Source of the DNA: Hydrolagus affinis
Lineage: Eukaryota
Assembly (NCBI GenBank): GCA_012026655.1
Contig: JAAILG010000882.1
Coordinates: forward strand, 1-64,000
Direction of reading: 5' to 3'
DNA length: 64,000 nucleotides
Positions 1 to 64,000 of the stretch are shown one piece after another; within the stretch, counting starts at the first letter, position 1; every line of letters begins with the position of its first letter. The notes below the pieces were generated by a model, which saw only the letters and a program-made list of their open reading frames with translations, did not search any database and was not told the origin of the DNA. A program made the position numbers and the translations under genes.

Positions 1-69
<69 letters not shown>
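1..69. repeat. (TAGA)n microsatellite, truncated by the window edge, followed by a compound GA/CA tract to ~157
   Basis: Perfect TAGA tandem array read directly from the sequence. Confidence 0.98.
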
Positions 70-159
70 GGGGGGATGTGAGAGAGGAGAGAGACACAGA
101 CAGAAAAACACAGAGATGGAGAGAGTGAGTGTGAGAGACACAGAGAGAGAAAGAGATAT

Positions 160-318
160 TTACCTCCTGAGGAGATAGGCCCCGAATGCGCGCGCACCTC
201 CGAATGCACGCACACCTCGCGAGTCGCGAAAACTCCGAAAATATCGATATCTTGGTTTATCTCGATATGAGCCCATCGATATATCTAAATCGGAAAATTT
301 CCATATCGACGGACCCTA
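160..318 (+). mobile_element. Right end of a hAT-type MITE (same family as 35809-36248)
   Basis: Ends ...GGAAAATTTCCATATCGACGGACCCTA, identical to the 3' end of the 35809-36248 element. Carries 2 copies of the 18-bp CCGAATGCGCGCGCACCT unit. The left TIR is not in the window. Confidence 0.85.
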
Positions 319-510
319 GGTCAACCATAACCTAAAAGTAAAAATTACTCATTCATTTCATGGCTATTTGTGGGATACTGCTGTGTGCAAATTGGCTGCT
401 ATGTTTGCCCACAAAACACACAGGCAACATGATTCACCTTACAGTGTATCCCATGAAGTGTTTGGGACAGCCTCCTGACATAAAGACACTATACGAAGTG
501 TAAGTTATCA
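319..510 (+). mobile_element. 3' half of a Deu-domain SINE, probably interrupted by the hAT MITE
   Basis: TTTGTGGGATACTGCTGTGTGCAAATTGGCTGCTATGTTTGCCC plus a decayed L2-type tail, matching other copies in the window. Confidence 0.7.
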
Positions 511-515
511 TTATA

Positions 516-1022
516 CAGTAGAAGCCCGTTTATCCGGCACCTGCAGGACCTGGCCAATGCCGTTTAAAGCACGGCAATCGATATTCGATTTTAGTTGCGT
601 GACTTTACTAGCTGCAAGCCGAAGACCTAGACTCTACTAGCAGTAAACCGAAATACTGCACCTGCGTGACATTGTGGGTTATCGGCTTGCCGCTAGTATG
701 ACTTTAAAGTCATACGTGCTCCGTTTTTTTTCACCCACGTGGTGTGCTCCATTTTAAAAAGAATCGCTGGACTATAAACCTCAACTGCAGCATCATGGCT
801 TCCAGCACAGCATCTACCACCAAAGGTAAAAAGCGCAAGAGAGTAGTACCAATAAGTACCAATACAATATTCTGTTATTATGTTATTATTTATGCATTTA
901 CAAATGCTCCACTGCTATTGTTCCAGATAAATTCCGGTTTATCGAATGGGGACTTTATTTTTGGTGTGCCGGTTATACGGAAATGCCGGTGCATCGAGTC
1001 ACGGATAAACGGGCTTCTGCTG
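516..1022 (+). mobile_element. pogo/Tigger-like (Tc1/mariner superfamily) non-autonomous element retaining the transposase N-terminus
   Basis: TA target duplication (514-515, 1023-1024). 21-bp TIR CAGTAGAAGCCCGTTTATCCG with 1 mismatch. Internal ATG at 795 gives MASSTASTTKGKKRKRVV, like the basic start of CENP-B/pogo HTH transposases. Confidence 0.85.
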
Positions 1023-2344
1023 TATATCACAATCAAACTCGGTGTTTCTTCATCTGCACATCCCATCTTTAGCCAACAGAATACCTAGGACCTACTCCAA
1101 TTTAGATTTTTCTAGGTTCATCCTTCTATCGCTGATATAGTATTCTACTTCATTGGTAAAGAAAATAATTACCTTTTCTGACCAAATTTGATATCTATCT
1201 ATGAGTATAAAAGTACATACAAAATCACTGAAAAGGCTCATTTCACTTTCCCATACAGATTCATTTATAATATGTTCTTTTACATAGACAAAGTTTCAGA
1301 GTTTAGAAATTTCCCTTCATCTTTGCCTGTAAAACTATTTTGTCTCAAAATGTAAGAGCGCACACAAATTCACTTTTCCACTGTGCTTAAAAACAACCGA
1401 TTTCTAAATTATGACTGAATACAGGAATTGACCACTACTCTGCGTGGACTTCTATTTTAAGACAAGATGCTCCTAAAAGCTAAGACTAGGTAGATTTCAA
1501 ACCTCTGGAGTCTCCTATCGAGAATAATAGCACTATGCTCCTTGGAGAAATAAGTCTAAGATGCTGGATACCTGGGGGAAAAGGGCATGTATCCAGGATA
1601 CACTCCAAATACAGATTAATGCTGCTGTTTGACACATCTGTGTAGCTCCTGCCAGGAATGCTGGCTGATGTGGAGAACATTTAGCAGACTGCTAAGCTCC
1701 TATAGCAACATAATCTTCATGGGAGTTTCCAGAGGCTTCACTTTTAAAGGAGCAAGTTGAGGAGATGCTGAAAAGCTTCAAAAAACACCAGTAGAATTTC
1801 AAAACAATTCCTAGCATTGCTTCTGCAGTGCCTCAACTGGTCACCTACGTGACTTGATGCCCAGCTTATAGATTTGATTTGAAGCAGGATGTAGCCTTTC
1901 TCTTTCATATATTGGGCAGGGATAGAACCAAACTTCTGCTCTGTCCAATTGGTACTCCCACAGCATTGATGTGTTGTCACTAGCTATCCCAATAGTGCAG
2001 GCCTATGAATACAACAAAACATCTAACTTTTCCTGTGCAGAAGGTATTTATGGAGGCTGTGAGTGAAAAGGACTCTTCCATTTAATTCATTTTTATAGAA
2101 TTTCTCAGCAGGTTAGAGCAACAAACTAGGGCCAGTCAATAAATGGGTATTTGGCTGCAAGGTATAAAGTAACTACTATACTTCTATCTCAGGCCATAAA
2201 GAAAGACAAGGTGGAATTTTAGTCTGGAATCTCAATGCATTTGTTTCTCCGTGAGTGGACTAATTGCCTTATGCAGTAATAACAATTATCCTTACCTTAC
2301 CACATTGTTAAACTACCTCAAAGCCATCCACAAGACTGCCCTAA

Positions 2345-2565
2345 AGTGTATTTACGGTTTTTGTAGCTGAATACAACAGCCAATTTGCACATAGCCATGT
2401 CGCATAAACACTTTTTTTCTGGGGGAATGTTGGCTAGACCAGTAAGAGAAACTTCCTTCACTGCACTTTTCAAATATTATTATGGGATTTTAACGGCTAC
2501 GTGACACATGGATGGGGATCTCGGTTCAGCATCTCATTTGAAGAACAGCACCTCTGACACTGTTT
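2345..2565 (-). mobile_element. Decayed Deu-domain SINE fragment
   Basis: CAGCCAATTTGCACATAGC...ATGGGATTTTAAC...ATCTCATTTGAAGAACAGCACCTCTGACA, the reverse complement of the + strand copies. Confidence 0.65.
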
Positions 2566-2734
2566 TAAGACTATCGTTATTTATAATCTAGTGAACCCCC
2601 ATTATGAAGTAGTTCATTAGAGGGCAGGTTTGGGTATAGTGTGTTTGGGACTTTGATCTCGACATTTACCTAAACTAGTGATGGCTAACTCATAACCGGA
2701 AGCAGCCTCCAAACATTCATACCAGTCTGAGTAA

Positions 2735-3452
2735 CAACAACAACAACTTTGATTTATATAGCACCCTCCACGCCGGACGGCGTCTCAGAGCGCTTTACAA
2801 TAGCGGATCCCAGGACCGAGCCCGGGGCAGGGGCAGAAAGGTGACCAAAAGCGCGGTCGAAGAGAAAGGTCTTCAGCTGTGACCTGAAACTTGGAAGAGA
2901 GGGGGCGAGGCAAAGGGAGTGAGGAAGGGAGTTCCAGAGCCTCGGGGTGTAGTGGCTGAAGGCACGGCCGCCGAGGGTGGAGTGGAGGATTCGGGGGACA
3001 TGGAGGAGGCCAGACCCAGAGGAGCGAAGGCAGCTGGTGCTGGGTTGGGGGGAGAGGAGATCAGAGAGATAGGGGGGTGCAGAGGAGTGGAGGGATTTGA
3101 AAACAAGGGTGAGGATCTTGAAGTCGATCCACTCTGGGATAGGGAGCCAGTGAAGTCTGGCAAGGACTGGGGTAATGGGGAAGCGAAGCTTAGAGCGGAT
3201 GAGTATGCGGGCGGCAGAGTTTTGGATTAGCTGGATTTTGTGGATTGTGGTCGAGGGGAGACCAGAGAGGAGGGCGTTGCAATATTCCTGCTGAGAGGTG
3301 ACAAAGGCATGGACCAAGGTTTCGGCGGCTTTTGAGGTGAGGTATTGCTGGAGACAGGCGATCCGTCAGAGGTGGTAGAAGGCAGTGCTGGTAATGGACC
3401 GGATGTGGGGGAGAAAGAACAGTTGGGGGTCAAACCTGACGCCTAGGTTGCA
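2735..3452 (-). mobile_element. Young 5'-truncated L2-clade LINE (ORF2 C-terminus, 3' stem-loop, (TTG)n tail)
   Basis: ORF 2754-3317 contains YCNALLSGLP...IQNSAARIL...LHWLPI...RAFS...LWNSLP...LKTFLF, the typical L2 ORF2 end. (TTG)n tail. Possible 6-bp TSD GAGTAA at 2729-2734 and 3453-3458. Confidence 0.93.
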
Positions 3453-4227
3453 GAGTAAGTTCATGTTCTATCAATAGATTTTTATTGATTGAAAATTTCT
3501 TGATTTATGGCATATAAGAAATATTCAATCAAGAAAATGTATTTTGTTGGCCAGCCAAAATGGTTGGCTTGGTCATCAAAAACGTAATAATAATAATACT
3601 CACATTTGATATTGGACCTTATCATGTCTTTGAGATGACTCAAAGTGCTTCACACCATATACTGTAAAGTGAAGTGTATTGACTATACATTATTAAACAA
3701 ATTACCCAATATTTCGTTTGTAATTTCATGATTGTAGTTTCATCACATGCGCACAAAAGGTACATGCACAAAATGCAGGAGTGACGTTGATAGTAATATG
3801 ATGACCTGCGTCGGTCAGCATTTCGTCTTTCTGCATTCATGCACAGTGAATGTGGAAGCACTGACTGATGATCACACCCTGTTAAAATGCTGGTTTGGAT
3901 TTTATGGATCTCAAGTACAGGCAGTATAACATTATAACATGGATTCACCTACAGTATGATTGAGGTGTTGCTTCAAAATGCTGGCTAATTGCACACTGAG
4001 TAAGAGGTTGTCGCACTTTGCCAGCTTTTTGCGCACATGGACAGTGGTTGTAGAAGTTCTGACCCATTGTGAAGCTAGTTTTATCGACCCCAACTACTGT
4101 GCTATAACACCAATTTACCTGAATTTGCCATTTGCAACCTGAACCTGTGTCTTCCTGATCTGTTGCACTGGCATATCTGAAAATATTATTTTACATCTCT
4201 TGCCTTCCTCTTTGCCAACTTCTACTT

Positions 4228-4292
4228 AAGCGCTCTGAGACGCCGTCTGGCGTGGAGGGCGCCATATAAATCAAAGTTTTTGTTGTTATTAT
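4228..4292 (+). mobile_element. L2 3' tail only (same family as 2735-3452)
   Basis: AGCGCTCTGAGACGCCGTCTGGCGTGGAGGGCGCCATATAAATCAAAGTTTTTGTTG. Confidence 0.8.
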
Positions 4293-5109
4293 TCAATCCA
4301 TGGAGGACTCATGCCTCCTAATTTTAATTAATATGTGCTGTAGCCTGCTTTTATTCATGTTGAACTTAATTTGCCAGTCGTCAGCTTTCTTTGTAAGATC
4401 TTTGTTGCCTCCTTACCCATGCTGCTCAGTGAAATGAGTTTGCGAAGGATTCTTGTGATACTTTTCAAAAGCCTTTTGGAAGTCTAGTACACTGCATTAT
4501 ATAGTTTCCTATAATTTCACTTGAAGAAGGAAGCGGAGTAGCACAAATTTAAACTTTTCTGGATGCTGGACATGGGTCAGATCAACACATGGGAATTCCC
4601 CTTGGAACATGTTAAATGGGAACTTTAATGAGATTCCTTATTAAAGACTCTTGTTAAGAAATACCTCAAATTAAACCCCTAAAGGGACAGATCAAGCTGG
4701 AATAGGTAATGCATCAGTTGGGAGAAAAGCAACAGTCTCTGCAGCAGTGGTAGACTTAATGGTGACCTGTGAATTCTTTTTTTTGGGTGATAAATCTAAT
4801 GTTTGAGAAAACATTTGCTTAGGTTTTAGATGACCTTTGAAGCTTAACCATGAAACTGCAGAGGATGTCACTCTTTGAAGAAGCAAAGAGATAATTTACG
4901 AACAGAAGGAAGTGAAATAAATGAACTTTATTCATTTTGGAATGTATTTGGAAAACACACTCAAACAGCAAAAACTTCACATTACTATCTGGTCAGACCA
5001 CAAGAACAACAAATTGCATCTGTGCTAGCATCTTTCACATCTCACAGTGCAGGACATCTCACAGTGCAGGACAGTTTGGGATTTGCATCTGAATTGGCAA
5101 TTGGATTCC

Positions 5110-5545
5110 AGTGATGTTGGGGCCAAGGAGAATGGGGGTGGGAAGATGACCAAGATGAGGCAAAGAAGAAGCTTGTGAGGCTGACCGTGATGTAGGCGAA
5201 GGAAGAGGTGAGATGAAGGGTCTCCAGGATGGAGTACCAGAGAGTACCATAAAGGCTGAAAGCCTAACCATCGATGATGGGTCAGACAAGGAAGGGGATG
5301 TGAAGCACGCAAGTGTGCCTGCCAAGCGGAGAGAGTGGATCGGTTGGTAAGGTTTCAGAAAGTCACAGAAGTAGACATGGTGCAAGACCATGGAGGGCTT
5401 TAAAAGTGAGGATGAGGGTATTGAACTCAATTCTCTGGGCAAACAAATAAGGATGAGGGTAATAGGCTCATGGAGCCTGGGACAGGAGTTCTGAATAGTC
5501 TGTAGCTTTGAGTTTGGAAGTCCGGTGAGCAGAGAGTTGGCCTGA
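5110..5545 (-). mobile_element. Old L2 ORF2 C-terminal fragment
   Basis: Minus-strand translation NSLLTGLPNSKLQTIQNS...YQPIHSLR, frameshifted and degraded. Confidence 0.7.
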
Positions 5546-7354
5546 ATGTAAATGTTTTTCAGCAGAGAAATCCCATATACATCATATTGATTTGTAACTG
5601 AGAGAGATCTCCTTGGAGCGGAGGTCTCAGAAGTCAATGTGATATACAGCAGATTTCCTGAAGAAAACTTGAGTTTATGTTGCAAGCTACTTTTCTGGTG
5701 TAAGCAGTTGTGGTGTTTGAATCAAAATGCTTTTACAACTCAATACTAGATAGTGCTTTAAAGAAAAGCAACTTTAAGATCATATTAATAGTACAGTATA
5801 GGATTTGAAATTTGTTACTTCATCCATCTTCATAGCTAGGTGTTTGATATGATGCTGATTTGGGATTTTTAAGCTTTTTTAAAAAAAAATCATCTTGTTC
5901 AAAAAGTACTATTGCTTTTTGTTTCCACCATCCAAAGGACATTTTATTGTTCTTTGATCTGTGAAATACAACTTTGCTATTGAAGGCAGACCTGATCCTG
6001 ATGGCAGTGTTGCCGTTTAACGGAGTTCTGTTTTTGAAGTGCTGAAAAGCAAGTGGTAATGTGACTTTTCAAGGCTCCTCCTGAGATTCCAAACAATATA
6101 CTGTAAATAGCTGCGCATGCATTTTTCTAGTCGCAAGTAAGCTTTTACAAGTTCAGCCTGTGCAGGCCTTCTGTAGGTAGTGGAAAATGTCCAGACCTGA
6201 GGGGTCTCCAGTAGCAGCTGTCAAATAACTACATGCAACACTTACATCTTCCTAGCCGTTTGACCATTTACCATCAGTGCTGTGGAACCTAACCTCGAGT
6301 GTAAGTGGGCCAAAACCCACAATATGTGAGGCCCCAGCATATGCAGAGCTTACTTGTTGTTGAAGCTGCTCATGCAATATAAAGGGCCATTTGTTTCGTT
6401 TAGTTGTCTGTGGTGATGAGCCCACAGCTGTGCAGAAGATTTGAATAATTTAGTATCCTAGTGTTTACGACAATTGAAAGGGTTTCAGCTTTGCCTCATC
6501 AGGCTTTTATATAGGTCACATGTTCTGTCTTGTCACAAGGTCACATTACCCCAGCATTGCATTGTTACCGATTTGCTTTCATTTTGAAAGTGACCAGCAG
6601 CTGTTTTGATTTAAGAAATTGTCGAATGTCGCGTTAAACTTTTACAGAGTTTTAGGCCAATTTTACAGTTTGTTGTACAAACCAATGCATGGCATGTGCT
6701 GGATACTGCTGTAATAGTGACCCAATTCTGTGACTGGTCATATTTATTCAATTTCTTTCAATTTGAACCATGGCATCTCAGTCTCTCGTTCCTTGTCGTA
6801 GGATCAAGGGAAAGTGAATGTTTGGGGTATCCATTGCTGAGTTGCCAAGTTACAGAAGCAAATTTCATTGAGGTTGGTTACCTTGCCCTACAATGTCCAC
6901 CCCAATCTCTTGACTCATTCCACAAAGTAAATTGAATATGTTCAGTGCTGGAAATGCACGTTTTAAGACCAGCGAGAATTCTAGTAGAAGTGCTGAATTG
7001 CACACAAATTTCTTTTAAGACATTTTTCTCCACTTCTAAACACAAAAGTTTGTAGTAAAGATTACATAAGATTTTGGATAATTGGAATTAGTTTGTGAAA
7101 AGGTCTGTACAAACTTGGGGAGGGGAGAGTTATACCTGCTTATTAAAAAAAATGAAAAATATGTGAATATTAGCAAATTAAAGTGAACCCTGAAATAGCA
7201 ATGCTGCTACATACAACATTTTGTTATAAATGGACAATCAAACAAGTTGTTTCCTTTTGTGTCCTGATAACAAAGAAAGTTAAAGCTGTCATGGTTTGCT
7301 TCGAAGCAGTTCTCAAATTTTATTTTGTAGCAATTTTCAATCCCAGGACTTTAC

Positions 7355-8000
7355 ATCACTGAAGAGGGCCATTTGGCCCAAGATCTTCATTCTGGCTTTG
7401 AAGGAGTAATCCAATGAGACCCATTTATCTGCTATGTTTTGCTCCATGCTCCTTCAGATTACTCCTTGTTAGATACCTGGCTAGCTCATGTTTGAAAACA
7501 TATATGGGTCCTGCCTCAACTGTTGTTCCTTGTAGGGCATTCCACACCCTAATAATGATCTGTGTAAAATTGATTACTACTAATCTTCCCTCTTTGAACA
7601 TTTGGTGAACTATCTTACATTGTGAGTTTAAGATATCATTGACTTACCAACCAGTGGAATTAATTTCTTCCCATCAACTCTATCCAAAGCCCTCTGGCTG
7701 GTCTCCACTCAACCTTCACTGTTGCAGTAAAAATAAGCCTGAGTCTTGCAGACCCATATATGATCCTAGTAAATCTCTGCAACCTCTGTTTGGCAATGAC
7801 ATCCTTCCAAAAGGAGAGTGACCAAAACTAGACACACTAATGATTTATGCAAGTTAAACCTCTTTGGTTTTATATTCTATGTCCTTATTTCAAAAGCTTA
7901 TCCTATTCTATTAGCTTTATTCACAATTTCATCCGACTACCCTCCCATCTTTAAAGATTTGTGTACATTTCATTTCTCTGGAACTTTATCCTGGGTTCTC
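7355..8000 (-). mobile_element. Old CR1-clade LINE 3' fragment
   Basis: GGCCATTTGGCCC 3' hairpin and GGGCATTCCACACCCTAATAATGATCTGTGTAAAA (reverse of the FTQRV..WN.LP region). Confidence 0.6.
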
Positions 8001-8003
8001 TCC

Positions 8004-8069
8004 ACTTTGTCCCCTCCTCTCTACCTTTAAAACTCCTATGCCTTAAAGGTGGGGAGGAGGGGACAAAGT
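8004..8069 (+). repeat. 27-bp-arm inverted repeat (hairpin) with a 12-nt loop
   Basis: ACTTTGTCCCCTCCTCTCTACCTTTAA / TTAAAGGTGGGGAGGAGGGGACAAAGT. The only 2 mismatches are U:G on the + strand. Confidence 0.9.
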
Positions 8070-9889
8070 AGGACTTTGATGTATACAAAATTAGCTACAG
8101 TGCTTGCCTAAAAAACACACAGCCACTGCACTTTACAGTAAATCTGTAAAATGCTTTGAGATGTAAATTATGCTGTGTCAAATGCAAAGATTATTATATT
8201 AATGCTACATGTTCTCCTTTCCCTTCTTTATTTTCATCTTTTATTTCTTTCAAAACTATCCTTTTCTGTTTGTGACCTACGCATTCTCTACACTTGCTGA
8301 TATTATTCCTCGTTATTTATTTGAGGCAGATATTGTAGCTGTAGTACAAATGAGCCTGATCTGTAAGATTTCCAAATTCTGTACATTCATCTATAAGATT
8401 TACTTTGCCACAGCACATCAAAAACAAAGATTGTGTGGACATAATGAGATCACGTTGCCTTGTTGGTTGTTATCTAGCAGTCGAAAACAAAAGGCACTCA
8501 TTTATTTTAGACAAGTTCTTGGAACCTGTTCACTGGGACAGATGCTGGTAGAAATTGCAAGAGACTTTTGGGCTGATGGAATTCTAGTGATCAGTAATCC
8601 CCTGTGGATGATGTAATCATAAAAATGGTCAGTCAGAATAAACAGCCAGAATGTTTTTATTTATAGGTTATTTTCATGGTGACAAGTGAGAATTGGAGGA
8701 AAGATGAATAGAAGGTTAGGAAAATGGATGTGAGCCAGAAAGGGACAGCTGTGGACAAGGACGGACATAGGTGGGGAAGACCAAAGTAAGAAATGGTTTG
8801 TAGCAACATCAAAATAGAGTCTTTGCTTTCAAGAGCTTTTCTCATCATTTTGGTCACATACCAAAGTAACCTATTAATGATTAAAGACATCCCTAGTACA
8901 GTGGAAATAATGTTTACAAATGAGCCAACTTCATACATAAACAAGTTAGGAATTATCAGCTGTCGTCTTGTTTATATCCCAGTGGTTTTGTTTCCAACAT
9001 GCTTTGCAGCTCTGAAGTTAGAAAACTGAATGTTCAGACTTCTAAGAATGCACAGTTTACAATTTTCAGATAATATGGACGGATAAAGTGTCGTCCGTGT
9101 ACCAAAATACAATCAAATATGAGATTATCTCAGGATTATTTACGTTGCATTGTCCACTTCTTAAGTAATGTCACTATGCAAAGTATTATTACTATCGTGA
9201 GTTCAACTTTTCATTTCATTGGCAATATACCCAATGTTTACTTTAAATTCAAAGAACTCACTTATTATGGGGCTTTTGATAGGCATCAGAACCGAAGGAT
9301 TCCAGTTGTATCCAATGGCAACAGTACTGAACGAAGAAGGTGCAGCAGAGGATTTGTGTTAATTTGACCTTCGTGGAGGATCTTGTTCAATTGTTGCTGA
9401 TAAACAATCTAAACATTGGAATTGTGTAGCCTTGATCTACTTTACCTGCATTCATATCATTTTGCAGAACTGCTGCAGCTTCTACACAAACCCTGTTTTG
9501 AGGGTTTCTTTTCTACTGTTGCCCCTATCAGACCTATTAGATGTGTGATGTATGTTAAACTGCAATTATGTGCTTGGCAAATTGACCCAATTGTGTAATT
9601 CTGACTCCTTACAAATTTGGAATAAATGAAAGTGGATAATTACTTCCTAAAATAGGTAATCTCAGTAAATAAACCATGCTCACATAAATACCAGCTTTAT
9701 TTCATGGAAATGGTATGCAAATTGTCACATGAACTTTATTTGGGCTGTGGCCATTGTTTACTCCATTTTAAACAGGGCATAAATGTTTTATAACAGATTA
9801 GTCTGTTGTGCCAATAGTGGCTCTTGATAATGGCTAAAATTCATGTGTTTTGTTTTAGCTGATTGGACTCCACAGTATTCCTACACACA

Positions 9890-10100
9890 CTCTGGGGTCC
9901 CCAGCTTTAGCTTTTGCCAACCTGCACCTAATACTTTCTGGAATTAGGTAAGAGATTGTGTCACCAAGAGGAGAGAGTGTTCACTGCATTTCTAGACAAA
10001 GATAATTTTTTATGCATTGGTGGCAAACATATGTTGAGCTCTGTACTGTTTGGATAAACATAGTGATGTGTTTCCACATCTGTCCTGGTTGACACAAAAA
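9890..10100 (+). repeat. Unclassified interspersed repeat, copy 1 of 4
   Basis: Shares TGCCAACCTGCACC..AATACTTTCTGGAATTAGGT..GGAGAGAGTGTTCA..GTGATG..TTTCCACAT with 11900-12040, 15805-16010 and 50410-50625(-). Confidence 0.7.
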
Positions 10101-10327
10101 ACATTGTGGTTGCATTTTGGGAAAATCCATGTAAGAATGGTGTAATGTCATGGATGAAAATAGTCCAGCACAAAGAGCATCAAAACTCATGTTGCTACAC
10201 ATTATTAATCCTGTGTTAAGACAGTATAGCTGGGAGCAAAGTTCGTAGTGTGGAGAGGGAAGTTTGATTTATTCTTTTGTCTACACTTTATAGCCAAGCC
10301 CCAACACCACTTGTCCTTTCGCATATT

Positions 10328-10620
10328 GGAGTCCTGTGGCTCAGTGGTTAGAGCACTCGCCTTACAAGCGAGAAACCTGGGTTCAATTCCCAGCAGGTCA
10401 AGGCGAAACAATGGGAAAGTTTCCTTACTCCACATGCCTGTTAATAATCCCTCAAAAAAAATCAATTCACAACTGTTTATGGGACACTGCTGTGCACAAA
10501 ATGGCTGCTGCGTTTCGTCCACAAAAATACTGTCAATTCACTTTACAGTATATTCTGTGAAGCGCTTTGAGACATCTGGAAGATGTGAAAAGCGCTATAT
10601 CAATGCAAGGATTATAATTA
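10328..10620 (+). mobile_element. Full-length young tRNA-derived SINE (family A) with a partial Deu domain and L2-derived tail
   Basis: A box TGGCTCAGTGG, B box GGTTCAATTCC, GGGACACTGCTGTGCACAAAATGGCTGCTGCGTTTCG core, and 3' hairpin AGCGCTTT..ACATCT-GGA-AGATGT..AAAGCGCT. Confidence 0.92.
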
Positions 10621-10924
10621 TGACTATGTTAATTTTTTCAGCTGTTAATAAACATAATAAACTTTTAAACAAAGCTCCATTGAAAGGACAGCTCAAGAGC
10701 AGAAATTGTGCCCAGTGACATTTATACCCATTTGGTTCATATTGCAGTGAGCACAAACCATAATTCTCCTAAAACCACATCAGAATTTCAGAGAATTGTG
10801 CAAGTTGTCCTCAATGTGGTGTTTAGCGCAAGGCTTTATTGTGGTTCTCACTGCCTTAGATATCAGAACATAACACAAGTCCCAGCAAAGGCACTATATA
10901 TAAATATTAATCTTTGAATTTGAT

Positions 10925-11375
10925 ATCGCAAATTTCATGTCAGGGAAATATTGCAAAGGATCGCAGGATGTTACTGTAAAGTGTAGTGACTGTGCATTTC
11001 CTCAGGCAAAAATGGCAGCCAATTTGTACACAGCAATGTACCACAAACAGCCATAAAGTTAATTTTATTTGAGGGATTGTTGGCAGAACACGAGGAGAAA
11101 CTCGCTTTTCAAACAGTGCCATGGGATTTTTAGCTTCCAACTGAACAAGCAGATGGTACATAGGTTTAACATTTCATTTGAAGGACAACACCTCTGACAA
11201 TGCACCACTGTCTGTATATTGAGACAGTATATTGAGGTATCTAGTAGCTCAAGGTCCTGGGCTTCACTTCAGAGACCTTTTGACTCAGTAAGTGCTCTGG
11301 GATGCTATGCTGTGTGAGGGGCATTATATAAATGCTAGTTGTTATTGTTGAGAGATATCAACTGAGCCAAGCCAA
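10925..11375 (-). mobile_element. Older Deu-domain SINE (family B, SacSINE1-like) with an L2 tail nested in its tRNA head (~11290-11350, +)
   Basis: Reverse-strand Deu core (GCCATGGGATTTTTAGCTTCCAACTGAACAAGCAGATGG). The head GACCTTTTGACTCAG...ATCAACTGAGCCAAGC is split by AGTGCTCTGGGATG...TATATAAATGCTAGTTGTTATTGTTG. Confidence 0.75.
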
Positions 11376-11899
11376 TGCCTTTATGGCAATATTCTCAAAT
11401 AGGAAAAATCTATTTTAAGCGAATAATAACAATAATGCATATGTATGACAGTAAAATAAGTTAATTCATGTCCCAATCTACATTCTCCCAGTGCAATCAA
11501 ATTCTGGAAATCGATGGTAACATTATCATTCTTGATGACATTCTGAGAACTATCTTATTGCTTTGCACATTGGTTTTGAGAATTTAAAGCATAACAAAAT
11601 CACTTGTTTGAAAATATTCTCAGGATCAATTATGGTTAACAACTTCCACCATCTTGAATGTTTTATTGAACTCAGATGTATTCAACTTTCATGGAAAAAT
11701 TTGGAAGATATTGAGAGAGTGAAAAAAATAGTTTTAAACTGAACAGAACACATAGTTGGTGTGAACCACTGACTCACAAAGGAAATCTTGAACATTGCTC
11801 CATTGTACTGATGACTCCCCTCAGTGTACAAGTTTAGGTGGTCTGAATCGGCTTCACTTTCCTCAATCAAGTGCAGATTGGTGAGAGCTTCACCTAACC

Positions 11900-12040
11900 C
11901 CAGGATATGTCCCTACAGGGAGAGAGTGCACATTCCATTCCATTCTAATAAATGCCATGTATAGTTGGGATGCATGGAATTCTCAGTTTGGTTTGGATAC
12001 TCTTAAGCAAGGTGATGGGCTTCCACATGTGTGATATGTG
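11900..12040 (+). repeat. Unclassified interspersed repeat, copy 2 of 4
   Basis: CAGGGAGAGAGTGCACATTCCATTCC...GATGCATGGAATTCTCAGTTTGGTTTGGATACTCTTAAGCAAGGTGATGGGCTTCCACATGTGT. Confidence 0.75.
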
Positions 12041-14254
12041 AAATAAATCGTGTCGACAATGTTTTAAGAATTCCTAGTAAGTGTGGATCCATAACAAACT
12101 GCCACCATAGGATGAGATAAGAATAGTATGGAATTGTTTTTCAGTGATATTCAAAGTGTAAACTGTGAGGAAGTTTCAACATTTGTATAGAGTTTTTCAC
12201 GTCAGGAGGACATCCCAAGTGGCTGGCCTTTCCAACCAATTATGAAATCGAAATAGCTGTGGTATTCCTAAAACCATGACATTCTTGTTTTTAAGGAATA
12301 GTGTTAAAATGTGTCTGAAATAAACTACCCTTCTTCTAAAACGGAGCAATCAATTCAGAGCAATCAAAAGCCTTTCTGGTCTTATTTAGAGGCATATCAC
12401 TGATTGAGTTAAGGTTACTTTTGGTGATTTTGGTGTTTTCAAACAATCCCAGCTAAATGGGAATCCAACATGGCTCCTCCAGGGCTTCTCAGCTGTTTTT
12501 ATGCATCACAAATACAGTATTCCAAAACATGTGTTTGTGGTGAGTGTGGCAGAAAGCATTTAATGGTGTTCCATAACTAAGGAACAGAATGTGTTTCAAA
12601 ATACTGCAATATTGACCCCCTATAGTAATAATAAAAAAAGGTTTTAAACTGTGTTTTAGTTTTCCTATAAAACTGCACTGTAAAAATTAGCCAGGATAAT
12701 TTATTCCTGTAAATCTTAAAAATCTTTAATGGTTTTCACTGCTGCTGTTTAGACGACTGGTACCATTTCAATAGCTGTTCTTTGTTTCCTTTGAGCTTGT
12801 GAAATTTTGACATGGTGAACCCATTTATCATATAGCATTCCAGTCATAGGATTGCTAGCTTGCTTGCTGCCATTTGTGGAATAAACTTCCCATTCCAATT
12901 GAAGTGTTTATGTATTACGGTGAGAAAGAGGACACATATTCACTGTTAACATTTTATATCATGTTTCAGATTTTTTTTAAGTGCATGCGATACGTGTTGT
13001 ACCTGCATCCTGGGAGAAACAGGATATAGAAACCTGACTATGCATCCGCTGTATTTAATTTCACTTATTTTGTTTATAGCCTGGAGTGCAGCACTGTGTA
13101 GGATTGGATTTGATGAATGGGTTTGAAATACTCCAAATAAAAATATTTAAATTCAAAGTTAAATTTTGTTATTCATGTAGGAGTGGGCCCTACCTGTCTT
13201 AAGTGTTCAATTAATGAGCTTTTTTTTCCCACCCCTTCCATTCCTAACAAAAATAGGCTGAACCCCACAAAACCACAATATGAATGTCCCTTATCTGATG
13301 CGGGTTTGGGTAGATGTTACACTGTCACATGCTATTGCAGGTTTAGAAGTGCTGTGATAAGATTATCTATACAGTATCAATAGGAGTTTAAATATTGGTG
13401 AGTGTGTGTACATGACTGTTTGTGGGACATTACTGGAAGCAATTGGCTGTTGTGTTTCACCCATAAAATATACATTCAATTCACTTTACAGTCTATTCTG
13501 GAGAAGGCAAAAACTTATTACAGCAGAAGCAGAGAGAGGATGTTTTTTGCTGAATAGTTTAGACATTTGCACACCAATTTAAATCTTCTGCAGAAATGAG
13601 AAATTCACTCTTATTTGGCTGGGGTAGGTATCTCTGATTTCTGTGTGTTTTTCTTTCAGTGTAATGCTAAGAAGGTTGTATAGATCCACTGGAAACGCAT
13701 TGGGTTTTAATGCAAAGTGAAAGAATATTTCAATTGAAAATATCTGAAAAAAAGAAAAGCCAGAAGATAATTTACTTTTATACATGTTTTTCCTTTCAGT
13801 TAGCTACCACAATTGTGAGTTTCGGGAAAAACAAAAAATGCCACAGTGATTTTTACGAACTTCATTGTTTAGTGTTCCTGAAAGTCACAAGGGTCAGATT
13901 TTTAGGTGGTGTGTGAGATCCCTGCAATATTAGTACCAGGCAATGTGTAGTATGGCTCAGATGCCACTTTCTGCTGCGTGCCCACAGGACATCATGCTGC
14001 TCAAGGTGCATTTTTGATCTAGATTAGTGGCATACTAGCAGTAATTGTCACAGACTGCTGATTTTCCACATGAATTCAAAGAGTGTTGTTTCAGCCAAGA
14101 ACATGTTAACACCGGGTATGTGAAACTCCCTGGAGTTTGATGCCTATTGGATGATAGTACTGACCAGTGCCTTTTGGGCAATGCTGCTGCTGTCTGGTGG
14201 CTCTTGGGAAGTACTGCTGGAGGCTGATGCCTATTTTTGCAGGTATGAAATAAT

Positions 14255-14615
14255 GATAATAATAATAAACCTTACATTTAGTTATAGCAACTTTTACGTC
14301 GGGAGAAAACCCCAAAACACTTCATAGGATAAGATGTGAAGTTTAGTGACTGTGTGTTTTGTGAGTGAATGTAGCAATTAAGTTACGCACAATAATGTCC
14401 CTCCAAACATTGGAAGTGAATGACCAATTTTATTTGGGGGATTTTTGGCCATTACAGCAAGAGAAACTCTTTTTTTGAATAGTGTAATGGGATCTTTAAC
14501 ATCCACCTGAACAGGCAGACAGTTTAACATCTCATCAAAGGGCAGAACCTCCAACCACATAGTACATCCCGATTGGAGTGTCATCTTAGATTATGAGTAC
14601 CACGTCCTGAGGTGT
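14255..14615 (-). mobile_element. Deu-domain SINE family B
   Basis: ATGGGATCTTTAACATCCACCTGAACAGGCAGAC core and a (TAA)n tail at the left end. Confidence 0.8.
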
Positions 14616-15804
14616 AATTTATTCCAGTTGTATATTTTAAATCAAGTCATAAAATTTAGGGGAGGGGAAAAGACCTCATCATAAACAGAAGGATTAAGTA
14701 TGGAGAATTCTGAGTGATACCCACAGTCTGCCAAAATCCAGTGCCCTCAATGTGTTGGAAAGAGATGCTGCTGTCTGGCTGCTTCAAGATGTTTGCCATG
14801 TGAGTCCAGTTTCTTCCAATTCATATTTGATGTTTGTGTTGTGCATAGACTAAAGCATTGATTTTATGCTCCTTCAAAATTCCAATGTTGTTCTTAAAAC
14901 TGAATTTGCTTTGTCAATTTCTTAAATGGAAAATCAGCATGCTCATTTCCCCCGCCCCCAACAACAGCAGCATTTTTGCCAGCACTGTCCATTCCACACT
15001 CCATTCACCACAGCATTTTCAGTAGGTGCAATAACTGGCTTCAGCATCACCATATTTTTTTAACTAGTATCAACGGTACAGATTCCAAAGATAAACCCGA
15101 AGGGTTGCTTGCTATGCATACTGAGTCAAGAATGGAGGACCATTTAAAATGAAATTGTCCCGATATAGCGGGTGGAGACAAAATACTCTCAACAGCTGTC
15201 AATACCTGTTCCAGACACTGTACCTCAGTCCCATGGCTGCTTTTGAAAGGATCACCGTCTCTGGGTTTATTTATATATTTAGTTCTATTAAAAGCAACTT
15301 ATATCAAAACAGAGAGGCAGCAGTCCATCTCTTGCTGCTCAGGCCGCCATCACTTTTACAGTACACTCTGCGATTCTCGGAACTGCGTAGAGGGTAGTGG
15401 GTGGGGTGGGGTGGTATTTTATTTAGCAAATTATCTGGAACCAGGAAACATTGTACCACCCAAACTATCCAAAAGCTGGACCCTTGCCATCTATAAACCT
15501 TTTTTAGAATTCATTTACTTTGAAACCTTTAACACCCACCACCCCCCCCCCTCTCCCACTCCATTAAAATGAATGAGAACTCAGCTTTAACACCTTAGCT
15601 GCCAATTGATTCCAAAGGGTTTAATACAAAAATGATTTTAGGTTTTCATTGAAATTCCTGTTATGTTGTTCCACTTGTATTTTCCTGGCAAATTGAAGGA
15701 TTTCTGCCTGAACTTGAATTAAAAATGTAACTCTCCGGATTGTTGATAATAAGCTGTGCAGTTTTAGCTTGTTAGACTACAGCTGTACCCAAACCAACAA
15801 GCTG

Positions 15805-16010
15805 CCTTGGCTCCTGCCAACTTGCACCCAATACTGTACTTTCCGGAATTAGGTTAGCAGGATGTGTTCCTCCAGGGAGAGAGTGTTCATTTCATTCCAA
15901 CAACGTGTCTCTGGGATTTCCACGTGTAGGTGAGATGCATGGAATTCTCGGTTCAATTTGGATTTTTTTAAGCATGGTGACGGGTTTCCACATGTGTCAG
16001 ATGACCAAAT
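15805..16010 (+). repeat. Unclassified interspersed repeat, copy 3 of 4
   Basis: CTGCCAACTTGCACCCAATACT..GGAATTAGGTTAGCAGGATGTGTTCCTCCAGGGAGAGAGTGTTCA..GATGCATGGAATTCTCGG..GGGTTTCCACATGTGTCAGAT. Confidence 0.8.
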
Positions 16011-17259
16011 AAAAACTGTAGTGAACTGGCCTGAATACTGTATTTGTGTGTCTGTAGTTTGCATCAATAGATAACTATTAACAATTCTACATTCATCTAC
16101 CACTTTTTTACTCTGTAAATGTTTGGCTTGCATATTGTATGAATTTTTAATTGTTTTGTAATTTCAATGTTGAGCACATTATTAATTTGGATATTAGAAA
16201 TGATATGTTGAAGGGAAAGGTGCTTTAGCCAGCAAATCCCTCTTTAACAAGATAGCATTTTAAGGTGGTTTGACAATCGGAATAAAATGTGCTGATGAGT
16301 TGTCAAATAATCGCTTTCAAACAATTAAAGGACACTATTATTTCTGTAAACTTCTATTCAATAATAATGTTCAAGATCAGATTTAAAATGCATATTTCAA
16401 CAAAAATTGTGCAAGTAACTATTGACGAGCCATTTATACTTGTTTTTTCTAAAAGGAAATTTCTGGTCTTCTCCGAAGGCACAGGTTGCAAAAGCATTAT
16501 TTAGTCACTAAATTATGTTATAAGGAGAACTAGTGAGCCATTGAGACCCAGATAGCCCCTGTATCCATACCTGGTCTCTGCTCAGTTACTAGATCAAAGA
16601 CAGCTTGGAGCTTCATATCCATTTCCCTTGTGGATGGAGACTCATGTGGAGTATAAACACCAGCATGGACTAGTTGAGCTGGATGACGTGTTTCCATGAT
16701 GTACAATCTGTGTAAATATTTAGGGTGCTACATATGCACCTCATTACCATCCAATGAACCCTGGAGTTGGCAATCACTATGACACTCCCAGGGTTGCAAT
16801 AGCCTGCTAGCCTCTATTGAAATCTAAATTTAATACGAATTACCTGGGTGCCATCCTCCCCCGTCCTCAGTGACGCTCTCAAAGTAAGTGTCTTATGAAC
16901 CCATATCACACATTCACCTTTTTGGCTCGTAAGGATTGGATAGGATTGAGGTTTTACTTTGAGTGTATTTAGTTTCAGAAAAAAAGCAGCTATTATAGCA
17001 ACTGGCAAGCTAAAGCCTCAATCTGTGAGCTGGAAGATGAATGTGTGTCCCATAGTGAATGATGCAGGGGAGAGAGAGCAGCCAGGGAGCATACAGGTCA
17101 TCTATTTCTATATTTAAGTTGCATGTTCAATCCTACTGTCAAACTCTACAAAGCGTATTGTTTCATTGGGAAGATCTTTTAATCACTTGATGCTAACAAA
17201 AGGAGCACTATGATATATATTGCCTTTCACCGAGCAAAAATTTTACCATTTAAAAATAT

Positions 17260-17560
17260 AATAATATTAACCCTTGCATTTGTTATAGTGCCTTCTGGAG
17301 TCCTCTAACTTCTTGGTTAGAATACTCGTCTCGCAAGCAACAGGACCTAGGTTCTATTCCCAGGGAGTGCAAAGTTTTGGGCAAGGACATGATAAGGCAT
17401 GATATCAAATGCAAGGATTATTATTGTTATTAGCACCTCTTTGAAATTCCCCAAAGTGCTTCATAGTAAAATAAATTAATTCTATATTTTGTGGGCAAAA
17501 CACGGCAACCAATTGCACACAGCAATGTCCCACAAACAGCCGTTCATTGAGTGACCAAAA
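17260..17560 (-). mobile_element. SINE 3' half (-) with an internally deleted family-A SINE (+, ~17296-17431) nested in its tail hairpin
   Basis: CCTTGCATTTGTTATAGTGCCTTCT | GGAGTCCTCTAACTTCTTGGTTAGAATACTCG..GGTTCTATTCC..AAATGCAAGGATTATTATT | ..CAAAGTGCTTCATAG..GGCAACCAATTGCACACAGCAATGTCCCACAAAC. Confidence 0.75.
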
Positions 17561-18869
17561 TATTTTTAAATTTATTTGAAAAATCCATAAATGGCTATGA
17601 TTCTAGGGGTGATAGAAATAAAATTTAACATTACGTGTTAAATTGGGTACTTTATCTGTATTTAATATACAGTATTAGCAATTTAACATTTTGCTGTGTT
17701 CTATTTCCAGGTTTGTTGTCTTCACCCTGTAAGTCGATAATTTAGGTGCATTCACAGGGAATGATAAAGTGATTTCTCAAGAAGTATCTCCTTTAATCAG
17801 TCGTGCTGAAACACTAGCATGCATTTTTCCAGGTATTAAATCTAATATGAGTAAAAACGAAAGAGATTGCGTGACAGTTTTTCCTTGGCCAGCCAGTGAC
17901 AGATTTACCATTCGTTTTGCTGGTGTTAAGTAGTCTTCTAGCCAAAAATAAAAATGATTCTCATTCTGGCCAAGCTGAGAGGAGTTTTGGCAGCGGCATG
18001 AGCATCTGTGGCCTGCCTGCCATTTTAATAGTGGAACGAGTGCAGGATCTCAGAATTCAGGGAGAAAATCTCATTGTGTGAAGCTGGAGCAGGAGTGAGG
18101 AATATCCTTAATTACCTGAAATACTGAAATTTTATTGTTTATCCAGATGTGCTGCATCTAGTTAGCACTGTGTTAAAATACTTATTGTTGTATAACTCCT
18201 CCTTATTACAATATAGTGCAGGAATTTCAATTCAATATTACAGGAGGACTTGGGTACGGAAATTCCCATTAGTGCCCTGAGTAAAGCACCACAAGCAGAA
18301 AAGGCTCCTTTCACTCAGGCGCCAGGCCAACACAGACTGCTATTCCTGCTATGAGGGGTTAATATGGTAGTGTCACATTGCCACCTTATTCAAAAAAACA
18401 TTACCAGTCTGTAACTCTCCTTGTGGGTTTGGAATGATCGATTGCTGTTCTTGGACTTCACAGTTTCGTGGAAGGAGGGGGCTAAACTGGCCCCTTAAAC
18501 TTTCTGTGGTATGTGAGGCTATTCCTCTATAGTGCTCTTGCATACTTTCAGCGCTGTTGGCATGCCTGATGTGAAGCACACCAGAAATAGATTTTAAGTG
18601 AGCCCATTAATATTAATTCAGCCATGTGCTAACCTCCATTTGGCGCTGCCAAATAAGATTCTTTTTACCAATGGGCTGCTTAATTACCGTAAACCCCTTT
18701 CCACACATGGATTTGTTTGAACTTGGGGGCAGAAAGAACTTACAACTTCATAATGCCTTCTTATATTGAAATGTCTTCTAATGGTTCGCAAGTGATTACT
18801 ACCTTTTTTGTAGACAAATGCCAGAACCATGTAAAGCAGTAAGGTTCTGCACCTGCCATGAGGTGAATA

Positions 18870-19090
18870 ATCAATTAATCTAAAAGATTGTTGGCCAAGA
18901 CACAGGGAGACACTTGCTCTCTTTTCAAGTAACATAATAGGGACTTCCACCTGAATGGGCAGGGGAAACCTTGTTTTAAGGTTTATAGTGCATAACAGCA
19001 CGTGCTAGTGCTCCCCCAATATTGAACTAGACTGTCAGCATAGATGATGAGCTCAAGCCATGGGTTGGGCTTGAACCTGCAGACCAGAGT
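18870..19090 (-). mobile_element. Decayed family-B SINE, 5' part
   Basis: TGTTGGCCAAGACAC...TTCCACCTGAATGGGCAG...GAGCTCAAGCC..GGGCTTGAACC (reverse B box). Confidence 0.65.
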
Positions 19091-21439
19091 GAAACCAATG
19101 GATTTGTCAGTATGTCTTGCCAGCTGCATTTTTAGAAAGTGACGTCTCACCTTGATCATGATGATTTAAATGCCTCCGCAGATTCTAATTCCACTTAAAC
19201 GGTTTTCTTCCTCTCCAGAACTATCCACACGCTGTCTATTAACATATCTTTAAGAAGTCAGACATTACCTTGGAATCATTCTTAAACCGTTTCATTGCTA
19301 ACCTTGACTAGACATTTCCTCTGCTTGTCCAGTCAGGCACTGGTTTTTTTTTAAAAAAAGACAATATGAGGAGCTGTTGATTGGATCATCCGTTGTCTTC
19401 TGGGATATGGTTTACGGGCCTGACTAATTCAACTGTAAATTGGATTTTTTTTCAGCCAAACTTCATCAGCAACATCCTCTCATCAGTCCATTTGTTCATA
19501 GAGTAATTGAACAAACTGGCAATTAGAGTACAGAATATTTGAGCATTATCTGATGTACCTCAGTATTAGATCATGACCAAAGCTGATAAGTGATTTCTTA
19601 CCACTGGTCTCTGGATTTAGTTAAAAAAAAGTGGTGGTCAACCTTTTTGGTCAGACATCCAAGGTGATTCATCTTTATTGAATTTTTCTTCACTGGTGGC
19701 CTGGCCATGGGTATCACAGCTCAGTAACACGTTTTTACCAATTGAGGTCTTTCAGTAACCAAAATGATCATATTTGCAGCAGCAGTGTGAAAGGCGTACG
19801 ATTAAAATGTTGCATAAGAACCAAAGAATAGCTGTGAGGTCTAACATGCTCCTCTGAAATGAGTTAAAATCTCACTCCAACAAAACATTTTAAGTCCGTC
19901 TCATGGCATACTTCTTTACTGTATTTGTCGTCATCTTGCCCCCTCCTGAACCCCCTCAGCTCCCAAACCCAGGTCAGGTGCCCAGGGGCAGTGTAAAAGC
20001 GCTTTGAGCCATCCTCCCACATGAAACATGCTGTGTAAATTGTGTTGTACCGTCAAAAGAAAAAATTGTGATGTTGTTGTTGATGTTGTCCATGATTTTG
20101 AAAGTGGCGTTCATTCAATTTGCTGGCTTTTTACACCTTCATTCCTTTGAAAGAATTCCCAAATTTCTGTCTCCATTCATTTCAAAAGAGAGTACGGTAG
20201 AATTTTTTCGAAAAAGTATTTCTAAAAGGAGTTACACATTTGCTTCCAACGTGCTTGATGAAAGTTGCATCTGAGAGCAATATTATTCTTCAGGAGACTC
20301 GGCAGCATAAATGTAGGTACAGTATTTGTAAGCAATTCTTTAATTGCATAAAATGTAATTTTCAGCCATAACAAAGGATGTAGATGACCTTTTAAAGGAA
20401 GCACCTTTTTAGGGAGCTTGTGAGGCAAAGCATGTTAAATAATGCACATACCCCCGATCTGGATTGAAACCTTGCAAATCCCTATGTCATCATCAGCATT
20501 ATTTAACTGATGACATCTGGGGGACAATTCATCATTTAATTAAATTATCCTGTAATGAAATCTTCCATAATGAGATTAATTTAAATAATTTATCAGACAC
20601 TGACACAGGTGCAAGACACTGTGAATAATAAATGAAAGATTCTGTCTGTTCTGCTTCCAAAGGCACGGCCTGCAACAGCCACTAAAATTCCCTTTTATTT
20701 GGTGACTAAAGGATTGTCAAAGCATAATATTAAAAATAACTGTATTTTGTTCTTTTTATAAGATTTCTCTCTTTTATTGGGGATGGTGGGGGTAGGGAAT
20801 AAATTAAATGCAGTCTTTGCTGTATTTCCCTATACAGTAGGACATGAGTCAGGCTATGGGTCATATTACTCCCCATCAGGAAGGTGGTTTGCTTGTTTGC
20901 AGAAAGACTCCAGGGACAATACGTTACGGTGCCTTGCAGTAGGTAACCATGGCAACAATTATACGTTCTTTAAAAAATGCAAATTTAAGAAATAGCTGTA
21001 ACGCTAGTAATCTTGATTATATTGACTATTGATGACTGGTTCTGCCTGAGAGAAATAAACTTTAGACCAGGACAAAATGAAAGTTCTGAGTCTTTCCCCA
21101 CTTCTAAACAAAATGTAGTCATGTTTAAAGGAAGCGCATTATCCTCATCCATTCTACCATGTGGTTGTGAAAGAGGTTGACTGATCTTGGAGTGAAAAAT
21201 GTTTAGAGGAAATAAAAGAAAAATAACATCCTTAAAAGTGGTAGACAGCACTCCTGAGATAGTGCTTATAGCACCATCTTCAGGACTGATCAGCAAGCAC
21301 ACATCTAGTGACTAAACAAACACTGGCAATCTCTTAAAGATGTGCAAATAGAATATAAGTGTGAGTACAATTTGTGCTCCCAAAAGTTCATTTGAAACCC
21401 CTTTATCATTTCCTTTCTTTAATGCCTTCCATGCCTTCG

Positions 21440-21660
21440 CACATCCTCCTGATGTGAAAGGCGCTCTATAAATGTAATTTTGTGGTTGCTGTTGTTTAAA
21501 TGTATCTTTGAAATTTTAGTTTTAAAGTTTAATAGTTTCTCCCTTAAAATGGACAGTAAAACCATTTGATCCACTGTTAAATTGATCCATTGATCCCACC
21601 CTTGGGACGTCCTCCCGATGTGAAAGGCGCTATACAAATGTAATGTTGTTTTCGTTGTTA
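21440..21660 (+). mobile_element. Two isolated L2 3' tails (~21440-21495 and ~21599-21659)
   Basis: CCTTGGGACGTCCTCCCGATGTGAAAGGCGCTATACAAATGTAATGTTGTT, and a near-identical copy 160 bp upstream. Confidence 0.8.
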
Positions 21661-23849
21661 AATATGCAGTCAGAAAAACCTGCCAACACAGAGTTGATTT
21701 ACTTTAGTTTAACCTAATCAGGAATACCCTTTTGAGGACCACAACAATTAATTTTGTCTTGCTCTTCATTTCATGTTTCATGTTACCCAGCATTCCCAGA
21801 AAATCTCTGTTTTAAGACACAGATTCAACCATAATTGTATCATTTTCCTGAGCCCAATGAATGGTGTAGAGTAAATATTTCAACCTATCAGTAAATTTGC
21901 ACTAGTCGCCCTTTTTAAGATGTGTGTTAGGTCTGCCAAATTTCATGCAGTATCAAAGCGAGGACAGCAAGCTAGAATTTAACTCCCATTCAAGGAGAGG
22001 AGTGTGTGTGCGTTTGGGGTGGTGGGTTGAGGGATGGGGGAAGGAGTGAAATGGATGGTGCTTAAACCAAGCACAGCACCACTAGAAGTGGAAATAGACA
22101 TTTGGCTAAATGCAAGGAAATTCCATAAATGTCTTAGTTTTGCCTGTATTCCATTAGGTTTCTGGCAGTATCTTTGAGTACTTGGCCAGCACTGATGTTT
22201 ACCTGTGTGCTGTTGAAGAAATATGACAAGGGCTGACGCTAATAGCATTCTAATTTTTTTTTAGTAGTCTAGGTATTTCCTGAAGGGATCGGCGCTCTCA
22301 GACAAAAATGCTTCTTTCTGCAGACGAGTGACTGCAGAACTGTGTTTTCACAACACAGTTTGCAGATTTGCCCACCAGTCCTGGCTGGAGCAGTGCTTGT
22401 TTGCTGCCTCTTCCAGTGCTGGCAGTTTGCTGCAAAACTAATTGAATGGCATGTGCTGCGTGTGATCTCGTCTTTAGCTCACAGGTGATGTACTGGTGTT
22501 TTTTCCTCTCTTCTCCCTTTCTCACATTGTATCAGCTTTTATATAATGCTATGGTCAGCACCTTTAATATAAGTGGTGTGCCACAAATCACTCAGACGAC
22601 TGTATCTAAATCTATCCTTGCACCAGAGTTGATCATTTACACTTAAACATGTGGCAGTACCCTTAAAACAGACTGTGATTCCGCCAGGTTGGAACCTAAC
22701 GCACACTTAAGTGTCGCACACTGAATCTACTGTTTCATTTTCCGCAGTGTGAAATTAGTTTTATTGCTGGGGAGTAGGCTAACGTGGTACAGGAATAACC
22801 ATGGAATAAATATTTGAGTTAACCAATTTTAAATCTTTGCTTAATTCAGCAAAAAGTTACCCTCTCTACTCTTGTGGTTGAATATGTTATGTGGTGTTTT
22901 TTTTTGGTGAAAAAAGTCTGCGGCACATTTAAGTTTTTTCAGCCTCCCAAGATCCTTTCTAATAATAAAGTGCTTGAGTTGTCAAAGTGACGGCACAGAT
23001 GTTCTAATCTGTACTGACACGGCTTCCTAACTCACGACATCAATCATATGTTATTAGCTTTAATAGAGCTTGGCCACTTTCCGTCACTTAAACATTGCAG
23101 TGGTGACAAAAGTGTACCAAAAATGTGCTGCAGGTGTAACCTTCACTCAAAGCTCCGCCGTGACAGCTATCTCAGTGATCTCTCAGATGGAGGAAGGGTG
23201 CCACCTTCAGTCCCTTCTCTCCTTTGTTTGGTCATTGGCATCTTGATTTTTCTCTGGGGTTGATTAACTATGATACTTGCACCCATTCCAATCCCACAAG
23301 TTCGTTGATAAACACTCTGGAAACATCATGGAACCTGGCAGATCATGATTGCTCTGTCAGATGAGCACCTCTGTTGTACTTCATTGTTGATTGCCTTTTG
23401 CTCTTAAATTGCTGGTGATCTTTTGAAACTAACGTTTGAAGAAAGCTTATTTCTCCTTTGGTCATTTGACAGTTTTTCTTGCGCGAATCTAACCACAGAA
23501 TCCCAATCACTTCTAAAATTGAATGTGTCATTTTTTAGAAAATAGTCAAATCAATCCATTGATTCAGGTATCCAGCTTACTTATAGCCGTGTCATTTGTG
23601 AAATCTTAAAGAGCATGAGATTACTTTAGGCGTTTTCTAAAATTTCTAAAAGATACAACTTTAAGAAATTACAAAATGGAGCTGGGCTTTTTTAAGGGAA
23701 AAGAATAATAGCAAAGAAACTTAGATTTTAGAAGGGCTGAATCAAAAGGGAGATTTTGAATTTCAAATCGTTCCTTTACTATTTTTGCACTGGCTCTTTG
23801 TAAGTAAACTGTGTTGCATTCTTGGGAAAAACATTCAGAATTCTCGTCT

Positions 23850-24060
23850 GTTAATGGAACCTCACATGCCAGAGAGCAGATGCGTCACAAAGTGACAGCA
23901 GGCTAGCAGAGGCTGGGGTTGTGGCTTCACCAAATGAGCCCTGGATAAATGCAGCACATTATAGATCCAGTGAAAGACAGGAGCTGTTGACGAGGTGACC
24001 TCTGAGTGTAAGTCAGCTTGCTATAAACAGAAGAGTGTGGAAAGCTATTGGTCAGCCTGA
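23850..24060 (+). promoter_or_regulatory. EYA4: Candidate EYA4 promoter
   Basis: TATAAA at 24022-24027, reverse CCAAT (ATTGG) at 24047-24051 and CRE-like TGCGTCA at 23881. Lies in a ~7 kb TE-free block, upstream of a strong donor at 24360. Confidence 0.45.
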
Positions 24061-24359
24061 AACTTGTTTACTATTCCGACTATCCTCATGGTAAACTTAA
24101 ATCAACAGTGCTGAACTTCGGAACTCAGCCACGGCTTTAAAAGAGAAGAAATTGTTCAGAGTAAAATTTAAAAAAAAACCTTTGGGAAAATAATTGCTGT
24201 TGAGTTCAGAAACCCTTCTGTATCTGCAACTTTGAGCTGGTGGCTGATTGAGTTACAAACGAAAGGAAGAAAAAAAGGCAGATTCAGTATCTTCGTTGCG
24301 GAGGTGAAAGCAAAATGAAAGTGTCGAAGTTTTAACTGGAGACCTCTTAGGCTTTTCCG
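24050..24359 (+). other. EYA4: Candidate non-coding first exon of EYA4 (start approximate), with uORF MKVSKF* at 24315-24335
   Basis: Consensus donor CCG|GTAAGA at 24359/24360, TATA ~30 bp upstream of the inferred start, TE-free surroundings. No transcript evidence is available. Confidence 0.5.
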
Positions 24360-25951
24360 GTAAGATCTTACCTTATATCATTTCACTTTATTTTCATTAA
24401 AACAGTGAGACTATTGTTCCATGTGTTCTTTTCGTATCGCCGTATAATTAACACTGTACATACCTGAGAATAATTAATTCTGTTGTGTTAGGGGAATGCA
24501 GGTTAAATAGATAATTTATCGCCATTGTCATTCTAAGAGCTATGATATTAATTGTTAGTTTCTTTAACTCGGTAGGTTCAAAATGGCTTAAGTACTTTGT
24601 CAATTCACTTCTGGGGAACTGAAAAGTTATTGTGAGGTTGCTGGTGTTCTTCACTATACGCTTCCATGCAGTTTCTTAATGAAAGACAAGCTTGTGTTAT
24701 ACAGATAAGTTACAGTATTTGTAGGTCGGGAGCTTCCTGCTGCTGCTGAGTTACAGATCTTTTTTTTAAGTTAGCCGTACAATGACATTTTTACTTGACA
24801 CATTGAGAATCAGAGTCGATGAGCTATGCTTTTCTGTGTGTTCATTTTGATGCATTTCTTCCTGTTTTGTATTGGAAGGAATTATGGTTTACAGCTAATA
24901 TTGTTTGAAAAGGGGCTTTTTGTTTTATTGTTGAGAGCCAGTGTAGTGTTGAACTCAACATTATTCCGAAAGTTGAGTTCTGGACTGGTTCTTCCTGACT
25001 CAGTGCTCAGTGGAAACTAATGACCAAAACAACCTGTTTTTTGTGCGCTCTTTATCTGTAACGGTGTCTCATGGTAATTTGTGAGAAGGAAGTCAAAAAC
25101 TACGGAGGAAAGATTAAATTGCAAATCATTACAAAAAGGAGAGCAGGCCCGAAAATTAAAACTGAAGTATTTAATTTAAAAACAATTTATTTCTTCATGC
25201 ATCTGTTATTTTTTAAAAAAAGCAACTCTTAAATTGGTTTTATTTCTGCAATTGAAACAATTTCTCCCGCTGAAGTGAAATGTTGCTACAGTTCAATTTG
25301 TCTGGCAAAGAACCAGCCTTCTCCATCTTTGATTTGCTTGTTTGTGAGCAAATAGCAATTACCTTACAACAAATACTGGTTGTCTGAAATTTTACTGTTG
25401 CATTGAGTTGTCCATACCTGTTAAACGTCAAGTTTCAGTTTTAAGAGCCACTGTCAGTGTCAGTCCCGCAATCTGAGGCCATCTCATGAGTTGGCAAAAT
25501 GTTTGCTGACTTCTTGAATATCTGCTTCATTCACGGGGCAGCAAGTGAGAGGTTACCATAGGAGTGTCTCATTATTAGTCTTGTAGAGGGAACGGAACAC
25601 CACAGACTGGGCTCTTCAGTGTCTGAAATTAGATTCCCCCTCCCCTCCCCTTCAAGGCTTTGGATTGTTTTGAGAACCTAACTTCTGTTTTCATTGCAAT
25701 AACAGGTATGGTAGTGTGTAAAACGAGGAAGGTTTTCCTGTCAGATTTAATTCTGTAGCCGAGTGCCTCGATACTACGGAGCTCATGTACGGGGTTAGAT
25801 TAATGCTTGCTGTGCTTGTAGGCAGGGCTGCATTTTCAGACTGTGATCCGATTCTTACTTGTTCGCCTATTAAAGTACAACTCTGCAGAGAAAAGATTCT
25901 TAAGACGAGTGTTAAGAATACCAGGCATTGTTTTGTTTTCTCTCTTGAAAG

Positions 25952-25986
25952 GATTATAATTGTGTAAATGGCTGCAGGAGACTATG
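25952..25986 (+). other. Candidate 35-nt exon ending in ATG (would supply Met in frame to the 46099 exon)
   Basis: Acceptor TTGTTTTGTTTTCTCTCTTGAAAG| and donor ATG|GTGAGA. Confidence 0.25.
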
Positions 25987-28825
25987 GTGAGACGAGTGTG
26001 CTTAATGTTAGACACCTACAGTCAATTTATAACACAGTTTGATTGAGATTGTTTGTTGTGGGGTGGGGGTTGGAGGGGTGCAGAAGACTGTGTCTATAGT
26101 TGCAATTTGGCTTCTTACATTTAACAAGTAAACCTGATTAAGTTCAGCTTGCATCTGTAAAACTTCTCATAGTGCTTCGGTGGTTGAACTTTTTTTATAA
26201 GCAAAAAAATTCCCTGTACTTGATTTGAGGAACAGTAATCAGCATGTGTGTCAAGAGCTTTATTGATTTATTTTTCTTGTGGGGAAAGTAGATACTGTCA
26301 GGGATTTGCCCAATTCTAAAAGAAGTGTTAATTCATTGTCATATTTCTTTCAAAATACCAAGCGGTTCTTTTTCCCGACCCAATCTCTCTCCTTGCTGTG
26401 AAACTTAACTGGTAAGGTCTGCAGGAGTGAAAAAAAACATACTACAGTACAAAAAAAACAAGCAAGCACTAGAAATTTGAACAAAAACCTGGAAATCCCC
26501 AGCAGGTTGATCTTCACGTTTAAAGAGGTGAGCATTTTGAGTTTGACACTGACGGGTTAGATGTTGGAGTTGTTGAATGTCATTTGTGAAGTTACATTTA
26601 ACCGTTACATCTGATACAGCGAAGTGAACACTACTGTTAGGCTAGGAAAAACTGTTGTTTGTGAATGAAAGTATGTACACAGCAATCTGCGTTTAGTGTG
26701 GCTAGAAACTGTGGTTCTAATAAACCCGGATAAGATTGTATTAACTCTTGTAGAAAGAGGATGTTGCTGATTTTCTGAAGGGCAGTGATGTATAATTACA
26801 GACAATACGCTGATTTGATAGTTGGCCAATTTAAAAAGTATCCTGACATATCACACACATGAAGCCATTAATCTAACTGTTTACAAAGAAAATGAATCCC
26901 CTTTTTAGCCTAGGTTAAGGCTACGGTTCCTTTTCATTTATCAAAATAACTTGGTTCAGCTACTATCAAAACTGTGATAAAGCTAAGTTATCTTGGTTAG
27001 TTTGAGATGTACAAATCTCAAGCTGTTATGCTTTTTACATTACAGTACTAATATCATTCTTGCTTAGGCATAAAAGCAGTTCATTTTTTGCAAGTAACTT
27101 ACACAGACACTGTGTTTGAAGAGAAGAGCCTAATCCTGTACAACACTTAACTTGTGGCTGACGTGTGGTTAGGCTTCAGGTTTAGTCTATGCATTGAGCT
27201 CTGTTAATTCTTTTAATTCAGTTGAAAGCATTCATCCTGTTCCATCTGTTGGAGACATGTTTTTTTAAAATATGGAAGATGGTGTGGAATTTGAAAATGC
27301 CAATTTTTTTAAAGAACTCTACTTAACGCAAGACTGGAAACATTTACTTCAATCTCCTATGTAGATTTATACTATTGAACTAATTAAGTAAAGGTTATAC
27401 CGGGGAAGGTAAATCCGGCTGGAAATTCACAGAGAGCTTTGTAACTGCTGCTGGATGGTTTTATTGATTTATAGTTACTCTGTATTCCCACACTTGCTAC
27501 AGTCTTATCGAGCTGAACATTTTAAGTACAATATATTGGCAGGGTTGCATCTAGAATCATTTGAAAATTACTTAGGATTAGTTACTTTTTGTGGTTTTCA
27601 TTTTTTATAAATGTTTTCCTGGTTTATAAAAGTAATAACTCTTTACATGTAGCTATTTTTGGTCGAGTTTGATCAAACGATTGAGATTCTAAAACGGTTA
27701 TACTTAAGTAGTTATGCTATTTGTGGGCTTTATTTTGGAGAGATAAAATTGATGCTTAAAAAAAAGTACATTATTAATGTAAGAGCTGTTAAAGTTGGCA
27801 TTTTACACTCTTTCATTTAAATCTATTTTAGCAAGCTTCCAAGAAGTGTGTGCTGACTGTAACAGACCAATTCAATTCACCAGTACGATTGACATTAACG
27901 GATGATTTTCACCGGACTGGGTAGGACTTTTTATGGTTTGCTGAAGGTGTTTTAGTGAACATTTTACAACGGAAATTTTACCGTATGTAAACCAAAAATA
28001 TTTGTAACAATTTGTTCTGATTGAAATGAAGAAACCGTTTGGTTTCTAAATTGTACTATCTATGTTGGGTATGGCCAACTGACCGACTGCTGTCTTTTAT
28101 ACTGTACGGCAGCTCCGTGGCAATCGGTCACAACCAATCAAATTAAAACTGCTCACAGAAATGGTAATATGCAGTGAATTGGAGAATACCTTGTAAGAAA
28201 CAATTTACAGTATTCCTTTGCAAGAATAACCACATTATTTCTTGCATGACAGAGATGAACGTTTCAGTGGAAAATCTGCAATAAAAGCTTTGTTTTTCTT
28301 CAGGTGACTTGTTGATTCTCCCCGGCTCTTTATTCAGGTTCCATCTGCGATAGATTTTTTTTAATGAATTTTGTTAGAAAACTCAGTAATATATTTATGA
28401 ATTTTGTGCACTTCCAGGCATTAAATAAATACTGAGGATACAAGCGGAGGTTCTGTACTTGGTAGTACATAAAGGCTCAGTGCACTAGAGTACTCCCAGG
28501 TTACGCACAATGCAGTATTGCAATGTACAGTATCTGCCGAGAGTTAATTCAGATGCTCCTTTTACTAAATTGTTGAGTTTCTATTAGGGAGATAAATGTA
28601 GTAGTTCAGTACACAACAGTCAGTTTATTTGTGGAATTTATGTTTTATTGTATGGAAAGAATTTGATTTTCTTGTGGTAAAATCTAATTTAAGTCTCCCA
28701 TGTATGTAAGTGACAAGTTTTTTACAGTTCACGTAACACTGTTATTTTCTGTTGTGCTTGATGTGTAATAGCATTGTGCAGCCCAGTGACTAACAGGGAG
28801 CAAGGCAAAGCTTTTCTTTTCAGGT

Positions 28826-29000
28826 TTAGAACACAAGAAGGCATGATTCATTGGACCCACGCCACTCCACAGACAATGTGAAGCTACCTTTTATGAACTC
28901 CACCCCATCCACTCTGTCTCTCAGGGGAATATTCTGCATAGGTACTCCTTGGTTCCCTAACATATTTAAGAATACTCATACAATCCCCACATCTATACCA
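28826..29000 (-). mobile_element. Old CR1 3' fragment; marks the right edge of the TE-free block
   Basis: TAGAACACAAGAAGGCATGATTCATTGGACCCA...TTTATGAACTCCACCCCATCCACTCTG..GGGAATATTC resembles a reversed CR1 3' end. Confidence 0.45.
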
Positions 29001-32000
29001 TTCAATTCCACCTTCCTTTCTTCCATAGATACAAATCCCACTTCCCAAAGTATATTTTTAAACCTCTACAATATGAATCTGCTCTATCACTTGGACCCCT
29101 GGGATTTCCAGGGTATTCTCCTCTGACTACTATAAGATTCTATGCATTGAAACACTCAAATGTTAGAAGCAAACTTATTGCTCTTAATATTAAGCACATG
29201 CAGTACTGTCAAAATAAATACTTCAAATCGCTTTGATAAAAAGACTCAAACACCGTATTTCTTTTCACCGATTTTTTTTGTTTTCCATACCTTCTTCTTC
29301 CAATTCTCTCTCTCTCCTACTTTCTTATTTTCAATGTTGCTTTATTTGAAGTTAATATTCCCATTTTTACTTTTTTACCAATGTTTATTTATACTTTAAA
29401 ACTTCATAATCTATTTTGCCGATGCCTTCGGGATCTCGCACCCTTCTTTCTGAATGATTATGTTGTGGCAAAAGCAAAATTTGATGGACAGATTTTTATT
29501 TGTTAAAATTTCTGATAAATTTGTGTTGTATCAATTATTAATAATTTAAGAATAAAAGTGATTCATTCCTAAGGCCAATTCCCCTCATGGTTTTGAGGCT
29601 AAAATTATAACGCATTTTTAGTCAGCAAAGGCTGTTAAGAATCTTCCTTTAATGTGTCCGAGACATTTCAGGTGATGACATTCACAAAACTTTTGCTTCA
29701 AAATCGATGGATTCAGAAAATGATCAAAAGTGGCAAAGTACAGTTGCAGTGTCACAGGGCAATGTTGTCGAGAAATACTCAAGGATCAAATTCAGTTGTA
29801 AAAGTTAATCTTGCGGCTCGATACAAAATGAAAACTTTTGTGAAATCTATTATCCCTAATTATTTACTTAGTCGTTCACTGTCATGAGTAAATCTTATTC
29901 AGAAGGTTATTACTTTAACCCTTTACTTCAGCAAATCATAACTTTGCTTCCAATGAAACTGAATATTGAATTGGAAAATTATCGAACCAGCTAAAAAATT
30001 TAGCATGTTAGCGTCCAGTCTTTTAAAGCCCTGTTCCTATCCCTCCAGGCTAACATTTACAGATATGTATTCCACTGAGCTGTATACTTAATATAGCTGC
30101 TGTAAACTTAGTGTGACATTCATAGTGTTTCTGGTTAGAATAAATATTTGTTTCAGAAATCAGAGATATTATCCAATAACAATAACTTGTATTCAAATAG
30201 CACTCTCCACACCGGGCGGCATCTCAGAGCCATTCCCATTCTGTTGGCCTGGTTTTGAACCATGTAAAACCAGTGAAGGGCAGTGTTCTAATTCTGTATT
30301 ACCTAATGCACTATAAACTATTAATACTCAGTGCCCCATATACTGATAAGGAAGAATGAATAACAAAGTAATTAACCTACCTTTTTGACTAACAGTTAAT
30401 AAACTGTGAGTCAGCCTCAATTCAGTTTGTAGCTCCCTGGGTTCAAGCAACAATGACATTCAAACAACATCGAAATCCATCTTAAAATATTATTTCTCTA
30501 ATATTTGGCTAATAATAATAACCTTCCATTTGATACAGCATCTTTCACTTCGGGAGGACACCTCAAAGCGTTTCACAAGATTTACTGTAAAATTTAGCGA
30601 TTGTGTCATGTATAGGCTAATGATGATTTTAGCAATATATTAATTATTCTGACTTCAATTTGCATCAAAAGAGTTACCCAAATTGCATTGATGGTACAGT
30701 ATATACCTAAACAAGAATATAAACTTAACAGGTAAAGGCTGAGTGGTCTGTGTTGGGCAATGAAAAGCCTGGCTGTATAAGTAGCATACAGGTGGAGTTC
30801 TTGAGGGGAACAAAGTCTTTTATTTTCACATAACTTGCTTTGTGTAGAGCCTCATTGCCCCAGGTAGTTTATCTGCAGAGGCATTAACTCGGTCGTACAA
30901 CACTTCAAATTGAAATGTTTTTAGATCAATAGGAACTACTGTATGTTTATTGAATAGCACGCTGGAAACTACCTTGCGTGAGGGGTGCTACATAAATGCA
31001 AATTGTTGTTGTTGAATGGGTTGTGCAAGCTATTAGTTAGCGGGCGTTGAAGATGAGCTTCAGCATTTGAACTTACAATTATCTGTTGTTTCAGGAGGTG
31101 CTGTGTGGTGCTTCACAAAATAAATAGAAACTTGTCATTTAAGTTGCTAATATTGGGCCCTGTGCTGTGTAGTAAAACTGTTCACACACTTGATTGACAT
31201 TTGTCTTCTTCTAAAAGTAAGGGAAGCGTTAAATCTAGGCCTTTAGCAAATTCTTTTCAGATATTTCATCCTAGTAAGAACCAGGATTAGTTAAGTGCCG
31301 GATTTCTGGTGAGGATCATGACCCTGTTTTGTTTGGCAGGTCATAGCTAATGGAGAATCCTAGCTTAACCTTGTGGCCACAGCATTCCAATATCTCATGA
31401 AGGATGATGTGCAAAGGAAAGGGTCTAAATTGTAATGGGGAATCAATTTAAATCTCCACCTATACCATTACACCTACTGTAAGTCATTCTGTTAAAAACA
31501 AGCAAGCAAAAAATAGATACCGTGATCTACTTTCATAACCTGCCAGGCAAAAATGTTAACAACATTCTCAGAATGGCTGAAATAAATAAACTTTAATAGA
31601 TTTTTTTTAGCAGTGACACACATCGACAACTTAAATTATAATGTCCTTTCATGTCGGGAGGAGGTCCAAAGATGTCATGTTGGGACATAAAGTCATCACT
31701 TCTAGTTGCATTGCTGCAGACATCTGCTGCAGGTTGATGTGGTGGAACACATCTGATTATTGGCAGGATACAGTATTTGTGAAAAAAAGTCTTTCATGGC
31801 TGATTTTACATCACGGTGAGGTTAAAAATATACAAGCCCGCAGTGTTCATTTTGAGTCATTTGAAAGAGCGGTTTCATGCCACGTGAGTCCTATATGTTG
31901 CCAAATCTGACTTTTTTATCCCAGATTAACTCTGATGAAATTCAATAACCACAGAAACTTTTTTTTTAATCTGGATAGTTTATACGTGCATTTTAGTAGC

Positions 32001-32861
32001 TATATGGAGGCGGTGGGGGTGGGGAGCTTGTCTCTGAAACTTTATATTTAGAGAATGAGACTTCTTCAAATAAATTATTTGTAGAATAATGGGAGCTGGC
32101 AGTGAATAGTAGTGGTCTCATTGGGTGGTCCAGATGAGGTCAGTGGGAGCAAAGCTGGAGCAGTTTAGTTCTGACATCCGAACCTTGAGGTGAGATTGTT
32201 GCCTTGAAACTACACCTTTTACTACTCTGTTAATGTCTTTTCTTTAAGAATATACGGGACCATCCTTTTTTAACACAGTGTTTTAAGGGAGCCCCATGGT
32301 GTAACAGGTCTGCGTAATAAAGCGGTGTTGGTCCCTTATGACTTCTGAGCAGTGCCCAGGAAACTGGTCGGTCAGACATCACTGCTCTTGCGAGCATTTC
32401 TAGTGCTGAGAGCCAGGTGATTTTGCACCCCAAATCTTCTGCATTTCCAATAAATGTGGGTCCGAGGAGATACAAGATATAAGTTGGCTTGTGCCCTATG
32501 GGGCATTATAAATGGTTCATCTTGTTGTATACTGTGGAGCCAGTGGAAGCAAGATCGTATGGAATTATGGAAAATTCTTAAATTCAATCTTAATGTGGGT
32601 GACTATTTTTTTCAAGAACTGATGAAAGCTAGCTTCTAAGGTTTTTGCAATTCTGTGCAATCTTAGACACATAAATGGTCTTACAGGCTAAGAATTGGCA
32701 TTTTGTGCCTCTGGTGTGCAATGGTGACCAGAATACTTCCTGTACTTGAAATAATGTCTACACAGAAGAATTACCAGCTCCAGGTTTATGGACTGGGAGC
32801 CCAGATTCAGTTAGGAAAAATACACCACATATAATACAGTATACACGATATACTATATATC

Positions 32862-32932
32862 CAGCGCTTGGGGATGTCCTTCCGCCTTGAAAGGCGCTCT
32901 ATAAATGTAATTTTGTTATTTTGTTGTTGTTG
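32862..32932 (+). mobile_element. Isolated L2 3' tail
   Basis: CAGCGCTTGGGATGTCCTTCCGCCTTGAAAGGCGCTCTATAAATGTAATTTTGTTATTTTGTTGTTGTTG. Confidence 0.8.
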
Positions 32933-33782
32933 TAGAATGATTAATAATGTTAATCCTTGCATCCGGTATAGTATGTTGTCACATTGTCGAAAAATTTCAA
33001 AGCTCTTCACAGGATGATATCATGATTCCTGCAACTCAAAGCCCAATTGGCAGGCTGGTGCCAACCAACTCGGTACTTTGCAGCATGGTTACCTTTCCTT
33101 TTGTTCCTGCTTTCAGTTCCTATATTAATAGTAATTAATATACTTTTGATATATAAACATATCACATCTTACAACAGCTTCACAGGATTTTACTGTAAAT
33201 TGCAGTTACCATATATTTGTAGGCAAATTCTTTTGTAGCACGTAGTGATGTTTTTGTACATGAAACAACAACAACAAATTGCATTTATATAGCACCTTGC
33301 ACATCAAGAAAATCACCCAAGGCTCTTGAATGATGTTACATCAGTTATTGCACTAGTACACAGTCTTAGCTGGCAGCAAAACTAACAAAACAAAAAAATG
33401 ATAAGATGGCATTTAAAATGGCTTTGTTATCTATCTTGTTTGTTACTGGTCAGTAATGTCCAGTAATGAGGTGATGATGTGCCCCTAACTGTTAATGTCG
33501 CTTTTGTAACTGTTGTTTTAAATAGTACACACATTCATATTTTTAATTAATTTTCTTTTTGTATTGAATGATTGTTTCTGCATCAGGAGAAATTGGATAT
33601 GAAGGTCTGTATATCTCTTTGGCATTACAAACACTGTAGAATGGTAGCAAGTATGATTTGTGAAACAGTGTTTCATTATTGAACAACTGAATTGTGGTTT
33701 AGTGAAAGCATTTGCCTATTATCTGACAAATAAATCTCACTTCTTGTTTGTTTCTCTAAACCTCTCATTGACATGTTTCCAG

Positions 33783-33862
33783 ATTGCTCTGGGGTGCGGA
33801 GAGTATTAGCTGGACTGTGATATCTACACAGTTAAATAATCTGACAACACTTACTGTCAAAG
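33783..33862 (+). other. Candidate EYA4 5'UTR exon (alternative donor at 33877 would add an in-frame ATG)
   Basis: Pyrimidine-rich acceptor ...CTCTCATTGACATGTTTCCAG|. Donors AAG|GTAATG (33862) and ATG|GTAATT (33877). Confidence 0.35.
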
Positions 33863-34829
33863 GTAATGTGAAGAATGGTAATTTGGGCTTTGCACAGAAA
33901 TGCATTCATAGAACTGCATCCTCGTTACTAGAAGGAAACCAAAATGAAAGTCCTTCATTTCAATTAATTATATGACTAAATTACATTTTTTTTACAGTTT
34001 GTGTAAATTTTTTCAAAGATAAACTATTAGGAACATAATCTGGGGATCATGCCTTTGGTGATATCTGAAGGTTGTTAGGTTAAGCATTGTTTTAAATGAT
34101 GTCCTCCAGAGTCTCACTGTCTCAAGTAAAACACTATTTTTATACAATTTTGAGTCATTGCTGACTTTCAGTTGTCAAAATTGCCACCTACAGGATTTCA
34201 GTTACATAATTGTTGCACATATGAAGTAAAATACTGTAATCATTTCAATAGTCTCGTCACAGGAGGCCATTGTGATGTTAAGAACCAGTGTTTTCTTCAA
34301 TATTTGTTCTGGTGACTACCTTAATATACCATTTCATATGTATATTTTTTAATGTAAGCATGCACAAATTTGCACTGGTTCAGACTGTGATCTTTATCAT
34401 GACTTTACGTGACCTGTACCTTGACATTCAAAGTGTTTTGTGTAACTCTGATGTGGTCCCTGATGGATGATAGTAATCAAAAACAACATCAAAGACAGAT
34501 TGTGAATCATTGGCGATTCTTAAGCTCTTTAGAAGTTGTATAATTCTAAGTAGCTACACATTCCTAAATCTGTTTCTGTCGAGGCATTATACTCTACTTT
34601 CCTTGAAAGAAGTTTCATGTTAATGAAGTACAATAGGAAATATGATTGATCAGGGTTAATGATGCACGATTTAATGCTTGCAATCGTCACACAGAACCTT
34701 TGTACGGTTCGGAGCTTTGATTTTACTTTAATAGCTCTTTGAGACCTCCTTGAGACGTGAAAGGCATTCTCTAAATATAAATTGTATTGTTTTGTAATTC
34801 TGTTCATATTGTAAAATAATATAATAATA

Positions 34830-35139
34830 TTAATAATAATGCTTATATTTGATATAACACATTCACATCTTCTAGACTTCTCAAAGCACTTCACAGAATA
34901 CACTGTAAAGTAAATTAACTGTATATTTTGTGGGCGAAACGCAGCAGCCAATTGCACACAGCAGTGCCTCACGTACAGACATGGATTGAAGTGACCAATT
35001 TATTTTATTTATTTTTGTGTGCAGGATTATTATCAGGTGTGTGGAGTAAGGAAAGTTGTCCATGGTTTCACCCTGCCAGCCATTGAACCCAGGTCTCGCC
35101 TGCGAGGCGAGTGCTCTAACCACTGGTCTATAGCACTTC
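34830..35139 (-). mobile_element. Full-length family-A tRNA-SINE
   Basis: Reverse complement of the 10328 copy (TGAACCCAGGTCTCGCCTGCGAGGCGAGTGCTCTAACCAC; GGCGAAACGCAGCAGCCAATTGCACACAGCAGTG). Confidence 0.9.
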
Positions 35140-35808
35140 ACTGTGTCCAATATGTCTGGAAATTCCTTAGATATTTTACCGCGTAGCTTCTCTTCTTTAC
35201 CAAATATCACTTACATTGTTAATCAAAATACTTAATTTTGAAGGTCTGAGTTCCTGGCTTGTAGATTAGCTTTACAGTTATTGTCTGCTCTTTTCGTGAA
35301 TAAATTCCTAGAATTATTCCCTTTTTCCACACTTTAAAGGAAAAAGAAATGCATCGCCTTATCTCCTGCTGTTTCCCTTTAGGTAGATTGATCAGAGACG
35401 TTCGGGGTATTCCACTTTAGACAGTTACGTCATCCTTTCATTACTTGTCGTAAAAACGAACTTTGAAAAATATTAATTGGTCATCAGTCAGTGTTGTAGC
35501 TGCAATCAGCTATCTAAGACTGCAGTTTGCACATTTCAACCCTAAAACTACACAGTTTTAAGCTAAAACTTTATTATTTTTTCCATCTGAATTTATAGTG
35601 CACTATAATAGAACTGTTTACTCGTGATACCTTGAAGTAAATTGTTAGCAATTGATTAAAAATGTAACTTCATTTTTATTTTTTGCAACAAAAAATACAT
35701 TCAATAAAACTGCAGATTGCCATGGATATGCAGACTTTTTTAAAAAAAAACTGCACGCAGTGTTTCAGCTTCACTTGTGTGTTGACTATCATTCTATATT
35801 GTTAAAAC

Positions 35809-36248
35809 TAGTGTCCGGCGATAAATCGATATATCGGTTATATCGATATAATTTTTCATATCGATATGCTGATATCGGAATTTAAAATATATCGATATAT
35901 CGAAACATTCGGTGTAAAAAAAATCGGTATATCGTAAAAATCGATATATCGTTTCCAGTGATATATCGGTATTATCGGTATAACGCGAACTTTTCCAAGT
36001 TACCTTGTCGCCGGCATTGCAAACCTCCTGGGCCTAGAGCACGGAATGCGCGCGCACATCCGAATGCGCGTGCACCCACGAATCCACACACACCCCCGAA
36101 TGCGCGCGCACCTCCAAATATGCGTGCACCTCCGAATGCTCATGCATGCGCAGCATTAAAAAAAACGGAAATATAGATATATCGGTATATATTGATATGA
36201 GCCCACCGATATATCGATATCGGAAAATTTCCATATCGACGGACCCTA
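35809..36248 (+). mobile_element. Complete hAT-superfamily MITE, 440 bp
   Basis: Perfect 8-bp TSD GTTAAAAC (35801-35808, 36249-36256). TIR TAGTGTCCGGCGATA / TATCGACGGACCCTA. Dense subterminal CGATAT/ATATCG repeats and a central 18-bp minisatellite. Confidence 0.93.
36042..36149 (+). repeat. 18-bp minisatellite x6 (consensus CCGAATGCGCGCGCACCT) inside the hAT MITE
   Basis: Units start at 36042, 36060, 36078, 36096, 36114 and 36132. Confidence 0.85.
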
Positions 36249-37279
36249 GTTAAAACCAATCCTAACTTACTCTTTGGCTGATTTATGGCATTGTAGGAAA
36301 TAGAATTGTAGCATCTAGGAATTTAATTGATGTGCTATTGTGTTATATTGATCTTTTCAATTTATTTTTGAAACAAAAAATCCAGCTTTCACTATAAGTA
36401 AATGGGTCACTTTAGCTCACAAATCTTGCTTATCTTTTAATGCATCGGTAATGCCTTTCACAAAATCTCTTCCGCTCTCTCCTCTTCTTCAATACTGTCC
36501 AAAGCACACCGACTGCCTGAGAGATTATGAGTTAGGCCAAGTCTACTTTTTTTAAAACTTTTATCGCTCCCCTATTTTGAAGAAGAATGCATAGAGGCAT
36601 CTGTAGCAGTGTCATCATATCCCAACTCTGGACTTTGAGCCCCTAGAATATGAGGCAACAACTATTACATCAAGTGTCATGAACATAAAGAGAAAAAAAA
36701 ATATTTATTTGTTCTCCATCTGCCTCAGGGATTCACTGAACACTTTCAGCTCACAGTTTTTCCAGTACGAAAAATTTCCGTTATAATAATTATCCGCAAG
36801 AGGATGAATTCATGACATATCCTGTATTCATAATTCACCAGAAGACATTTCTTCTCATGAGTGACTGCATGTTCACTGCTGCCCTCCCTACTATATTATA
36901 GTCTCCGATCACATTTGAGACCTTCCTTTTTGTCCTAATGTCACCTTCTTTCTCTCTCCGGCTCAAACTCAAGCTCTGCTAACTTTGAGTGCTCCAAGGC
37001 ACTACACGTGTGTGGAGTGCTATATAAATGCAAGTTGTTGAGAAATCAAATCAGTTGTTTCAGTATGTTTGTGATAAATACCATTCAGACACATTACCAA
37101 CTTTCATTCACAGAACACAAGAGTAAAGTCATCCTGATAAGTGACTAAATAAGGGACAGATACTTTCTGTGCAGTATAATATGTCAGACAGCTTTGAATA
37201 ACTGGTAGATTTTGCTTGTAACCAAATTGTGGCTCCAGGGTCATTGTGGCATATGTCAACATTACAAGGTGGTGATTGG

Positions 37280-37650
37280 TTCATTTGACAAAAGCCGTTT
37301 GGCCCATTTGTTTTTCATCTTTCCAGTAAACAATGCCAACAAAATTACACTTGTATAGCGCCTTTCACATCTGGAGGACATCCCAAGGCGCTGGACAGTC
37401 CCTGTGTCAAACTGAGCTGGGCGCGGGGTGGTGTTACCATATTCCCATTATAGCATTAAACTGTTGTTTGTTTCATGGCGTGCCCACACTGACCTATCCT
37501 GGTAACCTGTTCCAGTTATTAATTACTTTTCAGGTCAAAAGAAATGCTGTTTAGTGTTTGTCTTGAACATGCTCCATGTACCTCTAAATTTTTGTCCTCT
37601 TGTTCTACTTGCTTAAGAGGAAATATGAACAATATTTGGATTCTACAGCT
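37280..37650 (-). mobile_element. CR1 3' fragment with a younger L2 tail (~37338-37430) inserted
   Basis: GCCGTTTGGCCCA hairpin; ACCTGTTCCAGTTATTAATTACT..AAAAGAAA and TGTCCTCTTGTTCTACT (CR1); GCGCCTTTCACATCTGGAGGACATCCCAAGGCGCTG (L2). Confidence 0.7.
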
Positions 37651-38146
37651 CTATAATTTTGGTTGAGTGATCTGTCTGATATATTTATTCAGTGCTGCTC
37701 TCCACTGATGACCCTAATTTCCATCGATGAAGTTATGGAATCTGTGGTAGGTAGAGAAGAGACTGATTATACACAGAGAGGTTACAGCATATTAGCTAAG
37801 GAGTAACAGATGGATTTTAATGTAGATAGATATAAGGTAATAGGTAATGTTTGATTGTATGCAATATGAAGGATGTCTATTAAAAAAGCAATTTGACTTA
37901 AACTATGAAAGTAAATTTGAGACAAGAAATACAATATTTACAAGCTTTCAGATTACATTCTTTCGCCCTTATCACCAGATACATGTACACACACAGGTTC
38001 CAAGAGGAAAGTATAACTGGAGGTACACAGTCTAAAGAAACCTCTTTTGCAATTCACATTTCATTTATGCATAGACAGTGATTTCAACCTTGTTTCACAT
38101 TTGCCACCACTCTACCACCATCAATAGCTAAGCATTGGTACTGCCA

Positions 38147-38215
38147 GTCTGTATGCCTTACTGTTGCTTAGTATTTTGGATAAATTACATAAAAAATTGA
38201 GATACAAAGAGTAGA
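38147..38215 (+). repeat. Local duplicated segment A (second copy at 40051-40115)
   Basis: GTCTGTATGCCTTACTGTTGCTTAGTATTTTGGATAAATTACATAAAA vs GTCTGTATGCCTTACTGCTGCTTAGTGTTTTGGGTAAATTACAGAAAA. Confidence 0.85.
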
Positions 38216-38511
38216 TATGTAGAAAAAACTGGCAAATAAAGTAGCTATGCTTAGTTGATCAGGATCTTGAAAATTAACTGGATAAATATCTGTTGGGAAA
38301 TAAGAGGTTATTAATAGACTAAAAGAACCATATACTCTGTAGATATGATGGTCTGTGCTAATGAAACTTGTGAAAGGCAGCCAACCAGGGTAACAGATCA
38401 AGCTTAACTTGAATATCCTCAATGGCTTACTTAAGAAATACTAGACAAAAAAATTACCATTTCCATCTAGTTTATCTTCCACATTTCTGGCAGTCGCATG
38501 CACATATATGT

Positions 38512-38796
38512 GAAGTCCTGTAGCTCAGTGATTAGAGCACTCGCCTTACAAGAGACCTGGGTTCAATTTCAGGCATGGAATCCTTGGGCAAGTTTCCTTA
38601 CTCCAGACGCCTGATAATTCCTCAAAAAAAAATTGGTCATTTCAATCCATGACCATTTGTGAGACACTGCTGTACGCAGTTGGCTGCCGCGTTTCGCCCA
38701 CATATATAGTCAATTCATTTTAAAGTATATTCTGTGAAGAGCTTTGAGACGTCTAGAAGAAATGAAAAGCACGATATCAGATGCAAGGATTATTAT
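38512..38796 (+). mobile_element. Full-length family-A tRNA-SINE
   Basis: TAGCTCAGTGATTAGAGCACTCGCC, GGTTCAATTTC, TTGGCTGCCGCGTTTCGCCCAC, and an L2-like tail. Confidence 0.9.
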
Positions 38797-38874
38797 AGCC
38801 TTGGATTGTCATTTATAATGGATTTGTGTCGATAATTAGGGTCAACATCAATGCAGTTACCAACCAGCAGAATA

Positions 38875-39320
38875 GAACAATGAAATATAGGAACCGGCAT
38901 AGACCATTCAGCCCCTCGCGCCTGTTCCATCATTCTTTAGACCATGGCTGATTTGTACCTCAACTCCAGTTACCTAACTTTGAACCATGTTCCTTGATAC
39001 TCTTACCTAACAAAAAAATGTATCCACCTCAGTCTTGAACATTTGAATGGATCCACAGCCTTTCAGAGGACGGAGTTTCAGATTCTCACTACCCTTGTGT
39101 GGAAAATTGCTTCCTAATTTCAATCCTAAATTGCTCAGGTCTAATTTTAAGATTATGCCCTATTGTTCTGAATTCCCCCACCAGAGGAAATAGTTTCTCT
39201 GTAGCTATCCTATCAAATCATTGTATTATTTTAAAAATTTCAATCAGATCACCACTTAACCTTCTAAACTCAAGAGAATACAGACCAAGTTTATGCAATG
39301 TGCCTCATAATTTAACATAA
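38875..39320 (-). mobile_element. CR1-clade LINE 3' end
   Basis: GACCATTCAGCCCCTCGCGCCTGTTCCATCATTC 3'UTR-type sequence, then the reversed ORF2 end (CTACCCTTGTGTGGAAAA; ATCAGATCACCACTTAACCTTCTAAACTC = FRRLSGDLIE). Confidence 0.85.
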
Positions 39321-41609
39321 TTAAAATTTATTTGCTGATTTGAAGATGCGCTTGCCAGTCATGGTTGTACTACCTATTGTACTACCTAGGCCTGAAATAC
39401 CTAGGTATTGATAGTAGTGGTAAAGTGATAGTAAATGTGAAACAAAGTTGAAATCACCATCCAAGTGTAATTGAAATGTGAACTGCGACAGAGATTTATT
39501 TAGACTGTGTGCCTCCTGTTGTAACTTGGAACAGCCATGATTGATCTGCATGCTTTATCTTTACAGGTGTCAGTTCGATGTTCAGTTTTAAGACAAAAAC
39601 ATCACTGTAGTCATTAGCAGATGCATCATTTCAATCTGTACCAGAAAAGTTCCACATGAGTGACTAAGTGTTTATAATGAGTCGAGACATGTCGAGACAC
39701 CTCAAAGAGTTTTGCAGGATATGCTGTAAAGTGGATTGACTGTGTATCTTGTGGGCAAAATGTGGCAGCCAGTTTGCACACATCAATGTCCTACAAACAG
39801 CCGTGGAGTGACTGACCAATTTTAGCTGGGTGGGGGTGGGGGAAGAATTGTTCAGTTCAGTACTGTATTTTTAAAATTATGCTGCAGTATTTATGTTTTC
39901 CTGAGTAAAATGCTATTGAAATGTGATTCTCTGGGAGAACGTGAGCTGGTCATATTTAATGGTGATAATTATCACAAGGACAAAAATATGGTAGTTATTT
40001 CTCAATTCACAGGCTGTCATAACACAGTCATTTCGTACTGCAAACTTCTTGTCTGTATGCCTTACTGCTGCTTAGTGTTTTGGGTAAATTACAGAAAAAT
40101 TTGGATAAAAAGAGGAAATTTGAAAAGGAAATTAATTATCTGTGAATCAATATGGAAGTAAGAACACTGCCCTAAACTGCCCCTTATGAAAGTTGAGCAT
40201 CAGGATAATAAGAGATGTACGAGCAGATGAAATGCATTAAATAATAGTTTGATATCCTTGCTTGACAAGATAGACTAACCCAATGACAAATACACGTGCT
40301 CTTATCAAGAGAGGCAATTAAATCAAATTTAGTTGAAGCTAGTTTAGAAAATAATTTTATATGTGAGGTGGGTGCACACAATAGTTTATTTTGTATTTAA
40401 ATTATTAAAAGATGTTCTGGGACAGTATTGAGAACAGTGCCCTGACTAATTTTGCCCTGGAACATGTTGTTCAACATGCATGTTGTCTGTTACCCAAATT
40501 GCATCTAATTACAAATCATAATTTTATTATGAAAATTAATATTTACTCTTTTTACTATATCTTAACCTCAACTGTTCAGTATTTAAAGGTTATGCTCATT
40601 TTTTTCCTGAGTAAAATGCCCATTGAAATGTTGCTCTGTGGCACATTACTGAGCAATGACCTCTCAGTGTGTAATTTAATCGCGTCTGCTGCTAGGACCC
40701 AGTTCCTTAGAGAGATCCTATCCAAAATACCCAAGGTTTTTACTTGTTTATCATTTGCTTTCTAGATGCATTTCTACGGTTATGCTACCAATAATTCATC
40801 TAATATATTAATAGTTTACATATGATTGTAACAAAAGCTTCTGTTTAGAGACATTTAATTTCATTGCAAGAGCAGAAGTTTTGCTTCTTATATTCACTAA
40901 ACATTTACCTGTTTTCAGCAAGTTATGAAGCAGACCGATATGCAACAAAGATGGAAAAAAATTCAAAGACAATGTTGTCCTGAATAATGCCCCTTCAAAT
41001 TTTTTTAAAATAATAATAAGAAGAATTTGATCACTCAGAACAAGATGGTGAACTATTTTATTTAGTCTTTTAATATAGTGCATTTTTGTTTTATTTCCTT
41101 TTTTTTTGCTTATCCTCTCCTTAGACATGCATTGTTCATTGTCCAAACGTCCAGTCCTCACCTAATGCCAAGCAACACTATTTCCAGCAGAGGTGGAGGT
41201 AGTGGAGGGGTGGGAGGTGGGGTGGAGCCAGGAACAACAAGCCCATTTGTGATTTTTTTTCTGTTCCTTATGTTGCCCCTCAGAAAACAGCCAAAAACTA
41301 GGGCTCAAATCCGACCTGGCCTGCACTGCTACACTAGGCAATGCCTTCATCCATTAGGGGAGCCATCTTGAGATAATACATAAAATGACACTGAATTTGA
41401 ATTGAGGGAATATATTATACTGTAATAAACAGGAAAAGAAAAAAAGTAATGGTTTCACAGTACAGTAGGACAGTAAAGCAGTGTGGGGATTTAGGGAGTT
41501 CCCTTCCACTCCTGGACGTTTAACAGCTCATTTATATTGCTCGTTGGAAACCAGAGCAGTCCGAATTTCCTGTGCAATCCAGTTTTCATTTAGCAGTGTA
41601 TGAAAGAAA

Positions 41610-42003
41610 TAATTTATATTTTATGATGCTTTATCATATTCAAACATCTCAAGTGCTTCAGATTAATTATTGTCAAATGTAGTGACTATCTTTATAGGCA
41701 AGCATGGCAGCTATTTGCACCAATAACCTCGTGACCTACAGTAAATTAATTATAGTAAATTATTCTGGTGAATTGTTGGCCAGGACAAACTTTCTAGTCT
41801 TTAGGGTCATGGGATATATAACATGCACCTGAACAAACAGAGCTCTATTAAACGTCTGCTCTAAAAGACAGCACTTCTGACAACGAAGTATTTCGCCCAG
41901 TACTATATTGGAGCATCAGATTAGACTAAGTGCTCAAGTCCCTATGTGGGGATTGAACTCACAATCTTCTGACCCAGATGTGAAAGTCTTATAATTGAGC
42001 CAA
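41610..42003 (-). mobile_element. Family-B Deu SINE, near full length
   Basis: Head GTGCTCAAGTCC..GATTGAACTCACAATCTTCTGACCCAGA..TGAGCCAA; Deu core CATGGGATATATAACATGCACCTGAAC. Confidence 0.8.
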
Positions 42004-42093
42004 ATTGTATACGACACCCAAACATGTTATTACCGGATGCAATAGACTCTTGCATCATTATTAAGCATTAGAGAGGATACCAATACCGATTGT

Positions 42094-42469
42094 GGAGTCC
42101 TGTAGCTTAGTGCTTAGTGCACTTGCATCGCCAGCGAGGTAATCTGGGTTCAATTCCCAGTCAGGGTGTAACATTGGGCAAGTTCCCTTAATGCACACTC
42201 CTCTGATAATTTAGCAGCACGTAGGAACCTGGTTGCTCGTCGATTGGCGGATAATTTTTCTGGGGATAATAATCCCCTAAAAAAATAGTAATCAATGGAT
42301 CACACAATCCACAATTGTTTTTGGGACACTGTGTACACAATTGGCTGCTGTGTTTTGCTGAAAAAATATACAGTCAATTCACTTTACAGTATATTCTTTG
42401 ATGCACTTTGAGTCTTTTCGATGTGACAAGGCAATACAGTATATCAAATGCAAGGATTATTATTTATTA
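42094..42469 (+). mobile_element. Family-A tRNA-SINE, long variant with a ~60-bp extra segment
   Basis: GGAGTCCTGTAGCTTAGTG, GGGTTCAATTCCC; extra segment at 42211-42270 between GATAAT repeats. Confidence 0.85.
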
Positions 42470-42529
42470 CCCAGTAATAATCCTAGACATGTTTATCCCG
42501 TCTGGATTAGCAAATTTCCAAATTGGGAC

Positions 42530-42900
42530 TTTGAAATGGCATAGTCTAGGCTCCAGTGCAATGCTGGAGTGTGGGGTGGTGTGGTGGGGGTTGTATTGTA
42601 GGAGGTGCCATTCTTCAGATGCGAAGTTAAACCGAGGCCCAGTCTGCCTGTTCAGATGAAAGTTAAAGATCTCACAGCACTATTCAAAAAGCAATGAGAG
42701 TTTCTCCCAGTGTCCTGGCCAAAAATTCCCCCAAATTGGTCTTCACTTGATGGCTATTTGTGGGCTTCTGCTGGGTGCAAATTGGGTGCCATATCCACCT
42801 ACAAAACATAGTCACCATACTTTACAGTAAATCATGTGCAGCACTTTGAGAAGTCCTAATGATGTAAAAGGGTTATATGAAATTCAGGAATAATTATATT
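42530..42900 (+). mobile_element. Family-B Deu SINE
   Basis: GGAGGTGCCATTCTTCAGATGCGAAGTTAAACCGAGGCCCAGTCTGCCTGTTCAGATGAAAGTTAAAGATCTCACAGCACTATT, a Deu-domain core. Confidence 0.85.
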
Positions 42901-43544
42901 TTAATTAATTTGTCTTTTAATTGCAAGTCTTCCCAATAGGTAAACTACATTCTTGTTTTATGACAATCCCAAAATACCCTACAATATTTTTGGAGGTGTG
43001 TATATTGGATGTTTATGTCAACCCACTGGTTTATCAGGGATTTCCTAGTGAAGTTGCAATTCAAGGGACCAAACTTGTGGCTCTAACCTCAATCTGCTGG
43101 ACCTCAGGGACTCTCTTAAGTGCTCGCAAAGCCAGTACTCTAAGGCTTCTCTCTTTCTCTGTAGCTCTTAATGATCTGAAAAGTTGTCAGAATCTGAAAC
43201 CAATTCAGTACCTTTAGAAAGCGACATACTGCCAGACCAAATTCAGGGAAATTTATGGAACTTCTTCAGCTATGTGACAGGGTTGCCTGTGGACCTTGCC
43301 ACGGAGCCTTTCACTTTTTCACCTTGGTCTAACCAGCAGGAAATCACCTCCCTCTCCCCCTCCCAACAGTTTTCCTTTCCTCCCACACACATCCTGACCG
43401 AGGCTGGTGAAATGTATGCTCTGGGGAAAGCCGGAGTACAGCTAGTATTGTTGGGAACTGAACCCAGGACTCCCCAAGTCAACAGTCTGAATGCTGTAAA
43501 TTCTGGCCCACTCAAAACCAAACACAGTTTCCGTATTAAAAAAT

Positions 43545-43635
43545 TCAAAACACAAAGCGCTGGAAATGTCAAACAGACGGTCAAGCTCCATCTGAAAGAG
43601 AAAGGGTGGGACGAGACCCTTCATCAGAAGTGGAA
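43545..43635 (-). mobile_element. Penelope-like terminal fragment with a decayed hammerhead core
   Basis: Homologous to 60108-60213. The minus strand reads CTGATGAAGGGTCTCGTCCC but the GAAAC segment is missing. Confidence 0.6.
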
Positions 43636-46098
43636 CAATTGAGCTGCCATAGCCTCTCTAAAGGATGGGGAGGGTCGGTAGAACAAGAAAGTAAAAGACA
43701 TTATGAAGAAATTCAAGCTCACTGTCTCCATTCAGAAACAGCTCTAGATTTATATGGTTGTGTGAATAAGCTATAAGAAATCACACTCTTGTTTCACTTT
43801 TTATTTTGTTGCAAAAATATCCCCAATAGTCCTTAAAGTGTAAAGTTACAGTACATGTTACTTTCGCTTGGACTAATGGATTGCTCTGTTAAATTGTGTA
43901 CCCTTAGAACCATGATAAAATGATAACCTTTCATTGTACAGAAAGTACATTTCACACTTAAAATATCATGATATGTTTTCTCAAGTATTTTATTTATTGC
44001 TTTACAACGATGTATTTCTGGATTAATGAAGTTTCTTGTAGACTTTGACACTTCAGTTATAATTTAGTCAAGTGATCATAGCACTTTTTCTATGTATAGT
44101 GTTGTGTGTTTACAGTAGTTCCCTCATAGATGGAATTATACACATGAGACTAAAATGTTTGCCAGGCATTACCAAGTACAGTACTATAAGCCTAAACAGT
44201 ACAGAATCTTGGCAAGGTGAAGCTTAGAAAAATACATCTAACTGATGGATATTTGTTTTTATAGCATTTCAAAAGATATTTTATTCTGAATACCTGTGCT
44301 GTTTGCACTAAAAGAATACACTTCAGAAATTACAACTCATATTTATTTACCATCAATGGTCCGTTTACTGCTTTTCTCTGTTCAGTTAAAGGGTTCTGGA
44401 TAATTCTCGAGTTCATTTATTTATAAATTGTACCAGAAAAGTTACACTTTCAGGCATTTACTTTGCTAATTAATTTATGTCAGTCCACTTACATTATAGA
44501 TTAGCAAATCAATTTTTAATTTGACCTGCATTTCCAATTCTGTTATATGATACATGCAATGTACAGAAACTATTAGTAATCGATTAATTAACCACACAGA
44601 ACTGTTAGGTCATTTCATTTGGTATTTGTATTTTTCCATTTGTGTGTTCTATCACACACTCCAAAAATATTGCACTGGATTAGTATTTAGTATTTAGTAA
44701 ATTAGTATACAGTATTTAGTAAAACTACAAAGGTATATTGGGGTGAATTGCTCTGCTCTGTTAACTTGTTCGCTGGTTTATTGTACATCTTTGCTGGTCT
44801 TGAAGAGAATCTTTCTGGAATGGAAACAGCCATTGCTCCTAGTTTCTTTATTGATATGCGAATAAAAATTTCAAAAGTGGTCTCGATAGGATCCAAATTA
44901 CAGGAATCGTGAAAGGATTGTAATCTGTAAATCATAGATATGTCACACCAACCCTCTGGACCTCCATTCAGATATCAATCTGAGTTCCAACCCTTGTGAA
45001 GCAAATACACAGCAGAGCAGCAAAGGGTCGCCCCAAAATATCTGGGATTCATTAGTTCTGAATTCTTTTAGGATTCCCGCAATTTAGAGCCCAGTGTTCT
45101 GGGGTTAATGAGGGGGAAATTCTTCCAGGATGATCATTATCCAGTGTCCTATACTGGCAAATAGACCTATCTGGGAAGAATAGAATCAAGCTCAGCTGTG
45201 ATGCTGTCTGCAGTCAAATAGTGTACTGACACTCGCTGGCCAGTCTCTTGCATGAAAAACAGCCACTTAGGTGAAATACTGAAGGGCTTGTTGGTGCCTA
45301 AGGAACCGTATCTCTACACGAGTCATTAAATGCATTCAGCAGAGGGGAGAAGAAGTGAAAATATTGGATACAAAAACAGACACGTTCATTCCTCTTTTTA
45401 ATGAGAATAAAAGGTATCTGCATCTCTGTTTTATTTGTATGAGAAGCACCTTGATAGAAAAGTCCTACAAACACTTTCATGAAAGGCGGCTATCCCAAAC
45501 AAGTGACAAAGTTACAAACTCATGTAGCTTTGAGGAGAAGAACTATATGTAGCAAGATCATAAGACAAGAAGGACTTGTTTCATGTTAAGATCTGAGCTG
45601 GTTTGACTGACAGGCAGAAGTAAACTTCAGCATCACTGATTTTTTGCAGAGAAAGGAGAAAAAAATAAGTCTGCTGAGAAATACCAGCTTTACCAGATTT
45701 AAATGTCAGAGCTGTTCCAAAGAAGAGGCAGACAAGTGCAGATCAGAAGGCATGGCAGAAGTTGATGCTCGAGTGAGCTGCAGACAGTATCATTTTCCAC
45801 TCTAGATGCTGGAACTTGGTTCTTTGGCTCCTTTGTTTCTAGGCAGAGCACTCCCTGACCAATGTAAAAATGCATTTCACATTCTAATGAGTCTGGGGAA
45901 GCGTGCTTGGCAGCTGTTCATGCGCAATAATGATTCATACTGTTTAGCATTATGTACTGCTGCTGTAAGGTTCAGAAAGTGTCTTGCAGAGATCATGGTA
46001 AATAGCATGGGCACCTCTATTCTATGTGTCAGTGACTTGTTTAGATTAGCTGCCTTAAGTTATTCGGTGAGCTTAATAAATTTCCCTTCTTCTTGTAG

Positions 46099-46148
46099 GT
46101 AAAGAAAACACAGCCAGACTCAGATGTTACAGAGCTTCAGAACTCCAG
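46099..46148 (+). CDS. EYA4: EYA4 coding exon (50 nt; VKKTQPDSDVTELQNS-R), equivalent of mammalian exon 3
   Basis: Acceptor TTTCCCTTCTTCTTGTAG| and donor CAG|GTAATT. Similar to recalled human EYA4 VKKTCTESDVSQSQNSR. Its phase-2 end joins the 54951 exon in frame. Confidence 0.9.
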
Positions 46149-46629
46149 GTAATTGAGAATTCTGTCCTCTCAGTTTTCCGACCTGTACTGTCAGAGGCTG
46201 CTGCATTGCCTCGAATTCAGGGCTTGAGAGTTTGCTCATTGTGTTACTAACAAATTCAAATTCAAAATTTCTATAAACAACCCTAAGAATGGTTGCAGAT
46301 GGAGAGTGTTACAGTAAGGAAATGATTAAAGTGGGTGTGGGAACTCTGTCAGGAGAATTCTTGGAGTGACATGCCGATATCAGCAAATTCCTTTTCCGGC
46401 TCAGCATTCTCGCCTCTATAGGGAGCAAGCATTCAAGCTACAGATGCAACTGGAAATCAGGACATTGGAATTTACTGTCCTGTACAGTCGCCAAGTTGTT
46501 TAAACTTTCAGTTTTAATTTTGCCTGGCATGTTTGTAAAACTATAATTGATTAAATCAATTTGACATCTTTAGACCTAAGTGGAAAGTTATTTTTCTGAT
46601 CCTTGTATTATGCATTCATGATTGATACA

Positions 46630-46935
46630 GTGCCTATAACATTGAAATGTTCTAAAACGCTTTACATGTAATTGCTGATAAGTGAAGTGACTGGATTTTT
46701 TCAGGAAATGCAGCGGTCACTTTGCACCCGGTAATGTCCCCTCAAATAGCCATGAAATAAATGGTCAATTTATCTGAAGGATTGTTGGCGAGGAGCCCAG
46801 GATAAACTGCCTTTCCTTTTTGGATAATGCCATGGGATCTTTAGCATCTACCTGAACAGACAGATGGGACATCAGTTTAGTCTCTCATCGAAAATCATGT
46901 AGTGCTCCGTTAGAATTGTACTATGACTGAGCTGA
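46630..46935 (-). mobile_element. Family-B Deu SINE fragment
   Basis: GCCATGGGATCTTTAGCATCTACCTGAACAGACAGATGGG core. Confidence 0.75.
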
Positions 46936-48349
46936 CTTTTTCATATAGTCGGACCTTATTATAACATGACAGCTTGGATCTGCAAAATCAAACCTCACAT
47001 TATTAAAATGCCTACCAGTCAGTGCTTCTAGGGCATCAGGTCACTGCTGATCTCACAGCGTGGAGGAAATTAGCTCCTGCTCCAGCGAGGAAACTGATCA
47101 AGTGTTCCCCACTTCTGCTGTTTGGTACATCCACACTTTTATCAGGCTCATACTTTATAGGAGCACTTTGTTGATTGGGCTATATTTAGAATTTTACAGA
47201 ACGTGGGTCGAATGTCGGGGCGAACCTGGCAGCATTTCAAAAATATGTTTGATGTGACAAATAGCACATTATTGAAACCTCGTCAATTTCATCCCAGTTT
47301 ACTCAATCTAAAATAATCTAAACAATTTAAATAATCTAAACAATCGAAAATCCAAGCAAGCAATTCCCTAGTAGGAATTTTCCATTCAATTTCATCATGC
47401 AGATCTTTTGATCCATTGGAATCAAATTTGAATCAACTTGATTCTAGCATAAATTGTGTCTAAATCCTTTGTATATTTATTGCATAGCAAGCTATAACAA
47501 CTACTTGCATTTACGTAGTGCCCCTCATGCAGAGGGTAGGGACCCAGAGCGCTTGTTGTCAGCTGCCCGTATTCAGTGTGTTAAAGGAAACTTGGCCTGT
47601 GCTGATTTAGCAGTTTTTTATACATTGTATAAAAAACTGTTTGAATTCAGATTTAGTTGCAGCGTGAGTGACTAAATGGGCTGCGGTATTAATATTACAG
47701 AATGGCCATTTTTGAATAAGCAGTCTACTAGACTACTGATCCAGGCAAACCAGTTTATTTGTAAGGACTCAGCTTTATATCCACCCATCTCTTGTTACAT
47801 AAATGGATAAGTGGATATAGAAATAGATGGAACTACAGGGAAAAAATGCAGCAAGATGATTTTATTGACCTATCCATTGTAGGTTATTTCATTCCTGTTA
47901 GATGAAATTACTTTTATGTCATTGTTAACCCTTAATATACTAGTCATTGTGTTTCTTTGTATTAATTGTTGTGTATCTCAGAGCACAATGATAATTTAAT
48001 AACTTAATACTGGCAGTGAGAAAACGCAGCCCACTCCTATTTATTATGCCTTTATACTGCCAGGAATTAAGCCCTTTTGCTCCTGGCAGTTTCACTTTGC
48101 GGAGTGGGAAGCGTCTGATGTATCCTCGTTGCTCCAAATTGGAGCCAAAGCAAATCAAGCACCCAGCTTTAGTGTAATGTAGATGTAAAGTCGGTCCACA
48201 GTCTGCTTGCTGCTTGCACAGAGCACCAAAATCAGATATTTCCTTTTTAATGTCATTAAAGAGACAATTATATGATCAGCTGTTTAATAACATTGAAATT
48301 TGACCCACTGAAAGTTGCTGGATTGTCCCATCATATAGCTTTCTATATA

Positions 48350-48557
48350 CAGTAAAAGCCCGTTTATCCGGCACCTGATCATCCGTTACTTCCATATAAC
48401 TGGCATTGCAAACAAAAGGTCCGCATTCGATTAACCAGAATTTATCCAGAAAAATGCATAGAATTTTTTTTTTTTGCGTTTTCGGTCGAATATCCGGCAT
48501 GTGCTTTAACCGGCATAGGCTGGGTCCTGAGGGTGCCGGATAAACGGGCTTTTACTG
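48350..48557 (-). mobile_element. pogo/Tigger-like MITE, 208 bp (same TIR family as 516-1022, opposite orientation)
   Basis: Perfect 26-bp TIR CAGTAAAAGCCCGTTTATCCGGCACC and TA TSD on both sides. Confidence 0.93.
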
Positions 48558-48849
48558 TACCAGTGAGCCTAGTGCATTTATATAGCAGCTTAATGAATGC
48601 TGTGAGGAGTATGACTTCAGTTTGGGCTTTCTGAAACACCATTTGCTAGCTGGTTAGGAAAGTTGGGAGGAAATTGGATTTGTATATACCTGGAGATATG
48701 TTTTTAAAGTAGATGAAACATATATGGCAATGATGGTTTATACGTAACTAAATTGCTAGCACAAAACAAACACAGTTGAGCCATCAAGCCAGGGTCGCTT
48801 ATGGTATGAAATTCCCTTGTTAGATGTGCTCAAAGACAAAAGGCCAAGG

Positions 48850-49060
48850 CTACCATTTGAGGATTGTTACAAACTGCCAGGCCAAAGTAGGAATAAGGAT
48901 ACGTCACTAAGCTAACATCGGGGAGAAAAAGAAGATAGTAATGATGGGAGACTTCAATGAGCCTAAAGTAAACTGGGAGTACACAAATGGGAAGGACTCC
49001 CAAGACTTCAACCCAGACTATGTAGTACAACTGCTTCCTGACTCTTTCTTGATTTTCATT
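48850..49060 (+). mobile_element. CR1 endonuclease-domain remnant
   Basis: ATAGTAATGATGGGAGACTTCAATGAGCCTAAAGTAAACTGG = IVMMGDFNEPKVNW, the APE GDFN motif. Confidence 0.65.
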
Positions 49061-49667
49061 GAGTGACCGAGACACTTATCACAGGGTTGTAGTTGATCCA
49101 TTAGGTTGCAGGGCTCAACCATCAACACCAAGAAACTGGGTCATTGGTAGATGAATGGGACTAAATGGATATCACCTTTAGAGAGCAAGCACAGGCACTA
49201 TGGACCAAAAATCTCCTGCAGTGCTGTAAATGTCTAATCTACATGTCTATCTATCAAACTGGATTAGTCGGTCAGTTGGCAGGGTACTAAGTTAACTCCA
49301 CAGAACAAAATAAGAGTTAAGATGCTGTCTGGTAACTCATCATCTAGTGCCATGATGAATGGACCGGTTTTAGACCCAACCATTATATTGAAGTCAAAAA
49401 AGTATTCATTCCTCTTGATTAGTTTGTGCCTTTAGTTGTTGACTGACTATATTTTCCAAGGTGATAAATACCATTGTTAATTAACAGAGCACAGGTCACA
49501 AGTTTCACCCCTGATTCACAAGTTATTTATATTTTATTTTGAAATGTTTACTTTTAAAGTAAAAGACATCACATAAATGGCTTGGTTTTTGTCAACCATT
49601 GGATATCTAGACTTTAATTTGCTGAGGAACCTGCCTTTGATAGCGTTTTTCAGCCATTCAGAGGACA

Positions 49668-49900
49668 ATAATAACAATAATCCTTGCATTTGATATGATG
49701 TCTTATTACATCTTCAAGATGTCTCAAAGTGCTTCACAGGATATACAGTATCATGTGAAGTACTTTGAGACATAAAGTGGATTGACTGTGTATTTTGTGG
49801 GCAAAACATGGACAACCAATTTTGCATTCAGCAGTGTCCAACAACAGTGAAAGAGTGACCAATTTTATTGGGGGCCAAGAAACCAGGGGAAGCTCCCTTC
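49668..49900 (-). mobile_element. SINE 3' half containing a 25-bp-arm fold-back (49719-49773)
   Basis: SINE tail and core on the - strand; ATGTCTCAAAGTGCTTCACAGGATA-TACAG-TATCATGTGAAGTACTTTGAGACAT. Confidence 0.8.
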
Positions 49901-50409
49901 AATGATTTTGATGTGGGATTTGAGAGGTACAGAAAGTGTTTGAAGGTTAGACTTGAAGTAAAAGTAAAGTTAAAAATAATATACAAGCTAAATGCAAACA
50001 AATATACTCCTTCTATGCATTTTACAATGTGTTAGAGCTGCAAGCATGTCTTTTAAACTTGTAGCCTTTTATGTTAGTGTAGCGGCAGGTCTCTGAAGTA
50101 CACACAATATCCAAATTATCCACGTATTCTTAGTAGCTAAAGCTAATAATGCCTCTCAGAAAACACAAGTGCTTAGCCAAAGTACATTTGTCCATGAGAA
50201 GGATGAATGAACAATGCATGCCATATGTGATTTGAGTTCTTCAATCCATTTAGAGGTTTCCAGCTAGTCTCAATGAAACAGCGATGAAATAGATTAAATG
50301 TATGCTATAAATACATCAAAAAAAATGCTAATAAGAAACTTCCTAAAGGTAGTATTTTAACCCCAAATGTGACAAAAGTTTCTCAATTTTTTTTTTTGGA
50401 GGGGTGGGA

Positions 50410-50625
50410 CATTCAGCCAGGTATCTGACACATGTGGAAATTCATCACCTTGGTTAATAGTATCCAAACCAAACAGTACCACATATGAATGCCACCTACA
50501 AATGGTCATTTTTCCCTGTATCAGATAGAATACCCTCCTTGGAAGGGAAATGCTAAGCTTACCTAATTCTGATAATTATTTGGCGCAGTTTCGCAAGAGC
50601 TAAGCTAGGTATTTGTAGTTCCCAA
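50410..50625 (-). repeat. Unclassified interspersed repeat, copy 4 of 4
   Basis: ATCTGACACATGTGGAAATTCATCACCTTG..GTATCCAAACCAAAC..CTTACCTAATTC is the reverse complement of copies 1-3. Confidence 0.75.
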
Positions 50626-51507
50626 AGAATGGGGACAGATGTACATTCAGCCTGGATGAAGGCTGTGATGCCTACCAGTAGAAGAGAAATGAAGGTCAGA
50701 TGGGAAAATCAGACCTCACACAACAACAGCTTACATTTATATAGCAGCTTTCATGCAGGATAATATCTTTGTGGTGGTGTGGGAGAAGGCTGTGTGCCTG
50801 TTCTCCTAGCTGAAGGCAAGCGGTAAGGGAGACATCAAGCACTTGAAAATGCCTCGTAACAACAAAGTTACATAAATGGCTTACTTATGAGCAATGATCT
50901 ATGAAATAGATAATTGGAGGAATTTGTTTTCAAAATGTCCTCCCAAAAGTATTAGCCCTGAATGTAAGCTGTTCCAGGCAAATACCAGTGTACTTGCAAT
51001 AATAGCATTTTAATCCGTGAGCAGTAAATTGGGAGAAATTGGCTGGATGTATAGCTCAGTGGCTCCATTTGCGGTGTGCCCAACATACTGTGGCACAGAA
51101 TGAAACAACAAGGGTTGTACTTGCGACTGCCCACATACTGTGCTCCTAACCTCAGCAAAAAAACCAGGAGAGGACTGTGCAGCAGAAAGAATGCAATGTA
51201 AAAGCATTTTCTTAGTTTGAGGAAAGAGAAATTAGAGTAATAGACAACTCGGTCCTTTTTGGCATCAAAATCATTCATTATATTTGATCATTGTAAAACT
51301 GTAAGGGAGCTCAAACCAATGTCTGAGCTTCACCAAATCACTTCCACCAGCTGTTAATAAAACTGTGGATGTGCAATCATAGGAGTCCGGTCTTTGTTTT
51401 TTTGTGCCAAACTAGAGAAAAATTTATTTATTCTTGACTGTTAAAGAACCATAGACAAACTGAAACCAAATTGAATCACAGATAATTAATTTCTTTCCCT
51501 TGTTAGG

Positions 51508-51860
51508 TGCCAGCCTGGCTCAGATGGTAAGACTGTTGCATCTGAGTCAGAGGATTGTGGGTTTAAGCCCAGCTTTAGGACTTCGAATTCGCACAGTCTA
51601 GACTGATTTTCCAATGCAGTGTTGTGGATGTACTTTATTGTTGGAGATGCTGTGGAAAAGTCGTTATACAGTACTAAGGTCCCATCTGACTATTAAGGAC
51701 ATTGCTGTGCGAAAATTAGTGTTTTCGCTCACCCTAAGGATACTTTTGGCCACAAAATACACTGTCACTTCACTTTACAGTACTGTATACTGTGAAGCAC
51801 TTTGAGATTTCCTCCTGACAGGAAAGGTGCTATATCAAATGCAAGGACTATTTATTATTT
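51508..51860 (+). mobile_element. Family-B SINE, internally deleted
   Basis: TGGCTCAGATGGTAAG..TCTGAGTCAGAGG..GGGTTTAAGCCC head and an L2-like tail. Confidence 0.8.
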
Positions 51861-54800
51861 TTATTGTACATGAAGGAATATCTGTTTTTGTTTGGACAAA
51901 TATTGCACTGCACGGCACTACTGAGACACTAAAGATTTAATCCAGGTAGGTAATATAGATCATAAAAGATCATTTTCAATACAGGATTAGAGAATGTTAC
52001 ATTTAGCAAATCCAGGGGGTGATTTTCAGGAAAAATATTCAGAATATTCAATATTCTGAAAGATATTCAGAAGCTCATATGAATCATTAGTATCATTCTA
52101 ATCCATGGGAACCCTGTTGCAAAAGTAAATTGTGTTGGTGCAGAATTCCTTTGGATAGGCATGATGCACTCTGTCAGTTGCTATTTGAACTGGAAACAGT
52201 AACTGGAGACATCTTCAGGGATCTCGTGGTCAGGAGATTCCTCCTCCTGAATATCACATCTGAGGCTTCATTGTGACCCCGTCTTTGGTAGTGGAGTTAG
52301 GAAAGGAAAATAATGCTTGAGCACATGTTTTGATTAAGGAGAGATCCAAGTTAAATGCTATTATTACATTATGGAGCAATGTACTCAATTTCTGTTTCAA
52401 CTGGTGCAAAGTGATTCTACTTTGATTTGTGACCATCTGCAATTAACTATCAGTTATTGTGAAGCAGTATATTTAAGTAATAAACCTTAATCCAGAAAGG
52501 AGGATTACATATAAAAAGAGAAAACCATGCGTAACTCAACAGCCATTAAAAACATTTTTAAAAATATATATTTAGTTTGATGATCTTGGCAGTGACTTTG
52601 CCATAGTAGCACTTTTGGCAAACAATGCCTGTAAAAGTTTACATGATTTAGATTTAGAGATGGGTCATTGTGACTGATGAATCAGTTTCCTCCATATGCA
52701 CATTTCAGGCAGGGTTATGGATCCCATCTATTCCTCTGAGATTATTTACAAATGCTTCATGTGCACAATTCTGATTTGATGCTTTGACATAAATCCCTTG
52801 GCTTGTGAGGTGTACAAAATATCAAATAATGAAACGGTGGAAAAATAGATTCAAAATGTAAGTCTCAAACTTTGGACATTTTTTTTCCCGATCCTTAGTT
52901 ACATGAATTCGCTTTCAGTGTTCAGATTCTTACCATGCATTACTGATATTTTCTATTTTGCGGCTTCAGATTTCTAACATTCACAGTTTTTCTTTTTGCA
53001 TTTGATCTATTTGCTGTCCGCCTAGTGGCATAGATTAATCTCCTAGAAAAAATTGGTTATTTTCTTCAAGATTGCTTGTGGGACATTACCGGTACGATAT
53101 GGTTGCCACATTTGGCTAAAAAGTACACGCTCAATATACTTTATAGAAAATCTTCTGAAGTACTGTACTTTGAGACTTTTCAAAAAAGTGCTATACTAAA
53201 TGCAACAATATTTATTGATAAATTTAGCAAGATTGGGACCTATGCTCTTTTACTTTATGCATATTCCCCAAAATAGTAATAAACTAGTGGCAGCTCCTTA
53301 GTGTAGATTTCCTAACAGTCTTTCCTTCCAATCAGGAGGTTGTATTTTGAGTCACTTATAGATGCAAGGAAAGCATGGGAACATGACTCTCAAATGTATG
53401 CTTCCTAACCCTTATGCATGCATAGAGTGACATATGATCAGGCAGCTCATAGATCTATGTAGTTCTCCGTGTGTGCCTTGCATGTTTGGGTAGTGAAGAA
53501 CTAAATGTTCGAAAGAGGTATCCTTTTAGAAGTGTTGAAGTATTTTAAAATCCTTTGGATGAAATGTTAAAGTGAGGTTCCAAGGCACTGTTTGAAAAGA
53601 GAAGCAAATTTTCCTGGCAACCCACCCAACAATTCCCCAGACAAAATTGGACGTTCACTTCATGGCTGTTTGTGGGACATGTGTGTGCAAATTGGCGTAC
53701 AGTAAATCCTGTGGAATGCTTTGAAACATTTCAGCAATGTTTCAGCAACTTTAAAAGGCATCAGATGAGATTATTATTTCTGCATTAAAATGTGTTTTCA
53801 TGTTCTGAGCTGACCTTATGTTGTGTATAAATTTGTCAAAAAGTTATTATTTTTAAAAAATCCCCTTTAACCTCTAAGCTTTTCTCAAAAAACACTTGAA
53901 TGCATGTAGGAAACAGGATGAATGTAGAAAACAGGATGATTCCTAAAGAACATTGATTCCGCTAACAAAATGCTTGACAGTGGTTTATTTGTGGTTGAAC
54001 AAAGATTGAAAAGAAAGATAAACTTTTCATGTACCTAATATTCACTAAGTATTAGTGGGAATGCTGAACTTTAACTGCAAATTAGCATTTTTTTCAAGGG
54101 CATTACACCAATTGCATGACATCATTTGAGGTGGAAATCGATTGTAGAAAGTACTATATGTCTTCTAAGTGCTTTGCAATAAAGACATTTGTTATCATCC
54201 AACTACTGCATGAATGAAATATGACACCATTGTAAAAAAAAGTGTAAAATATATCATTTTTAATGAAGGGGCCACTCAAAGAGGATGTGCACAGAGGGGA
54301 GCACGGAGAGCTTTTAAGAAGCATAAGGGGAATTAGTATTCTTTCAATATACATACCTGTAAAATACATGCACGTTCTCCCACTGGAAAATGCCCCCATC
54401 CTTTTCTGAAAGTGCTGCGAGAGCTTGTTAGTAGTGAGTTAGGATTCAAGTCCAGACATGTGCGTGGAGATGGCTTTCAAAGCCTGCAATCTGGACTGAC
54501 ATAATGCAACCTGAGAGTAACTGGCATCACCTGATCCAGCATTCCCTGTACAGTGCTCCAAATTGATGGCGGGGGGAGGGATTTTTAGGGGTGTGAAATA
54601 GATTCCAATTTATAATCTTTAGTGGTAGTTTGAAAAAGCATATGATTTGTAACATTAGGGGATAGCTCACAAAAATTGTGATTTATGAATGGATAACTCC
54701 TAACAAATTAGTGAGATTCTGAGATGTTGCACGTAAAACATTAGGCAGGCAAATATCAGCATTTTCTACTCATGTTTAGTCGAACAAAATCTAGTGAATC

Positions 54801-54950
54801 CTGTTCTGTATTATCATTCTTTGACCTTACCCGTTTTGCATTCTTTGGTCACTGTGTGTTTTTGAAGCACTGAGGACCACTCAAAGTGATATGGTTGTAT
54901 GTAGATTTATACTCATAGTTTTGATTTAAGTAATGTTCCTCTCCTGGCAG

Positions 54951-55075
54951 GTCCATGGAAATGCAGGAACTAGCAAGTCCGCACAATCGAGTGAGCAGTA
55001 GTGATACCTCTGCTGGCTCCAAACTGGAAAAGGCCAACCTCAGTAGCACTTCAATCATATCAAATGGAACAGCGG
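54951..55075 (+). CDS. EYA4: EYA4 coding exon (125 nt; [42 protein letters not shown]), equivalent of mammalian exon 4
   Basis: Acceptor TTCCTCTCCTGGCAG| and donor CGG|GTGAGT. Matches recalled EYA4 SMEMQDLASPH...SKLEKSNLSSTSVTTNGT better than EYA1. Confidence 0.96.
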
Positions 55076-56194
55076 GTGAGTTATGGAAAGTGGCTTTCCC
55101 AACATTTCTCCCTTTTGCTTGCATTGTCTAGTGCTTCTTTTCAACGTCCTTTGCTATTTCCGGTTTTCTTTTCATGAGAATAACAAAGAAATAGGGGGGG
55201 AAATTTTCACCCACTTCCTCTGTTCAGAGATGTATGTATTCATGTACTTCGTGGGTGGTTGAATGTAAAGTGTAGGAGACGTCAGCTTTTTGTTTTAGAC
55301 GCTTCCAAGTACACGAGGTGAGGGAAACACATTTCTCAGTCTCCAGCTCAACTTACACATATCCAAAAATGGATAGAATTGTACAAATAAGCCATGGTTG
55401 CAAAAGTGTTTACAGTGTATTAATGTCTTATATAATTTCTCCCATAACATTATTTATTCCAGAATATACTGCCACAATGTATATTTCTATAGTTACGACT
55501 TTCTGTTGATGGTAGTGGCAGTAGTTCTGTTTGAAGCATTGCAGCTATAAACTAAAGCATGACCTTTGACAACCTCTACAAGTTTGGAAATGTTCTCCTA
55601 CTATTAAAGGAAAACCACACAGCCGTAAAGGTAAGATAATGGGAGTGCTGTTGGTTACCGCTGATATTTGACTGTATGAGTTGGGTGTTTTTCTACACTT
55701 TTAACTGGTTTGATTTTTCCTCCCCGTTTAATTCTCTACATATAAACTTTTACTTGTGTGTATAAACAAATGTATATTAGTCATCATCAAGCATAAAGAA
55801 TTTGCTTTGTTTCTACATATGGATCGTGCTACGTTTGAATCATTTCATTATTTGGTGTCTCGTGCGAGGAAGGCTCTCCTCTCTCTCCATATATACCCAG
55901 AATTTTTTCCTGAAATATAGACATTTACCTGTGTTGTGTTTCCTATTACAATGTCTGTTTTGGATTTGAAAGCAAGACTGTTAAACTATGAAAACTGTAC
56001 CTATGTTAGGTTATACCCATGTTGATGAGGTAGATGGACAATCTGAATATACTTCAAACTTTTCCTTGTAATGATTGTTCCTATTCCATACTTCCTATTC
56101 CCCTGTTTGCTTCCAATAAACAATAGGGTGTTGCTGTGGGACCTATTGGCCTAGAGAATAGACTGAGACAATGTTCATGTTCCTCACCAACATT

Positions 56195-56330
56195 CAACAA
56201 CAACAACAAATTGCACTTATAGAGCGCCTTTCACGTCGGGAGGACGTCCCAAGGCGCTGCACAGGAGGCATGTGACCCGAGCTGGGAGCGGAGTGTTTGG
56301 GAAGGGGTAAGAAACGTAGGGGAGGTCGAA
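56195..56330 (-). mobile_element. Young short L2 3' end
   Basis: (CAA)n then GAGCGCCTTTCACGTCGGGAGGACGTCCCAAGGCGCTG, with CpGs intact. Confidence 0.85.
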
Positions 56331-56589
56331 GAATTCAGTGACACCTCCTCTAACCCACTGGAAAATGCTTACTTGTGGGCATTGGATGATAACAAGATTG
56401 GTCTAGAATGTTGTGTCTCCTACGTATAGATTGGGTATCACTGTCTTGGCTCAGACATGAAGTATGACCATTTGGGCAAGCTACCAAAGGGCAGCCAGGA
56501 ACCATCGATCATTGCAAAAGTAAAGAAGTGATGGTGAATATTTTTGAGACATTTGTTAGGCTGTAAATGGAATATTGTGTGTAGTTTGG

Positions 56590-57085
56590 GATTCTGCATC
56601 AGAGAAAGAATATTAAAACTATGGGAAATGTACAACTTGGGTTCATGAAGATGATACCAGAAATTAATGGGTACAGCTTTGAGGAGAGGCTAGAGTGTTT
56701 AGGATTCGTTCAGTTGGAGTAGTGGAGATTGAGAGGTGATAATGATAGAGTTGTTGAAGAGATTTCAAATAATTAATTGTGGAAAGCTCTTCCTGCTGGT
56801 GAACGATTTGAGGAAATGAGGGAACAGATTCAAAATTGTGACTAGGGGAGTGAAAGAAGAGGTTTTCGAAGAACGTTTCCCACAAAGTCGTTGGAAGTAT
56901 TTACCACAGGTGACTAAGAATAGACATTGGGGACATTTCGAAGATTATTGGAAATGCACGCATAGGAAAGATATGTGGGGAAAGAGCAAGGTTTTAGGAT
57001 GGATGGTTTCTTTGAGTAGCAAACACCAACATAAAAAGGTGATCCAAAGGTCTCCTATTCTGTCATACACTTATATGGATGTATA
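56590..57085 (+). mobile_element. Old CR1 3' fragment
   Basis: AAGATGATACCAGAA..CAGCTTTGAGGAGAGGCTAGA..GAGATTGAGAGGTGAT (ERL..LRGD region), then a 3'UTR-like AAAGGTCTCCTATTCTGT. Confidence 0.7.
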
Positions 57086-60000
57086 ATCCAGCGAAAAGTC
57101 AAATGAGCAGAAAGTGAAAGAAATCTGGCTGAAAATGACCAATGCTGGCCCCTACAAGATGCATTATTATTCCGCACATCCATTCATGCAAATCACACCT
57201 AGGTGTATAGTTTAATTTGCATGAGTTTCACTTTGGCTCCCAATATCACATGCATCAAATTGAATGCTGCAAATAGGAGTTTATTGTCGCCTAAATCTAC
57301 TTGCCATTACTGACCGATAGTTAATTCTGTCTTATTTCAGTGTTTATCCAGAAAGACATGTGCATGGGAGACAAATAAATGCTTTCCTGTCTAAAGACCT
57401 GTGCTCTGACCCATATAGAGGAGTTTCCAACACTTCTTTCAGTACTGAAAGAAGAATCAGATTGTGAAGTAACTCCCATGGGAATGTTGTATTGTCTGTG
57501 TCGTTTATCAAAGGATGGGAACATCTGTCTGGAAAAGAGGCACCTAGACCTCAAATCATATATTTTATTGTTTGCAACAATGCAAAATCCTCCTTTTTTT
57601 GTGTAGGAGTATGTTGAAGGAAAACTTTCATTTATTTGTTTCCTTAATCAAAGATATCCCCTGTGCCATTTGTTCTCTTTTCTGATTTTTCTTTTGAAGG
57701 TAAAGTGAATATTAGGAAAAAAGGGGGATGTTTGGACTTTATGGTTTTGTTCTGACCTTGTTTATCTGGGATGTTATAGAAATGTTTCGCTCACAAATAT
57801 ACTGGACAGTCAATTCACTTCACAGTATATTCTTTGAGACATCGATAAGATGTGAAAAGCGCAATATCAAATACAAGTATAATATTATATTTATTATATT
57901 ATAAATGTTTCAGAAATCATTGTAAGTTGAATTCCAAACTCATCACTTCCTAGACTTGAAAAACTTCCTATAGACACATCCCTTTGACCTTGTCCTTGGT
58001 CAATATGTTTAAATTTGTCATTGCCTTATCCACTGTGCACCATACCATGTTTATCAAGCACAATAAAATGTTCTTTCACCTGAAAACGTGCTCTATAAAT
58101 GCAAGTTGAACTTATGTTTTAAAGGTTGTCTGGAACACATAGTCCAAGAACCCACAACAAATAGTAAAAAGAAGCTCAAACTCGATATGGAACCATCTTG
58201 AGTTTTTATACTGTTTATAAGGTTCCAACTTCACATGCAATTCATTTTGATTCCAATCTTTCAACTCACTTTCTGTTCTCTGTTTTTCTGTGCATTGTCA
58301 ATTGTGCAAATTAATCATCTTGTAGGAAATAAAATTGTGCTTCTTTTCTACCAAGCTCGCATTTTTCTATATCTAAATTCGGACTCTAAAATGAGTGACC
58401 ATGTAAAAAAGTTATTATTTAGCACATTTTTTTTATAATGACTATGTACAGTCTGTACTAGGTCTTCGGGGATGAAGTCGACCTAAGTCTACCAGAAATT
58501 TTGTGCCTACGGCAAAACCTTGAAGCTGACATTATTTAATATTGTGACATAAGAATTTGTACCATTTTTCTTTAGAACATCATGTGTGATTCCAGTCCCC
58601 ACTTTTTCCTCTAAACCACTCTGATTTCAGATATTGTATATAATTTCTATTTTACTGAATCTATTTATTCTCCTCACTCTAGTTTGAAGCTGATCCCTTT
58701 TCTACTGTCTCAACATTTCTGTGTTTGAGTTTTCCTTCAACTTTAATCCTTCTGTGTTTATTTGCACATCTGTGCCTGCTTTTTGTATTGTTTATCTCCA
58801 GTTTTTCCATGCACACTTACACTCTCTCTGTTTGTCTCTCACCCATGTTTCATGTTCACTTTACCTGTTGTGTCTTTAAGGTCTCTTTTTGTGATGCACG
58901 GAAAAGAGTAAATTTAGAAGTGGGAAAACTCCTTCATAAATTAAAATTCCTTCTACTGTTTTAAATCGATAGTGATGCTCTTTCCATTAGTTGATGGATA
59001 CATCTGTCTTATGTTAGTACTTACTGAAGTAAGTACTTTATCTTTTATATTTTACAATACACAATGCAAATTACATTTACATTATCAAACTTACTTGTCA
59101 AGTATATCTCAAAGCTTTTTTGAGAGGAAAGCAAGAATTTGGTCGACTTGATGTGTAATAGAGGACTGTGATTTATGGGGTTTAATTCTGTTTTCCTTTT
59201 TGTTTAATGTTTGTTTACTTTTGACTCCAGAGGTCATTCTAATTTCCTGTTCTGATGTTGTGAATGGAGCAAAGAAGCATTCCCACTATCCTTTGCTCTC
59301 TGGACATGGAGCAGCTAGGAATGTCATACCAACTGATTTGTACTACAACTTATATGTACCTCATGTCATGCATAATTTATCCCGAGACCAAACCTGTTCT
59401 GATTTGACTGAGAAGTAAAGCAGAACTGCTGTACACTTTATTACACAGATTTTGGGAGTAATATATACTCAGGTACCAAAGTAAAAATACCTTATACACT
59501 GATGAATATTGGATTTCTTGCTAATCGTTAGTACTGTGATAGGAAGTAAAAATGTTTTTTGCTATCCAAAATGTGGTGTCTTCCAACTATTTTCTTTCTA
59601 AAATGGTAGAAGGATTATAAAACTTTCGCCGGTGAGACAACGTTTTAACTCATGTTTAAGGTTCTTGTTTCATACAAAGACTCAGCATTTTGCTTGACAA
59701 GTTGCCAAAGGCAGACAGAAATTGTTGCACAAACATTTATTAGATTCACTAAAATGCAACAAGGCCAGAAACTCAGCAGGTGATCAAGCGGAATGTCCTA
59801 CTCTTTTGAAATCAGATTTAGATTTAGTTACAATAATTTCTGCAGCTTATCTAAACCATGTTGAATTATTTCTTTATTTTGTTTTACTTTTTTTTAAATC
59901 TAATGTCACAAATGTACAGGGTAGAAAATAGGAGTTTTAAATAGTACACAGTTACTATTGTTGTTTGTCACTGTTTCTGTCCTGTCATTTCTCATGCAGT

Positions 60001-60107
60001 GTGTTTATTCATTAACTGAATCTTTACTCTTAAAGTTGTAATTGTAATAATTTATAGTTAACCAGTGAGCAGTTTTACCGCAATTTTACATTAAAAGCCA
60101 ACCCATA

Positions 60108-60213
60108 TGAAATAAAAACAAAAGTTGCTGGGGAAACTCAGCAGGTCAAACAGCATCCATGGAGAAAGGAAAAGGAATCAACGTTTCGGGTCTACAACCC
60201 TTCGTCAGGACTG
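60108..60213 (-). mobile_element. Penelope-like retroelement terminal fragment
   Basis: AAAACAAAAGTTGCTGGGGAAACTCAGCAGGTCAAACAGCATCCATGGAGA..AACGTTTCGGGTC..ACCCTTCGTCAG, a pattern I recognise from shark Penelope-type termini. A second copy is at 43545. Confidence 0.65.
60176..60212 (-). ncRNA. Minimal type-I hammerhead ribozyme motif
   Basis: Minus strand AGUC-CUGACGA-A-GGGU(UGUAG)ACCC-GAAA-CGUU-GAUU: complete core, 4-bp stem II, palindromic stem III (AACGUU) and 4-bp stem I. Confidence 0.65.
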
Positions 60214-60332
60214 AAATAGTGAAATAGTTCTTTTCAACATGTGAAATAGTTCTTTTCAAATCCATTTTATTGCTTCCAAGAAAAGAATAGCTTGCAACTG
60301 ACGACATGTGAGACACAATTATAAGATAGATG

Positions 60333-60768
60333 TGTTAACCTGGCTCAGAAGTAGATCTCTTGCTTCTGAGTCAGAAAGTTGTGGGTTCAAGTCCCACAGT
60401 CTAGGTTGTATGTTCAAAGCCTGTAACTTCCACTGTGGAACTAGGGGGGTGCAGTATTGTGAAGAGGGACTTCTTCTGATGAGATGTTAAACTAAGGTCC
60501 CCTCTCACTGTTTAGCAAAAACCATGTTAAAAACCCAATGCCAATAGTTGAAAAGAGAAGGGAGTTTCACCCAGTGTCCAAACCAACAGTCACCTATATG
60601 AAATTTGTCATTTGTGTCATACCTGTTCGTGGGACGTTACTCTGAAGAATTGGACTGCTGTGTTGGACTGCAGTCACTCAATTTCACAGTAAATCCTATG
60701 AAGTGCTGTGGGACATCTTCCCGGTATGTGAAAGGCACCATAACAAATGCAAGGATTATTATTATAAT
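60333..60768 (+). mobile_element. Near full-length family-B Deu SINE
   Basis: TGGCTCAGAAGTAG..TCTGAGTCAGAAAGTTGTGGGTTCAAGTCCC head, Deu core, and GTGAAAGGCACCATAACAAATGCAAGGATTATT tail. Confidence 0.85.
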
Positions 60769-61068
60769 AAAAGAGAAAAGATAATTTGATTGAAACAAAG
60801 CACAGAGTGGAGTCCAGCATTCCAAGAAGTGTGATGTTTGTACTTCAAAAAACTTATTTATTCAAACCAATCCGTTCTGCCAAAAAAGCTATTATTCAAC
60901 CACGAGGCCCTGTTATGGGGACTTAATGTTTACATTACTTTAAAGCATACTTATTTGATGTCTTTGAGCATTTGCGTGCAGGAATCTGAATTACTGTATA
61001 TAAATATATGGCAACTGTCACAAGCAGCATTATTGAAACTGAATGTGATTCTGACTTTTCCTCTTCAG

Positions 61069-61140
61069 GAGACACCTCCATGACTATATTAAACACAGCA
61101 GACTGGTTGCTGGGTTGCAGTACCCCCTCCTCTGCATCAA
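61069..61140 (+). CDS. EYA4: EYA4 coding exon (72 nt, or 69 nt from the distal NAGNAG acceptor; [24 protein letters not shown]), equivalent of mammalian exon 5
   Basis: Acceptor CTGACTTTTCCTCTTCAG| and donor CAA|GTATGA; symmetric phase 1-1. Matches the recalled EYA4-specific [20 protein letters not shown]. Confidence 0.95.
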
Positions 61141-61699
61141 GTATGACAGATTATGGTACAGTGCATGTGTGTGTTAGTGTGAAATATGAGTGCAGTGCCT
61201 TTGTCTTCTTCATACTCTGAATGTTTCTTTTATTAAAGTGTTGTTAAAAAGACAAATAGATTTTAGCATTTGCCTTTGCTATTAACGGAATGTTTATGGA
61301 CTTGATTTGTTTTTGTGTGGAGTGGAACCCGTCGTCATTGTAGTCGCTTAAATGCCATTTTGTTTATTTTTGAAATAAAGTCTTAAGCTACTTCTGTCTT
61401 TTGCTATGTTCCAATTCAACTTTACACAGCTGCAGTAATAACGCTATTCTGCATTTTCCCTTAGTCTAGGAAAATCTGGTTAAAGTACTTTGAGAACAAC
61501 AGCAGTGTAATTCATTTAAATACCCTATGGGTTTGAATAGATTATGTGTACTTTCATAGAAACTTACTAGAAGAATTCAGGAAGTAACAGCTTGTTGGAA
61601 AGTGGGTGAAATGTGGCTCAGGGTAGAAGCACCAAGGTTCATTTTTGTGATTTTCCAAACAATGAAAAGGATTAAATAAGATTGATAAAGTGTATCCAG

Positions 61700-62345
61700 A
61701 ACAACAACAAAATTACATTTGTAAAGCGCCTTTCACGTCGGGAGGCATCCCAAGGCGCTGGACAGTCAGTGGTCAAGACCTGAGCATGGTGGGGTGGGGG
61801 TGCGGGGTGGAGGGGAGGGCAGGGTTGAGATGAGGGAGGGCAGAAAGGAAGGAGGGCTGCTGAAGAGGAGGGTCTTCTTCAAACTACAACAACTTACATT
61901 TATATTTATATCCATACCGGGTCGATTCCCAGAGTGTTTAAAAATGGCAGAGCCCAATGTGGAGGTGGAAGGCAGGCATAGGCATGGTCAAAGAGGAATG
62001 TCTTCAGGCACAACCTAAAAATAGGGAAAGAAGAGGCAAAGCGAGGGATTGAGGGAAGGAGTTCCATAGCTTTGGGGCATAGTGGCTGAAGACATGGCTA
62101 CAGAGAAATGCAGGGGTAGAGTTTTGGATGAGTTGAATTTTGTAAATAGGGGAGGAGGGCTTTTGAGTAGTCTAGCCGAGAGGTGACAAAGGTGTGGATA
62201 AGAGTTTTGGCAACTTGTGTAGTGAAGTACTGTTAGAGACAGGCTATGTAGCGGAGGAGGAGGAAAGTGGTCCTGGTCAAGGACTGGATGTGGGGGAGGA
62301 AGGATAACTGGAAATTGAACCTGATGCTTAAACTGCGCACAGGTT
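61700..62345 (-). mobile_element. L2 3' fragments (two tails, at ~61700 and ~61885, plus a degraded ORF2 end)
   Basis: GCGCCTTTCACGTCGGGAGGCATCCCAAGGCGCTG tail. GGAAGGAGTTCCATAG and GAGGTGACAAAGG..GGATGTGGGG..AACCTGATGC align with 2735-3452. Confidence 0.8.
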
Positions 62346-62349
62346 CAGA

Positions 62350-62640
62350 GTTTTAAGGACAGCTTGGGTAGATTGAGGAGGAGAACAATACATTTTGATG
62401 GACTGCGTCAGTAGAACAAGAGGACGTAGGTCTAGAGTTACAAAAGGCAAATTCCGGACAGACACCAGAATGTTTTTTCTTTACCCAGAGGGTAATTAAT
62501 GATTGGAACAGGTTGTAAGGAAGAGAGATTGAGGTCAGTTGACTGGACTCATTTAAAAAACAACTTGAACTTGTCATGGGAGAATTGTAGGGTGGATGTT
62601 ACAGAGGGATAAGAAGACCTTTTTGATCCGATTAATTTGG
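62350..62640 (+). mobile_element. CR1 ORF2 C-terminal fragment
   Basis: AGAACAAGAGGA (RTRG)...TTCTTTACCCAGAGGGTAATTAATGATTGGAACAGGTTG (FFTQRVINDWNRL). Confidence 0.8.
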
Positions 62641-62711
62641 GGATCAATGAAAAGTTGTCGAGTGAAGTCTGGGTGCTTTCCGACAGAGAGAGGGGAAATC
62701 TGAAGGCCTCA

Positions 62712-62727
62712 TGCCTCCTAGTGGCCA
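62712..62727 (-). promoter_or_regulatory. CTCF-like motif
   Basis: Minus strand TGGCCACTAGGAGGCA, one mismatch to CCASYAGRKGGC. Motif only. Confidence 0.3.
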
Positions 62728-63060
62728 ATCACAGAATATTGTCAGCAGAGGCGATGAACAGGAAGCCTGAACTCCACTAGACAGTAGCTCTATGAATAGA
62801 TGTACAGAGCTCTCCCTGCGTTTCAAAAGCAGGAGTTACCAATGCTGTGTGATAAATGATATGCACCTGAAGAGTTTGGATGGGGTTCCATGTGGTGTCA
62901 CAATCTGAATGAGGGTAAGTCTAGTCCTGGCCTTTGTGTGCCTCGTGTTCCACATTAAGCGTGAAGCAATAATGTGGCAATATACCAGCTGCCATTTATT
63001 TCTCCTATGATAAACAAATGCAGCCATTGCTGACTAGTTTGGAAACCTGAATGGTATGAA

Positions 63061-64000
63061 GAACAACAGCAAAATCACAGTTGCAGAGCAGGTTTCACAT
63101 CGGGAGGACATCCCAAAGCGCTGAACAGTTAAGAGTCAGGACCTGAGTGTGGCAGGTTAGTGGGGTGGGGTGGGGGGCAGGGTTGGGATGAGGAAGGTCA
63201 GAGAAGTAGGGTGTGGCTGAAGGCACGATCGAAAAGGAGGGACTTGAGTCGGTTCTTAAAGGAGGCAAGGGAGGGGTGGGGATGGGGTCAAGGGAGTAGG
63301 TGGTATGTTTCATGGTCAATATAGTGATGATGAGAGAGGAGGAGTAGATAGGTTTGAAAATGTGGTAGAAGGGATGGGTAGAGGTCGGAGTGTGAGGGGG
63401 AGATGGGGAGGGTGTAATGGTTGGGAAGGTAGAGGCAGCTGAAAGGATTCCCTCAATTTTGGACTCAAGAATATCCAACATCTCCTCACAGTCAGAATTT
63501 GAGGAGAGAATAGGTGAGAGTGGGTGGGAGGGTGGGGTGGTGGTGGACAGAGGAACCAGTTGGTGGTGGAGAATAGGAGCCTATGGTTGTACTTCATCTC
63601 CAAGATTATTTTGGGAGTAGAAGGACAATTTGGCGGTGGCGAGGCAGAGCAGTACGTTTTGATGTGGTCCAGCCAGATATGCCAGTGGACTGTTAGGTCA
63701 GAGTTGAGCGTATGGCAGTCCACACCTGATCCTTGAGGGAGCGTAAGTGGCTGGTGTACCAGGGTGAGCTTTCATGAATAGGAGGCAGTTTGAGACGTGA
63801 GGGGGTCAAGGGCATTGTGAGTGGTGGGTATTATTGGAGGAGAGTGAGCGAGGAGGATATATCAGTGCGGGAGGTAGGTCAGAGTGGGAGGAGTTCAGAT
63901 GATTCCAGGGTTGTGGAGAGGGATGGTGGGGAGATATGCTAATGATATGCAATTTATATATCCAGATGTACGAGGGAAAAAGAAATGTCAAATACTTGGA
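63061..64000 (-). mobile_element. Internally deleted L2: 3' tail joined to the ORF2 linker region; continues past the window end
   Basis: Tail TTTCACATCGGGAGGACATCCCAAAGCGCTG. Minus-strand MKHTTYSLDPIPT and HWHIWLDHIKTY..SA motifs belong to the region before the RT. Confidence 0.75.

Follow-up and report, generated by a model that had tools for sequence, protein, structure and literature searches.

A hammerhead motif in an EYA4 intron of Hydrolagus affinis very probably heads a young, likely inert stub of an abundant Penelope-like element

An apparently complete minimal hammerhead ribozyme lies in an intron of EYA4 in Hydrolagus affinis, and it raises the question of where such a motif comes from and whether it serves the gene that hosts it. 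We analyzed it within the window (the whole stretch of 64,000 nucleotides studied here) and against its relatives elsewhere in the genome. The explanation that we hold with high confidence is that the motif heads a young 98-bp stub of an abundant Penelope-like element (PLE), likely made by reverse transcription that started internally and reached the RNA 5' end at the ribozyme, and that it is likely inert at this site.

All elements of a hammerhead were found on the minus strand from 60212 to 60176. They agree one by one with the complete minimal motif and the cut described by an earlier reading of the DNA (the first-pass annotation). The motif as a whole is based on sequence, chance tests and family comparison, and its parts on sequence:
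60176..60212, minus strand: minimal type-I hammerhead motif
60212-60209, minus strand: stem I 5' strand, AGUC
60208-60202, minus strand: core CUGACGA
60201, minus strand: extra A, the unpaired base after A9
60187-60184, minus strand: core GAAA
60183-60182, minus strand: C15.2-G16.2, palindromic stem III without a loop
60181, minus strand: U16.1
60180, minus strand: U17
60179-60176, minus strand: stem I 3' strand, GAUU
60180/60179, minus strand: predicted cut

Stem I of this copy has 4 bp, including one G-U, and the triplet is GUU, with U as H17. The 4 bp annotated for stem II stand, and a fifth, U-G wobble pair closing a 3-nt loop is also possible. A chance motif was ruled out by shuffling: the core pattern had one match in the window and none in 100 dinucleotide shuffles, and a strict paired-stem descriptor one match and none in 200 shuffles. 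Neither the pattern nor the paired descriptor found a partner hammerhead within the 64-kb window, and an Rfam search of 56000-64000 gave no hammerhead match at E<=10. The lowest-energy ViennaRNA fold of the monomer is a non-hammerhead hairpin (z -1.37), and the fold with stems I and II has a probability of 0.4% for the monomer.

The motif forms the head of an insertion with the following parts:
60115..60212, minus strand: solo pLTR stub of a PLE, 98 bp long, made up of the hammerhead and 61 bp more (genomic copies 92-99% identical; alignment to copies; bimodal 3' ends)
60104..60114, minus strand: target-site duplication (TSD), 3' copy, 11 bp with one mismatch to the 5' copy (sequence; empty site)
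60238..60248, minus strand: TSD, 5' copy, 11 bp (sequence)
60213..60237, minus strand: 25-bp filler at the 5' junction (sequence)

The stub carries no tail and ends at the first of the two 3' end sites used by the family. Homology had been thought to end at the ribozyme, which is right for the 5' side and wrong for the downstream side, where 61 bp more reach 60115. Within the 25-bp filler, 19 bp repeat the flank at 60241-60259, and the filler at 60213-60237 was likely templated during repair. An empty site was found in DNA run X3 (organism A), where contig 18 spans both flanks (59898-60114 and 60263-60394), separated there by 21 letters instead of 148; the TSD model would leave 14 letters rather than these 21. 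Organism A is ~9-10% diverged from the window in this intron. The organism of DNA run X2 likely shares the insertion, as judged from a flank contig that runs 23 bases into the element. We call the insertion young, on the letters of the copy itself, because only one private change, a C-to-U in stem I at 60177, departs from the family pattern in its first 49 bases. At 60327-60765 on the plus strand lies another high-copy repeat, unrelated to the first, whose head is tRNA-like and whose tail is ATT-rich. It has a weak Rfam tRNA match at 60341-60397 and is likely a tRNA-derived SINE; it is present in organism A (60263-60394) and therefore older than the stub. The window also shows a strong G skew (0.435) at 62001-64000.

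A genome search with the stub returned 1,882 first-look candidates, and the best 40 of these 1,882, which were scored, showed 94-99% identity besides the self match. A 27-nt tag outside the ribozyme had 5,258 exact genome matches (control 0), which sets the family at a minimum of 5,258 copies, and the core pattern with an open triplet had 2,819 (control 0). The first-pass annotation had inferred a ribozyme-bearing PLE and proposed looking for a linked GIY-YIG and RT ORF. Both are borne out in longer copies, where such an ORF, with RT, Cys-linker and GIY-YIG, ends ~350 nt upstream of the hammerhead on the same strand. In the broken copies, the ORF motifs follow one another on one strand in the order DKG, DVxSLY, GxxMG, YIDD and then YIG, and a CX4CXXC linker lies between RT and EN in 11 of 14 long copies scanned. 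Among four ORF pieces submitted to Pfam, one gave a weak GIY-YIG match (E 0.00019, just under the cut-off) and three were blank; the RT pieces had no match, and their putative RT identity is read from the motifs. All ORF copies were broken, with no intact ORF among the copies examined.

At its 5' end the ORF reaches the same ribozyme again, in the order hammerhead, tail, acceptor-like site, ATG and ORF. The ribozyme thus lies at both ORF ends, and ribozyme plus tail is the pLTR of an EN+ PLE; it is short (98-135 bp). The family shows features expected of EN+ PLEs, namely pLTRs, inverted 5'-truncated partners, an optional 30-40 bp tail and TSDs. Judged by its sequence, the parent is an autonomous-type PLE, probably of the Neptune/Nematis type, as indicated by the linker. 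Of the two sources proposed earlier, a PLE or a small non-autonomous family, the former holds and the latter, as a separate family, does not. In the heads L197-L211, a strong splice-acceptor-like site stands two bases before the likely ATG, ~170 nt after the ribozyme start, and no donor for it was identified in these heads. By analogy with Drosophila Penelope (PMC2377424; here and below, published accounts are cited for the portions covered), the 5' UTR may contain an intron that overlaps the pLTR. One composite insertion recurs with shared flanks on five contigs (L200, L202, L204, L206, L221), so it lies within a duplicated segment or is carried by another repeat.

Conservation among copies was evaluated in 46 ungapped copies. 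Non-CpG core positions differ at 20/414 and non-core positions at 38/1,196 (Fisher p 0.13), in the direction opposite to core-biased conservation, and CpG sites differ at 16-17% in core and non-core alike. Core-biased conservation among genomic copies was rejected on these counts, and the copies decay neutrally after insertion. The first-pass annotation would have taken a lack of preferential core conservation as part of the evidence against the ribozyme. The lack is real, but the test is the wrong one, because genomic copies decay after insertion and only master subfamilies can show selection. Between subfamilies, the core is constant and loop II varies. The C and G of 15.2-16.2 are kept in 38 and 41 of the 46 copies, the rest being mostly CpG decay.

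The GUU triplet had been taken as a weakness of a lone copy; it is instead the family state, with U17 in 46/46 sampled copies. A GUC pattern gave 108 matches (control 61) and the open-triplet pattern 2,819, the two patterns not being identical; these counts and the constant U17 exclude GUU as decay of GUC. GUU is cleaved more slowly than GUC. GUU can be cleaved (PMC3138052). At the innermost position of stem I, the pair reads C-G in 5, U-G in 27, U-A in 11 and C-A in none of 43 copies, with ~1.3 C-A expected by chance (not significant). Pair 10.1-11.1 is G-C or A-U between subfamilies and was built into the search patterns. As pair-preserving covariation, the stem changes between subfamilies are suggestive only. 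An older subfamily (L283-L312, 83 pattern matches) has A-U at 10.1-11.1, U-A as the innermost stem I pair and a different loop II, with the same core and mostly GUU.

The host locus was characterized through its two flanking exons:
54951..55075, plus strand: coding exon of EYA4 on the upstream side of the host intron (98% identical to EYA4 of Callorhinchus milii)
61069..61155, plus strand: alternative EYA4 exon downstream of the host intron (isoform records; sense reads in run X7)

The upstream exon shows 82-93% identity to shark and ray records. The downstream exon is included in 13 of 30 homologous isoform records holding the next exon and absent from 17. This confirms the placement proposed earlier, in an EYA4 intron ~860 bp before an alternative-type exon; the measured distance from the hammerhead is 857 bp. 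The stub is antisense to EYA4, with the hammerhead on the minus strand and the exons on the plus strand. Expression was followed in RNA run X7, one poly(A) single-cell run whose organism code differs from that of the DNA runs and of which 27% of the raw reads were read. The alternative exon was covered by sense-strand reads only, and the unique flank at 59700-60098 had depth 0 on both strands. X7 reads on the stub, on both strands and without an end pile-up, stem from other family copies (96% continue unlike the locus). Antisense transcription at the locus, for which a check in stranded reads had been proposed, was thus not seen in this one run. EYA4 pre-mRNA at the locus would carry just the complement of the ribozyme. 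Because it is alone and antisense to EYA4, the stub is likely an inert passenger in the intron, and a function through closeness to the alternative exon is without support.

Where copies start and stop was analyzed in 95 copies at 90 loci, picked with the tag and hence blind to the ribozyme; they are the first listed tag matches and not a random draw, and some are two arms of one event. Their 3' ends form two clusters, ~24-30 and 57-68 nt after the tag, ~35 nt apart. Of the 5' ends, 43 lie at -2..+5 relative to the opening base of stem I (p about 1e-17 compared with a uniform spread), 24 further upstream, in the 3' UTR, and 28 further in, with a single one near the cut (+31..+35). TSDs of >=11 bp were found in 11 of 14 solo copies tested (control 0/14). 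Genome-wide, patterns that require a position to be preceded by two letters foreign to the family gave 21/4,001 apparent starts at the cut site, compared with 26 and 33 at the control positions +35 and +32, that is, no excess. On inspection, 7 of these 21 still hold ribozyme sequence upstream, and 8, by junction reading, are inverted arms joined through stem I. Genomic copies therefore carry no cleavage footprint, either in the sample (1/95) or genome-wide, where the count is below the controls. In eight inverted pairs joined via stem I (L316, L318, L320, L321, L323, L325, L326, L329), the second arm looks as if it started right at the cut site, with no cleavage involved.

The 5' ends pile at the ribozyme start with none in excess at the cut, and therefore the copied RNA likely starts at the ribozyme and is uncleaved. 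Two observations count against reading the pile as a start site: the 24/95 copies that run upstream imply that read-through templates also exist, and the C found at -1 in 10 copies is unlike the residue of a copied cap. The pile could be a reverse-transcription stop. Just four ORF-bearing heads reach the ribozyme, where they end at 0 to +9; this number is too small to establish that no head continues upstream. In copies linked to the 3' UTR, such as L003 and L116, the sequence surrounding the first A of stem I fits an initiator consensus. Three other readings of the ends were discarded. Splicing of a short first exon to an acceptor at the edge of the ribozyme fails on copies without common upstream sequence; a copied-cap G at the 5' junction is unsupported, the Gs seen mostly belonging to the TSD; and an apparent end pile at -123 is an artefact of one reference copy. 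In a set of composites (L195, L200, L201, L207, L208, L209, L212, L214, L216, L218, L219), the 5' part of the ORF is joined directly to a pLTR. Several of these carry a pair of hammerheads in cis, 300-1,100 bp from each other, and are natural dimer substrates.

The pile admits another account within the same element, in which the cDNA copies stem I, folds back on itself and so leaves a read-through RNA. The 8/21 apparent cut-site starts in which the sequence breaks off at stem I's 5' strand and resumes at its 3' strand speak for such a fold-back stop, as do the inverted partner present in 46/95 copies and the 24/95 copies that pass the site. Against it, the pile reaches as far as +5, a position at which the copy lacks the 5' strand of stem I, its upstream edge is sharp (10 at -1, 0 at -2, 1 at -3), and the available pairing is just 4 bp. 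Composites of ORF 5' part and pLTR moreover restart at the same edge in 6/11 events, as expected for a jump off an RNA end. We consider a fold-back stop rather unlikely as the source of the pile. A self-propagating non-autonomous family, retrozyme or SINE-like and copied from short cleaved or circular RNAs, would account for the excess of short over ORF copies (1,882 first-look candidates vs 194 and 150) and for composites with two hammerheads, and animal retrozymes have been proposed to derive from pLTRs (bioRxiv 10.64898/2026.07.22.740005). It is nonetheless highly improbable: stubs and ORF-linked copies share subfamily letters, ends match internal start sites and not cut sites, composites vary in length, each a one-off, and no head-to-tail array of the 98-135 bp unit occurs among the loci examined.

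Least credible of all is a co-option of the stub to regulate EYA4, whether through a self-cleaving RNA made in antisense or through an effect on splicing of the alternative exon, and we give it hardly any weight. The nearness of that exon would fit it, as would the intact core, a state kept in only 24/46 comparable copies; but the close identity (97-99%) to other copies already explains the core. The insertion is missing from organism A, and exon skipping is on record in sharks, rays and Callorhinchus, so skipping predates the insertion. The empty unique flank in X7 and the lack of a partner hammerhead in the window weigh against co-option as well.

We therefore return to internal-start reverse transcription of a PLE RNA as the preferred origin of the stub. 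End-to-end template jumping is known for retroelement RTs. By analogy with the anole PLE in vitro, the element's protein would have made a nick in the intron and primed from the first of the internal sites, which lies ~100 nt into the RNA. The template would be uncleaved RNA with its 5' end at stem I, probably the transcription start, and an internal promoter as in Drosophila Penelope (PMC2377424) may drive it. The 5' junction would then have been closed by microhomology, with templated filler added in repair. In the parent RNA, cleavage by the hammerhead may, by analogy, be weak and depend on a dimer or on the protein, and jumps from the RNA 5' end to another RNA or cDNA could yield the composites and inverted pairs. 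A broader model of starts and jumps is offered tentatively, and its parts taken jointly fall somewhat short of probable. The hammerhead would be the first 37 nt of the element RNA, overlapping the transcription start, and RT would prime ~100-135 nt inside the RNA, so that most events would be tiny stubs. At the 5' end, RT would jump to another RNA or a sister cDNA, which would build the partial tandems, the composites with two hammerheads, seen as precursors of retrozymes, and the inverted pairs. In this model the GUU hammerhead would leave no cleavage footprint and might act as a structural or decapping switch; it would not be the processing step that defines the copied unit, and the apparent cut-site starts would be largely stem-I fold-back products.

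Comparison with known systems places the motif among the min-HHRs of metazoan PLEs (Cervera and De la Pena 2014, PMC4209133). It shares with these the following sequence features, with self-cleavage predicted: the core CUGANGA/GAAA/NUH, a short helix I of 4-5 bp, an unpaired nucleotide after A9 (between 9 and 10.1), G10.1-C11.1, a palindromic 15.2-16.2 without loop 3, and a location in a PLE pLTR. As in that account, the motifs are mostly single and dispersed, derive from truncated PLEs, include some opposite-strand pairs and reach thousands per genome. They differ in a helix II of 4-5 bp, compared with 6-8 bp in Schistosoma and Drosophila, and in a GUU triplet family-wide. In that work, a min-HHR on its own was inactive, and dimers had weak activity (PMC4209133). 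The main-text portion covered does not name cartilaginous fishes; its supplements may list chondrichthyan motifs. PAc, the Poseidon element of Anolis carolinensis (Frangieh et al. 2024, PMC11167929), likewise has a hammerhead in its pLTR, two internal reverse-transcription start sites bounding an optional tail, and uncleaved RNA as its main template with no ends at the cut site, which for our family is deduced from copies. Its ribozyme is protein-dependent and dispensable for insertion (PMC11167929). Unlike here, the PAc ORF starts inside the hammerhead, whereas our likely ATG lies ~170 nt downstream behind the acceptor-like site; PAc also lacks the Cys linker clade feature, and the pLTR here is short (98-135 bp).

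With the Neptune and Nematis EN+ PLEs (Craig et al. 2021, PMC8557442), the family shares RT followed by a CX2-5CxxC linker and GIY-YIG at the C-terminus, partial tandems, inverted 5'-truncated copies, a 30-40 bp tail and a canonical hammerhead; unlike them, it has no intact ORF among the copies examined. The non-LTR retrozymes of animals, reported in one chondrichthyan, are also non-coding, PLE-pLTR-derived and equipped with a type-I hammerhead (bioRxiv 10.64898/2026.07.22.740005). They differ in consisting of tandem units, each with a complete hammerhead, whereas the window holds one solo copy with a TSD and ends that are not the cut site. The locus does not resemble the domesticated intronic hammerheads of amniotes (HH9/HH10 type) either, which are ultraconserved in orthologous positions and recognized by Rfam: the site is empty in organism A, and there is no Rfam match.

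The motif is thus another member of the PLE hammerhead kind described in 2014, and the locus itself is ordinary. Our literature searches found no publication on a Penelope hammerhead in Callorhinchus or chimaeras (chondrichthyan motifs may appear in the supplements to PMC4209133 and the 2026 preprint), only an irrelevant mention for Penelope hammerhead ribozymes in sharks, and, supplements aside, none on template-jump tandems of Penelope hammerheads or on transcription start and truncated copies. With the site empty in a relative, the insertion is a clean phylogenetic marker for chimaeras. The in vivo role of PLE hammerheads is a standing question (PMC8557442, PMC11167929), and the family is useful here in that thousands of young copies record the start and stop points of cDNA. 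They come with a trap, since the self-complementarity of stem I yields fold-back junctions that resemble cleavage products. The copies themselves indicate that the RNA starts at the ribozyme and stays uncleaved.
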